DNA of 64,000 nt from an uncultured Acidobacteriota bacterium (GTDB lineage Bacteria; Acidobacteriota; Thermoanaerobaculia; UBA5066; Gp7-AA6): contig CAVTYD010000002.1 in the NCBI GenBank assembly GCA_963738945.1, positions 3,285,233 to 3,349,232 of the forward strand, given 5' to 3'. The translations under genes and the position numbers were made by a program. How positions within the stretch are numbered: position 1 is the first letter of the stretch; the number at the start of each line of letters is the position of its first letter. Shown piece by piece: positions 1-64,000 of the stretch. Under the pieces are notes generated by a model. It searched no databases. It saw only the letters and a program-made list of their open reading frames with translations, and was not told the DNA's origin.

Positions 1-1
1 C

Positions 2-496
2 TTCCTGCTTCTTCTTGCGGCGGCCGCCCCTCCCCGGGCGGCCGCGGTCGACGCCGGTCAGCCAGCGCCTGCGCTCGTCGTACCGGAGCTCGACGGCACG
101 ACCTTCGACCTGAAGCAGCAGCGCGGCAAGGTCGTCCTCGTGAACTTCTGGGCAACCTGGTGCGAGCCGTGCCGCCAGGAGGCCCCGATCCTCGAAGCGT
201 TCTACGAGGCACAGCACGCCAACGGACTGGTGCTCCTCGCGCTCTCCTTGAACCGTCCGCGAGAGCGGGATGCCGTTCGGAAGGCCATGCAATCCATGAC
301 CTATCCGGTCGCCATCGCGGCCGAGGCCTCGAGCAACGGCTTTGGAGCCGTGCGGGTACTCCCCGTGACCTACGTCATCGACCGGGAAGGGATCGTGCGC
401 GCCCGCCTGGGGGCCGGTACTCCCGTGACCATGCCACAGCTCGAAGAGATCGTGCGTCCCCTGATCCACGCAGGGGACTCGACGACGACTCGCTGA
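2..496 (+). CDS. TlpA/ResA-like periplasmic thiol:disulfide oxidoreductase (thioredoxin fold); 5' end lies outside the window
   Basis: The frame is open from the window edge. A hydrophobic signal-like N-terminus (FLLLLAAAAP) is followed by a thioredoxin core with the WCEPC active site (VVLVNFWATWCEPCRQE) and a cis-Pro region (VLPVTYVID). Confidence 0.85.
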   Translation, partial: FLLLLAAAAPPRAAAVDAGQPAPALVVPELDGTTFDLKQQRGKVVLVNFWATWCEPCRQEAPILEAFYEAQHANGLVLLALSLNRPRERDAVRKAMQSMTYPVAIAAEASSNGFGAVRVLPVTYVIDREGIVRARLGAGTPVTMPQLEEIVRPLIHAGDSTTTR

Positions 497-535
497 TCGG
501 GCGGCCCATCAAGTCTGCGGGGCACTTCCGGCGGA

Positions 536-2497
536 TCAATCCGTTAGAAACGCCTTGGTGAGGAAAACGGCCATCTGGCCGCGCGTGTTCGGGTTCGTGG
601 GACAGTACTCGAGCGGCCCCGTCTGGCAGCCGCCCGTGATGCCCTCGGCGTAGAGCCTCTCGACCCAGTTGGCGAACTGGCTCGGGCACATGACGTCGCC
701 GAAGATCCCGGTGCAGTCGGGCGGCACGTAGTCGTGGCCGTGCTCGGTCTTCAGGAGGAACACCGCCATCTGGGCGCGCGTGACCGGATTGGCCGGACAG
801 TAGAGTCCGGGGGCGCAGCCGCCGGTAATGCCCTCGGCCGAAAGCTGCTCGACCCAGTTGGTGAAGGTCCCCGGACACGGCACGTCCGTGAACTCGCCCG
901 TGCAGCTCGGCGGCAGATAGTTCGAGCCGTGCTCGGCCTTCAGCAGGAAGACGGCCATCTGGTCGCGCCGCACGGAGGCGTCGCGGCAGTAGTCGCCGCT
1001 GCCGCACCCGGCGGTGATGCCGAAGCGGAAGATCGCCTCGACGAAGTTGTGGAACTGGTCGGCCTGGGGCACGTCGAGGAAGTCGGCCATCCAGGCTGCC
1101 TGCAGGAATCCCGCGGTCGTGTCCGGGTTGAAGACGGCCACGTCGTTGAGGCTCCCGGGCGGCAGCGCCGGCGTCGTCGCGTTGATCTGCATCGGGCCGA
1201 CGACGTCGACGCCCGTGGCGGACTGTCCCGACAGCGTGACGGCCGCGCCGTCCTGGTAGAGCGCGCCCGTGAGCGTGATCGCCGTTCCTCCCGAGGCGGG
1301 ACCGGAGGTCGGTGAAATCGACGTGATGATCGGAATCGTCATCCGGTAGATGGCGCCGACGCCGTGAGCGCCGCCGGTCGAAGCCGTGCCGTAGAGCGCG
1401 AAGTCGCCCCCCTGAATGACGCCGCCATACGGGTTCGAGCCGCTCGCGTTGGCGAAGTCGTGCGCCGAGGCGGTCAGTTGTCCCGCGAGCGTCATGCGAT
1501 AGACGGTGCCGCCGCTGTTGCCGCCGCCGCTCGGCGCGGTCCCGTAGAGCAGTCCACCGGCGGCCTGGATCAGCCCGGCGCGAGGGTTGGTGCCGTCGGC
1601 CGAGGAGAACGCGTGAATGACGGAATAGGTCGTGCCGTCCTTGCGGACGCGGAACGCCGTTCCCCCGCCGCTGCCGCCGAACAGGGTCGTTCCGTAGAGA
1701 AACGAGTCGCTCGCCTCGATCAGCGAGGCCTGCGGATCCTGCCCGTCCGAGGAACCCGTGAACGTGTGGAGCGTCGAGAAGCTCATGCCGTCCGTGTTCA
1801 GGCCGAACACCGTGCCGAGGCCCGAGCCGTTGTGGCCCATCTCGGTCGTGCCGTAGAGCCGGCCGTCGGAGGCGAGGAGCAGGCCCGCGTATGGGTACGA
1901 GCCGTCGGTGACGCCGCTGCCGAAGCCGTAGATGACGGTGTAGTCGCTGCCCGAGGTATCCATGGAGAACACCGTGCCGAAGCCGTTCGCGCCGTCGTTC
2001 CTCGCGACGCCGTAGAGCGTCGTGCCCGAGATCTGCAGCCGTCCGAAGGGAGTGCCGCCCTCGTTGGCGCCGTCGAAGTGATGGATGACCGAGAAGTTGT
2101 TGCCGTTGGTGTCGATCTTGAAGATCACGCCTGCGCTCGAGTTCCCGCCGTCCTGGCAGGTCCCGTAGAGGAACCCGTCGGCCGCGAGGATGAGGGAGGC
2201 ATATGGTCCCGAGCCGTCCGTGGTGTTGAAGCTGTGGAGGACGACGAAGTTGCCTCCGTCGGGATCGAGCTTGAAGACGGAGCCGACTCCGTTCTCGCCG
2301 CCGGCCGTGGCCGTGCCGTAAAGCTTGCTGTTGGAATCCTGAACCAGAGCCGCGCGGGGGTTGTTGCCCTCCGATACCTCGAGGCTGTGAATCGCGGTGT
2401 AGCCCTGGGCGGCGGAGATGGACGGGTGGAGCAGAGCGGCGACGGCGCAGAGAGAGACGGTGCCGCGGACGAGCCAGCGCAAGGAAACACGGTTCAT
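536..2497 (-). CDS. Exported GloVer-type tandem-repeat protein with a C-terminal IPT/TIG domain and three Cys-containing SLH-like repeats
   Basis: The ATG at 2497 gives a signal peptide (MNRVSLRWLVRGTVSLCAVAALL). About 9 repeats of the G.LYGT..GG..G.GTVF type follow. Next comes an IPT-like segment (IITSISPTSGPASGGTAITLTG). Then there are 3 repeats of GIT.GC....YCP...VTR.QMAVFLLK. The listed 817-aa ORF extension upstream of 2497 is Arg/Pro-rich off-frame sequence. Confidence 0.85.
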   Translation of the reverse strand: MNRVSLRWLVRGTVSLCAVAALLHPSISAAQGYTAIHSLEVSEGNNPRAALVQDSNSKLYGTATAGGENGVGSVFKLDPDGGNFVVLHSFNTTDGSGPYASLILAADGFLYGTCQDGGNSSAGVIFKIDTNGNNFSVIHHFDGANEGGTPFGRLQISGTTLYGVARNDGANGFGTVFSMDTSGSDYTVIYGFGSGVTDGSYPYAGLLLASDGRLYGTTEMGHNGSGLGTVFGLNTDGMSFSTLHTFTGSSDGQDPQASLIEASDSFLYGTTLFGGSGGGTAFRVRKDGTTYSVIHAFSSADGTNPRAGLIQAAGGLLYGTAPSGGGNSGGTVYRMTLAGQLTASAHDFANASGSNPYGGVIQGGDFALYGTASTGGAHGVGAIYRMTIPIITSISPTSGPASGGTAITLTGALYQDGAAVTLSGQSATGVDVVGPMQINATTPALPPGSLNDVAVFNPDTTAGFLQAAWMADFLDVPQADQFHNFVEAIFRFGITAGCGSGDYCRDASVRRDQMAVFLLKAEHGSNYLPPSCTGEFTDVPCPGTFTNWVEQLSAEGITGGCAPGLYCPANPVTRAQMAVFLLKTEHGHDYVPPDCTGIFGDVMCPSQFANWVERLYAEGITGGCQTGPLEYCPTNPNTRGQMAVFLTKAFLTD

Positions 2498-3009
2498 GAC
2501 GCCTCCATCGAGGCCGGAAATTCTTTCACAGGTCGGCGGGCCGGGGGAGTCTCCGCGACACGGGCCCGCCGCCGTCGTCCGTGCCGTTTCTCGGGCTCGG
2601 GGTGGTGCCTGGGGTGGAAGACGTAGCCGAGGACCAGGAGAAGCCCGAGACCGGCGTGAAGGAAGCCCGTCGCGCGGACGGCGCCCCTCTCGACGAAGAC
2701 CTGGATCAGGTAGCCGGTCAGAACGAGGGGCAGGAACAGAACGAGCATCGCCGTCCCGGTTCTCCTTCCCTCGGGCTCGGCCTGGCGCAGCTTCGCCAGC
2801 GCGTGGCGGCGCAGCAGCAGTCCGATGCCGAAGATCGCCAGCGGCGCGACGAGGAGATGGGCCTTCAGGAGGGCCGGCTGCCAGGGATGGCCCGCGCGCG
2901 AATCGGGATCGGGGCTCGGGACGAAGTACTTGAAGACGCCATAGACGAGGCCCGTCAGCGAGATCGCGACGAGCGCCGCGTGATTCCACCAGGCCTCCCA
3001 GCGCTTCAC
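2494..3009 (-). CDS. 4-TM His-bearing membrane protein (DUF4405-like / cytochrome-b-like; function uncertain)
   Basis: The GTG at 3009 overlaps the upstream stop (GTGA) and its stop overlaps the next start (ATGA). Four hydrophobic helices carry conserved-looking His residues (WWNHAALV, LKAHLLVAP, FLHAGLGLL). The rest of the listed 396-aa ORF upstream is out-of-frame sequence over the FMN_bind gene. Confidence 0.7.
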   Translation of the reverse strand: MKRWEAWWNHAALVAISLTGLVYGVFKYFVPSPDPDSRAGHPWQPALLKAHLLVAPLAIFGIGLLLRRHALAKLRQAEPEGRRTGTAMLVLFLPLVLTGYLIQVFVERGAVRATGFLHAGLGLLLVLGYVFHPRHHPEPEKRHGRRRRARVAETPPARRPVKEFPASMEAS

Positions 3010-3575
3010 GGCTTCGGGGCTTCCTGCAGGACCCTGTGGAGCGCGAGCACGCGGCGGGCGGCGTCGGTCGTGGCGCGCGCCGTCAGCGTCGCCCCGGTCA
3101 CGCCACGGATGCCGCGCTTCATCGAGAGCTCGTCGTCGAGCGGCCTGCCCTGGAACTGCTCGTACCAGTGGGGCTTCGGCATGTATTCCTCGGGCTCGGA
3201 GAAGGACAGGACTTCGATGCGTGCGATCGCGCCGGCCGGATCCACGACGACCATGATCGTCTCCGGCATCGTCCGGACCGTGTGCGTGTCGAAGTAGGCG
3301 GTGCCGACCGGGCGGCCGTCCCGGGTCGCCGCGTCGAAGGTCACCAGGGCCGACGGCAGATCCTCGTCGCCCGAGAGTTTCTGCGCCGCCTTCTGCTGCG
3401 CCGCGGTGAGGTACGCGGTGCGGCGCTCGACCGTCGCTCCGGGAAAAGCGAGCTTCAGCGCCTCCTCGGGCGTGAGGAGGACTTTCGCCGCGGCCGCCGA
3501 GGCGGCGAGACACGCCGCCGCCGCGACGATCGAGCGCGCGACGCCTAGAAGACGTATCCGAGCGAAACGTTCCAA
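3006..3575 (-). CDS. Exported FMN-binding domain protein (ApbE substrate type)
   Basis: Has a signal peptide and an FMN_bind-like C-terminus with the flavinylation motif GIRGVTGATLTA ([S/T]GA[S/T]). Confidence 0.8.
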   Translation of the reverse strand: MERFARIRLLGVARSIVAAAACLAASAAAAKVLLTPEEALKLAFPGATVERRTAYLTAAQQKAAQKLSGDEDLPSALVTFDAATRDGRPVGTAYFDTHTVRTMPETIMVVVDPAGAIARIEVLSFSEPEEYMPKPHWYEQFQGRPLDDELSMKRGIRGVTGATLTARATTDAARRVLALHRVLQEAPKP

Positions 3576-4981
3576 AGGTTGACTCCGGTCTGCGCGGCAT
3601 TCCGCCGCTGTTGCCAGTCGGCCTTGAGAATGAGCTGGGGAATCGGCTGGAACACGGCGCCAAGGGTCCAGCCGTGGATGTCATTTTCCGGGTTGCGCGC
3701 GTAGCCGACCGGCACGGCAGCCTGCGTGTCGTACTGCTCGTACCGCGCGAAGGGGATGAGGTTCATCTTCGATCCGGAAACGAGCGACAACACGTCGAAC
3801 CCGGCCTGTCCGTACCAGCCTTCCTGCGTGCTGCCGACCGATTCGTCGCCCTCGAAGTTGTTCAGCTGGTTGATGAGGTCCGCCTGCTGGATGGTCGTAT
3901 GGGCGTAGATGCCGCGTACCCAGATTCCCCGCCAGCGCCAGTCGACGTGGGCCTCGACGAGCGTCGTCAGGCCGCTGATCTTCTCGCCCGACGGCGTGAA
4001 TTGCCCCTGTCCCGAGTCGCCCGAGAAGACCGAGGCGCCGGCGAGAAGACCGGGGACGGCCGTGAAGTCGACGCGGCCGGCGAAGGCCCAGCTCTTCGCG
4101 AGGGCCTCGGAACCCTCCTGGGATCCTTCGCGGATGCCGCCCTCCGCGGTGTAGCCGGCCGCGTTCAGGCCGTTGACGCCGTACAACTGATAGGAGACCG
4201 GTCCGCACGTGCCGTAAAAGCCGGTGCCGATCTCGCGCCACGTCGTCGGGATGATGACCTCGTCCACGTCCGGACGGCGCGCTCCCAGAAACGCCGTCGG
4301 CTCGTGGAGCTGGTTGATCAGGCCCGAGGGAATCAGGATCAGGCCCGTCCGCGCGTTGAACGCCGGCGAGTTCGTGTAGTCGATGTACGCGAACTCGACC
4401 TCGGCCTCGCCGCCCTTGTCGGAGGCCACGACGGCGTTCTCGTACTCGATCTCCGAGTTCAGGACGAAGTGCTGGTCGAACTTGTAGCCGATGTACACGA
4501 CCGCCCGCAGGTCCGTGATGACGTCCTCGCCGCTCGAGGGGGCGCCGCTCTGGTCCTTCGATGCGAAGTTGCTGTAGAGGATCTCGCCGTAGCCGCCGAT
4601 CGAGAGCCCCTTCTTGATGCCGTAGATCTTGGCCGCGGCGGGGCCGATGCCGTACCGCTCGACCGACTTCTCGCCGGTCGCCGCGCCGGCCTCGGAGGCC
4701 GGGGCGGCCTCGCCCATCTTCAGGTTCTGAATCTCCTGCGCCAGGATGTCGATCCGGCGAGAGAGCTCCTCGAGCCTGGCGTTGGTCTCGGCCGATGAAG
4801 ACGAGAACTTGAGCTTGTCGAGGTCGGCCCGCGTGTCGGCGAGGAGCTTCTCGAGCTCCTGGATCCGCTGCTCGGGCGTGAGCGTCGAGGGAGGCGCCGC
4901 CGGGGGAGTCTGCGCGGCGGCGGGAGCGCCCGCCGCCAGAGCGATGCCGGCAACCAGGAGAAGTCCCGGAACACGACGCAT
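3545..4981 (-). CDS. Outer-membrane porin-like beta-barrel with an N-terminal coiled coil
   Basis: Has a signal peptide (LLLVAGIALAAGAPAAAQ), a coiled-coil segment (RIQELEKLLADTRADLDKLK...LAQEIQNLK), alternating beta-strand-like sequence, and a terminal ...NVSLGYVF with C-terminal Phe. Confidence 0.75.
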   Translation of the reverse strand: MRRVPGLLLVAGIALAAGAPAAAQTPPAAPPSTLTPEQRIQELEKLLADTRADLDKLKFSSSSAETNARLEELSRRIDILAQEIQNLKMGEAAPASEAGAATGEKSVERYGIGPAAAKIYGIKKGLSIGGYGEILYSNFASKDQSGAPSSGEDVITDLRAVVYIGYKFDQHFVLNSEIEYENAVVASDKGGEAEVEFAYIDYTNSPAFNARTGLILIPSGLINQLHEPTAFLGARRPDVDEVIIPTTWREIGTGFYGTCGPVSYQLYGVNGLNAAGYTAEGGIREGSQEGSEALAKSWAFAGRVDFTAVPGLLAGASVFSGDSGQGQFTPSGEKISGLTTLVEAHVDWRWRGIWVRGIYAHTTIQQADLINQLNNFEGDESVGSTQEGWYGQAGFDVLSLVSGSKMNLIPFARYEQYDTQAAVPVGYARNPENDIHGWTLGAVFQPIPQLILKADWQQRRNAAQTGVNLWNVSLGYVF

Positions 4982-4996
4982 GAGGTCTTCCTCCTC

Positions 4997-6040
4997 TCAG
5001 GGTGTGGGAGTCATGAGGCCGCGCACCGCTCTCGGGTCGGCCGTGAGGACGAAGGAGGCCATACCGGGGCTGGCGGAGGCCTCGAGGTGGTCGCCCGAAA
5101 CGGCGAGAAAGAGGACCTCCTGCTCGACGCCCCGCTGCCGGAGGCCTTCCGAGAGGGCGAGTCCGCGTTCGGGACCGAGCACGAAGAAGGCGGTCGAGAG
5201 AACGTCGGCGACGAGACCGGTCGGCGCAATCACGGTGACCGATCCGAAGTCCGCCGCGGGTTCACCCGTTTTCGGATCGAGGATGTGGCCGATCCGCCGC
5301 CCGGCGACGATGCGGGACCGCTCCGAGTCGCCGGAGGTCGAGGCGGACCGGTCCACGAGGCCGAGCTCGACGACCGTCCGCTGCCGGTCGCGCGGATCCG
5401 CCACCGGAACGCGCCAGGGTTTCTCGGAGGTGTCCGATCCGAGTGCGTAGACCTGTCCGCCGAGATCGAGCAGGGCGCTGCGGACCCCCGCCTTCGCCAG
5501 GACTTTCGCGGCGCGGTCGAGGCCGTAGCCCTTGCCCCACGCCCCCTCGTCGATTCCGGCGCGAGCGGTCAGGCGCGTCACGGTGCGGGCCGCCGCATCG
5601 ATGCGGAAGCGGTCGATGCCCGTCGCGGCGCGCGCTTGCGAGAGCTCGGCTTCGGTCGGAACGCGTCCCCCGGCGCGAAGGCCCCATGCCCGCACGAGAG
5701 GCAGGACGGTGGCGTCGAAGGCGCCCTCGGTTCGGGGTGTCCAGGCGAAGACGTCCGCGAGAAGCCGGACGAGCTCGTCCGACACGGCGACGGGCTTTCC
5801 CTCGGGCGCGGCGTCGATTCGCTCGAGCTCGCCGCCCCGCTTCCAGGTGGTCAGGAGCGCTTCGACCCGCTGAATCTCCGTCAGGGCCGCCTCGGAGGCC
5901 GTCAGCGCCTGCTCGCGATACTTCATTCGCACGACGAGATCGAGCGTCGTCCCCATGCTCTCCACGCGGCGCTCGACCGTCGAGACGACGGGCTCGTAGT
6001 CGAGGCGTGCGGCCAGCAGCGCGGCGGCGAGCAGCGGCAT
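4997..6040 (-). CDS. apbE: ApbE family FAD:protein FMN transferase
   Basis: Typical ApbE-like sequence throughout (MGTTLDLVV..., GAFDATVLPLVRAWG, GIDEGAWGKGYGLD, DLGGQ, STSGDSERS). The start shares 1 nt with the stop of the upstream gene. Confidence 0.85.
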   Translation of the reverse strand: MPLLAAALLAARLDYEPVVSTVERRVESMGTTLDLVVRMKYREQALTASEAALTEIQRVEALLTTWKRGGELERIDAAPEGKPVAVSDELVRLLADVFAWTPRTEGAFDATVLPLVRAWGLRAGGRVPTEAELSQARAATGIDRFRIDAAARTVTRLTARAGIDEGAWGKGYGLDRAAKVLAKAGVRSALLDLGGQVYALGSDTSEKPWRVPVADPRDRQRTVVELGLVDRSASTSGDSERSRIVAGRRIGHILDPKTGEPAADFGSVTVIAPTGLVADVLSTAFFVLGPERGLALSEGLRQRGVEQEVLFLAVSGDHLEASASPGMASFVLTADPRAVRGLMTPTP

Positions 6041-7776
6041 CAGTTGTAGTCCTCGTTCAGGGACCGCAGGAACGCGGCCACCGGCTCCTTGTCCGCGCTC
6101 GGGTCCTCGGCGAAGAAGATCCCCGCGAGCTCGGGAGACCCGTTGCGCACGCGGCCATCCCGCTGCTCGTCCGACATCGTGTCGTAGAGCTCGAGCACCT
6201 CCTCGAGCGTGCGCATGCGCCCGGTGTGCAGGTAGGGCCCGGACTGGCCGAGGTCGCGCAGCGTGGGCGTCTTGAAGTATCCGATCAGGCCGCGCAGCGC
6301 GTCGGCGGGAGCGAGGCCGTCGGGGTTCAGCAGGGCATTGAGCGTCTCCTGCGGCGCCGGGATGTCCGGGTTCGCGAAGACGTTCCAGACACCGAGATCC
6401 GCGGACCCGCTCCTGAATGCTCCGGTCGCCAGGGGATGCTGCGGCGTCGGCGGCAGGTAGTCGTCGTAGCGGGCATTGCGATAGGCGAGATCCGGGATGA
6501 AGAGACGCCGAAAGGCGCCGTCCCCGTGGTCGGCGTCGTACTGATCCTGGGTCGCGCCGATGTTGTGGAAAGATGAGTCGGTGAATCGCGGCGCCGGGTG
6601 GCAGGCGATGCAGTTCCCGGTCCGCGTCGACGGGTACCGGGGGTCGCCGGCGAGCGTCTGCGGCAGAGGCTCGCGCAGGAAGATCTTCAAGCCCGTCAGC
6701 TCCTCGGCGCCGAAGACGAACTCCTGGTCGTGCTCCGTGAACGCGCCGTCCTCCGGGCCGACGTAAACGGGATTCGTCAGCGCATTCACGGCGTCGCGCA
6801 GGCGGCGGCTGTAGGCGAGGTCCGTCTCGCCGGGGTCGGGTCCGGCGGGAAGGCCGTTCTTCGCGAGGAAGACGTCGTAGGGAGACGTGTTCGCGAAGGT
6901 CAGCGACTGCATGTAGGCCGTGATGAGCTTCGCGACGGCGGCGACGATGTCCCCGTCGGTCGCGCTCGCGACGTCGATCCGGAACGCGGGCGGCAGGAGC
7001 AGCTCGGCGGGAATCGAAGGATCGGTCCCGGCGAGAATCTTCCGGTAGGAGCCGCCATACTGCGCGCCGAGCTCGTCGGTGCCGTCGTCTTCGCGGATGA
7101 CCCGGGCGATGTGGGCGAAGGCCTGCGGGGCCTCGAGCGGCAGCCAGCCGAAGTTGCGCCCGGTCATCGTCCCGATCACCAGGTCCTCGGGCGTCGTGAA
7201 CTCGCCGTCGAAGTGCAGGAAGAACGGCACCGAGCGCGGCAGGAGGGCGTTCACGAGCGTTGGGGTGTTGCGGGGAGTGTGGACCTGGCCGTCCTCGCGC
7301 AGCGGAACGAGGCTCTGACGGCTGAAATCGTCATAGGTGCGCGTCGGCGCCCCGGCCGTGTCGTCGACGAGGTGGCAGTTGCGGCAGTTCATCGACTTGC
7401 CGGCGAAGGGACCGGGCAGCGGGCCGTCCGACGTGGGGAGTGTGGCGAGCACGGGGTCGCCCTGGGCGAGCGGCCGATTGACCCCGCTCATGTGCGCGGC
7501 GAAATACTGGGCGAACCGCGTCTCGAGAAAGAGCCGTTCTCCGATCGCGACCTCCGGCGGATCGGTCTCGCCGGCGCGGGGGCGTGGCATTCCGGGCAGC
7601 CGGACGAGCCGGGCCGGTGCGGCAAACGCGGAGCCGATCGGGGTGCTTCGAGTGGCGGTGCCGCCGGCGCCGATGACCGCGGCGAGTCCGAGCGCGGCGG
7701 CGAGTCCGATGACGGCCGGGGCGAGCGCGGCGGCGACGATGCGCGGCGGCTTCGACCAGGGAGTCACGCGAGGCAT
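6040..7776 (-). CDS. Di-haem cytochrome c peroxidase family protein (CCP/MauG-like)
   Basis: Two CXXCH haem motifs are present (MNCRNCHLV and GNCIACHPA). There is a signal/TM N-terminus and CCP-like spacing (...TPTLRDLGQSGPYLHTGRM). Confidence 0.85.
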   Translation of the reverse strand: MPRVTPWSKPPRIVAAALAPAVIGLAAALGLAAVIGAGGTATRSTPIGSAFAAPARLVRLPGMPRPRAGETDPPEVAIGERLFLETRFAQYFAAHMSGVNRPLAQGDPVLATLPTSDGPLPGPFAGKSMNCRNCHLVDDTAGAPTRTYDDFSRQSLVPLREDGQVHTPRNTPTLVNALLPRSVPFFLHFDGEFTTPEDLVIGTMTGRNFGWLPLEAPQAFAHIARVIREDDGTDELGAQYGGSYRKILAGTDPSIPAELLLPPAFRIDVASATDGDIVAAVAKLITAYMQSLTFANTSPYDVFLAKNGLPAGPDPGETDLAYSRRLRDAVNALTNPVYVGPEDGAFTEHDQEFVFGAEELTGLKIFLREPLPQTLAGDPRYPSTRTGNCIACHPAPRFTDSSFHNIGATQDQYDADHGDGAFRRLFIPDLAYRNARYDDYLPPTPQHPLATGAFRSGSADLGVWNVFANPDIPAPQETLNALLNPDGLAPADALRGLIGYFKTPTLRDLGQSGPYLHTGRMRTLEEVLELYDTMSDEQRDGRVRNGSPELAGIFFAEDPSADKEPVAAFLRSLNEDYN

Positions 7777-7792
7777 CCTTCGTTCTCCAGTC

Positions 7793-7847
7793 TGGATTGA
7801 GATTCAGTCTCAATCGCAAGATATGCCGGCGTGGAGGCGCGCGTCAA
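7793..7847 (-). promoter_or_regulatory. Putative sigma70-type promoter plus palindromic operator of the peroxidase-ApbE operon
   Basis: On the minus strand the order is TTGACG (7847-7842), 17 nt, ATATCT (7824-7819), then GCGATTGAGACTGAATCTCAATCC. The core is the perfect palindrome GATTGAGA-N5-TCTCAATC at 7795-7815. An SD-like GAAGGA precedes the ATG at 7776. Confidence 0.6.
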
Positions 7848-7909
7848 GCCGGGAAATGGGAGCGCTCGGATCCCGCTCCCTTTCGGGTACTTCGGGGCGT
7901 AAAGAACTG

Positions 7910-8725
7910 ATGGATCGTCGCTTTGCGGTCCCGCGGATAATGCCGCGCATGGCTTCGTTTCTGTCCCGCCGCGCCCGGGCCGCGGCGATCGCGGTTCTCT
8001 CCGCCCTCGGTCTCGTCTTCGCGTCGTCGGCGTCCGGCGCGTCGTCGCGCAAGAGCCCATACGTCCAGATCGTCGGCGAGGCCACCGTCGTCACGGAGCC
8101 GCGGGAGACCGTCCACAAGAACCGGAGGAGGTTCCTGGAGTTCGAGGTGACGCTCCAGACGGCTCGACCGGCGGCCGATCAGCCCGCCGGCGCCGACCGC
8201 TCGCTTTCGATCGACACGAAGGGGCGCGTGAAGGTCGTCCACGACCTCTCCTGCGGGGGCGCGGCGCTGCACCTCGCCGTCGGCGATCGGATCGAGATCG
8301 CCGGCGAATACGTCCACGTTCCGCGCGGAGGAGACCTGATTCACTTCACGCATCCCGCCGACGGATCGTGCGGACGGGGCGGGTCCCATCCGGCGGGCTT
8401 TCTCAAGCGGGTCGTGTCCGAACCGGCCGTCCGGAAAACTCCTCGCCCCGGCACGCTCGTTCCCGACCAGCCGTACACCGGGCCGCCGCCGGCCGCGGCG
8501 AAGCCGTACGAGGCGATCATCGCGGCGAAGGAGAGCGGGAGCTCGAACGCCGACCTGCTCCGCCGTGTCGAACGCGAGGGGATCGCCTATTCGCTGACGA
8601 CGCCCGAGATCCAGAAGTTGCGCGCGGCGGGCGTATCGGAGGACGTGATCGAGGCGATGCTGCGGTCGGGCCGAAAGGCGGCGCCCGCCCCGGCGGCCGT
8701 GCCGCCGTCGCCTACGCCGCGTTGA
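7910..8725 (+). CDS. Exported hypothetical protein (possibly DUF3465-like N-domain)
   Basis: In-frame ATGs occur at 7910, 7940 and 7949, followed by a signal peptide (AAAIAVLSALGLVFASSASG). The segment EIAGEYVHVPRGGDLIHFTHPADG resembles DUF3465. The listed 462-aa ORF upstream part is antisense to the peroxidase gene. Confidence 0.6.
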   Translation: MDRRFAVPRIMPRMASFLSRRARAAAIAVLSALGLVFASSASGASSRKSPYVQIVGEATVVTEPRETVHKNRRRFLEFEVTLQTARPAADQPAGADRSLSIDTKGRVKVVHDLSCGGAALHLAVGDRIEIAGEYVHVPRGGDLIHFTHPADGSCGRGGSHPAGFLKRVVSEPAVRKTPRPGTLVPDQPYTGPPPAAAKPYEAIIAAKESGSSNADLLRRVEREGIAYSLTTPEIQKLRAAGVSEDVIEAMLRSGRKAAPAPAAVPPSPTPR

Positions 8726-9500
8726 TCCGGGCGGCCGCCGCGTCCGGGGAGCCGTGGCGGCGCTTCCACCACAGGCTCACGAGCCAGGCGGTCGGGATGA
8801 CCGCGAGGGAGTATGCGAGCACGTGCCCGATCGTCCCGTCCGGCCCGAGGATCTCGGTCGCGTCGTGGATCGCCTGGGAGGAGGGAAGAACCCGCGCTTC
8901 GGCGAGCTCGTGAATGCCGTAGAGCACGAGCTGGACGAGGAAGATCGCGAGGAATACCGCGGAGACGTTCAGGATCGACTTCAGGTCCACGTCCTTGCCG
9001 AGACGGGTCCACAGGAATCCGATCGCGACCGCCGAAAGAAGGCCCAGGCCGAGACCCGTCAGGACGGCCGCCGACTTCAGCTGGAAGAACGCCGTGGCGA
9101 TCAGAAGCGCGGTTTCCATTCCCTCGCGCGTGATCATGAGGAGAGCGAACGCGAAGACGCCCCAGAAGGCGCGCTGCGGGCTCTGCGAGCCGGCGCGGGC
9201 CTCGATGCGATGCTCGATGTCGGACTTCAGGCGCTTGGAGACCCGCTTCATGTAGACGAGGAGGCTCCCGACGAGCGCCGCGGCCACGAGCGCGAGGGTC
9301 GCCTCCCAGACGGGTTGATTCGCGGCCTTCGAGAAGAGGAATCCCGCGGCGGTGCAGGTCAGGATCGAAACCCCGAGGGCCGCGTAGACCGCGCGAGCGA
9401 GCCGGGGCCGGCCGGTGCGCTGCAGGTAGGCGAGCGTCAGGGCCACGATGAGAAAGGCCTCGATTCCTTCCCGAAGCGCGATCGTGAATCCCTGCCACAT
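8712..9500 (-). CDS. FTR1 family iron permease (EfeU/Ftr1-like)
   Basis: Two REXXE motifs are present (ALREGIEAFL and ITREGMETAL), with about 7 TM segments. Confidence 0.9.
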   Translation of the reverse strand: MWQGFTIALREGIEAFLIVALTLAYLQRTGRPRLARAVYAALGVSILTCTAAGFLFSKAANQPVWEATLALVAAALVGSLLVYMKRVSKRLKSDIEHRIEARAGSQSPQRAFWGVFAFALLMITREGMETALLIATAFFQLKSAAVLTGLGLGLLSAVAIGFLWTRLGKDVDLKSILNVSAVFLAIFLVQLVLYGIHELAEARVLPSSQAIHDATEILGPDGTIGHVLAYSLAVIPTAWLVSLWWKRRHGSPDAAAARINAA

Positions 9501-9526
9501 CGTCGTGTTCCTTCCTGCCGGCCCTC

Positions 9527-9580
9527 TTGACTTTTAGCCGGGATCGGGAAGATTATCGCAATTGAGACAGAGTCGCAATC
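9527..9580 (+). promoter_or_regulatory. Putative fur promoter and shared operator in the fur/FTR1 divergent region
   Basis: The order is TTGACT (9527-9532), 18 nt, GATTAT (9551-9556), then CGCAATTGAGACAGAGTCGCAATC (9557-9580). This matches the 7.8-kb operator at 20 of 24 positions. Confidence 0.55.
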
Positions 9581-9582
9581 CC

Positions 9583-10095
9583 ATGAACCGGCGCGAGCTG
9601 CAGATTTTCCGCAAGTACCTGGAACGGCGAGGCCTGAAGCTCACCTCCGAGCGCCAGGCGCTGTTCGACGAGGTTTTCAGCAAACACGAGCACGTCGAGG
9701 CGGACGAGCTGCTCGTCCGCCTGCGCGCCCAGCACAAGAAGATCTCGCGGGCCACGATTTACCGGACGCTCGAGCTGCTCGTCGAGGCCGGCGTCGTCGG
9801 CAAGCTGCGCATCGGCGAGGCCGGATACCGCTACGAGCGCCTCCACGCCGGCGATCATCACGACCACCTGATCTGCGATCAGTGCGGCCGGGTCATCGAG
9901 TTCTTCGAGCCGCGCATCGAGGCCCTGCAGGACGAGGTGGCGTCGCGGCACGGGTTCCTGCTGCTCTCGCACAACCACCAGATGCGCGGGATCTGCCGGC
10001 GCTGCCGTCCGCGTTCCAAGTCCTCCAGCTCCACGGCCCGCGTCGTTGCGTCGGGTCCCGCTCCCGTGCCTATTTCGTCCAGGCCACGCGGATGA
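9583..10095 (+). CDS. fur: Fur family transcriptional regulator
   Basis: The DNA-binding region has Fur-like sequence (LTSERQALFDEVF...ISRATIYRTLELLVEAG). Metal sites are present (HHDHLICDQCGRVIEF; ...GICRRC). I prefer the ATG at 9583 over the listed TTG at 9562. The 3' end overlaps convergent tyrS by 26 nt. Confidence 0.85.
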   Translation: MNRRELQIFRKYLERRGLKLTSERQALFDEVFSKHEHVEADELLVRLRAQHKKISRATIYRTLELLVEAGVVGKLRIGEAGYRYERLHAGDHHDHLICDQCGRVIEFFEPRIEALQDEVASRHGFLLLSHNHQMRGICRRCRPRSKSSSSTARVVASGPAPVPISSRPRG

Positions 10096-11284
10096 ACCGG
10101 CGCCCGAGGCGCAGCACGCCGGCGCCGAGCGCCGCGAGCCCCTCGTCGGGATCGCGGACCTCCCGGGGCCCGGGCGTTCCGTCGGCGTAGAAGCTCAGCG
10201 CTCCCTCGGCGATCTTGCGGCGCGCCTCGCGCATCGAGGCCGCGAGACCGAGCGTGACGAGCGTCTTCGCGGCGCGTCCGCCGTCCGTCGCCGGGACCTC
10301 TCTCGTCTCGACGTCGTCGGGGACCTCGCCCCGGGAGAAGGCGCGGCGAAAGTCCTCCTCGGCGCGCTCCGCCGCGTCGGCGCCGTGGAACTGCGCGACG
10401 ATCAGGCGGCCGAGCCGCGCCTTGGCGTCGCGCGGATTCTCCACGCCCTCCTCGACGCGCTTCTTCCTCGCCGCGAGGTCGGACATCGGCTCGTCGGTCA
10501 GCAGCTCGTACCAGTTCCAGAGCAGCGCGTCCGGAATCGACATGACCTTGCCGAACATGTCGCCCGGAGGATCGAGGACGCCGATCGCGTTGCCGAGCGA
10601 CTTCGACATCTTCTCGACGCCGTCCGTGCCGACGAGCAGCGGCAGGGTCATGACGACCTGCGGCTCGAGCCCCTCGGCCCGCATCAGGTCCCGGCCGACC
10701 AGGAGGTTGAAGAGCTGGTCGGTGCCGCCGAGCTCGACGTCGGCCTTCAGCGCCACGGAATCGTAGCCCTGGGCGAGCGGGTAGAGCAGCTCGTGCAGGG
10801 CGATCGGCTGCTGCGCTTTCCAGCGCTTCTGGAAATCGTCGCGCTCGAGGATGCGCGCGACCGTGACGCGGGACGCCAGGCGCACGAGGCCGGCCGCGCC
10901 GAGCGCCCCGAGCCAGCGGTTGTTGAACTCGATCACGGTCTTTCCCGGATCGAGGATCTGGAACGCCTGCTTCGTGTAGGTCTTCGCGTTCGCCTCGATC
11001 TCCTCGGGCGTCAGCTGGGGGCGCGTCGTCTTCTTGCCCGACGGATCGCCGATCATGCCGGTGAAGTCTCCGATTACGAAGACGACCCGATGGCCCGCGT
11101 CCTGGAAGTGCCGCATCTTCCGGAGAATGACGGTGTGGCCGAGGTGGATGTCGGGTGCCGAGGGGTCGAAGCCCACCTTGACCGTGACCGGACCTCGGGC
11201 GAGCTTTCGGGCGAGGTCCGCCTCGTCGATCAGGTCGACCGCGCCGCGCCGAAGGATTTCGAGCGGAAAAGAGGGGGTCGTCAC
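10070..11284 (-). CDS. tyrS: Tyrosine--tRNA ligase
   Basis: Class I HIGH motif (HLGHTV) and KMSKS motif are both present. The TyrS-like GDFTGMIGDPSGK segment is present. The C-terminus is S4-like. Confidence 0.92.
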   Translation of the reverse strand: MTTPSFPLEILRRGAVDLIDEADLARKLARGPVTVKVGFDPSAPDIHLGHTVILRKMRHFQDAGHRVVFVIGDFTGMIGDPSGKKTTRPQLTPEEIEANAKTYTKQAFQILDPGKTVIEFNNRWLGALGAAGLVRLASRVTVARILERDDFQKRWKAQQPIALHELLYPLAQGYDSVALKADVELGGTDQLFNLLVGRDLMRAEGLEPQVVMTLPLLVGTDGVEKMSKSLGNAIGVLDPPGDMFGKVMSIPDALLWNWYELLTDEPMSDLAARKKRVEEGVENPRDAKARLGRLIVAQFHGADAAERAEEDFRRAFSRGEVPDDVETREVPATDGGRAAKTLVTLGLAASMREARRKIAEGALSFYADGTPGPREVRDPDEGLAALGAGVLRLGRRFIRVAWTK

Positions 11285-11332
11285 GGTGGGCGGGGATTAT
11301 AAGGGCGGGTCCGCGGCGTTAGCATCCGCGGC

Positions 11333-11770
11333 ATGGCACTCCGTCGGCGCGACGCGCGCATCGCAATTCGGGCGCTCCTTCTCGTGGCGGCGGTCGGCTG
11401 CGACGACACGATGACCGGGCCCACGCCCACGCCGACACCGAGTTCCCCGACGCCGCCGCCGAGCGCGCCGCGGACGGTGTACGTCGGATCGGACGCGACC
11501 GGCCAGCGCACCAACGTCTTCTTCGATCCCGTCAGCGGAACTTCGTCGAGCACGATCCACGTCGGCGATTCGATCCAGTGGGTCTGGACCTCGGGCACCC
11601 ACTCGACCACGTCGGGCACCTGCCCGTTCGGCTGCGTCGCCAACGGGCTCTGGGACTCCGGGGTCGGGTCGGGATTGACCTTCGCGCACACCTTCCCGAC
11701 GGCCGGCACGTTCCCGTACTTCTGCCTGGTGCACGGCACGATGATGCAGGGAACCGTCGTCGTTCAGTAG
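11333..11770 (+). CDS. Lipoprotein cupredoxin (type-1 blue copper protein-like)
   Basis: Has a lipobox-like LLVAAVGC, a Pro/Thr linker, and copper ligand pattern H (SGTHST) ... C-x2-H-x2-M (YFCLVHGTMM). Confidence 0.8.
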   Translation: MALRRRDARIAIRALLLVAAVGCDDTMTGPTPTPTPSSPTPPPSAPRTVYVGSDATGQRTNVFFDPVSGTSSSTIHVGDSIQWVWTSGTHSTTSGTCPFGCVANGLWDSGVGSGLTFAHTFPTAGTFPYFCLVHGTMMQGTVVVQ

Positions 11771-11827
11771 CACCGCGAGTGACGGGTGCCGTGTCAACGG
11801 TGAACGCGGCTCGGTCGTCCAATCGCG

Positions 11828-12349
11828 ATGACGCCTTCGCGCCTCGCGATCGCGCTTCTCGGCGCCGCGGCGGCGCTTTCGTCCGGATGCAAGGGCGGCG
11901 ACACGGTGACGGGCCCGGCTCCGTCGCCGACTCCGCCGCCGGTTCCGAGCTCGCCGGCCGGTGCGACCTCCACGCCGACCCCGGCTCCGGCGCCGACGCC
12001 GACCGTGCCTCCGGTCCAGACCGTCGTCGTCGATGTCCGGGCCTGGGACTTCTCTCCCGGCGGCCCGGTCTCGCCGCCGCTGGTTCTCCATGTCGGCGTC
12101 CCCTACATGCTCGTCTTCCACGACGTGGACACGCCCGGTACGCCGAACCCGCGGCACGGCTTTTCAGGAATCAGCGAGCTCGGCCTGCCGCCGACCGACG
12201 ACATCTCCGCGGGCCACGACTTCGTCATCCCGTCCTTCACGCCACAGCCCTATCAGCGGGGCACCTATCCCTTCGCCTGCACGCAAAGCGATTGCGGCGG
12301 CGATCCGGAGCAGCACGCGGGGATGATCGGGAGCCTCATCGTCGAGTAA
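11828..12349 (+). CDS. Lipoprotein cupredoxin-fold protein with a CuA-like Cys-Cys-His-Met loop
   Basis: Has a lipobox (ALSSGC), a long Pro/Thr/Ala linker, and a C-terminal FACTQSDCGGDPEQHAGM with upstream VFHDVD. Confidence 0.7.
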   Translation: MTPSRLAIALLGAAAALSSGCKGGDTVTGPAPSPTPPPVPSSPAGATSTPTPAPAPTPTVPPVQTVVVDVRAWDFSPGGPVSPPLVLHVGVPYMLVFHDVDTPGTPNPRHGFSGISELGLPPTDDISAGHDFVIPSFTPQPYQRGTYPFACTQSDCGGDPEQHAGMIGSLIVE

Positions 12350-12357
12350 CGGCTAGA

Positions 12358-12543
12358 ATGAGCCGCATGGCGGAGACCAGGGAGGCCGGCGAGACCCCGG
12401 AGCAGGGCCCCGGGCCGAGCGACGACGACCGGCGCGCGGAGGCCGCGGCCGTGAATCGCAAGCGCGCGGAAAAGGAGTGGGAAGACAACAAGAAGCGCTG
12501 GCGCTCCATGGGCGTGCCAAAAGGCCTTCCCGCCAAGAAGTAG
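12358..12543 (+). CDS. Small charged hypothetical protein (61 aa)
   Basis: The ATG sits 9 nt after the preceding stop. The composition is Lys/Glu-rich and non-GC-biased (RKRAEKEWEDNKKRWRSMGVPKGLPAKK). No family was recognised. Confidence 0.35.
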   Translation: MSRMAETREAGETPEQGPGPSDDDRRAEAAAVNRKRAEKEWEDNKKRWRSMGVPKGLPAKK

Positions 12544-12547
12544 GGTC

Positions 12548-13225
12548 GTGAAGCTGACCTCGTGCCGCCGGTGTCCGCGCCTGGTGGCCTGGCGCGAGGA
12601 GGCGGGGCGGAACCCTCCGCGGCGGTTTGCGGGCGAGCGCTACTGGTCGAAGCCCGTTCCGGCCTTCGGCGAGCGAGGTTCGCCGATTCTGCTGGTCGGG
12701 CTCGCTCCCGCCGCGAACGGCGCGAATCGCACCGGCCGGATGTTCACGGGCGACGAATCCGGAAATTTCCTCTTCGCGGCTCTCCACGCGGCCGGGCTCG
12801 CGAACCAGCCGAGCTCCGTTTCCCGGCGCGACGGCCTGGCTTTGCGCGGCGCGCTCCTGACCGCGGTCTGCCGGTGCGCTCCGCCGGAGAACCGGCCGCA
12901 CCCGTCGGAGATCGAGAACTGCCGCGACTATCTCGCGGCGGATTTCGCCGCGGCGGCAAGGCCCCGGGTCCTCGTCGCGCTCGGAGCGCTCGCGTTCGGC
13001 GAGTGCCTTCGCCTTCTCGGGGACGAGGGCGCGACCCTGCCTCGCCCGAAGCCGCGGTTCTCGCACGGAGCGCGACATCGGATCGGCGAGGACTGGCTGC
13101 TCGCGACCTACCATCCGAGCCAGCAGAACACGTTCACGGGAGTGCTCACGGCGCCGATGCTGCGCGCGGTTCTGCGCCGCGCGCAGAGGCTCGCGAGTCC
13201 TCGGCGGTCACGCGCCGCGCGATGA
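12548..13225 (+). CDS. Uracil-DNA glycosylase, family 4/5 type (UdgB-like)
   Basis: Has N-terminal CxxC (CRRCPRL), motif GLAPAANGANRTGRMFTGD, and C-terminal HPSQQN. Confidence 0.85.
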   Translation: MKLTSCRRCPRLVAWREEAGRNPPRRFAGERYWSKPVPAFGERGSPILLVGLAPAANGANRTGRMFTGDESGNFLFAALHAAGLANQPSSVSRRDGLALRGALLTAVCRCAPPENRPHPSEIENCRDYLAADFAAAARPRVLVALGALAFGECLRLLGDEGATLPRPKPRFSHGARHRIGEDWLLATYHPSQQNTFTGVLTAPMLRAVLRRAQRLASPRRSRAAR

Positions 13226-13259
13226 TCGTGGGCGTGGGAGCTACTCTTAACCGCGGCAA

Positions 13260-13466
13260 GTCTTTTCGGAATCCGGCCCGGCTTCGCCGGCCCGGATTCC
13301 GATGCGGCGTTTCCCCGCCGCAAGGCCGGCCCGGATTCCGATGCGGCGTTTTCCCGCCGCAGGGCCGACCCGGATTCCGATGCGGCGTTTTCCCGCCGCA
13401 GGTCTTTTTCGGACCCGGCCCGGCTTCGCCGGCCCGGATTCCGATGCGGCGTTTTCCCGCCGCAGG
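13260..13466. repeat. Intergenic array of hairpin repeats arranged A-B-B-B-A-B, with a B unit of about 39 nt
   Basis: The B unit is CCCGGATTCCGATGCGGCGTTT(T)CCCGCCGCA(A/G)GG. It starts at 13291, 13330, 13369 and 13432. Each copy has a GCGGCG-loop-CGCCGC stem. The A unit GTCTTTTCGGA.CCGGCCCGGCTTCGCCGG occurs at about 13260 and 13401. Confidence 0.9.
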
Positions 13467-13470
13467 GGGC

Positions 13471-13902
13471 TCACTTCTTGAAAAGGGCGTCGAAGGCCGA
13501 GCGGGCATCGTCGGGCGAGGCGGAGCCGCGGCTGCCGGTCAGGTCGAAGGCTTTGGCCGGCGCGTAGAACGTGCACTCGTTGGCGGCCTTTTTCGATGCG
13601 ATCCGAGCAGGAATCGGCTTCGAGCACTCGAATCGCGCCGAGGTGTCGAAGTTGGCGCACTGCGCGCATGCGTGCAGGGGCTCGCCGCACTTGCGGCATA
13701 GGGCGGCGGTGCCGATCGAATCGAGATCGAGCACGCGCTCGCCGCAGTGCTTGCAGCGGAAGACGACCGCCTTGTCCTGGTCGACTCCGCGCCCGCGCGG
13801 TCCCTCGCTGCGAGGCGGCCTCGGCCCCGAAGGGCGCCGGCCCGAGGAGTCGGAGCCGGCATCCATGTAGCCCCGATGGCGATACTTGCGCTCGTCGCTC
13901 AC
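13471..13902 (-). CDS. Hypothetical zinc-ribbon protein
   Basis: Contains CxxC...CxxC...CxxC (CKHCGERV, CRKCGEPLHACAQC). The N-terminus is basic and disordered. Coding-like composition ends in ...FDALFKK. Confidence 0.6.
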   Translation of the reverse strand: MSDERKYRHRGYMDAGSDSSGRRPSGPRPPRSEGPRGRGVDQDKAVVFRCKHCGERVLDLDSIGTAALCRKCGEPLHACAQCANFDTSARFECSKPIPARIASKKAANECTFYAPAKAFDLTGSRGSASPDDARSAFDALFKK

Positions 13903-13940
13903 GTCACGATTGTAGCTCCGGAGAGATAATCGCCCCGGCC

Positions 13941-14420
13941 ATGCCTCAGGATCCCGACCGCGCCTTCGAGCTCTGGCACGAAGGCACGCAGCGCCTCCTC
14001 GCCGGAGACCTCGAGGAGGCGATCGCCCTCTTCACGCGGTCTCTCGAGACGCATCCGACGGCCGAGGCGTATACCTTCCGCGGCTGGGCCTACTCCTTCG
14101 CGGGGCGACTGGACGAAGCCATCCTCGAGTGCCGGAAGGCCATCGCGACCGACCCCGATTTCGGCAACCCGTACAACGACATCGGGTGCTACCTGATGGA
14201 GCAGGACCGCGCCGACGAGGCCATTCCATGGTTCGAGAAGGCCAAGCGCGCGGCCAGGTACGAGCCGCGTCACTTTCCGTACCTGAACCTCGGCCGGCTC
14301 CGGGCGGCCCGGGGCGAGGTGGCGGAAGCGATCGCCGAGCTCGAAGGCGCTCTGGCCGAACATCCCGGCGATGCCCTGGCGCTCCGGCTGCTGGACGGCC
14401 TGCGCTATCGGATCCACTAG
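13941..14420 (+). CDS. TPR repeat protein
   Basis: Has about 4 TPR-like 34-aa repeats (AEAYTFRGWAYSFAGRLDEAILECRKAIATDP...). The ATG at 13941 is in frame with the listed longer ORF. Confidence 0.75.
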   Translation: MPQDPDRAFELWHEGTQRLLAGDLEEAIALFTRSLETHPTAEAYTFRGWAYSFAGRLDEAILECRKAIATDPDFGNPYNDIGCYLMEQDRADEAIPWFEKAKRAARYEPRHFPYLNLGRLRAARGEVAEAIAELEGALAEHPGDALALRLLDGLRYRIH

Positions 14421-14460
14421 CTCGATCGGCCGGGATAGAATCCCGCCTTCGGAGGAAATC

Positions 14461-15177
14461 ATGGACCAGTTTTCGGTGTCTTCCCAACCCGCCCTCGGGG
14501 CCGCCGGCGCCGTCTCGGCCGAGCGCGTCACGGCGTTCCTTCGGAAGGTTTACGGGTGGATGTGCGTGGGTCTCGCTCTGACGGCCGTGGTCTCGCTGGC
14601 CGTCGCGGGTTCTCCGGCTCTCCGGCAGGCGATCTTCGGCAACAAGATCGTTTTCTTCGGGCTCATCATCGCGGAGCTCGGCCTCGTCTTCTATCTCTCG
14701 GCGCGGGTCCAGAAGATGGAGTCGAGCACGGCGGCCGGACTCTTTCTCCTCTATTCGGCGCTGAACGGCGCGACCCTCGCTTCGATCTTCCTGCTCTACA
14801 CGGGGACGTCGATCGTGTCGACGTTCGTGGTGACGGCCGGGATGTTCGGCGCGCTCGCGCTCTACGGCTCGACCACGAAGCGAAGCCTCGCCGGCGTCGG
14901 CCAGTTCGTCTTCATGGGCCTGATCGGCGTCGTTCTGGCGTCGATCGTGGGCTTCTTCTGGAAGTCCGAGGGCCTGCAGTTCATCATCTCGGTCGTCGGC
15001 GTCATCGTCTTCACCGGCCTGACGGCCTGGGACGCGCAGCGGCTGAAGGCGATGGCCGTCTCGCTTCCGGACGGCCGGACGGGCTCCTACGCGGTCGTCG
15101 GCGCCCTGTCGCTCTACCTCGACTTCATCAACCTGTTTCTCTTCCTGCTGCGTCTCTTCGGGGGGCGGCGCGACTAA
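14461..15177 (+). CDS. Bax inhibitor-1/YccA family membrane protein
   Basis: Has 7 TM segments, an FLRKVYGWM start region, and a C-terminal ...SLYLDFINLFLFLLRLFGGRRD typical of the BI-1 family. Confidence 0.85.
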   Translation: MDQFSVSSQPALGAAGAVSAERVTAFLRKVYGWMCVGLALTAVVSLAVAGSPALRQAIFGNKIVFFGLIIAELGLVFYLSARVQKMESSTAAGLFLLYSALNGATLASIFLLYTGTSIVSTFVVTAGMFGALALYGSTTKRSLAGVGQFVFMGLIGVVLASIVGFFWKSEGLQFIISVVGVIVFTGLTAWDAQRLKAMAVSLPDGRTGSYAVVGALSLYLDFINLFLFLLRLFGGRRD

Positions 15178-15179
15178 AA

Positions 15180-15482
15180 CGTCGCCTTCGCTTCGTTCGG
15201 GGGCCTGCGCCGCGGCGGCGCGAGGCGCCGCGCGGCGCACCGCCGGGCGGCTCGCGCAAAGGCGCTCGACCGCCCGGCTGGCCCCTCACTGCGCTTCGGC
15301 TCCCGCGGCGTGAGCCTCCACCTAACCGTCGCCTTCGCTTCGTTCGGGGCCTGCGCTGCCGCGGCGCAAGCGCCGCGTGGCGCACCGCCGGGCGGCTCGC
15401 GCAAAGGCGCTCGACCGCCCGGCTGGCCCCTCACTGCGCTGCGGTTCCCGCGGCGTGAGCCTCCACCCTCGCTTCGCTCGGG
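15180..15482. repeat. Tandem repeat of about 145 bp (two copies plus a partial third) with internal hairpins
   Basis: CGTCGCCTTCGCTTCGTTCGGG starts at 15180 and again at 15327. The copies are about 90% identical. Each contains CCGGGCGG-19 nt-CCGCCCGG. A partial CGCTTCGCTCGGG lies at 15470-15482, followed by an inverted fragment (CTCACGCCGCGAG). Confidence 0.9.
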
Positions 15483-15562
15483 TGACTTCTCACGCCGCGA
15501 GCTTTCGCCGCAGTGCGGCTGATGAGGGTCTGCGCTCTTCGCGAGTGCGCTGCATGCGCGTT

Positions 15563-16237
15563 TCAGGCGACGGCGAGTCGACGTCCCGGAGCAAGGCTCT
15601 CCGCGTCGGCGTACTCGATGTGAAGGACTCTTCGTGGCGCGGGGCTGGTGGATTTGGATGACGAGTGTACTAACAACGGGCGCATTGCGAGGATCCCTCC
15701 GGCCGGCACGAGGCAGTCGTGAATCGGATGGGAAGCAGCGAGTCGTGCAAGCTGATCGTCCCCGAGGACACCGAGACAATGGGAACCGGGAATGACTCGC
15801 AGCGGGCCGTTGGAAGGATCGGACGAGTCGATGTGCACGCGAAGGGCAATCACGCGGGATAGTGCCCACGCTGGAGCGTGGGCATAGAGCACACCGGCCT
15901 TCACCGACCATGGACCCCAACCGGGCTCTTCGAGTCGTTGCTTAAATGGCAGCGCCGTATCCTGATGCCAGACGACAAGCCAGTTTGCGTGCGCCGACTT
16001 ATCGAACAGTGTCGCTCGATATGGAAACGGCTCCGCGCCCAGGAATGACCTTGCGATTCTCGTGAGACGCCGATCCGCGGCTAACGCTGAGACTGCCTGG
16101 CACGACAGGACGTGCCGGGAACCGGCGCGAGTTCGAGGAAGAGAGCCTAGCGCTTCGAGAAGACGGTGGCATTCCGACCGGTCGATTACGCCGGGATACA
16201 CCTCGAAGCCGCGCCCCTCTGCCGTTGTGCCCCTCAT
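15563..16237 (-). CDS. Phytanoyl-CoA dioxygenase (PhyH) family Fe(II)/2-oxoglutarate oxygenase
   Basis: Has the HxD motif in WHQDTA, the PhyH-like LRVIPGSH, and a distal His (LLVHSS). The ATG at 16237 (MRGTTAEG) is in frame. Local GC is lower than in the flanks. Confidence 0.75.
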   Translation of the reverse strand: MRGTTAEGRGFEVYPGVIDRSECHRLLEALGSLPRTRAGSRHVLSCQAVSALAADRRLTRIARSFLGAEPFPYRATLFDKSAHANWLVVWHQDTALPFKQRLEEPGWGPWSVKAGVLYAHAPAWALSRVIALRVHIDSSDPSNGPLRVIPGSHCLGVLGDDQLARLAASHPIHDCLVPAGGILAMRPLLVHSSSKSTSPAPRRVLHIEYADAESLAPGRRLAVA

Positions 16238-16535
16238 GATCCTCCGTCGCCTAACGGGTTGCCTGTCAGCGTGTTGCGGCGTGCTACTGCCCCTCCGAAA
16301 GCGTAAAGCGAAACGCCACGTCGGTACTGGGGAGCGCGGGACGACGTCGACGTATCCATGAATTGGGCGAGCGTTGGCACCGCAGATCGGCGAGGTCGTG
16401 CATTCTTCGGATGGCCCTAAGGTAATACGCACTCGGAAGAATGAGCGGCCATGCCGCGCACACCAATATCGTGCTTGCTAGCCGTCGTCCGTCAACCTTC
16501 ATGTAACTTCCGACTGCCTCACACTCGACGGGCCG

Positions 16536-18164
16536 TCACTCGAGCATCTTCTCCACTTCCGGAGGCTTCTTCCCCGTCAGCTCCCAGCGCAGGAGCGAGG
16601 CGGGAACGAGGCCGGCGGCGTTGAACTCGTCCATGAAGGCCTTCATGCGGAAGCGGTCGCCCTGCTCGGCCTTCTTTTCCGCGAGCAGCTTCTCGATCTC
16701 GATCTTCCCCACCAGGTAGCTGGGCCCATAGCCCGGCTGCTGCAGGTAGAGGTGCTGCTCGGAGCGGACGAGCGCGCCGTCGAGCGAGAGCCAGCCGCGC
16801 GGCGTGTTCGCGCACGCGAAGGCAGCGGCCTCGTCGAGGGTCATCCGGTTGGCCTGCATGAAGAGCTCGCCGAGGGCCCGGGCGGCGCGTTCCGCGACGA
16901 GGATGTAGACGAGCTCGCGGGTGCGCGGCCGCGCGTCGAACATTCCGGCCTGCATCATCAGCTCTTCCCATCCGGTGGCGTGGCCCTCCGTGCGCGTGTT
17001 GAAGATGTTGTAGAGAAGCGCCCCCTGCCGGATCGCGCTCGGGTTGGGCCGATGCGCCAGCTGCGCCTTGTCGAACCAGTGGTACCCGTGCGTGCGCATG
17101 ACCTCCGGGTCGCGGTAATCGATCTCCGAGAAGAACTCGCGCGGTCCCGGCCGGTACTTTCCGATGCGGGCGCGCAGAGCCGGATCGAGGTCGGGGGTGA
17201 CGGTCAGGATCTCGCGGTCGCTCAGGAAGGCCATGTACTCGGTGACGGCCTCGTTGAAGCGCCGGTCGTATTCCTCGGCGCTCGAGACCGGCGCGGGCTC
17301 GGGGAGGCCGGCATGGCGCAGCTCCTCCATCGCGAGCAGCGCCCGTGATCGCGCGAGCTCCCGTTCCATCAACGCGACTTCCTCGCCCCAGGTGTACGGC
17401 ACGAGCTGGACGTGCTTCAGGTACCAGTCGAAATTCTCGATGCCGACTCCGGATGAACCCGTCTTCGAGGGGGCCTTCGCATCCAGCCAGGCGGCGAGAT
17501 CTTCGGTCGCCCGGCGGGCGTTCTCGGCGTCGGCCTTCAGCGCGCCCTGGGCGGGAGTCAACGCTTTCTCGAGCTCCGCCAGGATCGTTGCCTGGTGGCG
17601 GACGTCCTTCGCTCCGTAAATCCAGAGATCACGGCCGTTTCCCGTGAGGTTCCGCTTCGCCTGCTCGAGGAGCCGGGGGATGGTGCGGAGTCCTTCGTCC
17701 ACCGCCGCCGCATCCTTTGCCGACAGCGGAAGGGGATAGGACCAGAGCTCGACGGCGCCCTCGGCGAACGGGCCCTCCCGGGCGGGCTGATCGCTTTCCT
17801 CGTCGAAGACCGTGACGTAGAAGGCGGGATTGTTCGCCCAGGGCTTCAAGACGCGGTGATCGAAGTCCAGACCGGACAGCTCGGCCCGAACGACGTAGTA
17901 ATCCACCTGCTGAGGAACGGGCCAGCCGCTCGGATCGATCGCCGCGAGGCGCTGGCGGTACGCCTCGAGCTCGCGGGCCTGCGCCGCCATCGCGGAGGCG
18001 GTGTAGTCGGGAACGCCGTCGACGAGCTTCGGCTTCTGGAACGCCCGCCATCGATGGAAGAAGGCGACGAGCTCGTCGTACGAGCCGGACGGCGGCGCGC
18101 CGGCCGCTCTTGCCGCCGCCATGCCGAGACAGACCGCCGTCGCGAGAGCCAGCATGATTCGCAT
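16536..18164 (-). CDS. Exported DUF885-like protein
   Basis: Has a signal peptide (MRIMLALATAVCLGMAAARA). Length and N-terminal pattern resemble DUF885. The canonical HE..PGH motif is not evident, so the family call is tentative. Confidence 0.55.
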   Translation of the reverse strand: MRIMLALATAVCLGMAAARAAGAPPSGSYDELVAFFHRWRAFQKPKLVDGVPDYTASAMAAQARELEAYRQRLAAIDPSGWPVPQQVDYYVVRAELSGLDFDHRVLKPWANNPAFYVTVFDEESDQPAREGPFAEGAVELWSYPLPLSAKDAAAVDEGLRTIPRLLEQAKRNLTGNGRDLWIYGAKDVRHQATILAELEKALTPAQGALKADAENARRATEDLAAWLDAKAPSKTGSSGVGIENFDWYLKHVQLVPYTWGEEVALMERELARSRALLAMEELRHAGLPEPAPVSSAEEYDRRFNEAVTEYMAFLSDREILTVTPDLDPALRARIGKYRPGPREFFSEIDYRDPEVMRTHGYHWFDKAQLAHRPNPSAIRQGALLYNIFNTRTEGHATGWEELMMQAGMFDARPRTRELVYILVAERAARALGELFMQANRMTLDEAAAFACANTPRGWLSLDGALVRSEQHLYLQQPGYGPSYLVGKIEIEKLLAEKKAEQGDRFRMKAFMDEFNAAGLVPASLLRWELTGKKPPEVEKMLE

Positions 18165-18212
18165 GAGGCGGATTCTATGGCCGCCGGCGGCGGACGAGAC
18201 GGAGGCGGCGGC

Positions 18213-20165
18213 CTAGCTTCCCACGAGCGGGAGCCGTCCCACGGCGCCGGCATCCGCCGCGGCGACCGGGACCTTTTCATCCTCCTCGACGCGCACGGCT
18301 TCTCCGGGATTCAGGAACAGATTCGATTCGAGTCCGTACTGGCGGTTGTACAGGTCGGCATAGCGTCCGCGCCGGACGAGCAGCTCCTCGTGCCGCCCGC
18401 GCTCGATGATCCGGCCCTCCTCGACGACCAGAATCGCGTCGGCCCGCCGGATGGTGGAGAGGCGGTGGGCGATGACGAACGTCGTCCGTCCCTTCATCAG
18501 CTCCGTCAAGCCTTCCTGGATGAACGCCTCGCTCTCGCTGTCGAGCGACGAGGTCGCCTCGTCGAGGATCAGGATCCGCGGATCCGCCAGGATCGCGCGG
18601 GCGATCGCCACGCGCTGGCGCTGGCCGCCCGAAAGCTTCACGCCGCGCTCGCCGACGACCGTGTCGTAGCCGCGGGGAAGCTTTTCGACGAACTCGTCGC
18701 AGCGAGCGATCGCACCGGCCCGCAGCACGTCCGCGCGCGCCGCGTCGGGGCGCGCATAGGCGATGTTCTCGAAGACGCTGCCGTCGAAAAGAAAGTTGTC
18801 CTGGAACACGACGCCGATCTGGGCGCGATAGTCCGAGAGGCGGACCTTCGAAAGATCGCGCCCGTCCACGAGGATCGTCCCGTCGGTCGGCCGATAGAAG
18901 GCCGCGACGAGGCCGATGATCGTGCTCTTGCCCGCTCCCGACGGCCCGACGAGCGCCGTCACGGTTCCGGGCGAAGCCTCGAACGCGATGGCGCGGAGTA
19001 CGGGAACTCCCTTCTCGTATTCGAACGAGACGTCGCGAAACTCGACGCGTCCGTCCAGCCGTTCGAGCGGCTCCCGGGCGGCGTCCCCCGCGTCTTCGGC
19101 GAGCTCGTTGCGGAGCTCGCGGATCCTCTCGAGGCCGGCGAACGCCTCGGTGACCTGGCTGCCGATCGAGACGATCTGGATGACCGGGCCGACGAGCAGC
19201 CCGAGGTAGAGCGTGAAGGACACGAAGGAACCGATCGTCATGCGGTGCGCCTCGATCTGGTGGGCTCCGACCCACATGATCGCGACGCCGACGACCCCGA
19301 GAAGGAGAGTCGAAAACGAGGAAACGGCGGAGAAGCCGGTCATCGTCTGCGCGACGTTGCGAAAGAGCTTGTGCGCCCCCTGTGTGAAGACCAGCGCCTC
19401 GCGGCGCTCGGCCCGATAGGCCTTCACCACGCGAATGCCGGAGAAGGACTCCGTCAATCGGCCGGAGACCTCCGCGTTGATCTTCGAACGCTCGCGGAAC
19501 AGGGGCCGCAGCGTCTTGAAGGCGAAGAGGAGGACCAGCCCGAAGAGAGACAGCACGCCGAGCGCAATCAGCGTGAGCTTGACGCTGAAGTAGAAGAGGA
19601 TTCCGAGGGCGAGCAGCGCCGTCAGAAAGCCGCCGACGAGCTCGACCAACCCGGTTCCGACGAGGTTTCGAATGCCTTCGGCGTCGGTCATGACCCGCGA
19701 GAGCAGGACACCCGTCTTCGTCTGGTCGAAGAAGCCGACCTGGAGGCGCCCGACGTGGCGCTGGACGCTCCGGCGCATCTCGGTGATCGAACGCTGCGCG
19801 GCTTTCCCGAGCACCTGGGACAGGGCGTAACCGGTGATGGCCTGGATCAGGGTGGCGCCTCCGGCCGCGAGGACGATCAGGGGCAGGAGCTGGTGCCGCC
19901 CCTTTCCGATGACGTCGTCGAGAAGGAACTTGGTCGTGCCAGGCAGGACCAGGCCCGCCAGCTTGGAAAGGAGGAGAAGCCCGAGACCGAGGGCGAGGCG
20001 CCCCTTTCGAGCGTGAAGAAGCTCGGCCGCGTCCCTCAGAATGACCGAGAGAGGGAGGCTCTTCTTTTTCGACGACTCTTCGTCGGGCCGGGCGGACGGC
20101 CTGCGCCGTTCGGCCTTGGAGGCTCTCGAAGAGAGCCCGCCTGCCGTCAAACCCAACCTTGCCAC
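18213..20165 (-). CDS. ABC transporter, fused permease/ATPase (ABCB/MsbA-like exporter)
   Basis: Has a 6-TM N-domain, Walker A (GPSGAGKST), signature LSGGQRQRVAIARA, and Walker B (ILILDEATS). Confidence 0.92.
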   Translation of the reverse strand: MARLGLTAGGLSSRASKAERRRPSARPDEESSKKKSLPLSVILRDAAELLHARKGRLALGLGLLLLSKLAGLVLPGTTKFLLDDVIGKGRHQLLPLIVLAAGGATLIQAITGYALSQVLGKAAQRSITEMRRSVQRHVGRLQVGFFDQTKTGVLLSRVMTDAEGIRNLVGTGLVELVGGFLTALLALGILFYFSVKLTLIALGVLSLFGLVLLFAFKTLRPLFRERSKINAEVSGRLTESFSGIRVVKAYRAERREALVFTQGAHKLFRNVAQTMTGFSAVSSFSTLLLGVVGVAIMWVGAHQIEAHRMTIGSFVSFTLYLGLLVGPVIQIVSIGSQVTEAFAGLERIRELRNELAEDAGDAAREPLERLDGRVEFRDVSFEYEKGVPVLRAIAFEASPGTVTALVGPSGAGKSTIIGLVAAFYRPTDGTILVDGRDLSKVRLSDYRAQIGVVFQDNFLFDGSVFENIAYARPDAARADVLRAGAIARCDEFVEKLPRGYDTVVGERGVKLSGGQRQRVAIARAILADPRILILDEATSSLDSESEAFIQEGLTELMKGRTTFVIAHRLSTIRRADAILVVEEGRIIERGRHEELLVRRGRYADLYNRQYGLESNLFLNPGEAVRVEEDEKVPVAAADAGAVGRLPLVGS

Positions 20166-20284
20166 GCGCTCAGTTCCCTCCTTCGGTGCGAGACGATTCT
20201 ATGGGCCGGCGCTCCTCGACGCGGAGGGCATTGGCCCGCAGAACGGAATAGCCCCTCGCCGAGGAAACCGGTTCAGAATGCATA

Positions 20285-20323
20285 TTGACAGGATTTGTGG
20301 TCTCGACAGATAATATTGTCAAT
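20285..20323 (+). promoter_or_regulatory. Near-consensus promoter with inverted repeat; probable leaderless start of the ArsR-like gene
   Basis: The order is TTGACA (20285-20290), 18 nt, GATAAT (20309-20314), with the ATG at 20322 only 7 nt later and no SD. The inverted repeat ATTGACA (20284-20290) / TGTCAAT (20317-20323) brackets the promoter. Confidence 0.55.
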
Positions 20324-20954
20324 GGAAATGAAGGCAGGGAGCTCCGTCTCCGATCTTGCGACGGTCTCGAGCCCGGAGCGCGCGCAGGTCCTGTTACATC
20401 CACTCAGGCTCCAGATCCTGTCCCTCTCGAGGCAACCGGCCTCGTCCTCCGATCTGGCTCGCCGGCTCGACCTGCCGCGGCAACGGGTCAACTATCACGT
20501 GAGAGCCCTCGAGAGCGCCGGGTTCCTGCGGCCGGCCGGGCGGCATCGAAAGGGCAACATGGTCGAGCAACGCTACGTCGCGGCGGCGCGGGGATTCGTG
20601 CTGTCGCCCGCGATCCTCGGCCCGGTCCGGGCGGACTGGCGGGACATCGGCGATACGGACTCCGCCGACTACCTCCTCGCGCTGACGGAGCAGGTCCGCG
20701 GCGACGTCGAACAGGCCGCGGACGAGGCTCGAGGCGGCGAGGGTCGGCTTGCGACCATTTCGCTGAAGTCCCAGTTTCGCTTTCAGACCCCGGCACAGCG
20801 GACCGAATTCGCCGCGGCGGTCCGCGAGGCCGTCGTCGCCGCGATCGCCCGCCACACCAGCCCCAATCGGCTCGAGAATGGCCGGCCGGCCCGCGGGCGT
20901 GCGTTCCGGCTCGTGCTCGCGTGTTACCCGGTTTCCGGCGAGGAGGCTTCATGA
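20322..20954 (+). CDS. ArsR-family winged-helix transcriptional regulator with a C-terminal extension
   Basis: The HTH segment is LHPLRLQILSLS...SSDLARRLDLPRQRVNYHVRALESAGFL. Confidence 0.75.
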   Translation: MEMKAGSSVSDLATVSSPERAQVLLHPLRLQILSLSRQPASSSDLARRLDLPRQRVNYHVRALESAGFLRPAGRHRKGNMVEQRYVAAARGFVLSPAILGPVRADWRDIGDTDSADYLLALTEQVRGDVEQAADEARGGEGRLATISLKSQFRFQTPAQRTEFAAAVREAVVAAIARHTSPNRLENGRPARGRAFRLVLACYPVSGEEAS

Positions 20955-21187
20955 TCGGACAGGCCATCTCGCTTCTCGGCGCCGCCATGATCCTGGCCGC
21001 GTTTGCCGCGCAGCAGGCCGGGCGGCTCCGGCCGACCGATCTCGCCTATCTCGGCCTGAACTTCGCCGGTTCGTCCATCCTCGCGTACTTCGCGATCGGA
21101 GCCGGCAATTTCGGCCTGATCGCACTCGAGAGCGCCTGGGCACTGATCAGCCTGTGGTCGCTTCTCCGAAGCCGGCGCGAAAGCTGA
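20951..21187 (+). CDS. Small 2-3 TM membrane protein
   Basis: ATGA overlap with the ArsR-like gene. The 78-aa product is hydrophobic (MIGQAISLLGAAMILAAFAAQ...ALISLWSLL). Confidence 0.6.
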   Translation: MIGQAISLLGAAMILAAFAAQQAGRLRPTDLAYLGLNFAGSSILAYFAIGAGNFGLIALESAWALISLWSLLRSRRES

Positions 21188-21190
21188 CGA

Positions 21191-21940
21191 CTAGGGCTTC
21201 TTCGCGACCAGAAGAAGCCGGGGCGAGGCCAGGGCGAACGGGTCCTCGCTGGTCGAACCGAAGAAGGCCTCGACCGCGAAATGAGCGTCGCGGAAAAGAC
21301 GCAGGATTTCCGAGAGCGCATAGACCCTCTGCGAGGACGGCTTCACCTCGGTCCGGCCGCCGCGAGAAAACGTGAACACGTTCTCGATCCGGCCCGAGAC
21401 GGGCTCGTAACGCGTGTCCTCGGCGAAATGGAATCCGGCGACGTCGGATTCCATCCGCGGCGCGATGCGCGGAAAAACCGATTCGGCGCTCTGCCCGTAG
21501 TCGAGGGCGAAGCGTCCCCCCGGGCGAAGGACGCTCCAGACGGCCTCGAGGAAGTCCTCGTTTCCCGCATCATCGAGGAATCCGAAGCTGTTGCCGAAGC
21601 AGAATGCCGCGTCGAACTCTCCCCGCCACGGCAGATCGCGCATCTCGGCGAGGCGATAGCGGATCGAACCGGCGGCATCGGCCGCGGCGCGACGGGCGAT
21701 CGAGATCGCGTCCTCGGAAATGTCGACGCCGGTCATCGCGCAGCCTCGCGCGGCGAGGGCCCGGGTCAGGCGGCCGTCGCCGCAGGGCACGTCGAGGACG
21801 CGGGCGTCCGGACCGAGAGCGAGATGCTTCCAGAGAAACGCCGCGTCTTCCGCCGTCGCCTCGGGCGGGACGACCGCCTGCCAGAAGTCGACCGCGAGAC
21901 CGGCGAAGAACGTCTTCCACCAGTCGGCGGGCGCGTTCAC
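21191..21940 (-). CDS. Class I SAM-dependent methyltransferase
   Basis: Motif I is VLDVPCGDGRLT. Post-I and motif II-like segments are present (GVDISE, FCFGNSF). The GTG start overlaps the GNAT stop (GTGA). Confidence 0.8.
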   Translation of the reverse strand: MNAPADWWKTFFAGLAVDFWQAVVPPEATAEDAAFLWKHLALGPDARVLDVPCGDGRLTRALAARGCAMTGVDISEDAISIARRAAADAAGSIRYRLAEMRDLPWRGEFDAAFCFGNSFGFLDDAGNEDFLEAVWSVLRPGGRFALDYGQSAESVFPRIAPRMESDVAGFHFAEDTRYEPVSGRIENVFTFSRGGRTEVKPSSQRVYALSEILRLFRDAHFAVEAFFGSTSEDPFALASPRLLLVAKKP

Positions 21941-22395
21941 TCGGCGCGGCCTTCCTTCGCCGCCCTGACGTACATCTCGCGGTCGACGATCTCCATGCAT
22001 CGCGACGGATCGGCCATCGGCGCGAAGCCGACCTTCCGATAGAGCCCGTGCGCGTCGCGGGTCATCAGGAGCCAGCGCCGCATGCCCCGAAGGTCCGGAT
22101 GGGCCCTGATCGTTTCCATCAGCCACGTCGCGACCGCCTGGCCGCGGTGCGACTCGAGGACGAAGACGTCGGCGACGTAGGCAAAGGTGGCCCCGTCGGT
22201 GATGACCCGGGCAAAGCCGACCTGTGCGGCGCCGTCGTAGACGCCGAAGCACAGCGACCCTTCGATCGAGCGGTCCACGATTTCCTGCGGAATGCCCGCG
22301 GCCCAGTAGGAGCGGCTCAGGAAGTCCCGGATGAGCCGGCGATCGAGACGGGATCGGTCCGTCGAGATCGTCAGGGCGTCGCGCTTCCATTCCAC
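21937..22395 (-). CDS. GNAT family N-acetyltransferase
   Basis: Has the acetyl-CoA binding-like motif (VLESHRGQAVATWLME) and GNAT length (152 aa). Confidence 0.8.
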   Translation of the reverse strand: MEWKRDALTISTDRSRLDRRLIRDFLSRSYWAAGIPQEIVDRSIEGSLCFGVYDGAAQVGFARVITDGATFAYVADVFVLESHRGQAVATWLMETIRAHPDLRGMRRWLLMTRDAHGLYRKVGFAPMADPSRCMEIVDREMYVRAAKEGRAE

Positions 22396-22440
22396 GCGCG
22401 AATCCTATGCCGGGCTCGAAAACGCGACGCGGCAACGACG

Positions 22441-23093
22441 TCAGGTTCGATGCGACCGGATCTCCGGCACCTCGACGATGCGGGTGCCGGAGGCCGGGTT
22501 CTCGACGGCATCGACGATCGCCGCCGCCATCTGCGCGAGCGTCACGAGGCCGAGGCGCCGAGCGGCCTCCCGCGTCGCCGGAAGGCGCTCGGCGAGCAGT
22601 AGCCGGGGAGGAGACAGTACGGCCAGCGATGGCCCGGACCGAGGACGTACCACGGTCGGAGGATCGTCGCGTTCAACCGCTGCCGTGCGATGAACGTCTC
22701 GGCCTCCGCGCGCGCCTGCCAGTATGCCCGCATCGCCGGCGCGGGATGCGCCACGCTCACGTAGACGAAGTGTGAGATCGAGGCGGCGCGAGCGGCCTCG
22801 GCCGACGCCTTCGCCGAGGCGAGGTCCACGCTTCGAAAGAGCGCAGCCTTCGAGGGCGAGGGGTGAGGGACCCCAACCAGCTGAAGATACGTGTCGGCCG
22901 GCGCGACGTGCGCCGCGAAGGTCCCGGGGTCCAGGGGATCGCCGGGGACGGCTTCGGCGCCGCGGGGCAGGCGCCTCTCCGAGCCGGGACGCACCAGCGC
23001 GCGCACGCGATGGCCGCGCTCCGCGAGCAGCGGGACCACGGCCCGGCCGACGTAGCCGGTCGCGCCCGCGGCGAAGACGTGGCGGCGGATCAT
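22441..23093 (-). CDS. NAD(P)-binding Rossmann (atypical SDR/NmrA-like) protein; apparent frameshift near 22595-22605
   Basis: The N-terminus has GATGYVGRAVV. The C-terminal family-like sequence (LLLAERLPATREAARRLGLVTLAQMAAAIVDAVENP...VEVPEIR) continues in another frame (listed ORF 22441..22653). Confidence 0.65.
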
Positions 23094-23146
23094 GGGTTCG
23101 AGCCGGGAAAACGCGGCGCCTATCCTATGCTGGGCCGACGTTCTCC

Positions 23147-24551
23147 ATGCACGGCGCCGTGACGCTTCCTCTCTGGCTCGCCGTCCTGCTCGCGCTGCTC
23201 GCGGCCTGGGCGGCCCTGGACCGGCTGCTGGTGCCGGGTGTCCGGTGGTTCGTCCGCCGGCGGGTGAACCGCGTCCTCGAGGAGCTGAACACGCGCCTGA
23301 AGATCCGGATCCCGCCCTTCAAGCTGACGCGGCGCGAGGTCCTGATCGACCGCCTGCTGTACGACGCTCCGGTGCAGGCGGCGGCCGAAGCCGAGTCTCG
23401 GGAGAAGGACATGCCCCGGGCGCTCGCGCTGCGCCGGGCGGAGCGGTATGCCCGGGAGATCGTTCCGGCGTTCAACGCCTACGCGTATTTCCGTTTCGGC
23501 TACTGGCTCGCCCGGAACGTCGCGCGCTCGCTGTATCGCGTCCGCCTCGGGTACTCGGACGAGCCCGCCCTGGCGGCGATTCCCGAGGACTCGACGGTGG
23601 TCTTTCTCATCAACCACCGCTCGAACATGGACTACATCCTCGTCTCGTACCTCGCCGCCGAGCATGCCGCGCTCTCCTATGCCGTCGGCGAATGGGCGCG
23701 GGTCTGGCCGCTGCAGACCCTGATTCGGGCGATGGGCGCCTACTTCGTCCGGCGCAACTCGAAGGATCCGCTGTACCGCAAGGTGCTCGAACGCTACGTC
23801 GCGATGGCGACGGCGGCCGGCGTCACGCAGGCGGTGTTTCCGGAGGGCGGCCTCTCGCGGGACGGGCGGCTGCGGCCGCCGAAGCTCGGAATTCTCGACT
23901 ACATGCTTCGCGCGTTCGACCCCGGGCACGGGCGCGACATCGTCTTCGTTCCGACCGGGATCAACTACGACCGCACGTTCGAGGACCGCAGCCTCCTCGC
24001 CGAGCGGGGGCTCGCCTCCGAGGCGCCGCGAGCGAGCGCCTTCGGCCACACGGCCCGGTTCGTCCTGCGGAACTTCTGGCTCATGGCCCGCAACCGTTGG
24101 CACCGCTTCGGCTACGCGTGCGTCAACTTCGGCTCGCCGCTCTCGCTGCGCGAGTACGTCCGGCGGCGGGGCGTCGATTTCCGGACGCTCGAGCCCGACG
24201 AGCGCTCGCAACGGCTGGAGGAGCTCGCGCGCGAGTTGATGGAAGCGGTCGCGCGGGTCATCCCGGTCGTTCCGGTCTCGCTCGTCTCGACGGTCTTCGT
24301 CCGCTCGCCCGACGCCGCGCTGAGCGAGCTCGAGCTGAAGGCGGCCGTCCTCGCCCTCATGGAGCGGCTCGAGGCCCGCGGGGCGCACGTGTACGTGCCG
24401 CGCGAGGATCAGGACTACGCCATCGCCGTCGGCCTGCGCATGCTCACGCTGCGCCGGCTGGTTCTAGCCGAAGGACGGGCTCTATCGGGCCGTCCCGCAG
24501 GAGATGGCGCTGCTCGAGTATTACGCGAGCTCGATCGCGCATCTGCTGTGA
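23147..24551 (+). CDS. Glycerol-3-phosphate/lysophospholipid acyltransferase family protein (PlsB/PlsC-like); apparent frameshift near 24472
   Basis: Has an N-terminal TM, acyltransferase HX4D (NHRSNMD) and FPEGGLSRDG. The conserved-looking C-terminus LYRAVPQEMALLEYYASSIAHLL* (stop at 24549-24551) lies in the +1 frame relative to the body. Confidence 0.7.
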
Positions 24552-24595
24552 AACCCGCGTGATATGAGTCCCTCGAGACTCGAGAAGGAGAGCCC

Positions 24596-26242
24596 ATGGC
24601 TGCACGCCTGAGCCGGAGGAGCCTGATCCGTTACGGAGCCCTGGGAGGGGCCGCCGCGGCCGCCGGGCCGCTCGCGACGAGAGCATCGGTCCCGCCGCCG
24701 CCCGGGCCGGCCGTGCCGCCGTTCGAGCTCGACGAGATCACGATCAGGGACCTCCAGAAGCGGATGGCTACGGGAGCGGACTCGGCACGCGCGCTGGTCG
24801 AGAAATACACGGCGCGGATCGAGGCGCTCGATCAGAAGGGTCCGGAGCTTCGCGCGGTGCTCGAGATCAATCCCGACGCCCTCGCGATCGCGGACCGTCT
24901 CGATGCGGAACGCCGGGCCGGAAAGCTGCGGGGGCCGCTCCACGGAATCCCGGTGCTCCTGAAGGACAACATCGGGACGGCGGACCGCATGAACACGACC
25001 GCGGGTTCTCTCGCGCTGCTCGGCGCGACTCCCTCCGCGGACGCCTTCCTGGTTCGACGCCTGCGCGACGCGGGTGCGGTGATCCTCGGCAAGACCAACC
25101 TCTCCGAGTGGGCGAACTTCCGCTCGACCCACTCCTCGAGCGGGTGGAGCGGGCGCGGCGGACAGTGCCGCAACCCCTACGCCCTCGACCGCAACCCCTC
25201 GGGCTCGAGCTCGGGCTCGGGGGCCGCGACCTCGGCCAACCTCTGCGCGGTGGCCGTCGGGAGCGAGACGGACGGATCGATCGTCTCGCCCTCGAACAAC
25301 TGCGGCCTGGTCGGCATCAAGCCCACGGTCGGGCTGGTGTCCCGCAGCGGGATCGTCCCGATCTCGCACAGCCAGGACACGGCGGGACCGATGGCGCGCA
25401 GCGTCCTGGACGCCGCGATCCTGCTGACGGCGCTCGCCGGCTACGACCCGGCGGACTCCGCGACGCGATCTCTCTCGGGCAAGTCTCCCATCGACTACGC
25501 GCAGGCGCTCGAGCGAGGCCCGGAGGACCTGGAGGGGCTCCGCATCGGTGTGCCGCGCAAGAAGCTCTTCGGACAGAGTCCCGCCGCCGACGCTCTGGTC
25601 GACGCGGCGATCGTCGACCTCAAGAGGCTCGGCGCGGTGATCGTGGATCCGGCGGACATCGCGACCCTCGGCGACACCGACGAGAGCGAGTTCGAGGTCC
25701 TGCTCTACGAGTTCAAGGCGGACCTGAACGCCTACCTCGCCGGCCTCGGCGCGAAGACGCCGTACAAGACGCTGAAGGACCTCATCCGTTTCAACGAAGA
25801 AAACCGGTACCGCGAGATGCCCTACTTCGGCCAGGAGATCTTCGAGAAGGCGGAGGCGAAGGGGCCGCTGACGGAGAAGGCCTACCTCGACGCGCTCGAG
25901 AAGGACCTGCGCGCGACGCGCCAGGAGGGGATCGACAAGACCATGGACGAGCACAAGCTCGACGCCCTCGTCGCTCCGACGAGCGGGCCCGCGACGCTGA
26001 TCGATCTCGTCAACGGCGACTACGGTCCGGGTGGGAGCTCGTCCTTTCCGGCGATCGCGGGGTATCCCGATGTCTCGATTCCCTGCGGCCGAAAGTTCGG
26101 CCTGCCCGTCGGCATGTCGATCTTCGGCCGGCGCTGGAGCGAGCCGACGCTGCTCCGGATCGCGTACGCGTATGAGCAGGCCACCCGGCACCGGCGTACG
26201 CCGAAGTTCCTCGCGACCGCGGAGCTCGGCCCCCTCGGCTGA
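24596..26242 (+). CDS. Amidase (amidase-signature family), Tat-exported
   Basis: Has a twin-arginine signal (SRRSLIRYGALGGAAAAAG) and the AS signature GSSSGSGAA with upstream K and S. Confidence 0.9.
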   Translation: MAARLSRRSLIRYGALGGAAAAAGPLATRASVPPPPGPAVPPFELDEITIRDLQKRMATGADSARALVEKYTARIEALDQKGPELRAVLEINPDALAIADRLDAERRAGKLRGPLHGIPVLLKDNIGTADRMNTTAGSLALLGATPSADAFLVRRLRDAGAVILGKTNLSEWANFRSTHSSSGWSGRGGQCRNPYALDRNPSGSSSGSGAATSANLCAVAVGSETDGSIVSPSNNCGLVGIKPTVGLVSRSGIVPISHSQDTAGPMARSVLDAAILLTALAGYDPADSATRSLSGKSPIDYAQALERGPEDLEGLRIGVPRKKLFGQSPAADALVDAAIVDLKRLGAVIVDPADIATLGDTDESEFEVLLYEFKADLNAYLAGLGAKTPYKTLKDLIRFNEENRYREMPYFGQEIFEKAEAKGPLTEKAYLDALEKDLRATRQEGIDKTMDEHKLDALVAPTSGPATLIDLVNGDYGPGGSSSFPAIAGYPDVSIPCGRKFGLPVGMSIFGRRWSEPTLLRIAYAYEQATRHRRTPKFLATAELGPLG

Positions 26243-26285
26243 GGTTTGCGGGAATCCCGCGCCGCCGGGGTTCGTTGGGCTCGTC

Positions 26286-27347
26286 GTGCGGACCCGGGCT
26301 CTGGCGACCTCGCTTTTCGCGGCGCTCGCGGCGGGGCCGGCTGCGCTCGGGCAGCAGCAGCCCCCGGTCCAGGAGCAGGTCCACGTCACCGTCGTCGAGG
26401 TCACGCTCCACGCCTCCGACCGCTCGGGGGATCCCGTGCGGGGCCTCGGACCGCGGGACCTTCGTCTCTACGTCGACGGTCGCGACGAGCCGATCGAAAG
26501 CGTCGAATGGGTTTCGAACGAGCCGAAGCCGGAGGCCGGCGAGATACGCCCGTCTCCCTCGGCGACGCCGGCCGCGGGCGAAGGCGAATCGGCCGAGCCC
26601 GCCGCCGTTTCCCCGGGGCGCCTCCTCGTCCTTCTGTTCCAGTGGCACATCGAGGCTCAGAAAATGGAAGGTCACGTGCGCATGTCCCGCCAGGCGCTCG
26701 AATTTCTCGACACGCTCCGCCCCGACGACCGGGTCGCGGTCGTGACCTTTGGCTCGAGCCTGTGGCTCCGTCAGGACTTCACGAGCGACCGCGCCCGGCT
26801 TCGCTCGGCCGTGCAGAACGCGCTCGCTCTCGAAAACGCTCCGGCGTCGCCCGAGGCGCCGTCGCTCTCGGCGATCCTGCACGAGCGCGAAAATACGACG
26901 TCGATCGAAAAGGCCTTCATCGCCCTCGGCGACGCGCTGCGCCCGCTACCCGGATCGAAGGCGATCGTTTTTTTCGGCTGGGGCATCGGCAAGGTGGACT
27001 TCCTGATGCCGGACCAGGGGTTCGGCACGATGCGCTACTCGCCCGACTACGACCGCGCGGTGGCGGCGCTCGGCCGCGCCCAGGCTCCCGTCTTCGCCCT
27101 GGACATCAGCGGCGGCCATCACAGCCTCGAGGCGGGTCTCGAGCGTCTGGCCTTCGAGACGGGCGGCTACTACCTGCCGACGTACGACTTTCCGCGCTGG
27201 GCGATGACGACGGCTTCGCGGGCGCTGACCGGCCACTACGTCCTGGTGTTCCGGCCGCCCGCGCTCCCGAAGCGAGGGTTCCACGAGATCCGCATCGAGG
27301 GACCTCCGGGGATCAGGCTTCTGTACCGCCAGGGTTATGAGGACTGA
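26286..27347 (+). CDS. VWA domain protein (acidobacterial VWFA-related, TIGR03436-like)
   Basis: A GTG start gives a signal peptide (VRTRALATSLFAALAAG). Sequence matches the family (VTVVEVTLHASDRSGDPVRGLGPRDLRLYVDG...VAVVTFGSS...YVLVFRPP). Confidence 0.75.
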   Translation: MRTRALATSLFAALAAGPAALGQQQPPVQEQVHVTVVEVTLHASDRSGDPVRGLGPRDLRLYVDGRDEPIESVEWVSNEPKPEAGEIRPSPSATPAAGEGESAEPAAVSPGRLLVLLFQWHIEAQKMEGHVRMSRQALEFLDTLRPDDRVAVVTFGSSLWLRQDFTSDRARLRSAVQNALALENAPASPEAPSLSAILHERENTTSIEKAFIALGDALRPLPGSKAIVFFGWGIGKVDFLMPDQGFGTMRYSPDYDRAVAALGRAQAPVFALDISGGHHSLEAGLERLAFETGGYYLPTYDFPRWAMTTASRALTGHYVLVFRPPALPKRGFHEIRIEGPPGIRLLYRQGYED

Positions 27348-28259
27348 TCAGTCGGGGAAGCTCGTCGGCTTCTCGAGCGCCCGAAGGTAGAGCTCCTCTT
27401 CGATGTTGCGGCCGGTGACGATCGCGACGACGGGGCCCTGGAGGTCGGAGATCCGCGGCAGTCCCGCGAGCGCCGCCGCCGCGGCCCCCTCCGCACGGAT
27501 GCCGGCGCGGGCATAGGAGCCGACGGCGTAGGCCATCTCGCGCTCGGAGACCGTGAGCATCCGGTCGACGACGTGCCCGAGCCGCGCGACGGCTTCCGGG
27601 ATCGCGACGCGGACGGCGAGGCCGTCGGCGAAGGTCGCCATGCGGCCGCACTCGACGGCGCGGCCGGCTTCCCACGAGAGCGCCATGACGGGGGCGTCCT
27701 TCGCGGCGACGCCGACGACGAGCGTGCCGGGAGAGCGGCGCTTCATGATCGCTCCGATGCCGCCGATGAGCGCGCCGTTGCCGACGGGAACGATCACGGC
27801 CGACGGCGGCTCGGGGAGCTGGTCGAGGATCTCGTCCGCGATCGCTCCGTAACCTTCGTACTGCGCCGGCTCGACGCCGTCCTCGAAAAACGGGATGCGG
27901 GCCTCGTCGGCGAATCGCTTGCCCTCGTCCTTCGCGAAGTCGAGATCGGTCCCGGCCAGTCGAATCTCCGCCCCGAGTCCGTCGATCAGGGCGAGCTTGG
28001 CGAGGGAAGCCCCCGCCGGGGCGTAGACCATGGCGCGCAATCCGAGGCGCCGGCTCGCCCAGGCCACCGCGGCGCCGTGGTTGCCGGTCGACGCGGTGAC
28101 GACTGCCGCGGCGCCGCGCTCCTGGAGCGCCGCGATCGTCGGCAGGGCGCCGCGCCACTTGAACGCACCGAGCTCGTGTCCGTCCTCGCGCTTCAACCAG
28201 AGCGCGAGACCGTCGTACAGCCCCCCGGGCGCCCGTTCGAGCGGCGAAGGGAGGTCCAT
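27348..28259 (-). CDS. PLP-dependent serine/threonine dehydratase family enzyme
   Basis: Has the PLP-Lys motif (GAFKWRGA), STGNHGAA, and a Gly-rich phosphate loop (VPVGNGALIGG). Confidence 0.85.
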   Translation of the reverse strand: MDLPSPLERAPGGLYDGLALWLKREDGHELGAFKWRGALPTIAALQERGAAAVVTASTGNHGAAVAWASRRLGLRAMVYAPAGASLAKLALIDGLGAEIRLAGTDLDFAKDEGKRFADEARIPFFEDGVEPAQYEGYGAIADEILDQLPEPPSAVIVPVGNGALIGGIGAIMKRRSPGTLVVGVAAKDAPVMALSWEAGRAVECGRMATFADGLAVRVAIPEAVARLGHVVDRMLTVSEREMAYAVGSYARAGIRAEGAAAAALAGLPRISDLQGPVVAIVTGRNIEEELYLRALEKPTSFPD

Positions 28260-28321
28260 GGCGGGAGACTACTGCAGGGGCGGGTTTTCCCTCCGTCGTC
28301 CGGGATCACCGCGGGCCGGTT

Positions 28322-28819
28322 TCAGGCCATCCGGCCGGAATCGTTCGGGTCAGGGGCTGCGGTGAGCCGGGTCGAGAGCCGCCGGAGGATGGGCAGGATC
28401 CCGAAGTAGAGGGCGGCGAGCAGCAGGGGCGAGATCGCGAGCCACGCGACGAACGCATGGAGGAGCGTCGTCTTCAGCTCGAGAGCGGCCCCGGCGAAAT
28501 TCGAGCGCAGCATCTCGAGAAGCCGCGAGAGGGGACGCCTCTCGGGGCTCGCGCGGAACATCCACTCTCCGAGGCGGATGAAGGGAAAGATCAGGAGCAA
28601 TTGAAGGGCATAGGACGACCAGTTGATCGCCTGGATGATCGGCTGGTTCAACCGCAGGGCCCAGGCGGCGACGAAGCAGAAGATGGTCGTCGTTCCGATG
28701 ATCGGGTTGACGGCGATGCAGAGTCCGACGGCCACGGTCAGAGCGACCTTTTCGGCCGTCAGGCCCTGCGTCAGCTGCTGGTGAATCGGGTCGCGGATCT
28801 TCCGCCGGAGGAAGCTCAC
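28322..28819 (-). CDS. DUF2062 family membrane protein
   Basis: The GTG start overlaps the cfa stop (GTGA). Sequence is DUF2062-like (VAVGLCIAVNPIIGTTTIFCFVAAWALRLNQPIIQAIN). Confidence 0.65.
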   Translation of the reverse strand: MSFLRRKIRDPIHQQLTQGLTAEKVALTVAVGLCIAVNPIIGTTTIFCFVAAWALRLNQPIIQAINWSSYALQLLLIFPFIRLGEWMFRASPERRPLSRLLEMLRSNFAGAALELKTTLLHAFVAWLAISPLLLAALYFGILPILRRLSTRLTAAPDPNDSGRMA

Positions 28820-30057
28820 CGCGCCCGGCTGACGAGCTCGGGCTTCGAGGGGTCCGGGGAGACGGGCGGCCGGGCGCCGGCCTTTCGCAGCAGGATCTGG
28901 GCGTCGCCGATGTGCTTCTCGGCGAAACCGCCTTCGCAGTAGGCGAGGTAGTACTCCCACATCCGCAGGAAGCTCTCGGGGAATCCGAGTGCGCGGACGC
29001 GCTCGCGGTTCCGCAGGAGGCGATCGCGCCAGCACGCGAGCGTCGTGACGTAGTGCGGGCCGATCTCCTCGAGGCCGGCGACCGAGAGACGCGTCGCCCG
29101 CGCGAGCGAGCGCCGGATCTCGGCGACGGAGGCGAGCTCACTGCCCGGGAAAATGTGCCTCTGGATGAAGTCGGGCTGGCGGCGGTATCGCTCGAATCGC
29201 TTCTCGTTCATCCAGATCGTCTGCAGGAGCATCGAGCCCCCCGGCTCCAGGCGCCGGTCCACGGCGCCGAAGTAGTCGTCGTAGTACCGGAGGCCCACCG
29301 CCTCGAACATCTCGATCGAGACCGCCTTGTCGTAGCGGCCCGAGAGCCGGCGATAGTCCTCGAAGAGCAGCTCGACGCGCGAGCTCAACCCCTCCTCCTC
29401 GATGCGCCGCCGCGCGAAGTCGTGCTGCGAGCGGCTGATCGTCGTCGTCGTCACCCGGCAGCCGTACTCCTTCGCCGCGTGAATCGCGAAGGCGCCCCAG
29501 CCGGTTCCGATCTCGAGGAGGCGATCTCCCGGAGACAACTCCAGCGCGCGGGCGACGCGGTCGAGCTTCTCGCGCTGCGCGTCGGCGAGCGAGGCGCCGG
29601 GAGGGTCGAAGATCGCGCAGGAATACGTCAGCGAGGGATCGAGAAAGAGCGAGTAGAAGTCCTCGCCGAGGTCGTAGTGGTAGCGAATGTTGCCGCGGCT
29701 TCCGCGGAGCGAGTTGCGGTGGAGGCGATGCCGGAGCCGCTCGATCCAGCGGTCGAGCGTCGCCGGAAAGCGGCCGCCGAGGTCGAACACCGCGGTGTTT
29801 CGTGCCGCCAGACGCGTGACCGACGGCAGATCCGGGGAGCTCCAGAGACCGTCGGCATAGGTTTCGCCGAAGGCGATGTCGCCTCCGACGACGACGCGGC
29901 GGAAAACGGAGCGGTCGTGGACTTCCACCGATGCCGAAAGGCTCGAGCCGACCTCGCCGAACACCCGCCGGCTGCCGTCGGGCAACCGCAGCTCGAGAAG
30001 TCCGCCCCGGATGCGATCGAGGCTTCGGAAGAGCGCGGACTGCGCCAGACGCTTCAC
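28816..30057 (-). CDS. cfa: Cyclopropane-fatty-acyl-phospholipid synthase
   Basis: Has HYDLGEDFY, LLEIGTGWG (SAM motif), IEMFEAVG, and WEYYLAYCEGGF. Confidence 0.9.
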   Translation of the reverse strand: MKRLAQSALFRSLDRIRGGLLELRLPDGSRRVFGEVGSSLSASVEVHDRSVFRRVVVGGDIAFGETYADGLWSSPDLPSVTRLAARNTAVFDLGGRFPATLDRWIERLRHRLHRNSLRGSRGNIRYHYDLGEDFYSLFLDPSLTYSCAIFDPPGASLADAQREKLDRVARALELSPGDRLLEIGTGWGAFAIHAAKEYGCRVTTTTISRSQHDFARRRIEEEGLSSRVELLFEDYRRLSGRYDKAVSIEMFEAVGLRYYDDYFGAVDRRLEPGGSMLLQTIWMNEKRFERYRRQPDFIQRHIFPGSELASVAEIRRSLARATRLSVAGLEEIGPHYVTTLACWRDRLLRNRERVRALGFPESFLRMWEYYLAYCEGGFAEKHIGDAQILLRKAGARPPVSPDPSKPELVSRAR

Positions 30058-30097
30058 GGTTCCGCGGTGGAAGGTCCGAGCCGGCTCACGGTCGGTG

Positions 30098-31258
30098 CTA
30101 GCCCGGCAAGGGCTCCGGCATGGCGAGCGATTCGGCGGTCGCGACCAGGCGCTCGAGAATCTCGGCCAGGTGAGCCCGGGCCTTCTCGATCTCGGCGTGG
30201 ATTTCCTCGAGGCGCTTGCCGGCGCGGGCGCCTGCGGCCGCGGCTTCCTCGTGAAGGCGGTCGAGGCGAGCGACGGCTCTCGCGCGAGCCGCATCGAGCT
30301 CGACCAGGGCGTCGTGAGCCGTCAGCCGCACGGAGGCGCCGAGCTCCGCCCAGCGCCGCGAAAGCCTCAACACCTGTTCGTGGAGGCGCGCCGAGGTGAA
30401 CGCGCGGCCCGTTCGCATCGCATCCGTCGCGGCCTCGCGCCAGCGCTCCGGCGGCCGATGGAGCCCGCGCACGAGGCCGAGCTTCTCGCCGAGCCAGAGC
30501 ACGTAATAGCTCGCGTCCACTTCCCACCACCGGAATCCCTGCGCCGCCGAGCCGGGCGCCCAGTGATGGTTGTTGTGCCAACCCTCGCCCATCGTGACGA
30601 GCGAGAAGAAGAAGCTGTTGCGCGAGTCGTCGGTCGTCGCATACACGCGGCGGCCGACCAGGTGCATGAAGCTGTTGATGGAAAACGTGCCGTGCCACAG
30701 GAGCACGGTCGAGAGAAAGTAGCCATAGAAGAGGCCGGTCGGCCCGAAAGCGAGCGCGAGCGCCACGGCATAGACGGCGGTCGGCACGTACTGATGCCGG
30801 TCGAGCCAGACCAGCTCGGGGTACTTGGCCAGGTCCGGGACGCGCGAGTGGTCCGATTTGGCGTGATCCGATCCGAGGATCCAGCCCATGTGGCTCCACC
30901 AGAATCCGCGCTGGATCGGGCTGTGCACGTCCTCGGGGCGGTCGGAGTAGCGATGATGATGGCGATGGTTCGACGCCCACCAGAGCACGCCCTTCTGCGC
31001 GGCCGTCTGGCCGAGGAAGGCGAGCAGGAACTGAGACACCCGCGGCAGGGCATAGGTCCGGTGGCTGAAGTAGCGGTGGAAGCCCGCGGTGATGGCGAAC
31101 ATGCGAAGGTAGTAGGAGGCGACGCACAGCGCCACCCCCTTCCACGAGAAGCCGACCCAGATGACGCCGAGGGCGGCCAGATGCACGGCGAGAAAGCCGA
31201 TGACGGCCGAGGGGCGAAGCCGGTCCGGCGCCGGGGAAGTCAGAGTTTCCGAGCTCAT
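30098..31258 (-). CDS. Acyl-CoA/acyl-lipid delta-9-type fatty acid desaturase with a C-terminal coiled-coil extension
   Basis: Three His boxes are present (HRYFSH, HRHHH, HNNHH). About 110 extra C-terminal residues are rich in A/R/E heptad-like sequence. Confidence 0.88.
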   Translation of the reverse strand: MSSETLTSPAPDRLRPSAVIGFLAVHLAALGVIWVGFSWKGVALCVASYYLRMFAITAGFHRYFSHRTYALPRVSQFLLAFLGQTAAQKGVLWWASNHRHHHRYSDRPEDVHSPIQRGFWWSHMGWILGSDHAKSDHSRVPDLAKYPELVWLDRHQYVPTAVYAVALALAFGPTGLFYGYFLSTVLLWHGTFSINSFMHLVGRRVYATTDDSRNSFFFSLVTMGEGWHNNHHWAPGSAAQGFRWWEVDASYYVLWLGEKLGLVRGLHRPPERWREAATDAMRTGRAFTSARLHEQVLRLSRRWAELGASVRLTAHDALVELDAARARAVARLDRLHEEAAAAGARAGKRLEEIHAEIEKARAHLAEILERLVATAESLAMPEPLPG

Positions 31259-31290
31259 CGGAGCATTTTACCGTTTCCGGCCGTCCCGGA

Positions 31291-31902
31291 CTACTTCGCG
31301 GCCGGGGCCTCCGGGGCCTTCTTCACGGTTTCGAGGTCGACGGTGACGTCCACGTCGTCGGAGAGCATGAGGCTTCCGTTGTCGAGCGCTTTGTTCCAGT
31401 TGATGCCGAAGTCCTTTCGGTTCAACTTCGTATTGAGCTCGAAGCTCGCGCGCTCGTTGCCCCGGGGGTCCTTCATCGAGCCGAGGTAGGTGACGGGGAG
31501 CGTGACCTCCCTGGAGACGCCGTGCATCGTGAACGTGCCGGTGACGGCGTACGTGTCCTTGCCGGTCGCCGTGATCTTCGAGCTCTTGAAGGTGATCTCG
31601 GGGAACTTGGCGGCGTCGAAGAAATTCTCGGAGCGGAGGTCGTCGTCGCGGTGGGAGTTGTTGGTGTCGATCGAGGCCGCCTTGATCGTGAAGACGACCG
31701 ACGACGCATCGGGCCTGGCGGTGTCGGCCTGGATCGTGCCGTCGAAGTCGGAGAAACGCCCGTGGACCTTCGAGGCGAAGTGGCGGATCGTGAAGCTGAC
31801 GTCGGAATGGCCCTTGTCGATCGCGTACGTGTCGGCGGCAAAGAGCGGCGCCGCGGCCGCGGCGGCGAGGAGCAGAATCGGCATCCGGAGTCGGCGAAGC
31901 AT
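31291..31902 (-). CDS. YceI family periplasmic polyisoprenoid-binding protein
   Basis: Has a signal peptide and YceI motifs (YAIDKGHSDVSFTIRHF, ASIDTNNSHRDDDLRS, FTMHGVSREV). Confidence 0.88.
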   Translation of the reverse strand: MLRRLRMPILLLAAAAAAPLFAADTYAIDKGHSDVSFTIRHFASKVHGRFSDFDGTIQADTARPDASSVVFTIKAASIDTNNSHRDDDLRSENFFDAAKFPEITFKSSKITATGKDTYAVTGTFTMHGVSREVTLPVTYLGSMKDPRGNERASFELNTKLNRKDFGINWNKALDNGSLMLSDDVDVTVDLETVKKAPEAPAAK

Positions 31903-31949
31903 CGTGTCTCCTTTCGGGCGGTGAGGGTCTTGCCGGGGCGGACGGAAGT

Positions 31950-33041
31950 CTATTGAACCCGGCCTCTCGCCGCCACCGTGATTCGACCCTCGACCCGCTC
32001 CCCGCGAATCGCCGTGAGGGAATCGTGGAGGTTGACGACGGCGCAGGCGTGGTTGGGGAGGAGGCGGACCCGCTGACCCACGCGGAACGTCTCGCCCGGC
32101 GAGACCGCGAGGACGCCGTGCTCCTCCGAGACGCGGGCCACGCGGGTCCGGCCGCCGGAGACGATGCCGAAGCCGTCGGCCTCGGGGCGCATGGGGTCGG
32201 AGGAGAGCGTCTTCGAGCCCGCGTCGACGACGGCGCGGCCGGATTCCGGCGCGCTCACCACGGTCGCGAGGATGGTCAATGCACAGTCTCCGGGGCCGGC
32301 GCTTCCGAGCGCGAGCTGGGAGCGGTCGTTGTAGACGTAGGTCCCCGGACGGCACTCGGTGACGCCGCGCCCGGTCATCGCCGCGGCGGCGGTGGGCGTC
32401 GAGCCGACGGAGACCTCGTCCACGGACAGCCCGGCCTCGCGCAGCGCCTGCGCGGTCTCGGCGGCCAGGCGGGCCTCTTCCGCACCGACGCGCGCGACGT
32501 CCGCGGGAGTCGGGCCGGCGTAGCCCTGCCCCGCATGGGTGAAGACGCCGGAGAGCTCGAGGCCGGGGACGCCGGCGACGGCCGCGGCGAGCGCGACGGT
32601 GTCCTCGGGGCGAACTCCGGCCCGGTGGAAGCCCGGATCGATCTCGAGCCGCACCGAGAGCTTCCGTCCGGCGCGCGCGAACGCGCCGCCGAGGCTTCGC
32701 GCCCCGTCGAGGCTGTCCACGCCGACGGCGAGGCGGACCCGATCGGCGAGCGCGAGCAGGCGGCGCGCCTTGTCGTCGCCCACGATCGTGTACGCGAGAA
32801 AGAGATCGTCGAAGCCGAGATCGGCGAAGACCTCCGCCTCCGAGGTCTTGGCGAGCGTCAGGCCGTGCGCTCCCGCCGTGAGCTGCAGCCGGCCGATCTC
32901 CGGCGACTTGTGCGTCTTCGCGTGGGGCCGAAGCCGGATTCCGGCGTCTTTCGCGCGCGCCTGCATCCGGGCGACGTTCGACTCGACGATGTCGAGGTCC
33001 ACCAGCACCGCCGGGGTGGCGAGGTCTTCGATCCGGGTCAC
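31950..33041 (-). CDS. D-TA/DSD1 family PLP enzyme (D-serine dehydratase / D-threonine aldolase-like, alanine racemase N-fold)
   Basis: Has the PLP-Lys motif RPHAKTHK and C-terminal RLLPNHAC. The GTG at 33041 is in frame. Confidence 0.8.
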   Translation of the reverse strand: MTRIEDLATPAVLVDLDIVESNVARMQARAKDAGIRLRPHAKTHKSPEIGRLQLTAGAHGLTLAKTSEAEVFADLGFDDLFLAYTIVGDDKARRLLALADRVRLAVGVDSLDGARSLGGAFARAGRKLSVRLEIDPGFHRAGVRPEDTVALAAAVAGVPGLELSGVFTHAGQGYAGPTPADVARVGAEEARLAAETAQALREAGLSVDEVSVGSTPTAAAAMTGRGVTECRPGTYVYNDRSQLALGSAGPGDCALTILATVVSAPESGRAVVDAGSKTLSSDPMRPEADGFGIVSGGRTRVARVSEEHGVLAVSPGETFRVGQRVRLLPNHACAVVNLHDSLTAIRGERVEGRITVAARGRVQ

Positions 33042-33051
33042 GAGGCCGAGT

Positions 33052-33438
33052 CTAACCTCGGCGAAAGAGGGCGAAGACGAGGCCGGACGGAATGCCCGCG
33101 ACGAGCGCGGCCGTGATCGCACCGCCGGCGAGCGCGGATCCGTTCGGCACCGACGCTCCGGAGAAGGAAGCGAGCGCGACGAGCAGCCAGAGGCCGATCG
33201 TGACGAGCATGCTGAGCGAGACGCCGCGCAGGAGCGGGGCGCCGCGCGCCTGCCGGCGATAGAGGAGCCAGGCGCCGTAGAGAAGGAGGGCGTTCTGCAG
33301 GACGCCGGCGCCATTGACCAGGACCGTGGCCACCCGGAAACCCCCGAAGTGCGAGAGCACCCAGCCCTCCGCGTCGGCGCCCGGCGAGAGCGCGCGGCCC
33401 AGGTGATAGAGCGTGTAGGGGACGCCGAGTCCTCCCAC
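33052..33438 (-). CDS. 4-TM membrane module; probably the C-terminal part of the TIR protein, or a separate small membrane protein
   Basis: Four hydrophobic helices are present. This frame is open upstream to about 33612, with no start codon other than the GTG at 33438. The in-frame upstream sequence (..GGGGSGAAPVRALVAGVVGG) reads like a linker and TM start. Confidence 0.6.
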   Translation of the reverse strand: MGGLGVPYTLYHLGRALSPGADAEGWVLSHFGGFRVATVLVNGAGVLQNALLLYGAWLLYRRQARGAPLLRGVSLSMLVTIGLWLLVALASFSGASVPNGSALAGGAITAALVAGIPSGLVFALFRRG

Positions 33439-33529
33439 GACTCCGGCGACGAGCGCGCGAACGGGCGCCGCGCCGGAGCCTCCGCCCCCGATCGTCCCCC
33501 GGGAGAGGCGTCGCAGAGGCGACCCCTTC

Positions 33530-33961
33530 CCGGCCGGCTCTGCCGGGATCGATCTTCTGCTCGTGGAGAACCGAGGCCGCCTCCTCCGCCATGGCCGAGG
33601 CCGTTTCGGGCGTCACCTCCGCCGTGACCGCGCCCTTCAGGGCCATGGCCCAGGTCTCGCTCGCGCCGACGAGCTCGTCGTGGGTGATCCCCCGGCGAAG
33701 CGGGAGGAGGGATTTTCCGAGCTCGTGGGCGCGCACGAGCTCGGCCTCGCACTGGCTCGAGGCGAGCGATGCCGCCGAGACGACGAAGAGCGCCGCCCGG
33801 CATTCGCGGATCTCGGTGCCGATGCGCTTCAGGTACGAGCCGCCGAGCCTGCTCTTCTCCTGGTAGCGCCACGTCGTATAGCCTCGGGCCTCGAGACCGG
33901 CCGCGACCTCGGCCGCGATGTCGGCATCGACGTGAGCGTACGAAATGAAAACGTCGGCCAT
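33530..33961 (-). CDS. TIR domain protein (credible coding part; the literal ORF runs on to 33038 in a non-coding-looking frame)
   Basis: MADVFISYAHVDADIA...RECRAALFVVSAASLASSQCEAELVRA matches the bacterial TIR_2 pattern, including the WC..E-type catalytic Glu position. The start lies 2 nt after the SLATT stop. Confidence 0.8.
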
Positions 33962-33963
33962 GG

Positions 33964-35055
33964 CTACATGTACGACTCCGCCTCGAGCATGAGGCGCAGC
34001 CACTCTCCCTGTTCCTGGGCGAACAGGCCCTCGCAGCAGGCCAGGATTCCGAAGGCTTCGGACGGGCCGATCGCCGGGTTCTGGAGGCTCCTCCGATAGG
34101 CGGCGAGCGCGTTCTCCTTGGCGCAGGCGCGGGTCGAATTGCGCGTCGCCTCGAGGGTGGACCGCCACGTCCGGGCGCCCGCGAGGCCGGCCGGGATGAG
34201 GGCCGCGATGAAGGAGAAGACGAAACCGGGACCGTCGCCCTTCGAAGGACTCCCGGTGGTGAGGAAGACGTAGAGCTCCGGGATGAGGTGCAGGGCGACG
34301 AAGACGAGCGTCACGAGAAAGAAGGCCGGCATCAGGGCCGGGTTCGTGAGGAATCCGCCCTCTTCCTGCGATTTCCGGTGGAAGTAGCCGATCTGTGCGG
34401 CGAGCCGATTGTCGACGTAGTGATCGAGCCGCTCTCGAAGATGGGAGCCCGAGGGTTCGACGCGGGGAATGGCGGCGGCTGCCTCGTGGCGCGCGCGCTC
34501 CTGGAGCTCCGCGGCCTCGTGAAGGTCGTTCTGAACGATCGCGCTCTCGAGGTCCGCCGAAAGAGAGGCGGCGCTTCGGGTCGCGAGGCCCGGCTCGATG
34601 AAGAGCCGCCACTTGGAGAGGCGGAGCTGCTCGGCCCGATACCGTGCGAGCAGCCACTGGTTGTGACCGCGCCCCGAGAGCTCGGGCACGACGCAACCGA
34701 CCGTGACGAGGACCAGGACGAGCTCGATCAGAAGGAGGGCTCCGGAGAGGCGGTCTCCCATGCTCGAATGAAACGAGAGCTGGACGATCGAAAGAGCGAG
34801 CGCCGCCGTGGCCGCCGGGATTCCCCACCTCGCCCGGCCGAGGTGGCGGCGCTGCATCTCGTTGGCCTCTCCGTCGAGCCGGTCGAAGAGATTCAGCATC
34901 GACTCGGGCGCCGGCTCGGCCTCGATCGCGCGGAGGAACCGGCAAATGAACACGGGAGTTTGTTCCTCGAGGTGCGCCTCCCGCATGTCGTCCTTCACGA
35001 CCTCGACTCTCGAAGTCTTCTGGAGATCGGGGCAATCCTCCCGCTCGACGGTCAT
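33964..35055 (-). CDS. Tandem SLATT-domain (2 x 2-TM) membrane protein
   Basis: There are two modules. Each is a TM hairpin plus an amphipathic helix with SLATT/DUF4231-like motifs. Module 1 has RRHLGRARWG..TM..TM..NQWLLARYRAEQLRLSKW. Module 2 has AAQIGYFHRKSQ..TM..TM..TWRSTLEATRNSTRACAKENAL. Confidence 0.7.
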   Translation of the reverse strand: MTVEREDCPDLQKTSRVEVVKDDMREAHLEEQTPVFICRFLRAIEAEPAPESMLNLFDRLDGEANEMQRRHLGRARWGIPAATAALALSIVQLSFHSSMGDRLSGALLLIELVLVLVTVGCVVPELSGRGHNQWLLARYRAEQLRLSKWRLFIEPGLATRSAASLSADLESAIVQNDLHEAAELQERARHEAAAAIPRVEPSGSHLRERLDHYVDNRLAAQIGYFHRKSQEEGGFLTNPALMPAFFLVTLVFVALHLIPELYVFLTTGSPSKGDGPGFVFSFIAALIPAGLAGARTWRSTLEATRNSTRACAKENALAAYRRSLQNPAIGPSEAFGILACCEGLFAQEQGEWLRLMLEAESYM

Positions 35056-35336
35056 CACTTCTCGATCCGATACCCGAGCGCCACGATCGTCTTGAGCGTT
35101 TCCATGGCCGTCGTCCGGTCGTATTCCTTTTCGGACTCGGACAGGTCTTCGTAGGGGACGAGGGAAGGGTGTTCCTTCTTCTCATCGTTGCGCTCGGTCC
35201 CGTACCTCCAGCCGTCGGCGATGCGCCGCCGGGCCCAGTTCTCGTGCGTGTTGCGGGCGAGGAGCTCGGTCAGCTCGACGAGCTCGCGCGGAAGGCGGAT
35301 GCCCGACGTGTCCCGGGGCGCCGGCTTGTAGTCCAC
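35055..35336 (-). CDS. RyR (ryanodine receptor repeat) domain protein, 93 aa
   Basis: LARNTHENWARRRIADGWRYGTERNDEKKEHPSLVPYEDLSESEKEYDRTTAMETLKTIVALGY matches the RyR-domain consensus. The GTG at 35336 is preceded by GGAGG with 7-nt spacing. The stop overlaps the SLATT start (GTGATGA). Confidence 0.8.
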   Translation of the reverse strand: MDYKPAPRDTSGIRLPRELVELTELLARNTHENWARRRIADGWRYGTERNDEKKEHPSLVPYEDLSESEKEYDRTTAMETLKTIVALGYRIEK

Positions 35337-35438
35337 CGCGAGGCCTCCTTCCGCGTCGGACGTTCGGGTGGGGCCCTTATACACCGGGCCGGAGCGGTCC
35401 CGCTGCGGTAGAGTCGTCGGCGGTTTTCGGGAGGATTC

Positions 35439-36206
35439 ATGCGCTTCGGGGTCATCGTGGCGGCGGCGTTCTGGGGCGGAGCGGCTCTCGCGCCGGCGCA
35501 GACGGCCGAGGAGCTGATCGCGAAGAACATCGCCGCGCGGGGGGGCATCGAGAACATCAAGGCCGTCCAGACGATGCGGCTGACGGGCACGATGAAGACC
35601 GGGGATGACACGCTGCCGTCCGTCCTCGAGTTGAAGCGCCCGAACAAGAGCCGGTGGGAGTTCACCCTCGACCGCCAGACGGCGGTCCAGGCCTTCGACG
35701 GCACCGACGGGTGGACGTGGATTCCCTTCGCGGGCCAGGCCGAGCCCCGAAGCATGTCCGATGAGGAGCGCAAGGACGCCGCGCAACAGGCCGACATCGA
35801 CGGCCCGCTCGTGGACTACGCGCAGAAGGGCAGCCGGATCGAGCTCGTTCCCCACGACCGCGACTACCTGCCCGATGACTGGAAGCTGAAGGTCACGCTG
35901 AAGTCGGGCGAGGTCCGGTTCATCTACCTCGACCCCAAGACCTTTCTCCAGAGCGCGAGCGTCCTGACTCGCCAGGTCGACGGCCGCTCGATGGAAGTCC
36001 GCTCGGAGGTCGGCGACTACCGCAAGGAGGGCAGCCTGATGCTTCCGCACTCCTTCACCGCTTCGACGCAGGACGGCGCTCCGGCGCAGTCCCTGCAGTT
36101 CAGCCGCATCGAGCTGAACGTGCCGATCGACGACGATCGCTTTCGCATGCCGCCGCCGAAGCGCCCCGCCCAGCCGGACACCGCGCCGACGCCGGTGATC
36201 GGCTGA
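35439..36206 (+). CDS. Exported LolA-fold / outer-membrane lipoprotein-sorting-like protein
   Basis: Has a signal peptide, then AEELIAKNIAARGGIENIKAVQTMRLTG, which is typical of this family. Confidence 0.55.
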   Translation: MRFGVIVAAAFWGGAALAPAQTAEELIAKNIAARGGIENIKAVQTMRLTGTMKTGDDTLPSVLELKRPNKSRWEFTLDRQTAVQAFDGTDGWTWIPFAGQAEPRSMSDEERKDAAQQADIDGPLVDYAQKGSRIELVPHDRDYLPDDWKLKVTLKSGEVRFIYLDPKTFLQSASVLTRQVDGRSMEVRSEVGDYRKEGSLMLPHSFTASTQDGAPAQSLQFSRIELNVPIDDDRFRMPPPKRPAQPDTAPTPVIG

Positions 36207-36222
36207 CTCTCGGAGGACCGCG

Positions 36223-37122
36223 ATGACGCTTCCACGAATCGCTCTGCCGGTCCTGTTCGCCGCGGCGCTCGCGCGGCCGGCGGCCGCCCAGGCCCACTCG
36301 AAGGTCTACATCTCCGTCGACATGGAGGGCATCGCGGGCGTCGTGACGGGGGACCAGCTCTCCCCGGCGGGATTCGAGTACGAGCGCTTCCGCGGCTTCA
36401 TGACCAACGAGGTCCTCGCCGCGATCGAGGGCGCTCGGGCCGCGGGCGCCACGGAGTTCCTGGTCTCGGATTCGCACGGCAACGGCGAGAGCCTCCTGAT
36501 CGAGCGCTTTCCGAAGGACGTCCAGATCGTGCGCTCGTGGCCGCGGCCGCTCGCGATGATGCAGGGCATCGACGGAAGCTTCGACGCGGCGCTCTTCGTC
36601 GGCTATCACGCCTCGACGACGAACCCCGAGGGCGTGCGCGCGCACACGATGTCGTCGGCCCATCTCGCCGACCTGCGCTTGAACGGCGTGTCGATGCCGG
36701 AAGCCGGGTTGAACGCGGCGATCGCCGGGCACTTCGGCGTGCCGGTCGCCCTGATCACGGGCGACGACGCGATCATCAGGGAGGCGCAGGCCCTCCTCGG
36801 GCCCATCACGGGCGCCGTCGTGAAGTGGAACTACGGTTTTCACTCGGCGCGCACGCTGACGCCCGAGGCGGCGTGCGATGCGATCCGCGACGCCGCGCGG
36901 CGCGCGTTCGCCGAGCGCAAGAGCCGGAAGCCGTTCACGGTCGCGACGCCGGTCACGCTCGACCTCCGCTTCAAGAACTACCGCCCGGCCGAGGTCCTCG
37001 CGTACCTGCCGATCGTCGAGCGGACGGATGCGCACGCGATCCGGTTCCGAGGCAAGGACATGATCGAGGTCAGCCGCTTCCTCGAGTTCGTGGACGAGTA
37101 CGAGCCGGGCCTGTCGCCGTAA
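36223..37122 (+). CDS. Peptidase M55 (DppA-type D-aminopeptidase), exported
   Basis: Has KVYISVDMEGIAGV and SDSHGNG motifs plus a signal peptide. Confidence 0.85.
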   Translation: MTLPRIALPVLFAAALARPAAAQAHSKVYISVDMEGIAGVVTGDQLSPAGFEYERFRGFMTNEVLAAIEGARAAGATEFLVSDSHGNGESLLIERFPKDVQIVRSWPRPLAMMQGIDGSFDAALFVGYHASTTNPEGVRAHTMSSAHLADLRLNGVSMPEAGLNAAIAGHFGVPVALITGDDAIIREAQALLGPITGAVVKWNYGFHSARTLTPEAACDAIRDAARRAFAERKSRKPFTVATPVTLDLRFKNYRPAEVLAYLPIVERTDAHAIRFRGKDMIEVSRFLEFVDEYEPGLSP

Positions 37123-37153
37123 ATCCGCGCGGCAGGCGCGAGGGGGAACCCCC

Positions 37154-38281
37154 ATGACGCCATGGCGATTCGAGACGCGGGCGGTGCACGCGGGCGGCGA
37201 GCCCGATGCCGCGACGGGCGCCGTCGCGCCGCCGATCCATCTTTCCACGACCTTCGAGCACGGACCGGCCGGCGAGACGCCTCTCGGCTTTCTCTACGTC
37301 CGCGACGCCAATCCGACACAGGCGCGCCTCGAGCGAGCGCTCGCCGCGATCGAGGGCGGCGAGACGGCTCTCGTGTTCGGCTCCGGCATGGCGGCGGCCG
37401 CGGCCTACCTTCAGGCGCAGCCCGCCGGCACGCACGTCGTCTATCCGAGAGACGTCTACTACGGGGTCCGCGCCCTGGCGACGGAGTTCCTCCCGCGCTG
37501 GGCCATGGAGGCGACGGCAGCCGACATGTCGAACCTCGACGAGGTCCGGGCCGCGATGCGCCCCTCGACGCGCGTCGTCTGGGCCGAGACGCCCTCGAAC
37601 CCGCTCATGCAGGTCTGCGACCTCGCCGGGCTCGCGGCGCTCGCGCACGCCGGCGGCGCGCAGCTCGCCGTGGACGCCACCTTCGCCACGCCCGCGCTCC
37701 AGCGTCCGCTCGAGCTCGGCGCCGACGCCGTTCATCACTCGACGACCAAGTATCTCGGCGGCCACAGCGACGTGCAGGGCGGCGTGCTCGTCTTCCGCGA
37801 GGCCGGAGAGCTTTCTCAAAGGGCGGCGTACGTCCGGAAGATCGTGGGCGCCGTGGCTTCGCCGTTCAACTCGTGGCTCGTGCTGCGAGGCCTCCGCACG
37901 CTCGCCTGCCGCGTCGAACGTCAGTCGTCCAATGCCCTCGCGATCGCGCGCTTTCTCGAGACCCATCCGTCCGTCGAGGCCGTGCACTATCCGGGGCTTC
38001 CGTCGCATGCGGGGCACGCGATCGCGAGGCGCCAGATGTCGGCATTCGGCGGCATGCTGTCCTTCCGCGTGCGGGGCGGCCGCGACGCGGCGGTGCGCCT
38101 GGCCTCGCGGGTGAAAGTCTTCGTCAACGCGACGAGCCTCGGCGGAACGGAGAGCCTGATCGAGCACCGCGCCTCGAGCGAGGGGCCGGGCTCGCCGACT
38201 CCGCCGAACCTGCTGCGCGTGTCCGTCGGCCTCGAGCACCCCGACGACCTGATCGGCGATCTCGCGCAGGCCCTCGGGTAA
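37154..38281 (+). CDS. Cys/Met-metabolism PLP enzyme (cystathionine gamma-synthase/beta- or gamma-lyase family)
   Basis: Has the PLP-Lys motif STTKYLGGHSD and C-terminal LLRVSVGLEHPDDLI. Confidence 0.9.
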   Translation: MTPWRFETRAVHAGGEPDAATGAVAPPIHLSTTFEHGPAGETPLGFLYVRDANPTQARLERALAAIEGGETALVFGSGMAAAAAYLQAQPAGTHVVYPRDVYYGVRALATEFLPRWAMEATAADMSNLDEVRAAMRPSTRVVWAETPSNPLMQVCDLAGLAALAHAGGAQLAVDATFATPALQRPLELGADAVHHSTTKYLGGHSDVQGGVLVFREAGELSQRAAYVRKIVGAVASPFNSWLVLRGLRTLACRVERQSSNALAIARFLETHPSVEAVHYPGLPSHAGHAIARRQMSAFGGMLSFRVRGGRDAAVRLASRVKVFVNATSLGGTESLIEHRASSEGPGSPTPPNLLRVSVGLEHPDDLIGDLAQALG

Positions 38282-38295
38282 AGACCTCGCCGGTC

Positions 38296-38592
38296 CTCCC
38301 TCGCGGAGCGAGTGATCCCCTTTCAGTCGTCGTGCGGCTATGAAAGGGATCCCTCGTCGCGACGCTCCTCGGGATGACAGGGGGAGTGGCTCGGGATGAC
38401 GGGGGGGGAGTGCGCGTGTCGTGACTGGCGTCGGCGCCCGGACGAGGCGTCAGGCCGACGGCCGTCCCCTGTCATCCCGAGCGCAGCGAGGGATCCCTTT
38501 CGAGTCGTCGTGCGGCTATGAAAGGGATCCCTCGTCGCGACGCTCCTCGGGATGACAGGGGGAGCGGCTCGGGATGACAGGGGGAGTGCGGC
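38296..38592. repeat. Two copies of a long-hairpin (MITE/REP-like) element
   Basis: Copy 2 spans about 38466-38583. Its left arm CCCCTGTCATCCCGAGCGCAGCGAGGGATCCCTTTC is followed by a loop, then the right arm GAAAGGGATCCCTCGTCGCGACGCTCCTCGGGATGACAGGGGG. Copy 1 (about 38307-38410) has a degraded left arm. The core GAGGGATCCCTTTC / GAAAGGGATCCCTC is a perfect 14-bp inverted repeat. Confidence 0.9.
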
Positions 38593-38599
38593 GACACGG

Positions 38600-39331
38600 T
38601 CACTTCTTCAGGTACTCCGAGGGAACGGTGTTCGGCAGGTACTGCGAGGGAATCGGGTTGTCTTCCCGCTCGGTGTCCCATGCGACCGACGCGATCCACC
38701 AGCGGTGGCCGTCGTTGACGAGCTGGATGCTGTTGATGCCCCGGATGAACGGCTTCTCGTCCGACGGGGCGCGGCGCGACTCGTAGGTCGAGAAGACCTG
38801 GCAGACGTGGCCGAAGCAGTCGGCGCGTCGCGCGACCTCCTTTTCGAAAAAGGACGTCGGATCGCCCTTGGCCTTCGCGGCGGCCATGCCTTCCTTGACG
38901 CGCTGCTCGAAACCGTCCACGTCGAGGACGGTGAAGAGATCGCTCTTCGGGTTCTTCGGAGGAATCAGCATTCCGACCTGCATGAAGATGCTCCGCATCC
39001 GCTCCCAGTTCGGTTCCCCGCTCGAGTCGTGGCTGACCGAGCCGTAGAGTGCGGCGAGGATCGCATCCACGGAAGCGCCGTCGGCGTCTTCCTGGGCGGC
39101 GGCGGCGCGCGGCGCACGGGGACGCCGGTCCTCGGGACCACCCGGCGTCGGCATGCGCTGGGCCTCCTTCTCGGCATTCGGGTCGTGGAGCTTCACGCCG
39201 ACGACCGGCGTCACGCCGAGGCGGGGGTTCACGCCCGAAGTCGGCGGATTCTGCGAAGCGGTCTGGGAGAGCAGCAGCGAGGCGCCGGCGCAGAACGCCC
39301 CGACGGAGGCGAAAACGGCGATCTTCTTCAT
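38600..39331 (-). CDS. Exported hypothetical protein, paralog A
   Basis: Has a signal peptide. The conserved C-terminal block is shared with the next gene (SVD.I..ALY..VSH...GEPNW.R....F......IPP...VLDVD.F..R.......STYE....P...PF.RG..SIQLV.D..RWWIA...WDTER.DNPIP). Confidence 0.7.
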   Translation of the reverse strand: MKKIAVFASVGAFCAGASLLLSQTASQNPPTSGVNPRLGVTPVVGVKLHDPNAEKEAQRMPTPGGPEDRRPRAPRAAAAQEDADGASVDAILAALYGSVSHDSSGEPNWERMRSIFMQVGMLIPPKNPKSDLFTVLDVDGFEQRVKEGMAAAKAKGDPTSFFEKEVARRADCFGHVCQVFSTYESRRAPSDEKPFIRGINSIQLVNDGHRWWIASVAWDTEREDNPIPSQYLPNTVPSEYLKK

Positions 39332-39374
39332 GGTTTCTCCTTCCCCGTCCTACGGGACGGACGCGGATCGTGTT

Positions 39375-40040
39375 TCATGATGCCAGTAGTTCCGGCGGAA
39401 TCGGGTTGTCGGGGCGCTCCGTGTCCCAGACCAGCGCCGCGATCCACCAGCGGCGGTGGTCCGAGACGAGCTGGATCGAATGGACGCCCCGGGCAAACGG
39501 GTGCGGGTCGCGCGGCGCCCACAGCGTCTCGTAGGTCGAGAACACGAGGCAGACGTCGCCGAAGCGGTTCTCGCGCCGCGCGATCTCGCGCTCGGTGAAT
39601 CCCAGCCTCTCGTGGCGCTCCCGGCGCCCCGCGATGTACCGGCGGATGCGGCCCTCGAAGGCGTCGACGTCAAGAACGCCGAACGCGTCGGCCGCGGCGG
39701 GCCTGGGCGGCACGATCCTCGCCCCCGGCAGGAACAGGTCGTGCAGTCTTCTCCAGTTGGGCTCGCCATCCGGTCCGTGGCTGACCGCCGCGTAGAGCGC
39801 CATGACGATCGAATCCACGGAGGATCCATCCGGCTGGACCTCGAGCGGCTTCGCTTCTTTGAACGGCAGCGGCGTCGGCGTCGGGCCGGGGCCGGACGGT
39901 CCGTTCGCGGCGGCGGTCTTCGCCAGGGCCTCGGCCGCGCGGATCGCGATGTTGATCGGATTCTCCGTCTGTGCCCGCGCGCTCGCGGCGGCGAACGCGG
40001 CGATCAGGAAAACGTGCCGGGCGCGTCCGAGATCAGGCAT
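39375..40040 (-). CDS. Exported hypothetical protein, paralog B
   Basis: Has a signal peptide (HVFLIAAFAAASARAQ) and the same conserved block as 38600..39331. Confidence 0.7.
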   Translation of the reverse strand: MPDLGRARHVFLIAAFAAASARAQTENPINIAIRAAEALAKTAAANGPSGPGPTPTPLPFKEAKPLEVQPDGSSVDSIVMALYAAVSHGPDGEPNWRRLHDLFLPGARIVPPRPAAADAFGVLDVDAFEGRIRRYIAGRRERHERLGFTEREIARRENRFGDVCLVFSTYETLWAPRDPHPFARGVHSIQLVSDHRRWWIAALVWDTERPDNPIPPELLAS

Positions 40041-40473
40041 GGTGCGGCCGGGAGAGCCACCGGTCGAGGGAGAAGCGATCTGAGTCCCGCGGAACCATCA
40101 GGAGAAAGAGCAGGAGAGCGAGCCGCGGGATCACGTGGGTGTGGAACTCGTAGAGGGGCTCCTTCAGCAGGTGGCCGAACGTCACGACGAGAAGAACTCC
40201 GCCGAGGGCGACGAGGGCCTCCGTCACGCGCCAGCCGACGAGCACGAGCGCGCCGGCCAGAAGCTCCACGAAGGGAATCGTCAGCCCCGTCAGCCAGAGC
40301 GACCACGCCGGCAGGAACGTATCGGCGTACGGATCCACGAACCACTTGTGCGCGTGGCCGGCCGGAGTGAGCGTGAAGACCTTGTAGATGCCCGCCATGA
40401 AGAAAATCAGTCCGAGGACGCCGCGTGCGAAGAGGACCGCCCAGGCGCGGCGCGCCGAGTCCGAGACGGGCAT
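40033..40473 (-). CDS. DoxX-like 4-TM membrane protein
   Basis: The ATG at 40473 is in frame (MPVSDSARRAWAVLFARGVLGLIFFMAGIYK). Four TM segments are present. The 3' end overlaps the start of paralog B by 8 nt. Confidence 0.55.
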   Translation of the reverse strand: MPVSDSARRAWAVLFARGVLGLIFFMAGIYKVFTLTPAGHAHKWFVDPYADTFLPAWSLWLTGLTIPFVELLAGALVLVGWRVTEALVALGGVLLVVTFGHLLKEPLYEFHTHVIPRLALLLFLLMVPRDSDRFSLDRWLSRPHHA

Positions 40474-40577
40474 CGTGACGCCTCCTTCTCCGGGCCGCCG
40501 ACTCCGGTAGACTCCGCGGACGTCGCGGCGGCTCCGAGACAAGGAAACGATACGACGTTTGCGCCGCGGAGGACTTG

Positions 40578-42575
40578 ATGGACGCTCCGGAGTCGAAGTC
40601 GCTCCCCGAAAACGCCTACCGGCCGCTCGCCGCCGGCGAGACCTACCGTCCCGTCATTCCCGCCTCGGCGTCCGTTCCCGAGGCCACCGGGCGCTCGGTC
40701 GTCTGGGGCCTCTTTCTCTGCGCCCTGTTCACCGCGGCGTCGGCCTACTCGGGCCTCAAGGTCGGACAGGTCATGGAGGCGGCGATCCCGATCTCGATCC
40801 TCGCGATCGGATTGGCGCGCGTATACGCCCGGCGCTCGAGCCTTCTCGAAAACGTCATCATCACGGGCATCGGCGGCGTCTCCGGCTCGGTCGTGGCCGG
40901 AGCGATCTTCACGCTGCCGGCCCTCTACATCCTCAAGCTCGACCCCAAACCCTGGCAGACGATCTTCATCTGCCTGGCGGGCGCCTGTCTCGGCATCCTG
41001 TTTCTCATACCGCTGCGGCGCTACTTCGTCAGCGAGATGCATGGGCAGTTTCCCTATCCCGAGGCGACCGCGATCACCGAGGTCCTCGTCACGGGAGAGA
41101 AGGGAGGATCCCAGGCCCGGCTGCTGCTCGAGGCGACGGGCATCGCCGCCGTGTACGACTTCTTCGTGACGACGTTCCAGGTGTGGAAGGAGACGGTCGA
41201 CTTCCAGTTCATCCCGGCGATGCGCGAGGCCGCCGACAAGGCGCGGCTCGTCCTGCGCGTGGACGCGATCGCGTTCATTCTGGGCCTCGGCTACGTCATG
41301 GGCCTGCGCGCCTCGACGCTCCTGTGCGCCGGAGGAGTCCTCTCGAACTTCGTGCTCGTTCCTCTGGTCTGGATGGTCGGCCGCCACGTGCCCACCGCAA
41401 TCTACCCGGCGCCCATGCCGATCGCCGAGATGAGCGCGGCCCTCATCTACCGCTGGTACGTGCGCTACGTGGGCGTCGGGGCGATCGCGACGGCGGGCAT
41501 CTTCGGCATCGTCAAGTCCCTGAAGATCGTGGCCGGATCCTTCTCGATCGCGGCCCGGGCCTTCCGCCACGGCGAGGGCGAGGGCCGCGAGCGAACGGAC
41601 CGGGACATCGCGATCGTGCGGATCCTGATCGGCGTGATCGTTTCGACGCTCGCGATCGCGGTCTTCCTGGGGAAGCTCGAACCGCGCTCCATCGTGGTGC
41701 TCGTCGGGCTCGCGCTCACGCTCGTGTTCTCCTTTTTCTTCACGTCGGTCGCGGCCAACGCGATCGCGACGACGGCGCGCAATCCGGTCTCCGGAATGAC
41801 GATGCTCACGATCATCATCTCCTCGGTCGTGCTGCTGGAGTTCGGCGTCTCGGGGCGCAGCGGCATGTTCTTCGTGATGGCGATCGCCGGCGTCGTCTGC
41901 ACGGCCCTCTCGGTCTCCGGCCAGACGATCACGGACCTGAAGACGGGCTACTGGCTGGGCTCGACCCCGGCCAAGCAGGAGCGGGTCAAGTTCTACGGGG
42001 CGCTCGTCTCTTCGATCGTCGTTGGCCTCGTGATCATCGCGCTGGCGCAGACCTTCCAGTTCGGCGAGGCCGCCCCCGGCGATGCGCGCCCGGTTCTGGT
42101 CTCGCCGCAGGCCTCGATCATGAAGGCGCTCGTCGAGGGCTTCATGAGCCGCCAGCCGGTTCCCTGGGTTCTCTTCGGAACCGGCGCCGCGATCGCCGTG
42201 ATGATGGAGATGCTCGGCGTTCCGGCTTTAATCGTGGCGCTCGGCATGTATCTGCCGCTGGAGTTGAACTCGGGTGCGCTCGTCGGCGGATTTCTCGCGC
42301 ACTACGTCACCCGCCGGTCCGAGCGGGTGGGCGGAGCGGCGGGTCAGACCATGCGTGAGCGAGCCGTCATCATCGCATCCGGGCTGATGGCGGGCGGAGC
42401 GCTCGGGGGCGTCTTCGGCGCGGCCCTGCGGCTCTTCGGCTGGTATCGCGAGGACCTCGTCAAGCTGCCCTTCTTCGACAACGATCCCGTGTCGCAGATG
42501 GTCAGCTGCGCCGGGTTCATCGGCCTCTGCCTCTACCAGTGGTTCGGCGCGATGAAGAAAGAGAGACCGGCGTAG
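40578..42575 (+). CDS. OPT family oligopeptide transporter
   Basis: About 16 TM segments are present. The N-terminal pattern is OPT-like (TGRSVVWGLFLCALFTAASAYSGLKVGQVMEAAIPISIL). GGAGGA lies 4 nt upstream of the ATG at 40578. Confidence 0.85.
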   Translation: MDAPESKSLPENAYRPLAAGETYRPVIPASASVPEATGRSVVWGLFLCALFTAASAYSGLKVGQVMEAAIPISILAIGLARVYARRSSLLENVIITGIGGVSGSVVAGAIFTLPALYILKLDPKPWQTIFICLAGACLGILFLIPLRRYFVSEMHGQFPYPEATAITEVLVTGEKGGSQARLLLEATGIAAVYDFFVTTFQVWKETVDFQFIPAMREAADKARLVLRVDAIAFILGLGYVMGLRASTLLCAGGVLSNFVLVPLVWMVGRHVPTAIYPAPMPIAEMSAALIYRWYVRYVGVGAIATAGIFGIVKSLKIVAGSFSIAARAFRHGEGEGRERTDRDIAIVRILIGVIVSTLAIAVFLGKLEPRSIVVLVGLALTLVFSFFFTSVAANAIATTARNPVSGMTMLTIIISSVVLLEFGVSGRSGMFFVMAIAGVVCTALSVSGQTITDLKTGYWLGSTPAKQERVKFYGALVSSIVVGLVIIALAQTFQFGEAAPGDARPVLVSPQASIMKALVEGFMSRQPVPWVLFGTGAAIAVMMEMLGVPALIVALGMYLPLELNSGALVGGFLAHYVTRRSERVGGAAGQTMRERAVIIASGLMAGGALGGVFGAALRLFGWYREDLVKLPFFDNDPVSQMVSCAGFIGLCLYQWFGAMKKERPA

Positions 42576-42579
42576 CCGG

Positions 42580-43137
42580 CTAGGTCTTCGCGATCGGACG
42601 GACCTCCACGGAGCCTCCGTGCTTCAGGTGCGGGCAGCTCTTCGCGACGGCCAGCGCCGCGGCGTCGTCCGGAGCGGAGAAGACGAAGAAGCCGCCGAGC
42701 GGCCGCTCGCCCGTCGCTCCCGGGCCGAGCCAGCGCCCGCCGCGCTCGAGCTTCTCGCCGCGGATCGAGGTGCCCCGGTTCCGGAGGCTCCGCGCCCAGT
42801 CGCGGTATTCCGCGATCCGCGCCGGCTCTTCGGCGTCTCCGCGCGACGCCTCGACCGGGGCGTCGTAGAGAAGGAGAACGTATTGACGGCCCACGGAGGC
42901 GCCAGCCGCCGGCCCGGCGCGGCGCTCGCCCACGAGGAGGCCCGCGGCGAAGAGCAAAGTGGCGGCGGCGGTGGCGAGAATCGTCCGGCCGCGTCCGCCC
43001 GGGCGGCTCCGGATCAGGCGCTCTGCGGCGAGCCGTGCGACCGTCGCCTCTTCGAGACTCGCCGGAGGCGCCGGGCCCGAGGCGAGCGTCGCGAGCGCCC
43101 GCGCCTCTTCAGCCGTCAGATCGTTGCGCTCGTCCAT
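42580..43137 (-). CDS. Anti-sigma-like single-pass membrane protein with a periplasmic YCII-like domain
   Basis: Has a short cytoplasmic N-terminus and one TM (ILATAAATLLFAAGLLV). The C-terminus is YVLLLYD...GGFFVFSAPDDAAALAVAKSCPHLKHGGSVEVRPI. Confidence 0.6.
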   Translation of the reverse strand: MDERNDLTAEEARALATLASGPAPPASLEEATVARLAAERLIRSRPGGRGRTILATAAATLLFAAGLLVGERRAGPAAGASVGRQYVLLLYDAPVEASRGDAEEPARIAEYRDWARSLRNRGTSIRGEKLERGGRWLGPGATGERPLGGFFVFSAPDDAAALAVAKSCPHLKHGGSVEVRPIAKT

Positions 43138-43666
43138 GACTTCCTCCCGTCAGCCGATCGCGCAGGGCTCGCCGCGCGCGCGAGAGCTGGCTCTTCGAGG
43201 TTCCCTCGTCCACGCCGAGAAGCTCGGCCGCCTCGGCATGCGTATAGCCCTCGACGTCGTGCAGGATGAGCGCCTCGCGATAGCCCGGCGGCAGCTCGGC
43301 GACCGCTCGTTCGAGATCGAGGCGCTCGTCCTCGCTTCCGGCGGGGGCCGCGGCCGCGTCCGCCTCCCGCGGCCACGGACCGTCGCGTCCGGACCGCCGC
43401 GCCTCCTCGCGAGACCAGCGGATGGCGATGCCGGCGAGCCAGGTCTTCAGGCTCGAGCGCCCCTCGAACTCCGGCAGCCCGCGCACCGCGCGGATCCAGG
43501 TTTCCTGGACGCCTTCCTCCGCCGCGGCGGTGCGACCGCCGTTCCAGCGGAGAAGGAATCGGTACAGAAACGGCGAGTGCCGCTGGTAGAGCGCCCGGAA
43601 CGCCGTCTCGTCACGGTCCGCCACGAATCGCGCCGCCAGCGTCGCGTCGTCCTCGTCCCCCTTCAT
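43109..43666 (-). CDS. ECF (sigma-70 family group 4) RNA polymerase sigma factor
   Basis: Region 2 is FRALYQRHSPFLYRFLLRW...QETWIRA. Region 4 is ELPPGYREALILHDVEGYTHAEAAELLGVDEGTSKSQLSRARRALR. Confidence 0.88.
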   Translation of the reverse strand: MKGDEDDATLAARFVADRDETAFRALYQRHSPFLYRFLLRWNGGRTAAAEEGVQETWIRAVRGLPEFEGRSSLKTWLAGIAIRWSREEARRSGRDGPWPREADAAAAPAGSEDERLDLERAVAELPPGYREALILHDVEGYTHAEAAELLGVDEGTSKSQLSRARRALRDRLTGGSHGRAQRSDG

Positions 43667-44181
43667 CGCAAGCGAGTCTGCACGATGTCCTCGAACCACG
43701 TCTCGCGGCCGTCCTGATACCAGCTCCAGCGCGAGACGACGCGGTCCGGCGACTCGAAGGTGAATATCGCCTGATCCATGTGGCCCCGATCGCGGGACGG
43801 CAGGTTGGCCGCGTCCACGAACGTGAAGACGACCGTCCGGCCGCCGTCTCGGAAGGAAGTCGCGCGAAGGCGCGGCTGGTTCTTCGCGACGCAGTAGTGG
43901 GTGAGCATGAGACTTTCTCCGTCCATGTAGAACGTCGTCGCCATCTTCTCGCCCGGATGAGCGTCTTCGGACATCTCGAGCACGGCCGATCCGGCGGCGA
44001 TGACCTCGTAGCGCAGCCGCTCGGTCCATCCCTTCGTGCTTCGTCCTTCCCAGGATCCCGCGAGCTCCTTCAAGCGCTCGTAGGCGGAGCGAGCCTCCGC
44101 GATCCCGGGATCCGTCTGCGTCGCGAGCGGAGGCGTCAGGAGAACCGCGAGGGCGAGGACCGACGTCCGGACTTTCGGCAT
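43663..44181 (-). CDS. Exported hypothetical protein (DUF1579-like)
   Basis: Has a signal peptide, then LKELAGSWEGRS...MLTHYC.... Its stop overlaps the sigma gene start (ATGA). Confidence 0.55.
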   Translation of the reverse strand: MPKVRTSVLALAVLLTPPLATQTDPGIAEARSAYERLKELAGSWEGRSTKGWTERLRYEVIAAGSAVLEMSEDAHPGEKMATTFYMDGESLMLTHYCVAKNQPRLRATSFRDGGRTVVFTFVDAANLPSRDRGHMDQAIFTFESPDRVVSRWSWYQDGRETWFEDIVQTRLR

Positions 44182-44229
44182 GAGCGTCTCCTTGAACCCG
44201 TCCTTGAGTGACGGAGAACGCCCGAACGG

Positions 44230-45609
44230 TTGCAGGGCGTGCGGTATATTCCGGCGCGCTTGGGCCCTCTCGAACGATCGGTCGCGACCGCCCTGCTCGG
44301 CCTGGACACGCTCTGGGGCGGCGACGTGATGAACCCGTCGGGGACCGGCCGGGCGATCGTCGACTCCTGGTTCTCCGACGAGCCGATGCCCGAGGCTCAT
44401 ACGCATCCGGCCGCGCAGCGGCTGCGCGCCTCGGGCGGCGTCGCGGCCAAAGAGCCCGACGAGGCCGCGGTGGATGCGTATCTCGCCGCGGTCGACGTCC
44501 GCGGCGCGATCGACGACGCCGCCGCGAGAGGACGGCAGCTTTCGGGGCTGCGGGCGGCGTTCTTCGACGGGTTGTCCGAGTGCCTCTCCGCGATGTGGGA
44601 CCTCTCCATGGAGCGGCTCGGCCGAGGTCCCGCGGTTCCGTACGAGCGCTGCGTGCTCGCGGCGACGGGGCGCCCGCCCGAGCCGTCGCGGCCCGCCGAG
44701 AAGCGGCGCCGCCTCGCGGAGCTGCTCGCGCGCGCGGGACACGCGGCGAAGTCGGACGACGAGCTGCTCGAGGCGGTCGACGCATGGCGTCGCGAGCGCA
44801 TGGTCCCGGCGAAGTCCATCCCGACGCTCGCGAACGCCTTCATCGCGCGCTTCGACGCCGCCACGGCGAAGAACCTGGCGCCGCATCTCCCGGAGGATCT
44901 GCGAGACGTTCCGCGCTCGAACATGACGTTCGTGCCGATCCGGGACGCCTGGTTCTCCGGATTCATGAGCTACGTCGGCCGGGCGCGCAACCCCGACGGC
45001 TCGCCGCAGTACGAGGCGACCTACGAGATCAACGCCTCGCTCGAGATTTCCGTCCCCGAGTTCGAGCAGCTCGTCGGCCACGAGGTCGTGCCGGGCCACG
45101 TGACGACGAGCGCCCTGATCCAGGGCCTGTACGTGCGCGGCCGAGTGGGTTTCGAGTCCACGATCCTCGCGATGAACACGCGCTGGGGCACGCTCGCCGA
45201 GGGCATCGGCAACAACGCGATCCTGATCGCGCTCGGCCTGACGGAGGTCGAGCAGGTGCCGGACGAAGACCTGCAGGCGGGACTCTGGCTCGCGCACCTG
45301 CAGGACGACGCCAAGAACCAGGCCTCGTACCTGACGTGGCAGGAGGGAGTGCCGCAGGCGGAGATCGCCGCGAGGCTGCGCCGGGATTTTCTCGTCAGCG
45401 AGGAGCGGGCCGGAAAGTTCGCGGGTGCGTGGGGAAGGCATCCGCTCTTCGGCCGCATGAACCTGCCGGCGTACCGTGCGGGCACCGAGGCCGTCGCCGA
45501 GCTGCGCCGCCGCTATCCCGCGAAGAGAGCCCTGCCGGCCCTCTACGGCTGCGCGGGCCTCGTGGACGTCGTCACGCTGCGGCAGGCCGTCGCGGGCAGC
45601 GCCGCGTGA
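44230..45609 (+). CDS. DUF885-related putative metallohydrolase-like protein
   Basis: Has the HEVVPGH motif (HE..PGH as in DUF885). The start is uncertain (TTG at 44230 or in-frame ATG at 44329). Confidence 0.55.
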   Translation: MQGVRYIPARLGPLERSVATALLGLDTLWGGDVMNPSGTGRAIVDSWFSDEPMPEAHTHPAAQRLRASGGVAAKEPDEAAVDAYLAAVDVRGAIDDAAARGRQLSGLRAAFFDGLSECLSAMWDLSMERLGRGPAVPYERCVLAATGRPPEPSRPAEKRRRLAELLARAGHAAKSDDELLEAVDAWRRERMVPAKSIPTLANAFIARFDAATAKNLAPHLPEDLRDVPRSNMTFVPIRDAWFSGFMSYVGRARNPDGSPQYEATYEINASLEISVPEFEQLVGHEVVPGHVTTSALIQGLYVRGRVGFESTILAMNTRWGTLAEGIGNNAILIALGLTEVEQVPDEDLQAGLWLAHLQDDAKNQASYLTWQEGVPQAEIAARLRRDFLVSEERAGKFAGAWGRHPLFGRMNLPAYRAGTEAVAELRRRYPAKRALPALYGCAGLVDVVTLRQAVAGSAA

Positions 45610-46661
45610 CGACGCGCCGGCGATTCCTGGCGTCGGCGGGGCTCGCCGCCGGAGGATCGCTCCTCGCGCGGCCCTCGCCGAAGGCGGCGCCGGCGGCCCC
45701 GGCGGGACCGATGCAGAAGCCGAAAGCGCTCAAGGCCGGCGACACCGTCGGCCTGATCGCTCCCTCCTCGTACATCTTCGACCTCTGGCGGATCGAGGAC
45801 GTCGCCCCGCGTCTCGCCGCCCTGGATCTCAAGGTCAGGCTCGGCGCGAACGTGCGGGCGCGGCGCGGCTACCTGGCCGGCACCGAGGAGCAACGCCTCT
45901 CCGACCTGCACGCGATGTTCGCGGATCCCGAGGTGGCCGCCGTCTTCTGCCTGGGCGGAGGCTATGGCACCGAGCGCCTGCTCGACCGCATCGACTATGC
46001 GCTCGTGCGCCGCAATCCGAAGATCTTCGTCGGCTACTCCGACATCACGGGGTTGCACCTGGCCTTCGGAAAGCTCGCCCGTCTCGTCACGTTCCACGGT
46101 CCCGTGGCGATGTCGTCGCTTCCGCCGTGGACGCTCGAGGGATTCCGGAAAGCCCTCTTCGGAACCGAGCCGCTCGGAGACGTGGCGAACCCTCCGGAGG
46201 ACGATCCCCTGGCGCCGCGCTTTCCGCGCCACACGATCGTGCCCGGCCGGGCGCGCGGGCAGACGGTCGGCGGGAATCTGACGCTCGTCTCTACGACGAT
46301 GGGAACGCCGTACGAAATCGACACGCGGGGGAGGATCCTCCTGCTCGAGGACGTCGGCGAAGCGCCCTACCGCATCGACCGGATGATCCTCCAGCTGAAG
46401 CTCGCCGGAAAGCTCGCCGACGCGGCCGGCGTGGTGTGGGGAACGTGCACCGACTGCGAGACCTCGACGAACTCGAGCTTCGAGCTCTCGCTTTCGATGT
46501 CGGAGGTCCTCGACGACCTGCTCGGCGACCTCGGCAAGCCCGCGATGGCCGGTCTCGTCTTCGGGCACACGCGCGAGAAGGCGACGATTCCCCTGGGCGT
46601 CGAGGCGGAGCTCGACGCGACGGCGAAGACGTTCACGATCGTCGAAGCCGCGACCGTCTAG
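45606..46661 (+). CDS. LD-carboxypeptidase (peptidase S66, LdcA/MccF-like), Tat-exported
   Basis: The GTG overlaps the preceding stop (GTGA). Has a Tat motif (TRRRFLASAGLAAGG). The Ser nucleophile context is VGYSDITGL and the His context is VFGHT. Confidence 0.85.
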   Translation: MTTRRRFLASAGLAAGGSLLARPSPKAAPAAPAGPMQKPKALKAGDTVGLIAPSSYIFDLWRIEDVAPRLAALDLKVRLGANVRARRGYLAGTEEQRLSDLHAMFADPEVAAVFCLGGGYGTERLLDRIDYALVRRNPKIFVGYSDITGLHLAFGKLARLVTFHGPVAMSSLPPWTLEGFRKALFGTEPLGDVANPPEDDPLAPRFPRHTIVPGRARGQTVGGNLTLVSTTMGTPYEIDTRGRILLLEDVGEAPYRIDRMILQLKLAGKLADAAGVVWGTCTDCETSTNSSFELSLSMSEVLDDLLGDLGKPAMAGLVFGHTREKATIPLGVEAELDATAKTFTIVEAATV

Positions 46662-46665
46662 CCGG

Positions 46666-48192
46666 TCAGCGTCTCGCTTCGCGGTCGAGGGCGGCCAGGG
46701 CCTCGGCATAGATCGCGTCGGCCTCCTCGCGGCTGTTGCCGATCGCCGTGAGGCCGAGCTTCCCGTACTGGGACAGCGCGCCGATCATGTGAAACAGCAC
46801 GCCGGTGCCGGTATCGTGGCCGTAGTGAAGGCGGTTCATCGTCGTGATGTCGATGAGGTCCTCGGGACCGAGGCCGCGGTACGCGTCGGACTTGAGGTTG
46901 TCGGTCGACCGGTAGAACTTCGGATGGCCCCCCGGCGAAAGGAAGATTCCGGAAGCGGGGTCGAGCTTGCCCCCGGTCAGGAACTGCAGAGCCAGATACG
47001 GGTGCGTCGTGCCTCCCATGCGCAGGTTGATCTCGAGAGCGAAAACCTCGAGCTCGCCGCCGGGCTGGCGGCCGACGAGAAAGTCGACGCCGAAGCGGCT
47101 CACGACGCCTCTGGCCGCGAGCACCGCCCCGACGCGCCGAGCCGCCTCCTGGATGCGGACCCGGTATGGATCGGCAGCGGGGAAGCGGCATCCCTGGTAA
47201 ACCTGCCGCGTCGGACCGCCGAGGATCTGGTCGTGCGTGGAGAGCAGCACGACCTCGCCGTGGGGGTCGATGCGCAGCTGCACCGACGGCGAGACGGCCT
47301 CGGGGTATTCGAGGTATTCCTCGACGATGCCCCCCATCTCGGCGAGCCTGGCGAGAAAGCGCGGGCGCGACTCGGAGGAAACCGCGAAGGAGAGGCTCGA
47401 CAGGGCCTCGCGGAGGAGATCGTCGCCCGGCCCGTCCGGATAGCCGAACACCGCATTGCCCTCGCCCGAGAAGCTCTCGTCGAGCTTGACGATCGCGCGG
47501 CGAATGGCGGGGCGGCGGCGGCGGAGCTCGGCCAGGGCGCCGACGACGTCGTCTTCCGAGCGCAGGTCCTCGAATCCCTCCGGGCACGCGACGCCCGCCT
47601 CGCGAAAGACCTTCCGGCTTCCCGACTTCGACCCCAGGGACGAAAGCGCGGGATCGACTCCGTTCAACGGAATGCCGAGCAGCACCGAGAGCCGGCGCTC
47701 GAGCGGCGTGGAGTTGAACACCGTCATGAACGCCCGCTCCGGCTCGGGAATCCCGTAGCGGATGCGCTGGATCAGGCGCGGCCTCTCGAGAATCTTCTCC
47801 GTCAGCGGACGGGGAGATGCGTCGTACGCGCAGAGCAGGGTCAGGCGCGAACGGGCATGGCTCGCCGGGATTCCGGCGAGCAGTTGAAAGTAGTACTCGA
47901 GAATGAGCGGATGGACGGGCTGGGACGTGACGTACACCATCCTCGCCTGCGGATTGCGCAGACGGATGAGCAGAAACAGCAGCCGCTCCTCGTAGAAGCT
48001 GGCCGCCTCCAGCTTCGACAGCTCCGACTGGTCGAGCGTCAGCGAGGGGATCACGACCGAGGTGTACGGCTCCTCCTCTCCACGGGCCGAGAGGGCGTTC
48101 CACAGGGCGTCCAGCCGGGGCTTGAGACGCTCGAATTCGGCGATCTCCCGATCGAGCGAGAAGTCGCGAGCGAACGGAGGTTTCGGAATCAC
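46666..48192 (-). CDS. ATP-grasp family ligase with a pre-ATP-grasp N-domain (PGM1-like peptide ligase family; tentative)
   Basis: The N-domain is VVIPSLTLD...FYEERLLFLLIRLRNPQARMVYVTSQPV...HARSRLTLL. The ATP-grasp-like core is KLDESFSGEGN...FALEINLRMGGTTHP. Confidence 0.6.
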   Translation of the reverse strand: MIPKPPFARDFSLDREIAEFERLKPRLDALWNALSARGEEEPYTSVVIPSLTLDQSELSKLEAASFYEERLLFLLIRLRNPQARMVYVTSQPVHPLILEYYFQLLAGIPASHARSRLTLLCAYDASPRPLTEKILERPRLIQRIRYGIPEPERAFMTVFNSTPLERRLSVLLGIPLNGVDPALSSLGSKSGSRKVFREAGVACPEGFEDLRSEDDVVGALAELRRRRPAIRRAIVKLDESFSGEGNAVFGYPDGPGDDLLREALSSLSFAVSSESRPRFLARLAEMGGIVEEYLEYPEAVSPSVQLRIDPHGEVVLLSTHDQILGGPTRQVYQGCRFPAADPYRVRIQEAARRVGAVLAARGVVSRFGVDFLVGRQPGGELEVFALEINLRMGGTTHPYLALQFLTGGKLDPASGIFLSPGGHPKFYRSTDNLKSDAYRGLGPEDLIDITTMNRLHYGHDTGTGVLFHMIGALSQYGKLGLTAIGNSREEADAIYAEALAALDREARR

Positions 48193-48267
48193 CGCCGGTG
48201 ATCTTAAGCCTCGGTCCGCCCGGGCTCTGATGCGTTTGGCTCAGCGCTTCGACATAGACTGCGCCCC

Positions 48268-49744
48268 GTGCCGACCGACCGCCGCCACGACCGCGCCGAT
48301 CTGAAGCGGATCGCGCGGCAGGTCATGGTCGAGAAGGGCCTCGAGCCCGACTTCTCGCGCGACGTCCTGGCGGAGCTCGCCGCGGATCCACGGCCCCGCG
48401 CCGGTCCCCGCGTCCGGCGTCCGCGACATGCGGGATCGGATCTGGGCCTCGATCGACAACGACGACTCCCGGGACCTCGATCAGCTGACGGTGGCCGAGT
48501 CCGTGCCGGACGGCTCCGGCTCCGTCAAGGCCTTCGTCGCGGTTGCCGACGTGGACGCCGTGGTCGCGAAGGGCACGGCGATCGATGCGCACGCCCAAAC
48601 CAACACGACCTCGGTCTATACGGCGGCCGAGATCTTCTCGATGCTGCCCGAGAAGCTTTCGACCGACTACACGTCGCTGAACGAGGACGGCGACCGGCTC
48701 GCGATCGTCGTCGAGATGACCGTCGCGAAGGATGGCACACTCTCGGCCTCGGACGTCTATCGGGCGGCGGTGCGCAACAAGGCCCAGCTCGCCTACGACG
48801 GCGTTTCGGTCGGCCTCGAGGGCGGCGAGTTCCCCGAGAGGGCGCGCGCCGTCTCCGGCGTGACCGACCAGATCCGGCTGCAGGACGGCGTCGCGCAGGT
48901 TCTGAGGCGCCGCCGCCACGATCAGGGCGCCCTCGACCTCGAGACGATCGAGCCGCGCGCCGTCTTCGACGGAGACACGATCGTGGATCTCTCGGTGCAG
49001 CCGAAGAACCGGGCCCGTCAGCTGATCGAAGACTTCATGATCGCCGCCAACGGCGTGACCGCGCGGTTTCTCGCGGATCGGAAGTTTGCGGCGCTGCGCC
49101 GCGTCGTGCGCTCACCGGAGCGCTGGCAGCGGATCGTGACGGTGGCCACCGGCTACGGGGAGAAGCTTCCGGCCGAACCGGATGCCCGCGCGCTCGAGGC
49201 GTTCCTGCTGAAGCGCCTCGAGGCCGATCCCGTGCGCTTTCCGGACCTCTCGCTCGTGATCGTCAAGTTGATGGGCGCCGGCGAATACGTGGTCGAGCGG
49301 CCGGGACAGGAGCCCGTCGGCCACTTCGGCCTCGCGGTCCGCGACTACACGCACTCGACCGCGCCCAACCGGCGCTTTCCGGACCTGATCACGCAGCGGC
49401 TCCTCAAGGCCGCCCTCGACGGCTCGCCGACGCCCTACCGGGCGAGCGAGCTCGAAACGCTGGCCGCGCACTGCACCGAGCAGGAGGACGACGCCAACAA
49501 GGTCGAGCGGCAGGTCCGCAAGTCCGCGGCCGCGCTTCTGCTCGAGCAGAAGATCGGCCAGCGCTTCGACGCGGTCGTGACCGGCGCCACGGAGAAGGGA
49601 ACCTGGGTGCGGATCTTCGAGCCGCCCGCCGAGGGAAAGCTGGTCCACGGCTTCGAGGGGCTCGAGGTGGGCGACAAGCTCCGGGTCAAGCTCATCGCGA
49701 CCGACGTCGACCGGGGATTCATCGACTTCGTCCGGATCGGCTAG
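48268..49744 (+). CDS. RNB-domain exoribonuclease (RNase II/R family); apparent frameshift near 48385
   Basis: The RNB core is IDNDDSRDLDQL...YTHSTAPNRRFPDLITQR, with an S1-like C-terminus. The family-like N-terminus (DLKRIARQVMVEKGLEPDFSRDVLAELAA) is in the -1 frame, starting at the GTG at 48268. Confidence 0.75.
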
Positions 49745-49855
49745 CCGCGACGCTCGCGGGCTGCCCGGGGCGGAAGGGTCTCGTTTCACGGGCAGTCGTG
49801 CTGATGTAAATTCGCCTCCTGTTGAGTAGCCCATTGCAAAGAACGGGAGGGTCGA

Positions 49856-51671
49856 ATGAAGAGGCGGTCTGCCGGACTGACGCTGGCGGTGCTCCTGGGC
49901 TTAGCGGGCGCCGCTGAGATGGCCGCACAGGCTTCCTCCGGCTCGCCCACCGCGGCCGACGCCAAGGCGTTCGTCGACGGAGCCGAGAAGACGCTGCTGC
50001 AGCTCTGGATCACTCAGAGCCGCGCCGACTGGGTCAAGTCCACGTACATCACCGACGATACCGAGATCCTCGCGGCGCAGGCCGCCGACAAGACGATCGA
50101 GGCGAGCGTCCAGTACGCGAAGGACGCGGTGCGCTTCGACAAGGTCGCGGTGCCCGAGGAGACGGCGCGCAAGCTCAAGCTCCTCAAGCTCTCGCTGACG
50201 ATGGCCGCTCCCTCGGATCCCGCCGAGCGCGCGGAGCTGACGCGGATCAGCACCGCGATGGAAGGCGCCTACGGCAAGGGCAAGTACTGCCCGACGAAGG
50301 ACCGCTGCCTCGATCTCGAAGACATCACGAAGATCATGGCGACCTCGCGCGATGCGAGAGAGCTTCTCGACGTCTGGGCCGGCTGGCACGCCGTCGGCGG
50401 CCCGATGAAGAAGGACTACGTGCGCTTCGTCGAGCTATCCAACAAGGGAGCTCGTGAGCTCGGGTTCAAGGACACGGGCGCGATGTGGCGGTCGAAGTAC
50501 GACATGACGCCCGAGGCCTTCGCCGCCGAGCTCGATCGCCTCTGGGAGCAGGTGCGTCCGCTCTACGTCTCGCTCCACGCGTACGTCCGGTGGAAGCTGC
50601 GGCGAGAAGTACGGCGACGCCGTGCCCGGAGAACGGGCCGATCCCGGCGCATCTGCTCGGCAACATGTGGGCGCAGACCTGGGACAACGTCTATCCGCTG
50701 GTCGCTCCGAAGGACGCGGATCCGGGCTACGACCTGACCGGGATCCTGAAGTCCCGGAACACGGACCCGCTGCAGATGGTCCGGTACGGCGAAGGGTTCT
50801 TCTCCTCGCTCGGCTTCGACCCGCTCCCGAAGACGTTCTGGGAGCGCTCGATGTTCACGAAGCCGAAGGACCGCGAGGTCGTCTGCCACGCGAGCGCCTG
50901 GGACATCGACTACGTCGACGACCTGCGCATCAAGATGTGCATCGACATCACGGCCGAAGACTTCACGACGATCCACCACGAGCTCGGTCACAACTACTAC
51001 CAGCGCGCCTACGACCAGCAGCCGATCCTCTTCCGCGACAGCGCCAACGACGGCTTCCACGAGGCGATCGGCGACACGATCGCGCTCTCGGTCACGCCCG
51101 AGTACCTCGTCAAGCTCGGCCTGCTCGACAAGGCGCCGGACACGTCGAAGGACATCGGTCTGCTCCTCGACGAAGGCGCTCGAGAAGGTCGCGTTCCTGC
51201 CGTTCGGGCTCGTCATCGACCAGTGGCGCTGGAAGGTGTTCTCGGGCGAGATCACGCCGGCGCAGTACAACCAGGCCTGGTGGGATCTGCGCCGCAAGTA
51301 CCAGGGCGTCGCGCCCGCCGTCGCGCGGCCCGAGGACGATTTCGACGCCGGACGCGAAGTACCACGTCCCGGCGAACGTGCCTTACATGCGCTACTTCCT
51401 GGCCGACATCCTGCAGTTCCAGTTTCACCGCGCCCTGTCCCGCAGCCGCGGGCTGCAACGGGCCGCTCAACCGCTGCTCGATCTACGGCAACAAGGAAGC
51501 GGGCAGGAAGCTCGCCGACATGCTCGCGATGGGCGCTCGAAGCCGTGGCCGGATGCGCTCGAAGCGATCACCGGCCAGCGCCAGATGGACGCGACCGCGA
51601 TCCGCGATTACTTCGCCCCGCTCCAGAAGTGGCTCGACGAGCAGAACAGGGGCAAGCCGGTCGGGTGGTAG
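49856..51671 (+). pseudogene. Peptidase M2 (angiotensin-converting-enzyme-like peptidyl-dipeptidase) disrupted by about 6 frameshifts
   Basis: The ACE-like sequence must be read across frames 2,0,1,2,0,1,0. Switches fall near 50603, 50628, 51176, 51353, 51444 and 51536. Motifs [10 protein letters not shown] and HEAIGD are present, as is [25 protein letters not shown]. The gene has a signal peptide. Confidence 0.8.
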
Positions 51672-51741
51672 CCCCAGGAGGGCGAGTCGTCCCCTCATCC
51701 TCGCCCCGCCGGCGCATCGCCCGGCCGGGCCCTCCCGAAGA

Positions 51742-51831
51742 CTACGGTTCCGTAGTGAAAATCGCTACACCCCGATAGAGCCGTAGGGCGGGCTTGCCCC
51801 GCCCGCGGGCGGCCGCAAGGGCCGCCCCTAC
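51742..51831. repeat. Cluster of GC-rich hairpins (REP-like) between convergent genes
   Basis: CTACGG-TT-CCGTAG lies at 51742-51755. GGGCGGG-CTTGC-CCCGCCC lies at 51786-51804. GGGCGGCC-GCAAG-GGCCGCCC lies at 51807-51827. The last two are enclosed by GTAGGG...CCCTAC (51783-51831). Confidence 0.8.
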
Positions 51832-51862
51832 AGAGACAAAACAAGGCAGGTCTTTTACAGCA

Positions 51863-52378
51863 CTAGTACCTCAGTCTCACCAGCGTCGCCGTCCCGTCCG
51901 GCTTCGGCACGACCACGAACAGATTGTCGTACTCGTCGTCGGCGAGCGTGATCGTCTCCGCACAGCCGAGGGCTTTCAGCAGGTCCGGGATCGTGTTCGC
52001 GTGGCCGACGATCAGGACGACGCCGCTCGGGTGGCTCTTGCGCAGCGCCGCGACGAACGGGCGCGCGTCGACGGCGCCCTTCATGCTCGCCCCCGTGTCG
52101 TAAGTCGCGACCGTCAGGCCGAGGGCCCTGGCGAGGGGAGCGGCGGTGTCGCGGGCGCGCTCGGTGTCGGTCGCGTAGATTGCGGCGATGCCGGAGTCGT
52201 GAAGCATCCGGGCGAGGCGCTCCGCCCGCTGCCGGCCCGCGGCGCTCAGCCGCTGGTCCTGCGCGGAGATCTTCTCGGCGTGGCGCACGACGAAGACGGC
52301 CGTCTGGGCGGTGGCGGGGACCGCGGCGGCGAGTCCGAGGCCGAGGGCGATCAACAGCCGGGCGGTCGAATTTTTCAT
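51863..52378 (-). CDS. Histidine phosphatase superfamily protein (SixA/PGAM-like), exported
   Basis: Has a signal peptide, an RHAEK catalytic motif (VVRHAEK), and a distal GHANT. Confidence 0.8.
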   Translation of the reverse strand: MKNSTARLLIALGLGLAAAVPATAQTAVFVVRHAEKISAQDQRLSAAGRQRAERLARMLHDSGIAAIYATDTERARDTAAPLARALGLTVATYDTGASMKGAVDARPFVAALRKSHPSGVVLIVGHANTIPDLLKALGCAETITLADDEYDNLFVVVPKPDGTATLVRLRY

Positions 52379-52515
52379 GGCCCGACGATACCCGAGACCG
52401 TCCCCGGCGATAGATTGCCGAACGAAACGACCGGTAGCGGCGTCCAAGGAGACGGAAGCGCGAAGAGCGGAGACGCGCCGGAGGACAGCCGATCCTGGTC
52501 GAATCGAGCATCGTA

Positions 52516-53066
52516 TTGAAGCCAAAGGAGTTCGACCTGACGGACACCGGCCTCTCGACCGCGGACTCGGCGTCGCTCGTCGAGCTTTACGAGACGCATG
52601 GCGCACGGATGAAGTCGATCGCCCTGAACCTGCTCGGCAACGTCGCCGACGCGGAGGACGCGGTCCAGGAGGCTTTTCTGAAGATCCACCGAGGGGCGGC
52701 GCGGTTTCGGGGGGCTCGAGCCTCTCGACCTGGGCGCACCGGATTCTCCTGAACGCCTGCTATGACGCCCTGCGGCGGGGCAAGCGCCGTCCGGAGAATC
52801 CGCTGCCCGAGGAGGGGGCGCTTCCGCGTGCCGCCTCCGACAATCCGCCCCTGCGCCTCGCGATCGAGCGGGCCCTGTCGCGCCTCGACGTCCGCGAGCG
52901 GACGGCGTTTCTTCTGTGCGAGGTCGAAGGGCTCTCACACCGCGAGGCGAGCCAGATCCTCGAGGTCAACGAGAACACGTCTCGTACGCTGCTCTTTCGG
53001 GCCAAGCGGCGCCTGCAGCGGGAGCTTTCGGTTCGGGACGCCTTCGCGGCGGCGGAGGCGAAGTGA
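52516..53066 (+). CDS. ECF sigma factor; apparent frameshift in a G6 run at 52709-52714
   Basis: Region 2 (LVELYETHGARMKSIALNLLGNVADAEDAVQEAFLKIHRGAARFRG) is in frame 1. The continuation (SSLSTWAHRILLNACYDALRR ... region 4 LDVRERTAFLLCEVEGLSHREASQILEVNENTSRTLLFRAKRRLQ) is in frame 0. Confidence 0.75.
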
Positions 53067-53737
53067 AGCAACGCCGCGCGTCCTGCCGGGATCTGGAGCA
53101 GGCCCTCGCGGGCGGAGATGCGGCTCTGACCGCGGCGTTCGAGGCTCACGCGGCGGAATGTGAGGCGTGCGGACGAGAGCTTTCCGAGTGGCGGCAAATC
53201 GAGAGCGCCGCGCCGGCGCTGCACCGCGAATGGGACTCGCCGCACCTTCTGCCGCGCATCCGGCAGGCGATCGCCGAAGACTCCTCGCGCGCGCCCGAAT
53301 CTCCGGCCCCGGCCGCCCCAACGCGGTGGCGGTGGGTTCCGGCGGCCTCGATCGCGGCGCTCTTTCTGATCGCGGCGGCCGGCCTGTGGGTCTTCCGCGA
53401 CAGCGGCGGCCGCGACCCGCTCTCGGAGCACTGGCAGACGACCAAACATCCACTGCTCACCGATCAGGCGATCGATGAAGTCGACGCCGCCGAGAAGACC
53501 TACCTGGCGTCGATCGAAAAGCTGTCGAGCCTGGCGGGACCCGCGCTCGCCGACACGACGTCGCCCGTCGTCGTCAACTATCGCGAGAAGCTCGAGGTGC
53601 TCGACTCGGCGATCGCCGAATTGAAGACCTCGATCGAGCAGAACCGGGGCAACACGCATCTGCGGCGAGAGCTGCTCGCCGTTTACCAGGAGAAGCAGCG
53701 CACCCTGCAGAGCCTGATGAAAGAGGTCAAATCATGA
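53063..53737 (+). CDS. Anti-sigma factor (zf-HC2 type) with one TM and a periplasmic coiled-coil domain
   Basis: GTGA overlap with the sigma gene. The Zn motif is H..C..C (FEAHAAECEACG). The TM is WVPAASIAALFLIAAAGLWVF. Confidence 0.8.
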   Translation: MKQRRASCRDLEQALAGGDAALTAAFEAHAAECEACGRELSEWRQIESAAPALHREWDSPHLLPRIRQAIAEDSSRAPESPAPAAPTRWRWVPAASIAALFLIAAAGLWVFRDSGGRDPLSEHWQTTKHPLLTDQAIDEVDAAEKTYLASIEKLSSLAGPALADTTSPVVVNYREKLEVLDSAIAELKTSIEQNRGNTHLRRELLAVYQEKQRTLQSLMKEVKS

Positions 53738-55248
53738 AACGTTCGACGTCACGGTGTGCGGCCGGCGCCGCGGCTCTCGTGCTACTTCTCGGCGCGGCGA
53801 CGGCGGCCGCGGGGGAGGAGTCGCGCGAGCCCAGCTCGAACTACGACCGCGACTTCTCCCGGACGGTTCCGTTCAAGGCCGGCCAGCGTCTCGAAATCGA
53901 GCACAGCCAGGGAGCCCTGCACATCGGGACGCATGCCCAGGCCGACGTTCAGGTGCGGGCCAAGATCTCGGTCTCCTCCTCGGACGTCGAGGGAGCGCAG
54001 AAGTTCGGCGAGGGAATCACCGTCACCGTCGAAGACACGGGCTCGGCCATCGTCGTCCGGACGAAGTACCCCGACAAGCAGTGGCACTTCGTCGGGAGCG
54101 GTCACATCTCCTACGCCGTGGACATGGACATCACGATGCCCGAGACGATGGCGTTGACGGCCCGCAACAAGTTCGGCGACCTCGACGTCGTCCACCTGAA
54201 GGCCCCGGCGGTCCTCGTCAACGCGAACGGCCAGCTCTCCCTGACCGACGGCTCCGGCCGGCAGCGTCTCGAGAACGCCTTCGGCACGATCACAGTGGAC
54301 CGCAATGCCGGCGAGGTCGAGATCTCGGGCTCGAACGGCGCGGTGACGGCCACCGCGATCGACGGCCCGCTCTCGATCCGCAACCGCTTCGGCGCGATCC
54401 AGGCGCGCCACGTCAAGGGCGCGGTCACGATCAACTCGTCGAACGGCGACATCCTGGTCGAGGACGCCGGGTCCGCCGCGAGCGTGACCAACTCCTTCGG
54501 ACGGGTGGACGTCCGCGGCGCGGGCGGCGCCGTCGAGGTGCGCAACTCGAACGGCAGCATCCGCGTGTCGGAGGTCAAGGCGTCGGTCGACCTGCGCACG
54601 AGCTTTGCGGAGATCGAGGCCATCGGAGTCCCCGGCGACGCGACGGTTTCCGACGACAACGGATCGGTGACCCTGACCGGAGTGGGCGGCGCCGCGGACG
54701 TGCGCAACTCGTTCGGCAAGATCACCGTGACGCAGGCGAAGAGGGGAGTGAAGGCGGTCGGCAGCAACAGCGCCGTCTCCGTGTCGGAAGTCGGAGGGGC
54801 CGCGTCGGTTCGCACGAGCTTCGGACTCGTCGAAGCGGCGAAGATCGAGGGCGACTTGACCGTGGACAACTCCAACGGAGCGGTCCAGGCGGCCGGGGTC
54901 AAGGGAAGCGCCAGGGTGACGACGTCATTCGCCCCGGTTCAGCTCGACGGCATCGGCGGCCGGGTCGATGTGGACAACCAGAACGGCTCGGTGGACGTGC
55001 GCGGCCTCTCCGGCGGGGCCAGGTGCTCCCCCGTGACGATCAAGAGCTCTTTCGCGCCGATCCGCGTCTCGCTGCCGGAGAACACCGGCTACGACGTCAA
55101 CGCCCATACGACGTTCGGCAAGGTCTCGAGCCGGCTTCCGCTGACGGTGACGGGCTCGACGTCGTCGGACTCCCTTTCGGGAAAGGTGGGCGACGGAAAG
55201 TGCCCGCTCACGCTCGACAATTCGAACGGGAACATCGAGATCCGCTAG
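53734..55248 (+). CDS. DUF4097-type repetitive beta-helix protein (putative adhesin), exported
   Basis: ATGA overlap with the anti-sigma gene. Has a signal peptide and more than 12 repeats of the N.NG.V.V / SFG.I.V type. Confidence 0.8.
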   Translation: MKRSTSRCAAGAAALVLLLGAATAAAGEESREPSSNYDRDFSRTVPFKAGQRLEIEHSQGALHIGTHAQADVQVRAKISVSSSDVEGAQKFGEGITVTVEDTGSAIVVRTKYPDKQWHFVGSGHISYAVDMDITMPETMALTARNKFGDLDVVHLKAPAVLVNANGQLSLTDGSGRQRLENAFGTITVDRNAGEVEISGSNGAVTATAIDGPLSIRNRFGAIQARHVKGAVTINSSNGDILVEDAGSAASVTNSFGRVDVRGAGGAVEVRNSNGSIRVSEVKASVDLRTSFAEIEAIGVPGDATVSDDNGSVTLTGVGGAADVRNSFGKITVTQAKRGVKAVGSNSAVSVSEVGGAASVRTSFGLVEAAKIEGDLTVDNSNGAVQAAGVKGSARVTTSFAPVQLDGIGGRVDVDNQNGSVDVRGLSGGARCSPVTIKSSFAPIRVSLPENTGYDVNAHTTFGKVSSRLPLTVTGSTSSDSLSGKVGDGKCPLTLDNSNGNIEIR

Positions 55249-55260
55249 CCGCTCCGACGG

Positions 55261-56424
55261 TCAGAACGAGCCGGTCGCGCCGCCGCCCCCGAAGCCGCCG
55301 CCGCCCGGCGTCATGCCTCCGCGCTCCGCCGGAGCCGGGGCGCGCCCGTCCGGCGCGAATGCCGCGACGACGGCGACCGTCTCGATGCCGCTCGAGCGGC
55401 CTGAGTGGAGCGGACGAGCGGTAAAGCCTCGCCACTCTTCGCCGGGAGCCCGGCGCAGCCGGCGTCCGATCTCGAGCGCACCGAGCACGAGGAGGATCCC
55501 GCTGGCGGTCAGGATCGCCCACAGCGGTGCGATGTGGACGTAGAAGCGGAGGGTCGCGAGGGAGAGCGCGGTGAAGACGAGGCCGAGGTCGAGGGCGAGG
55601 ATCCGGCGCCCGTAAAGACCCCACGCGAGCAGCGCGAGCGGCAGAATGGCCGTCGCGAGGCTCGAGATAGGGACGATGGCGCCCGTCGGCGCCGGCACGC
55701 CGCCGCCGCCTCTCGCCATCGACTCGATTGAGCCGTGGTCGACCGAATAACGATTGAGTCCGCCATAGACGGCCGACATTCCGATGACGAAGATGGCCGA
55801 CGCGGCCTCGCGCATCGGCGGGGGAAGCCACCGGCGCGTCCGAAGGGACCACGTTGCCGCGGCGAGCGCCAGGCCGACGACGATCCACGACAGGCGGCCC
55901 GTCCCGAACCGGGCCAGGAAGGCGAAGAAAGACAGCGCTCCGATCGCACACTCGGCGGCGTAACCCCAGCGCCAGCCCGCGGCCACGAACGCGACGGCTG
56001 CCGCGAGAAGAGATGTGGTCGGCCAGTCGTGACTGCCGCGGCTCGCCTCGATTCCGATCGCTACCGTGGCATACACGGCCGCCCAGAACGACGTCGCGGC
56101 GGCGCTTCCGTTGTTCCCGACGCGGCTCCCGTGAAGGAGGCGCTCGGTCACGCCCGCGAGAACGACGGCGAAGACGAGCCAGGGCGCCGCGCGGGAGTCG
56201 TCGTGGAGAAAGGCAAGAATCCCGAAGAAGAGTGCGTTGGCGGCGATCGTGACGATCACGAACACGAGGGCTTTCCAGGCGAAGGCCATCCGGTGCCCGT
56301 CGTCGGGATAGGCGGCCTCGATGCGGGCGAGTGTCGCGCCGTCGATCGCTCCGACGGCATGCCATCCTCGCGCCGCGTGGCGGACTTCGGCCCGGCGCGA
56401 GTCGTCGGCGCGCGACGCGATCAC
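55261..56424 (-). CDS. Polytopic membrane protein with a Gly-rich C-terminal tail
   Basis: The GTG overlaps the upstream stop (GTGA). About 10 TM segments are present. The C-terminus is ...PAERGGMTPGGGGFGGGGATGSF. No family was confidently recognised (DUF4401-like context next to DUF2157). Confidence 0.6.
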   Translation of the reverse strand: MIASRADDSRRAEVRHAARGWHAVGAIDGATLARIEAAYPDDGHRMAFAWKALVFVIVTIAANALFFGILAFLHDDSRAAPWLVFAVVLAGVTERLLHGSRVGNNGSAAATSFWAAVYATVAIGIEASRGSHDWPTTSLLAAAVAFVAAGWRWGYAAECAIGALSFFAFLARFGTGRLSWIVVGLALAAATWSLRTRRWLPPPMREAASAIFVIGMSAVYGGLNRYSVDHGSIESMARGGGGVPAPTGAIVPISSLATAILPLALLAWGLYGRRILALDLGLVFTALSLATLRFYVHIAPLWAILTASGILLVLGALEIGRRLRRAPGEEWRGFTARPLHSGRSSGIETVAVVAAFAPDGRAPAPAERGGMTPGGGGFGGGGATGSF

Positions 56425-57410
56425 TCGATCTCCTTCATGCGGCGCTGGGCCCTCACGAGCAGGGCCACGACCGCGATCCCGGACGCCGCGACGATGAAGA
56501 GGCCGCCGCGGCCGCGCAGCCGGTCGAACAGGATGCGCAGCGCGCCGAGGTACGCGGCCAGAACCGCGATCGAGAAGTCGAGGGCTCGCCGCCGCCGATA
56601 GGCGAGCGCGATGACGGCCGCGGCGGCCGCGAGGAGCGGCGCTTCCCACGCCATCCACCGCGCCCGGTCGTACTGAAAGACGCCCGAGAGCAGTCCGCCG
56701 AAGGAGAGCAGCAGGCCGAGCGTCACGTAGACAGGCTCGAAATGGGCCTTGCGGCGGGATCGGAGCGAAGCGAATCCCGCCGCGAGAAACAGGACGCCGC
56801 AGAAGAGCGCGTTGGCGCGGACCGCGGGGCCCGTGCCGCGTCCGCTCCAGGTTCCGGACAGGGACACGGAGACGCCGCGCCACGCGGCGAAAGACGTCAG
56901 CGCGAGCGACAGGACCGAACGCGAGTCGAACCGGTAGGCGAGGACGAGCGCGACCGCGGAATAGAGCAACAGGTGGTACGGCCAATCCGGCCCCAGCAGC
57001 CGCCACTGCGCCTCGAGGTAGGCGAGGTCGCTGCCGGCGAGAAGGACGCCGAGCAGCAGGACGTAGTCGGGGCCGGCCATCGTCTCGCCGGCGCTCTCCC
57101 AGGTGAAGCCCGGCAGCCTCCGCGCGGCGTACGCGAGGCAGGCGAGGGCGGCGGCGCCGACGAGCGCCGCGATCGTGGCCGGTCCGATGCGCTCGTGGTT
57201 TTCCTTCAGGAAGAGGCCAACGCCCGAGGTCAGCAGCAGGACGCCGGCGTAAAGGAGGGTCCTCAGCTCGAGCTCGACCGAGACGAGATCACCCCGCGCC
57301 GCGCGCAGGAGCGGCGGCGCCTGCGCGTCGGTGAGGATCCCGTCGGCGCGCAGGCGTGCGATCGCATCGAGAGTTTCGGGGTTCATTTCGAGTCTGTTGG
57401 CTGCGCTCAT
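56421..57410 (-). CDS. DUF2157-like polytopic membrane protein
   Basis: The N-terminal soluble helix region (LDAIARLRADGILTDAQAPPLLRAARG) is followed by about 9 TM segments. Confidence 0.6.
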   Translation of the reverse strand: MSAANRLEMNPETLDAIARLRADGILTDAQAPPLLRAARGDLVSVELELRTLLYAGVLLLTSGVGLFLKENHERIGPATIAALVGAAALACLAYAARRLPGFTWESAGETMAGPDYVLLLGVLLAGSDLAYLEAQWRLLGPDWPYHLLLYSAVALVLAYRFDSRSVLSLALTSFAAWRGVSVSLSGTWSGRGTGPAVRANALFCGVLFLAAGFASLRSRRKAHFEPVYVTLGLLLSFGGLLSGVFQYDRARWMAWEAPLLAAAAAVIALAYRRRRALDFSIAVLAAYLGALRILFDRLRGRGGLFIVAASGIAVVALLVRAQRRMKEIE

Positions 57411-57450
57411 TATGGGCGCGTTAGACTCGGCGAACCAGAAAGGGTGAGGC

Positions 57451-59214
57451 GTGAAGCCGGTCCGACCCATCCGTAACGCCCCCGTGCTGACGGTGCTCGC
57501 CGGGCTGCTTCTCGCCTCCCGGCTTGGTGCGGCACCGGGCTCGTGGACGGCGGCGGGGCCCTTTCGCGCCGACGGAACACCCGTGCCGGTTCGCGCCGCT
57601 GCCGCGGGCGGCGAGACGGTGTTCGCGGGCGGCGAAGACGGAATCTTCCGCAGCGACGACGGCGGCGGCACGTGGCAACACCTGGCCTTCGACGTCGTGC
57701 GGGACGGAGACGTCCTCTCGCTGGCGATGCCGGACGGGCAGACCCGGGCGGTCTTCGCCGGGACGTCGGCGGGAATCTTCGCCACGACGGACGGCGGCTC
57801 GACCTGGAGCGCCTCCGGCCTCGATGGCCTGTCCGTCGAGATCGTCGTCTCCGACGCAGCGTCGCCAGACGTGCTCTACGCGGCGTCTCAGCCCGCGGGC
57901 GGCGGGCCCGGGACACTCCAGCGGACGCTCGACGGCGGCTCGAGCTGGGTTGCCGTGTACTCGTCGCCGTATCCGATCACTGCGGTCGCGGTCGATCCGA
58001 CCGACGGCCGGAATCTTTACGCCGGGACGGGCGACGGCCGGATCGTGAGGAGCGCCGATCGGGGACTCACGTGGAGCGCCTCGGCGGCCACGAGCGGCCC
58101 CGTCGATTCGATCGCCGTCGATCCGAACGATCCCGCGCGCGTGCTCGCGACGCAGGCCGAGGCGGTGTCGGTCGGCGGATTGCCGCCGCGCGCCTCGCTC
58201 CTGATGAGCGCCGACGCGGGCCGGACCTTCGCCCCGAGCGGAGGGCTCCCGCCGTTCGACGTCAACAGCCTGATCGTCGATCCGTCGACGGGCTTCCTCT
58301 ACATGGAGGCCGGCGGCTTCCTGCGGAAGAGCGCGGACGGCGGCTCGACGTGGACGGGCGTCGCCCCGGGATATTCGCCCCTCGCCGCCGCCGATCTCGC
58401 CGACGGCACGACGAGGATCTACGGGCGAGGATCCGACGGGCTCTTCCAACTCGACCTCGCCTCATCCGGGCCGTGTGTGGCGGGCGCGCTCACGCTGTGC
58501 GTGCAGCAGGGCCGCTTCGCCGTCTCGGTCGACTGGAAGCTTTCGGGCGAGACCGCGGCTCGGCATGCGGCCGTCCTTTCCTTGACCTCCGACGCGGGCT
58601 CCTTCTGGTTCTTCTCGCCGGACAACCCGGAGCTCGTGGTGAAGGTCCTCGACGGGCGCGCGACGAACGGCCGCTTCTGGGTTTTCTACTCCTCGTTGTC
58701 GGAGGTGTCGTACTCGATCGCCGTGACCGATGCGGCGACCGGCGCGACCCGCGTCTACGACCATCCGTCCGGCGCGATGGGCGGAGGCGTCGATACGGCG
58801 GCGTTTTCCGGAAATGCGCCGAATGCGAACGCCATGGCGACGAGAGCCGCCGTGGCCGCGGCACGCGCGAAGGGAAGCGCGACGGAAGCCGCGGACCTCG
58901 AGCTGAGCGGCGGCAGGTTCCGGGTTCGAGCCCGGTGGCTGCCGGCGGCCGGGGAGGATTGGATCGATGCGTCGAGCGCGGCGCTCGGCGGAGGCCACGC
59001 CGGCTATTTCTGGTTTTTCGGTCCGACCAACGTCGAGCTGCTGGTCAAGGTGCTCGACGGCCGGGCCGTCAACGGCCACCTCTGGGTCTTCGCCGCCGGG
59101 CTGTCCGGACTGTCGTACCGGATCACCGTCACCGACGTCGAGACGGGCCAGGTGCAGGTCTACGCGCACGAGCCCGGAGATGTCGGCGGCATCGCCGACA
59201 CGTCGACGTTCTAG
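57451..59214 (+). CDS. Exported BNR/Asp-box beta-propeller protein with two C-terminal copies of an uncharacterised ~100-aa domain
   Basis: Several SxDxGxTW Asp-boxes are present (SDDGGGTW, TTDGGSTW, TLDGGSSW, SADRGLTW, SADGGSTW). The C-terminal duplicated block is FWFF..N.EL.VKVLDGR..NG.FWVF...LS...Y.I.VTD..TG. Confidence 0.8.
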   Translation: MKPVRPIRNAPVLTVLAGLLLASRLGAAPGSWTAAGPFRADGTPVPVRAAAAGGETVFAGGEDGIFRSDDGGGTWQHLAFDVVRDGDVLSLAMPDGQTRAVFAGTSAGIFATTDGGSTWSASGLDGLSVEIVVSDAASPDVLYAASQPAGGGPGTLQRTLDGGSSWVAVYSSPYPITAVAVDPTDGRNLYAGTGDGRIVRSADRGLTWSASAATSGPVDSIAVDPNDPARVLATQAEAVSVGGLPPRASLLMSADAGRTFAPSGGLPPFDVNSLIVDPSTGFLYMEAGGFLRKSADGGSTWTGVAPGYSPLAAADLADGTTRIYGRGSDGLFQLDLASSGPCVAGALTLCVQQGRFAVSVDWKLSGETAARHAAVLSLTSDAGSFWFFSPDNPELVVKVLDGRATNGRFWVFYSSLSEVSYSIAVTDAATGATRVYDHPSGAMGGGVDTAAFSGNAPNANAMATRAAVAAARAKGSATEAADLELSGGRFRVRARWLPAAGEDWIDASSAALGGGHAGYFWFFGPTNVELLVKVLDGRAVNGHLWVFAAGLSGLSYRITVTDVETGQVQVYAHEPGDVGGIADTSTF

Positions 59215-59253
59215 GCGAGGAGGCGAACCCTCACCCGACGGCGACGACTCCTC

Positions 59254-60699
59254 TCAGCAGCTCGTGCCGGGCGTGAGGAAGCCGAGCGTGTTCGGCGTGA
59301 AGTTGCCGATCAGCGGAAAGACCACGGGCAGGTCGAGCGAGGAAACGCCGAACCACCGCGCCAGCGTCCCGGCGTACTGCTCGACGGAGGTCGCCGGGAT
59401 CCAGCGGCCGCGGTCGTCCGAGGAGACGTCGTCCACGCCGCCGACGACGAGGTCGGGGAAGATCTGCCCGTTGCCGCCCGGCACGCCGTAGAAGTTGCCT
59501 CCCGCGACCGCGTCGCCCATGACGAACTGGTGGCTGCCCCAGCCGTGGTCCGTGCCGACCGAGCCGTTGTCGCCGGAGGGCTGGAGCGTGCGGCCGAAGT
59601 CGGAAAGCGTGAAGGTCACGACGCGGTCCGAGATTCCGAGCTCGGCGGTCGCGGTGTAGAAGGCGGCCATGGCCTGGGAGAACTCGGCGAGCCGGCTGGC
59701 CTGGTCGGAGGATTGGTCCTGGTGGGTGTCGTAACCGCCGGTCTCGACGTAGAAGATCTGGCGATTCAGCGAGAGCTCGGCCGAGGTGAGGTTCAGCTTC
59801 ATCACCTTGGCGACCTGCTGGAGCTGCGAGCCGAGGTCGGTATCGGGAAAGATCGTCGTGAGCGTCGGGTCGATCGAGAGGGCGGCGCTGATGTCGACGG
59901 CCTGCTGCGTCGTGTCGCTCGCGGCGGCGATCAGCGTCGCGGTCCGGTCGATCGTGCGGGCGAAGTCCATCGAGCTCTTGCGGGCGACGTCCTGCGGCGA
60001 TCCATTGAAGCCGTTCAGGACGAGGACCTGGTCGAGAGCGCCCGTGTCGATCGCGAGCGGCCGCTGTCCGGCGCCGACGCAGAAGGTGGTGGCGCCCGCG
60101 ATCGTCGTGATCGTCGGGAACCCGGAGCCGCCGTTGCAGTCGAGGGTCGCGTCGGTCGTGCGGCCGCCCCAGCCGGTCGCGATGCGCTGGTCCGCGCGGC
60201 CGGTCTGCCAGCAGTCGATCTGGTCGGAGTGAGAGAAGAGCGAATACGGCGTCGGCAGGTTGTCGATGTTGCCCTGGTTGACGGGGACGACGAGCGGGCC
60301 GACGTTCGAGATGATCGCGACCCTGTTCTGGTTGTAGAGCGCGGCCATCTCGGGAAGGCTCGGATGCAGCCCGAACGTCCGGCCGCCGAGGCTGGCGGGG
60401 GCGTTGAGCCCGACGAGGTTGCCGACGGGGATCTGGAGCCCGGAGTTGACCGGCCGCGCCACGGCGTACTGGTTCGTGTAGTACGAGTCGGTCGGCACGA
60501 CCATGTTGTTCGAGTCGTTGCCGCCGTCGAGGAACACGCAGACGAGCGCGCGGTAGTCGGTCGGCGCGGAGGGCTTCGCGTAGAGGTTCATCAGGCCGAG
60601 CTTGGTGAGGCTCGCCTGGGCGGCCGCGGCCGAGAGGCCGGCGCAGGTGGTCCGCACGAGGAAATCGCGCCGGGACTGCTTCCACAGGTTTTTCTTCAT
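59254..60699 (-). CDS. DUF1501 domain protein (sulfatase-fold), Tat-exported
   Basis: Has a Tat signal (SRRDFLVRTTCAGLSAAAA) and DUF1501 motifs (FLDGGNDSNN, GGYDTH, GTDHGWGS). Confidence 0.88.
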   Translation of the reverse strand: MKKNLWKQSRRDFLVRTTCAGLSAAAAQASLTKLGLMNLYAKPSAPTDYRALVCVFLDGGNDSNNMVVPTDSYYTNQYAVARPVNSGLQIPVGNLVGLNAPASLGGRTFGLHPSLPEMAALYNQNRVAIISNVGPLVVPVNQGNIDNLPTPYSLFSHSDQIDCWQTGRADQRIATGWGGRTTDATLDCNGGSGFPTITTIAGATTFCVGAGQRPLAIDTGALDQVLVLNGFNGSPQDVARKSSMDFARTIDRTATLIAAASDTTQQAVDISAALSIDPTLTTIFPDTDLGSQLQQVAKVMKLNLTSAELSLNRQIFYVETGGYDTHQDQSSDQASRLAEFSQAMAAFYTATAELGISDRVVTFTLSDFGRTLQPSGDNGSVGTDHGWGSHQFVMGDAVAGGNFYGVPGGNGQIFPDLVVGGVDDVSSDDRGRWIPATSVEQYAGTLARWFGVSSLDLPVVFPLIGNFTPNTLGFLTPGTSC

Positions 60700-60702
60700 G
60701 GC

Positions 60703-63126
60703 TTACCTCTCCACCTGGTACTGCGAGGACACGGCGACCAGGTACAGCGCCTGCTCCGCGCGGCCGAGCGGATCCGATGCATCGACGGCATTGACGGCGG
60801 AGACGATCGACGCGCGCAGCTCGTCGGACATCGTGCCGTGCAGGAGCAGCCGGTTCAGGCGATCCACGAGGTTGTCGGGGCTCGACGCGAGCAGCTGGAG
60901 CTCCGAGTAGTCGAGCGCGGTGCCGTTCGGGGTGTCGTTCCCCGGGTCGGCCTCGACGCCGCCCCAGATCGTGAACTGGTTGACGAAGTTGGCGCGCTTG
61001 AGGGAGGTCTGCGAGTTCATGATGCCGAACTCGGGACCGAGAACCCCGGCGGAGGCCGGCGGGGCCGCGTAGGCCTGCGGGAAGTAGCTGAACACCGTGG
61101 GCGGCTTCCAGATCAGCTGGCCCATGTCGCGGGTGAACGGTTCGAGGTTGCCGTCGGACTGCGTCGAGCCGTCGAAGGACATGGCGTGGAACGCCCGCAG
61201 CACGTTGTTGATGTAGAGCGCGGGCTCGCGGAGGTGTCCGTAGACCGGGTCGATCGGCGCCGTGCGGGCCTCGGGGTCGAGGAGGATCGCCTTGACGACC
61301 GGCCACAGCTTGCCGCGGGTGCCGGTGCCGTCGTCGTTGAAGAACCCCGCGACGCGTTCGACGTACGCGGGCGAAGGGTTCGAGGTCACGAGGCTGTGGA
61401 TGAGCTCGCGGGCGACGTAGGGCCCGACGTTCGGATGGTTGAAGATCGCGTCGATCGCCTGGTTCAGGTCCTGCGTTCCCGTCTGGCCCGCGGGCAGCGC
61501 GACCGGGCCGCCGGGAAACCCGCTGAACAGCGTCTTCGCGTCGGTGTCGTGCAGGTCGGAGTCGTACGACATCGGGTTGACCCAGTCGTCGCACTGGTCG
61601 CCGCCGTTCGGCGCCGGGCACGCGACCTGGTCGACGAACCATCCCGTGTACACGCGCTTGAACTCGTCGATGACGGCCTGGTCGTAGGAAGGCATCGGGC
61701 CGTTGACGTCGTTCTGCGTCGTGCCGTCCTGGTTCAGCAGGACCGTGCCGATCGAGAAGAGCTGCATCACCTCTCGGGCGTAGTTCTCGTTGGGGTCGTC
61801 CTTGGTCGAGGTGTCCATGTTGAGGTACTCGCCCATCGCGGGATTGAGGGTCTCCTGATAGAGGATGTCCCGGTAGTTGCCGAAGGCGTTCTGATCGAGG
61901 GCGCGCAAATAGGCCGCCATCTGGAACGGATACGGCAGCGTGCTCTCGGAAATGACGATCAGCTTGTGGAGCGCCCATGCGACGCGCTGGCGAAGCTGGT
62001 CCGGGCCGTACAGCGCGTTCAGGAAGAAGCGGTTCTGCAGGCGATACGACGAGTAGTTGTCCCGCTGGCAGGTGTCGTCGCACGTGTCCGGCGTGTCGGG
62101 CGGCCAGAGCGGAAAGAGAGCGGCCGGGTACGACGAGTCCGGCGCCGCGAACTGGGCGGCGAGCCACGGCAGGATTCCCTGTCCCAGCAGCTTGCCGATG
62201 TCGTCGTCGCTCGGTCCCCACGTCGCCTGCTCGAGAAACCGGATCGCATCCGGCCGGTGGAAGGTCTTCGTCATGAAGACGGACATCTGGCCGCGCGTCA
62301 CGGAGTTCGACGGGCAGTACGCCGTGCCGCCGCAACCGGCGGTCACGGAAAGCCGCGAGAGCTCCTCGATCCACGGCGCGAGCGGCATCGAGACCGGAAC
62401 GTCGCTGAAGACGCCCTGCGCCGGCGGCGGAGCGTAGTTCGTGCCGTGGTAGACCTTGAGCAGGAAGGCGGACATCTGGCCGCGCGTGACGGAGCTCGTC
62501 GGGCAGTAGCGCCGGGGATTCGTCGCGCATCCGCCGGTGATTCCCTCGGTGTAGAGCTCCTCGATCCAGTCCGCCGCGAAGTCCGAGGCGCCGACGTCGG
62601 TGAAGATCGTCCCGGTGGCCGGAGGAGGCACGTACGCCGAGCCGTGTCCGGCGCGCAGGAGAAAGACGGCCATCTGCGCGCGCGTGATCGACGAAACGGG
62701 GCAGTAGTTTCCGCCGCCGCATCCCGACGTGATGCCGTCGCGCACCATCTGCTCGATCGGCGCGTGGAAGGGACTCGAGGCATCCACGTCGAGAAAGTCG
62801 GCGAACCAGGCGCGGGGCAGCGTGCTCGTGGGTCCGCCGGGGTTCGAGACGGCGACGTCGTAGACCGCGCCCGCCGTGCGCGCCGGCGAGGTCGCGCCGA
62901 TGCGGGTCGAGCTCGTCACGGACGCCGAGACCGAGGCGCCTCCGATCGTGACGGCCGCGCCCGAGAGGAACTGGTTCCCGACGATCGAGACCGCCGTGCC
63001 TCCGCCGGCCGGACCCGAGGCCGGCGAGAGGTAGGCCGCCTGAAACGTCGTGGCCGCCTCCAGGTGGAGGGCTGCCGGAAACAGAATCGACGCGAATGCC
63101 GCGGCTTTTCGCTTCAACATAGACAC
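60703..63126 (-). CDS. DUF1800 domain protein with an N-terminal IPT/TIG domain and three Cys-containing SLH-like repeats
   Basis: A signal peptide is followed by an IPT-like segment (YLSPASGPAGGGTAVSIVGNQF). Next come 3 repeats of GIT.GCG...YCP...VTR.QM.VFL.K. The DUF1800-like body follows (FLEQATWGPS...). It is the typical partner of the downstream DUF1501 gene. Confidence 0.85.
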   Translation of the reverse strand: MSMLKRKAAAFASILFPAALHLEAATTFQAAYLSPASGPAGGGTAVSIVGNQFLSGAAVTIGGASVSASVTSSTRIGATSPARTAGAVYDVAVSNPGGPTSTLPRAWFADFLDVDASSPFHAPIEQMVRDGITSGCGGGNYCPVSSITRAQMAVFLLRAGHGSAYVPPPATGTIFTDVGASDFAADWIEELYTEGITGGCATNPRRYCPTSSVTRGQMSAFLLKVYHGTNYAPPPAQGVFSDVPVSMPLAPWIEELSRLSVTAGCGGTAYCPSNSVTRGQMSVFMTKTFHRPDAIRFLEQATWGPSDDDIGKLLGQGILPWLAAQFAAPDSSYPAALFPLWPPDTPDTCDDTCQRDNYSSYRLQNRFFLNALYGPDQLRQRVAWALHKLIVISESTLPYPFQMAAYLRALDQNAFGNYRDILYQETLNPAMGEYLNMDTSTKDDPNENYAREVMQLFSIGTVLLNQDGTTQNDVNGPMPSYDQAVIDEFKRVYTGWFVDQVACPAPNGGDQCDDWVNPMSYDSDLHDTDAKTLFSGFPGGPVALPAGQTGTQDLNQAIDAIFNHPNVGPYVARELIHSLVTSNPSPAYVERVAGFFNDDGTGTRGKLWPVVKAILLDPEARTAPIDPVYGHLREPALYINNVLRAFHAMSFDGSTQSDGNLEPFTRDMGQLIWKPPTVFSYFPQAYAAPPASAGVLGPEFGIMNSQTSLKRANFVNQFTIWGGVEADPGNDTPNGTALDYSELQLLASSPDNLVDRLNRLLLHGTMSDELRASIVSAVNAVDASDPLGRAEQALYLVAVSSQYQVER

Positions 63127-63238
63127 CTCGGATGTCCGGGATCTGACCGCAGCTTAGACGGCGGGCTGGGGCGGCCGCGACTGGCCGAACGGTCCTGACG
63201 AGGGACAGTGTCGGACAGGCCGGAGGGGCCGTCCGGCG

Positions 63239-64000
63239 TCAGTTCGGGTCGGCGTAGACCCGGAACTTCGGCTCTGCCGGCAGGCTAGACCGGGACAGGA
63301 ACTCCCAGATCTTCGGGTTCAGCTCCGCCGCGTGCCCGAGGTAGTCGTGCGTTTGGTCGGGCAGCTCCGTGAGCTCGACCGGGAACCCGCGCGATTTCAG
63401 CGCTTCGGCCGTGGCCCGGACCTCGGAGAGCGAAAAGAACTTGTCGCGCGTTCCGATCCAGATCGCGATCGGAATCTTCCGGCTGGCATAGTCGAAGAGC
63501 GAGAAGTAGTGCGGATCCACGGCTCCGGCGTGGACCGCGGCCGCGGCGAAGTACTCCGACTCGAGGCATGCCATCTGGAGCGTGAAGACGGCTCCCGCCG
63601 AGTGGCCGAAGAGATAGACGCGGCGCGGGTCGATCGGATGCCTGGCGGCGACCGCCTCGACGACGTCGCGCAGCAGGAGCGGACCGTCCTGCGGCGAGGC
63701 CCAGTGCACGGCATCCGTCGAGTCCGGCCCCGCGAGCACGATGCCCTCCTTCTCGGCGAGGTCTCTCCAGGCCTCCACGAACGTCCGACCGCTGCCGCCG
63801 GAGCCGTGAAACATCACGATCAGCGGGGCGGGACGATCCGGGGGAATCGAGGACGGAAGGTAGAGGTAATAGACGCGTTCCTTCTGCCGCGAGAGGACCG
63901 TCTGCTTCGTGACGTCCGCGGCCGCTGCGACCGCCGCCGACGCGGCGAGCGCAACGAAGAGCGCGAAGCCGGGCGCGAGGGCGCCGAGCCGCCGGCGCCG
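63239..64000 (-). CDS. Alpha/beta hydrolase (esterase/PHB-depolymerase-like); 5' end lies outside the window
   Basis: Has the nucleophile elbow GHSAG and an oxyanion-like MFHGSGGSG. The frame stays open to the window end through a signal-peptide-like LGALAPGFALFVALAASAAVAAAA. Confidence 0.75.
   Translation of the reverse strand, partial: RRRRLGALAPGFALFVALAASAAVAAAADVTKQTVLSRQKERVYYLYLPSSIPPDRPAPLIVMFHGSGGSGRTFVEAWRDLAEKEGIVLAGPDSTDAVHWASPQDGPLLLRDVVEAVAARHPIDPRRVYLFGHSAGAVFTLQMACLESEYFAAAAVHAGAVDPHYFSLFDYASRKIPIAIWIGTRDKFFSLSEVRATAEALKSRGFPVELTELPDQTHDYLGHAAELNPKIWEFLSRSSLPAEPKFRVYADPN

Follow-up and report, generated by a model that had tools for sequence, protein, structure and literature searches.

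ADP-ribose signals made by TIR domains are an immune language common to bacteria, plants and animals. SLOG-SLATT and SAVED-2TM effectors combine a cytoplasmic sensor domain with a transmembrane (TM) killing domain, and SLOG, Macro and SAVED sensor domains occupy the N-terminal position in other effectors. To our knowledge, before May 2026 the animal channels were the only setting in which a biochemical role of the RyR domain was known, and we know of no study establishing that animal R12 binds cADPR directly.

The described systems closest to the locus reported here are type VII Thoeris and the phage RyR-domain proteins. Type VII Thoeris, as presented by Yirmiya et al. (bioRxiv 10.64898/2025.12.03.692087), consists of a ThsB TIR protein plus a ThsH SLATT effector, was verified as anti-phage and uses canonical cADPR as its signal. 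RyDEP and the related phage R12 proteins are viral anti-Thoeris sponges or glycosidases, which bind 2'/3'cADPR with nanomolar affinity or hydrolyse it through the residues H75, W78, H100 and D117 (Lopez Rivera et al., PMC13232231).

The operon analysed here, which belongs to a soil acidobacterium, occupies positions 33052-35336 on the minus strand of the window (the whole 64-kb stretch of DNA under study) and has three products, RyR, SLATT and TIR. In common with type VII Thoeris, it places a catalytic-Glu TIR gene beside a SLATT-type membrane effector, and the expected logic is the same, in that a TIR-made signal of the cADPR family would lead to a membrane pore. In contrast to the two genes of type VII Thoeris, which encode a soluble ThsB and a SLATT-only effector, three genes are present here, and the RyR product is co-translated with the effector and, in relatives, fused to it. 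The effector also joins two different SLATT modules in tandem (4 TM), the TIR carries a fused 4-TM anchor, and the locus lies outside a defence island. An earlier note on this DNA, made from the sequence alone, could not match the operon to any named system; this holds for the RyR component and the TIR-TM fusion only, since TIR plus SLATT is the composition of type VII Thoeris. Neither a mention of RyR nor peptides of the RyR-linked TIR subfamilies were found in the text of the type VII preprint or in the parts of its tables that were searched, and no account of a RyR component encoded by the host turned up in the literature that could be searched.

Organization of the operon

The features that the earlier note had described were all present in the window sequence, and are as follows:

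35344..35348, minus strand: Shine-Dalgarno-like GGAGG, 7 nt 5' of the RyR GTG (direct sequence reading)
35055..35336, minus strand: stand-alone RyR-domain gene, 93 aa plus stop (Pfam RyR PF02026)
33964..35058, minus strand: gene of the tandem-SLATT 4-TM protein, 364 aa (SLATT HMM matches at the family level)
33052..33961, minus strand: TIR-4TM gene, a single 302-aa ORF in conspecific contigs, with a 1-nt insertion here
33566..33961, minus strand: TIR domain, residues 1-132 (Pfam TIR_2, 65.8 bits against a cut-off of 28)
33740-33742, minus strand: codon of the catalytic-type Glu74 (conserved TIR column)
~33541, minus strand: extra base, A on the minus strand (DNA alignments to the contigs L001, L094 and L095)
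33055..33480, minus strand: 4-TM part of the TIR protein, read here in the +1 frame with respect to the TIR domain (translation, hydropathy)

The RyR gene starts with GTG (35336-35334), and its stop codon TGA (35057-35055) overlaps the start of the SLATT gene in the sequence GTGATGA; two nucleotides past the SLATT stop, at 33961, the TIR gene begins. When custom TIR, RyR and SLATT HMMs were run against the 64-kb window, each gave one match, at the operon, and no second copies were found.

The RyR domain

The 93-aa product had been described as little more than one RyR domain, and it indeed matched Pfam RyR PF02026 from end to end (model positions 1-91) with 126.1 bits, against a gathering score of 27.4 bits. 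In the PDB, its sequence matches included the repeats of RyR1, RyR2 and RyR3 and the Bacteroides thetaiotaomicron protein 3NRT (E 4e-31); the E-value of ~1e-65 against RyR2 refers to the whole chain, single repeats giving ~1e-18 or weaker. By sequence, the product is closer to the animal RyR repeats and 3NRT than to the phage proteins, and it has in common with animal R12/R34 the repeat fold and the motifs YxPxPxDTS, HExW, HP and D.

With the phage R12 proteins it shares the Pfam family and the equivalents of the four ligand residues of RyDEP. These predicted ligand-contact residues, H31, W34, H56 and D73, are spaced (3, 25, 17) as in RyDEP and align with those of a Pectobacterium phage RyR protein; they are invariant among 24 RyR homologues, and the combination HWHD is found in 74 of 79 loci. 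Judging from this similarity, the single-repeat domain would be expected to dimerise and to bind ADPR-type ligands, and the phage RyR proteins provide an experimental precedent which, by analogy, suggests that the bacterial RyR could be a nucleotide sensor, buffer or regulator, as the earlier note had proposed. Unlike RyDEP, however, the window RyR is chromosomal and vertically inherited, and is encoded with, or in relatives fused to, a host TIR and effector. The gene shows a dN/dS of 0.15, and a search of 2.9 million viral contigs returned one close relative. The possibility that the window RyR is itself a phage-encoded RyDEP was rejected, given its chromosomal location, its synteny across species and its operon with host TIR and SLATT genes.

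The tandem-SLATT protein

The second product contains the two hydrophobic hairpins previously described, with a conserved basic helix after each (WLLARYRAEQLRL and RTWRSTLEATRN). Its N-terminal half resembles SLATT_3/DUF4231 and its C-terminal half SLATT_1, and an hhalign comparison of the two halves detected no similarity between them. The assignment of these helices to SLATT falls below threshold for the window protein, which scored 23.2 bits with Pfam SLATT_3 over residues 57-154 (cut-off 26.3) and 21.7 against 45 with NCBIfam SLATT_3, its C-terminal half giving no match to the Pfam or NCBIfam SLATT models. At the level of the family, the assignment is supported by profile matches for both halves. 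In an alignment of 33 members, 13 match SLATT_1, 11 DUF4231 and 7 SLATT_3, and relatives exceed the gathering scores in both halves (SLATT_3, 29.9 bits; DUF4231, 34.7 bits; SLATT_1, 28-30.5 bits). Five of nine isolated C-terminal halves also matched SLATT_1, two of them above the gathering score.

The AlphaFold2 model of the protein is all-alpha, with long helices (pLDDT 80.7, pTM 0.75). According to this model and to hydropathy, the protein has the layout of 2-TM hairpins with long helices, with a TIR gene in the operon; a Foldseek search retrieved no solved SLATT-like structure (best E 0.03, TM score <= 0.22). A profile search at E<=1e-30 gathered 387 representative clusters of the family at 50% identity. 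The dN/dS of the SLATT gene is 0.30.

The TIR-4TM gene

As the earlier note had it, a TIR domain with a catalytic-type Glu follows the SLATT gene. Across 52 TIR domains that neighbour RyR, the column of Glu74 shows a conservation of at least 90%. The 4-TM module that follows has a predicted N-in/C-in topology and matched nothing in Pfam, NCBIfam or PADLOC. The operon had been counted as three to four genes, and three is the number that stands: one gene, not two, encodes the TIR domain together with the 4-TM module. This gene forms an uninterrupted ORF (300-302 aa) both in a relative of 90% identity and in three conspecific contigs, whose identity to the window is 99.7-99.9%. The intact ORF was observed in L001, L094, L095 and a Logan contig.

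In the window, the extra base near 33541 shifts the frame in the linker that joins the TIR domain to the TM module, and is the sole indel in the alignment with L095, which is 99.94% identical over 6947 bp. The sibling assembly L094 also contains split housekeeping genes, which indicates that these assemblies are prone to indels. The extra base probably arose as an indel of the assembly or by a mutation of very recent date, and the dN/dS calculated from the intact TIR-4TM orthologues was 0.14.

Co-occurrence of RyR, SLATT and TIR genes

The neighbourhoods were compared in two sets, namely 79 species-level loci from many phyla, fetched by RyR alone, and 80 metagenome loci, fetched by the SLATT C-terminal motif. 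A TIR gene was present in 45 of the 79 loci fetched by RyR and absent from 34 (~43%); at 44 loci it was no more than 3 kb away from RyR, and at 40 the two shared a strand. RyR lay directly upstream of the window-type SLATT family in 31 of the 79. Among the 80 SLATT-motif loci, ~64 contained RyR, which adjoined SLATT on the upstream side in 42, formed a fusion with it within one ORF in 15 and was located after SLATT in ~7. RyR and tandem-SLATT are nearly always adjacent, and the 4-nt overlap of start and stop is common, being found in most relatives. The syntenic locus was recognised in 13 species-level genomes, and TIR-4TM was kept in 10 of them (absent in L015, L025 and L029); TIR was absent also from L003 and L007. 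The linkage of RyR, SLATT and TIR is beyond chance, with RyR-SLATT as the invariant core and TIR as a frequent but not obligatory partner. Since TIR is missing at some loci, the core must sometimes function with a distant signal source or with no TIR at all. The two computational points on which the earlier note had staked its reading, that is, HMM support for the RyR, SLATT (at the family level) and TIR calls and conservation of the three genes as neighbours, came out in its favour.

Seven mutually divergent RyR-SLATT fusions (25-39% identity to the first) gave Pfam matches to RyR plus SLATT, with RyR N-terminal to the SLATT killing domain. This reproduces the layout of the Macro-TM effector of type II Thoeris, in which a ligand sensor is N-terminal to a 2-TM/4-TM killing module. 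In contrast to Macro-TM, SLOG-SLATT and SAVED-2TM proteins, the candidate sensor fold is here RyR, unreported as a host sensor, and the window encodes it as a protein of its own. Complete two-gene systems made of a TIR plus a RyR-SLATT fusion were found in L100 and L110, and in other loci RyR forms the N-terminus of fusions with TPR-S plus an adenylate/guanylate cyclase, adjoining TIR-TM proteins. The partner TIRs belong to two subfamilies, positioned upstream or downstream. In these proteins TM segments follow the TIR domain, and some have C-terminal domains past the TM segments that would be extracytoplasmic. STAND NTPase, FGE-sulfatase, TPR or beta-propeller domains, which are typical of conflict systems, occur in other partner TIR proteins.

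This recurrence across phyla, together with the fusions, suggests that bacterial RyR reads TIR-made ADP-ribose signals. The locus and its relatives, which amount to hundreds of protein clusters (50% identity) in many phyla, would be the host side of the RyR/cADPR story known from phages, with the RyR domain inside TIR operons and coupled or fused to a predicted pore-forming effector or a nucleotide cyclase.

Proposed mechanism

We propose, with about even confidence, that the operon works as a single nucleotide-signalling module, built on a TIR and provided with a membrane effector, Thoeris-like and closest to type VII, with RyR as an extra component. The analysis shows the domain identities, the conservation of the catalytic and ligand residues, the purifying selection on all three genes and the strong linkage and fusion over a wide range of phyla; we infer the chemistry of the signal, its binding by RyR, the RyR-SLATT contact, the formation of a pore and the anti-phage role. 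The membrane-anchored TIR-4TM protein would be activated at the membrane and, through Glu74 and NAD+, would make an ADP-ribose-derived signal, a cADPR isomer. This signal would be bound by the 93-aa RyR, probably a homodimer as in the solved bacterial and phage RyR domains, in a pocket formed by H31, W34, H56 and D73. RyR would serve as a receptor or regulatory subunit for the tandem-SLATT protein translated with it, which may then open or oligomerise as an inner-membrane pore, leading to depolarisation and to growth arrest or death, as in abortive-infection defence.

More tentatively, bacterial RyR may be a specialised receptor that gates a membrane pore on binding cyclic ADP-ribose from a TIR; it would then represent a new class of sensor in Thoeris-like immunity or signalling, and the prokaryotic counterpart, possibly the source, of the animal cADPR-RyR axis. 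We regard this as possible but somewhat doubtful. In the proposed module, as in the animal Ca2+-release axis, the domain is tied to a membrane channel or pore, and the messenger comes from an enzyme that cyclises ADPR. The animal RyR, however, is a six-TM tetrameric cation channel, whereas the pore of the window would be a 4-TM SLATT protein, the domain is a separate 93-aa subunit, and the messenger enzyme would be a TIR and not CD38. If this receptor reading were true, the animal R12/R34 repeats would be retained nucleotide-sensor modules, and the phage RyDEP proteins captured copies of a host sensor. If RyR is the sensor, Thoeris-type signalling would gain a new receptor fold, the use of RyR domains as decoys by phages would be better explained, and a small, tractable bacterial system would be available for testing whether, and in what way, RyR repeats bind cADPR-type ligands.

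Receptor or off-switch

Two observations speak against RyR as a sensor. TIR plus SLATT suffice for type VII Thoeris, whose effectors work without RyR and are predicted to bind cADPR between protomers (Yirmiya et al., 10.64898/2025.12.03.692087). In the window family, the juxtamembrane arginines R139, R146, R296, R299, R306 and R310 of the SLATT protein are invariant and could bind cADPR likewise, so that RyR may not be the primary sensor. In addition, RyDEP uses a His/Asp pair for catalysis, and this pair is invariant in the window RyR family, which fits a degrading enzyme equally well.

RyR could therefore be a host off-switch or buffer, with SLATT binding the TIR signal directly, in a pocket formed by its conserved basic juxtamembrane residues, as proposed for ThsH. 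The RyR dimer would then sequester or hydrolyse basal or spent cADPR-type signal, as RyDEP and its relatives do with 2'/3'cADPR, setting a threshold and resetting the system. The occurrence of RyR with TIR at loci that lack the window-type SLATT (L060, L068-L076 and L069) is in line with this alternative, since it indicates that RyR tracks the signal and not one effector. Nevertheless, we consider an off-switch unlikely: the N-terminal fusion of RyR to SLATT (at least 15 loci) or to the TPR-S-cyclase is a sensor-like layout that would be odd for a pure antagonist, RyR-SLATT pairs are kept where TIR is not adjacent, and translational coupling as strict as this points to a stoichiometric complex.

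In type III CRISPR, the off-switch role falls to host ring nucleases, among them Crn2, which are homologues of the viral AcrIII-1. That pair too consists of one small signal-binding or signal-degrading fold employed both in viral evasion and in a host immune operon; its fold and signal differ from those considered here, and the comparison serves as an analogy for the off-switch alternative only, not as homology.

Genomic setting and biological role

As the earlier note had stated, the operon is flanked by housekeeping genes; the GC content is uniform over the 64 kb, and no tRNA was found in the window. Among Thermoanaerobaculia the locus is syntenic and vertically inherited, lying between M55 peptidase, LolA-like and D-Thr-aldolase-like genes, with no defence-island signature. 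PADLOC did not recognise a system in the operon, and returned generic TIR matches alone (ThsB, E 0.005), with none for RyR, SLATT or the TM module. The vertical inheritance amid housekeeping genes, the failure of PADLOC to recognise the operon and the TIR-4TM frameshift of the window copy count against the proposed model. If the role is defensive, such systems can occupy conserved housekeeping neighbourhoods, where island-based defence screens would overlook them.

The same relay could instead serve a physiological purpose, such as ion homeostasis or signalling at the envelope or membrane, by a gating that is reversible and not by anti-phage killing. Besides the syntenic, island-free setting, this would agree with the resemblance of partner TIR proteins to receptors, with the fusion of RyR to TPR-S plus a nucleotide cyclase, with its location beside a Tll0287-HAMP sensor, with ordinary purifying selection on all three genes (dN/dS 0.14-0.30) and with the search of viral contigs, in which no relatives of the SLATT family were found. 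We nevertheless judge it improbable, because TIR plus SLATT is anti-phage by experiment (10.64898/2025.12.03.692087), and the sequence of the SLATT protein changes much more quickly than those around it (27-34% identity, against 66-84% for the flanking genes). The modular swapping and repositioning of the TIR partner, and the STAND NTPase, FGE-sulfatase, TPR or beta-propeller domains of other partner TIR proteins, argue in the same direction, as does one relative that adjoins an integrase gene, ImuA/B-like genes and an HTH gene.

Role of the TIR protein

The model above assigns to TIR-4TM the production of a signal. Alternatively, it could be an NAD+-depleting effector acting in parallel with SLATT, while RyR senses ATP, ADP or ADPR. 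Many bacterial TIR proteins are NADase effectors (10.64898/2025.12.03.692087); the crystal structures of RyR3 R12 in the PDB, which contain ATP, ADP or AMP-PCP, offer an animal R12 precedent, and the TIR matches obtained with PADLOC are to the effector-type models SAVED-TIR and Aga-TIR. This explanation appears quite improbable, given that the pairs of TIR plus RyR-SLATT fusion mirror the Thoeris logic of a generator plus a sensor-effector, and that several partner TIR proteins of the relatives also match Pfam ThsB_TIR.

Finally, the idea that the genes are functionally unlinked, or that the locus is a decaying remnant, which could appeal to the frameshift near 33541 and to the loss of TIR from some relatives, is effectively refuted by the comparative data, namely the recurrence of the linkage across phyla and in gene fusions, the low dN/dS of all three genes, and the intact TIR-4TM of the three conspecific contigs, together with the housekeeping indels of these assemblies.

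The RyR, SLATT and TIR genes form a compact operon

The earlier note had described a packed minus-strand operon of RyR, SLATT and TIR genes in the window. This operon is real, as all three genes were read at the positions listed below, arranged head to tail and closely packed.

Features of the module in the window
35055-35336, minus strand: RyR gene; GTG start with GGAGG 7 nt upstream; 93-aa product
33964-35058, minus strand: tandem-SLATT gene; 364-aa ORF, its start overlapped by the RyR stop; four hydrophobic helices
from 33961, minus strand: TIR domain; begins two bases past the SLATT stop; TIR_2 match of 65.8 bits (cut-off 28)
~33541, minus strand: extra base in the TIR-4TM frame; the sole indel relative to the conspecific contig L095

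The proposal of a stand-alone RyR protein was borne out, since its product comprises one entire RyR domain (Pfam score 126.1 bits, cut-off 27.4); the TIR_2 match likewise confirmed a TIR start two nucleotides beyond the SLATT stop. A custom TIR HMM gave a single match in the 64-kb window, at the operon. The DNA around the module has a GC content of ~69% and an unbroken composition, and a tRNA scan of the window found no tRNA genes. The RyR, SLATT and TM products are not covered by any PADLOC model, and for TIR the PADLOC matches were generic only; system-level or specific matches were absent from both PADLOC and NCBIfam.

Downstream, a D-threonine-aldolase/D-serine-dehydratase-like gene (31950-33041) starts 10 nt past the TIR-4TM stop (junction at 33041-33054). 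Since every syntenic relative has this gene next after the module, it may be co-transcribed with it; a promoter/terminator scan, uninformative in DNA of 69% GC, found no terminator between the two genes. The divergently transcribed neighbor on the other side (35439-36206, plus strand) encodes a 255-aa protein with only weak LolA/LolA-like matches, and is kept beside the module across Thermoanaerobaculia with 55-94% identity.

The TIR domain and the 4-TM module belong to one protein

Past the TIR domain, the TIR frame of the window turns to arginine-rich nonsense, and the 4-TM module lies in the +1 frame. The TIR domain and the 4-TM module had been listed as separate items, which is corrected here: they constitute a single 300-aa ORF in L001, a 90%-identical relative, and an unbroken 302-aa ORF in each of three further contigs that carry an identical RyR protein. 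Over 6947 bp, the window and L095 are 99.94% identical, and the only indel is the extra base at ~33541. In another conspecific contig, L094 (99.66% identical to the window), the region 1055-3115 contains an M55 peptidase gene in two pieces and a truncated gene for a Cys/Met-metabolism PLP enzyme; these broken housekeeping genes indicate that indel errors are frequent in these assemblies. Given the intact conspecific ORFs, the lone extra base and the breaks in L094, the frameshift at ~33541 most likely stems from an assembly indel or from a mutation that arose very recently. A pseudogene or remnant was rejected because the gene is intact in conspecific contigs and dN/dS is low. Between the window strain and L001, dN/dS was 0.15 for RyR, 0.30 for SLATT and 0.14 for TIR-4TM, which shows purifying selection on each of them. 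RyR, tandem-SLATT and TIR-4TM together make up the biological unit.

The second gene encodes a tandem of SLATT-type modules

The SLATT identity proposed previously stands at the family level, and for both halves of the protein; the window protein itself remained below threshold (Pfam SLATT_3, 23.2 bits against 26.3, residues 57-154), with weak agreement from the NCBIfam SLATT_3 model. Across an alignment of 33 orthologues, SLATT_1 matched 13, DUF4231 11 and SLATT_3 seven. When C-terminal halves were scanned singly, SLATT_1 was detected in 5 of 9, of which two exceeded the gathering score; among N-terminal halves, that of the relative locus L050 matched DUF4231 and that of the window gave the SLATT_3 match. 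In more distant members, both halves exceeded the gathering scores (SLATT_3 29.9, DUF4231 34.7 and SLATT_1 28.8 bits). A recent internal duplication was ruled out, since hhalign found no similarity between the N- and C-terminal halves (probability 0.4%). As the halves are not detectably alike, the protein represents a tandem of two 2-TM modules from different SLATT subfamilies. The AlphaFold2 model is all-helical and confident (pLDDT 80.7, pTM 0.75), and Foldseek found no significant PDB neighbor for it, only generic bundles of long TM helices. At E<=1e-30, an exhaustive profile search returned 387 representative clusters (50% identity) that share this architecture over their full length.

RyR, SLATT and TIR co-occur in relatives

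A word-indexed search retrieved 15 SLATT homologues, all on Thermoanaerobaculia-type contigs. RyR was directly upstream wherever this region was visible, and TIR-TM was downstream in most of them, being absent from the relative loci L003, L007/L008 and L004/L005. We also fetched 79 species-representative loci with the RyR alignment alone and searched them with custom HMMs; those TIR matches that were re-checked with Pfam proved to be TIR_2. TIR-based signalling systems occur in ~8% of genomes (10.64898/2025.12.03.692087).

Partners at RyR loci (n = 79, raw counts)
TIR present: 45
TIR no more than 3 kb away from RyR: 44
Nearest TIR on the same strand: 40
Tandem-SLATT family present: 31
TIR and SLATT both present: 25

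The syntenic Thermoanaerobaculia locus has the order M55 peptidase, LolA-like gene, module and D-Thr-aldolase-like gene, and TIR-4TM is kept in 10 of its 13 species. Identity at this locus was 66-84% for the flanks, 74-81% for RyR, 38-69% for TIR-4TM and only 27-34% for SLATT. A second arrangement, TIR-RyR-SLATT, was found in other genomic contexts and includes a different TIR subfamily, in which one TM helix separates the TIR domain from a C-terminal domain. In one block of this kind (L097 8720-11397, the same as L040), the TIR gene is directly preceded by a 68-aa HTH_3 (XRE-type) gene. The block adjoins a split phage-integrase gene, a VRR_NUC gene and ImuA/ImuB-like genes, and unlike the window it has the appearance of mobile or variable DNA.

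RyR is naturally fused to SLATT in some relatives

In the SLATT family, the longer proteins are natural fusions of RyR and SLATT; seven of them (442-477 aa), divergent from one another, have a Pfam RyR domain at the N terminus followed by the tandem-SLATT body. A metagenome scan with the SLATT C-terminal motif yielded 80 loci, many on short contigs, and TIR was present in 33 of them.

Position of RyR at metagenome SLATT loci (n = 80)
Adjacent upstream, separate ORF: 42
Fused, same ORF: 15
After SLATT: ~7
None seen: ~9
None seen, contig end cuts the upstream region: 7

Two loci represent complete two-gene systems: in L100, a 709-aa TIR protein precedes a 451-aa RyR-SLATT fusion with overlapping start and stop, and in L110 a 495-aa fusion precedes a 464-aa TIR protein. 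When a RyR-SLATT fusion was modelled with AlphaFold2, its RyR domain was the only part with PDB matches.

RyR as a candidate messenger-binding component

Phage RyR-domain defence-evasion proteins (RyDEP, PF02026) were reported in a May 2026 preprint to hydrolyse 2'/3'cADPR or to sequester it at nanomolar affinity; it also presents a crystal structure and names H75, W78, H100 and D117, common to animal R12 repeats, as ligand or catalytic residues (PMC13232231). The predicted ligand residues of the window RyR, H31, W34, H56 and D73, have the same spacing, an equivalence drawn from the published numbering and from their alignment with a Pectobacterium phage homologue. They are invariant in 24 homologues, and HWHD is present in 74 of the 79 loci. 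In viral contigs, no SLATT-family relative and only one close RyR relative were found, so a prophage or phage origin of the module is not supported.

The interpretation of the earlier note withstands every computational test within the reach of this analysis, and a Thoeris-like relay is the most economical reading of the module: the membrane-anchored TIR (Glu74) would generate an ADPR-derived messenger, a RyR dimer would bind it, and RyR would control the tandem-SLATT pore. In the fusions, RyR is N-terminal to the predicted killing domain, the position held in other effectors by SLOG, Macro or SAVED sensors. By this analogy we favor RyR as a sensor or regulatory subunit, an assignment we hold with about even confidence. 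In type VII Thoeris, described in a December 2025 preprint, TIR is paired with the SLATT effector ThsH, the signal is canonical cADPR, and the SLATT protein is predicted to bind it between protomers (10.64898/2025.12.03.692087). The main alternative, which we consider rather improbable, is that SLATT here senses the signal directly, as was proposed for ThsH, and that RyR, as a homologue of the phage antagonists, serves as a host-encoded off-switch or buffer. In its favor, RyR retains the His/Asp dyad, and type VII systems without RyR exist. As to the role of the module, the evidence argues both ways: its location among conserved housekeeping genes and the receptor-like build of the TIR partners are consistent with physiological signalling, whereas the fast-evolving effector, the modular swapping of TIR and the conflict-type partner domains are consistent with anti-phage defence.

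The module shares TIR and SLATT with type VII Thoeris and adds a host RyR-domain component. Host RyR genes in TIR operons go unmentioned in both preprints (10.64898/2025.12.03.692087 and PMC13232231), and a search of part of the Thoeris survey's Table S1 found no peptides from the two partner TIR subfamilies. RyR is unmentioned in an Aravind-group eLife 2020 paper and a Viruses 2022 paper. No paper with both whole words "SLATT" and "RyR" was found in the literature searched, which excluded the SLATT-defining paper, where a prior note of RyR-SLATT is possible (Burroughs et al. 2015, PMC4678834). The module is best classed as a Thoeris-like TIR and SLATT system with a host RyR component, of which we found no description in the literature searched. 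The finding is timely, can be put to the test, and is relevant to where ryanodine-receptor repeats originated and to their ligand biology.

RyR is found with other partners

RyR also occurs N-terminal to TPR-S and an adenylate/guanylate cyclase in fusion proteins. Proteins of ~750-840 aa with an N-terminal RyR were found in Pyrinomonadaceae (L044, L047, L051-L053, L059, L062 and L063) and in L071, L079, L091 and L089. At the Pyrinomonadaceae RyR-TPR-S-cyclase loci, the gene directly upstream encodes a ~640-aa protein that combines a TIR domain with a single TM helix, an arrangement suggesting that a TIR signal is relayed to a second, cyclase-made messenger; TIR is absent from the locus in the TPR-S-cyclase fusions of L071, L079 and L091. 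In L089, RyR is fused to TCAD9 and TPR-S. RyR was also observed beside TIR proteins bearing FGE-sulfatase, nSTAND1, TPR or beta-propeller domains. In a Gammaproteobacteria MAG (L060 4384-7617), for instance, a stand-alone RyR lies between two TIR proteins with FGE-sulfatase domains, one of which also has a TM segment, and no obvious effector is nearby.

Armatimonadota loci (L068, L072, L076 and also L081) carry a conserved trio without a SLATT partner: a stand-alone RyR, a 292-aa Tll0287-like/HAMP membrane sensor and a TIR protein. In an Isosphaeraceae MAG (L092 6297-8204), the RyR stop and the start of the next gene overlap; this gene encodes a 636-aa protein with four TM helices, which has a weak N-terminal YAcAr (SLOG-family) match (22.7 bits, below the cut-off) and no match to the custom SLATT HMM. 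In one Thermoanaerobaculia clade (L032, L037, L039, L041 and L042), TIR is absent and SLATT is replaced by a ~510-aa PMT-like membrane protein with 9-10 TM helices following RyR; L032 contains a ~6 kb tandem duplication of the whole block (RyR at 2-124 and 6001-6279, aldolase-like gene at 3703-4782 and 9858-10937). Finally, four loci have, no more than a few kb from the main RyR gene, another RyR-domain ORF that has diverged strongly; its identity to the window RyR is 32-41% in L055, L065 and L070, and in L117 it is an HMM match only.
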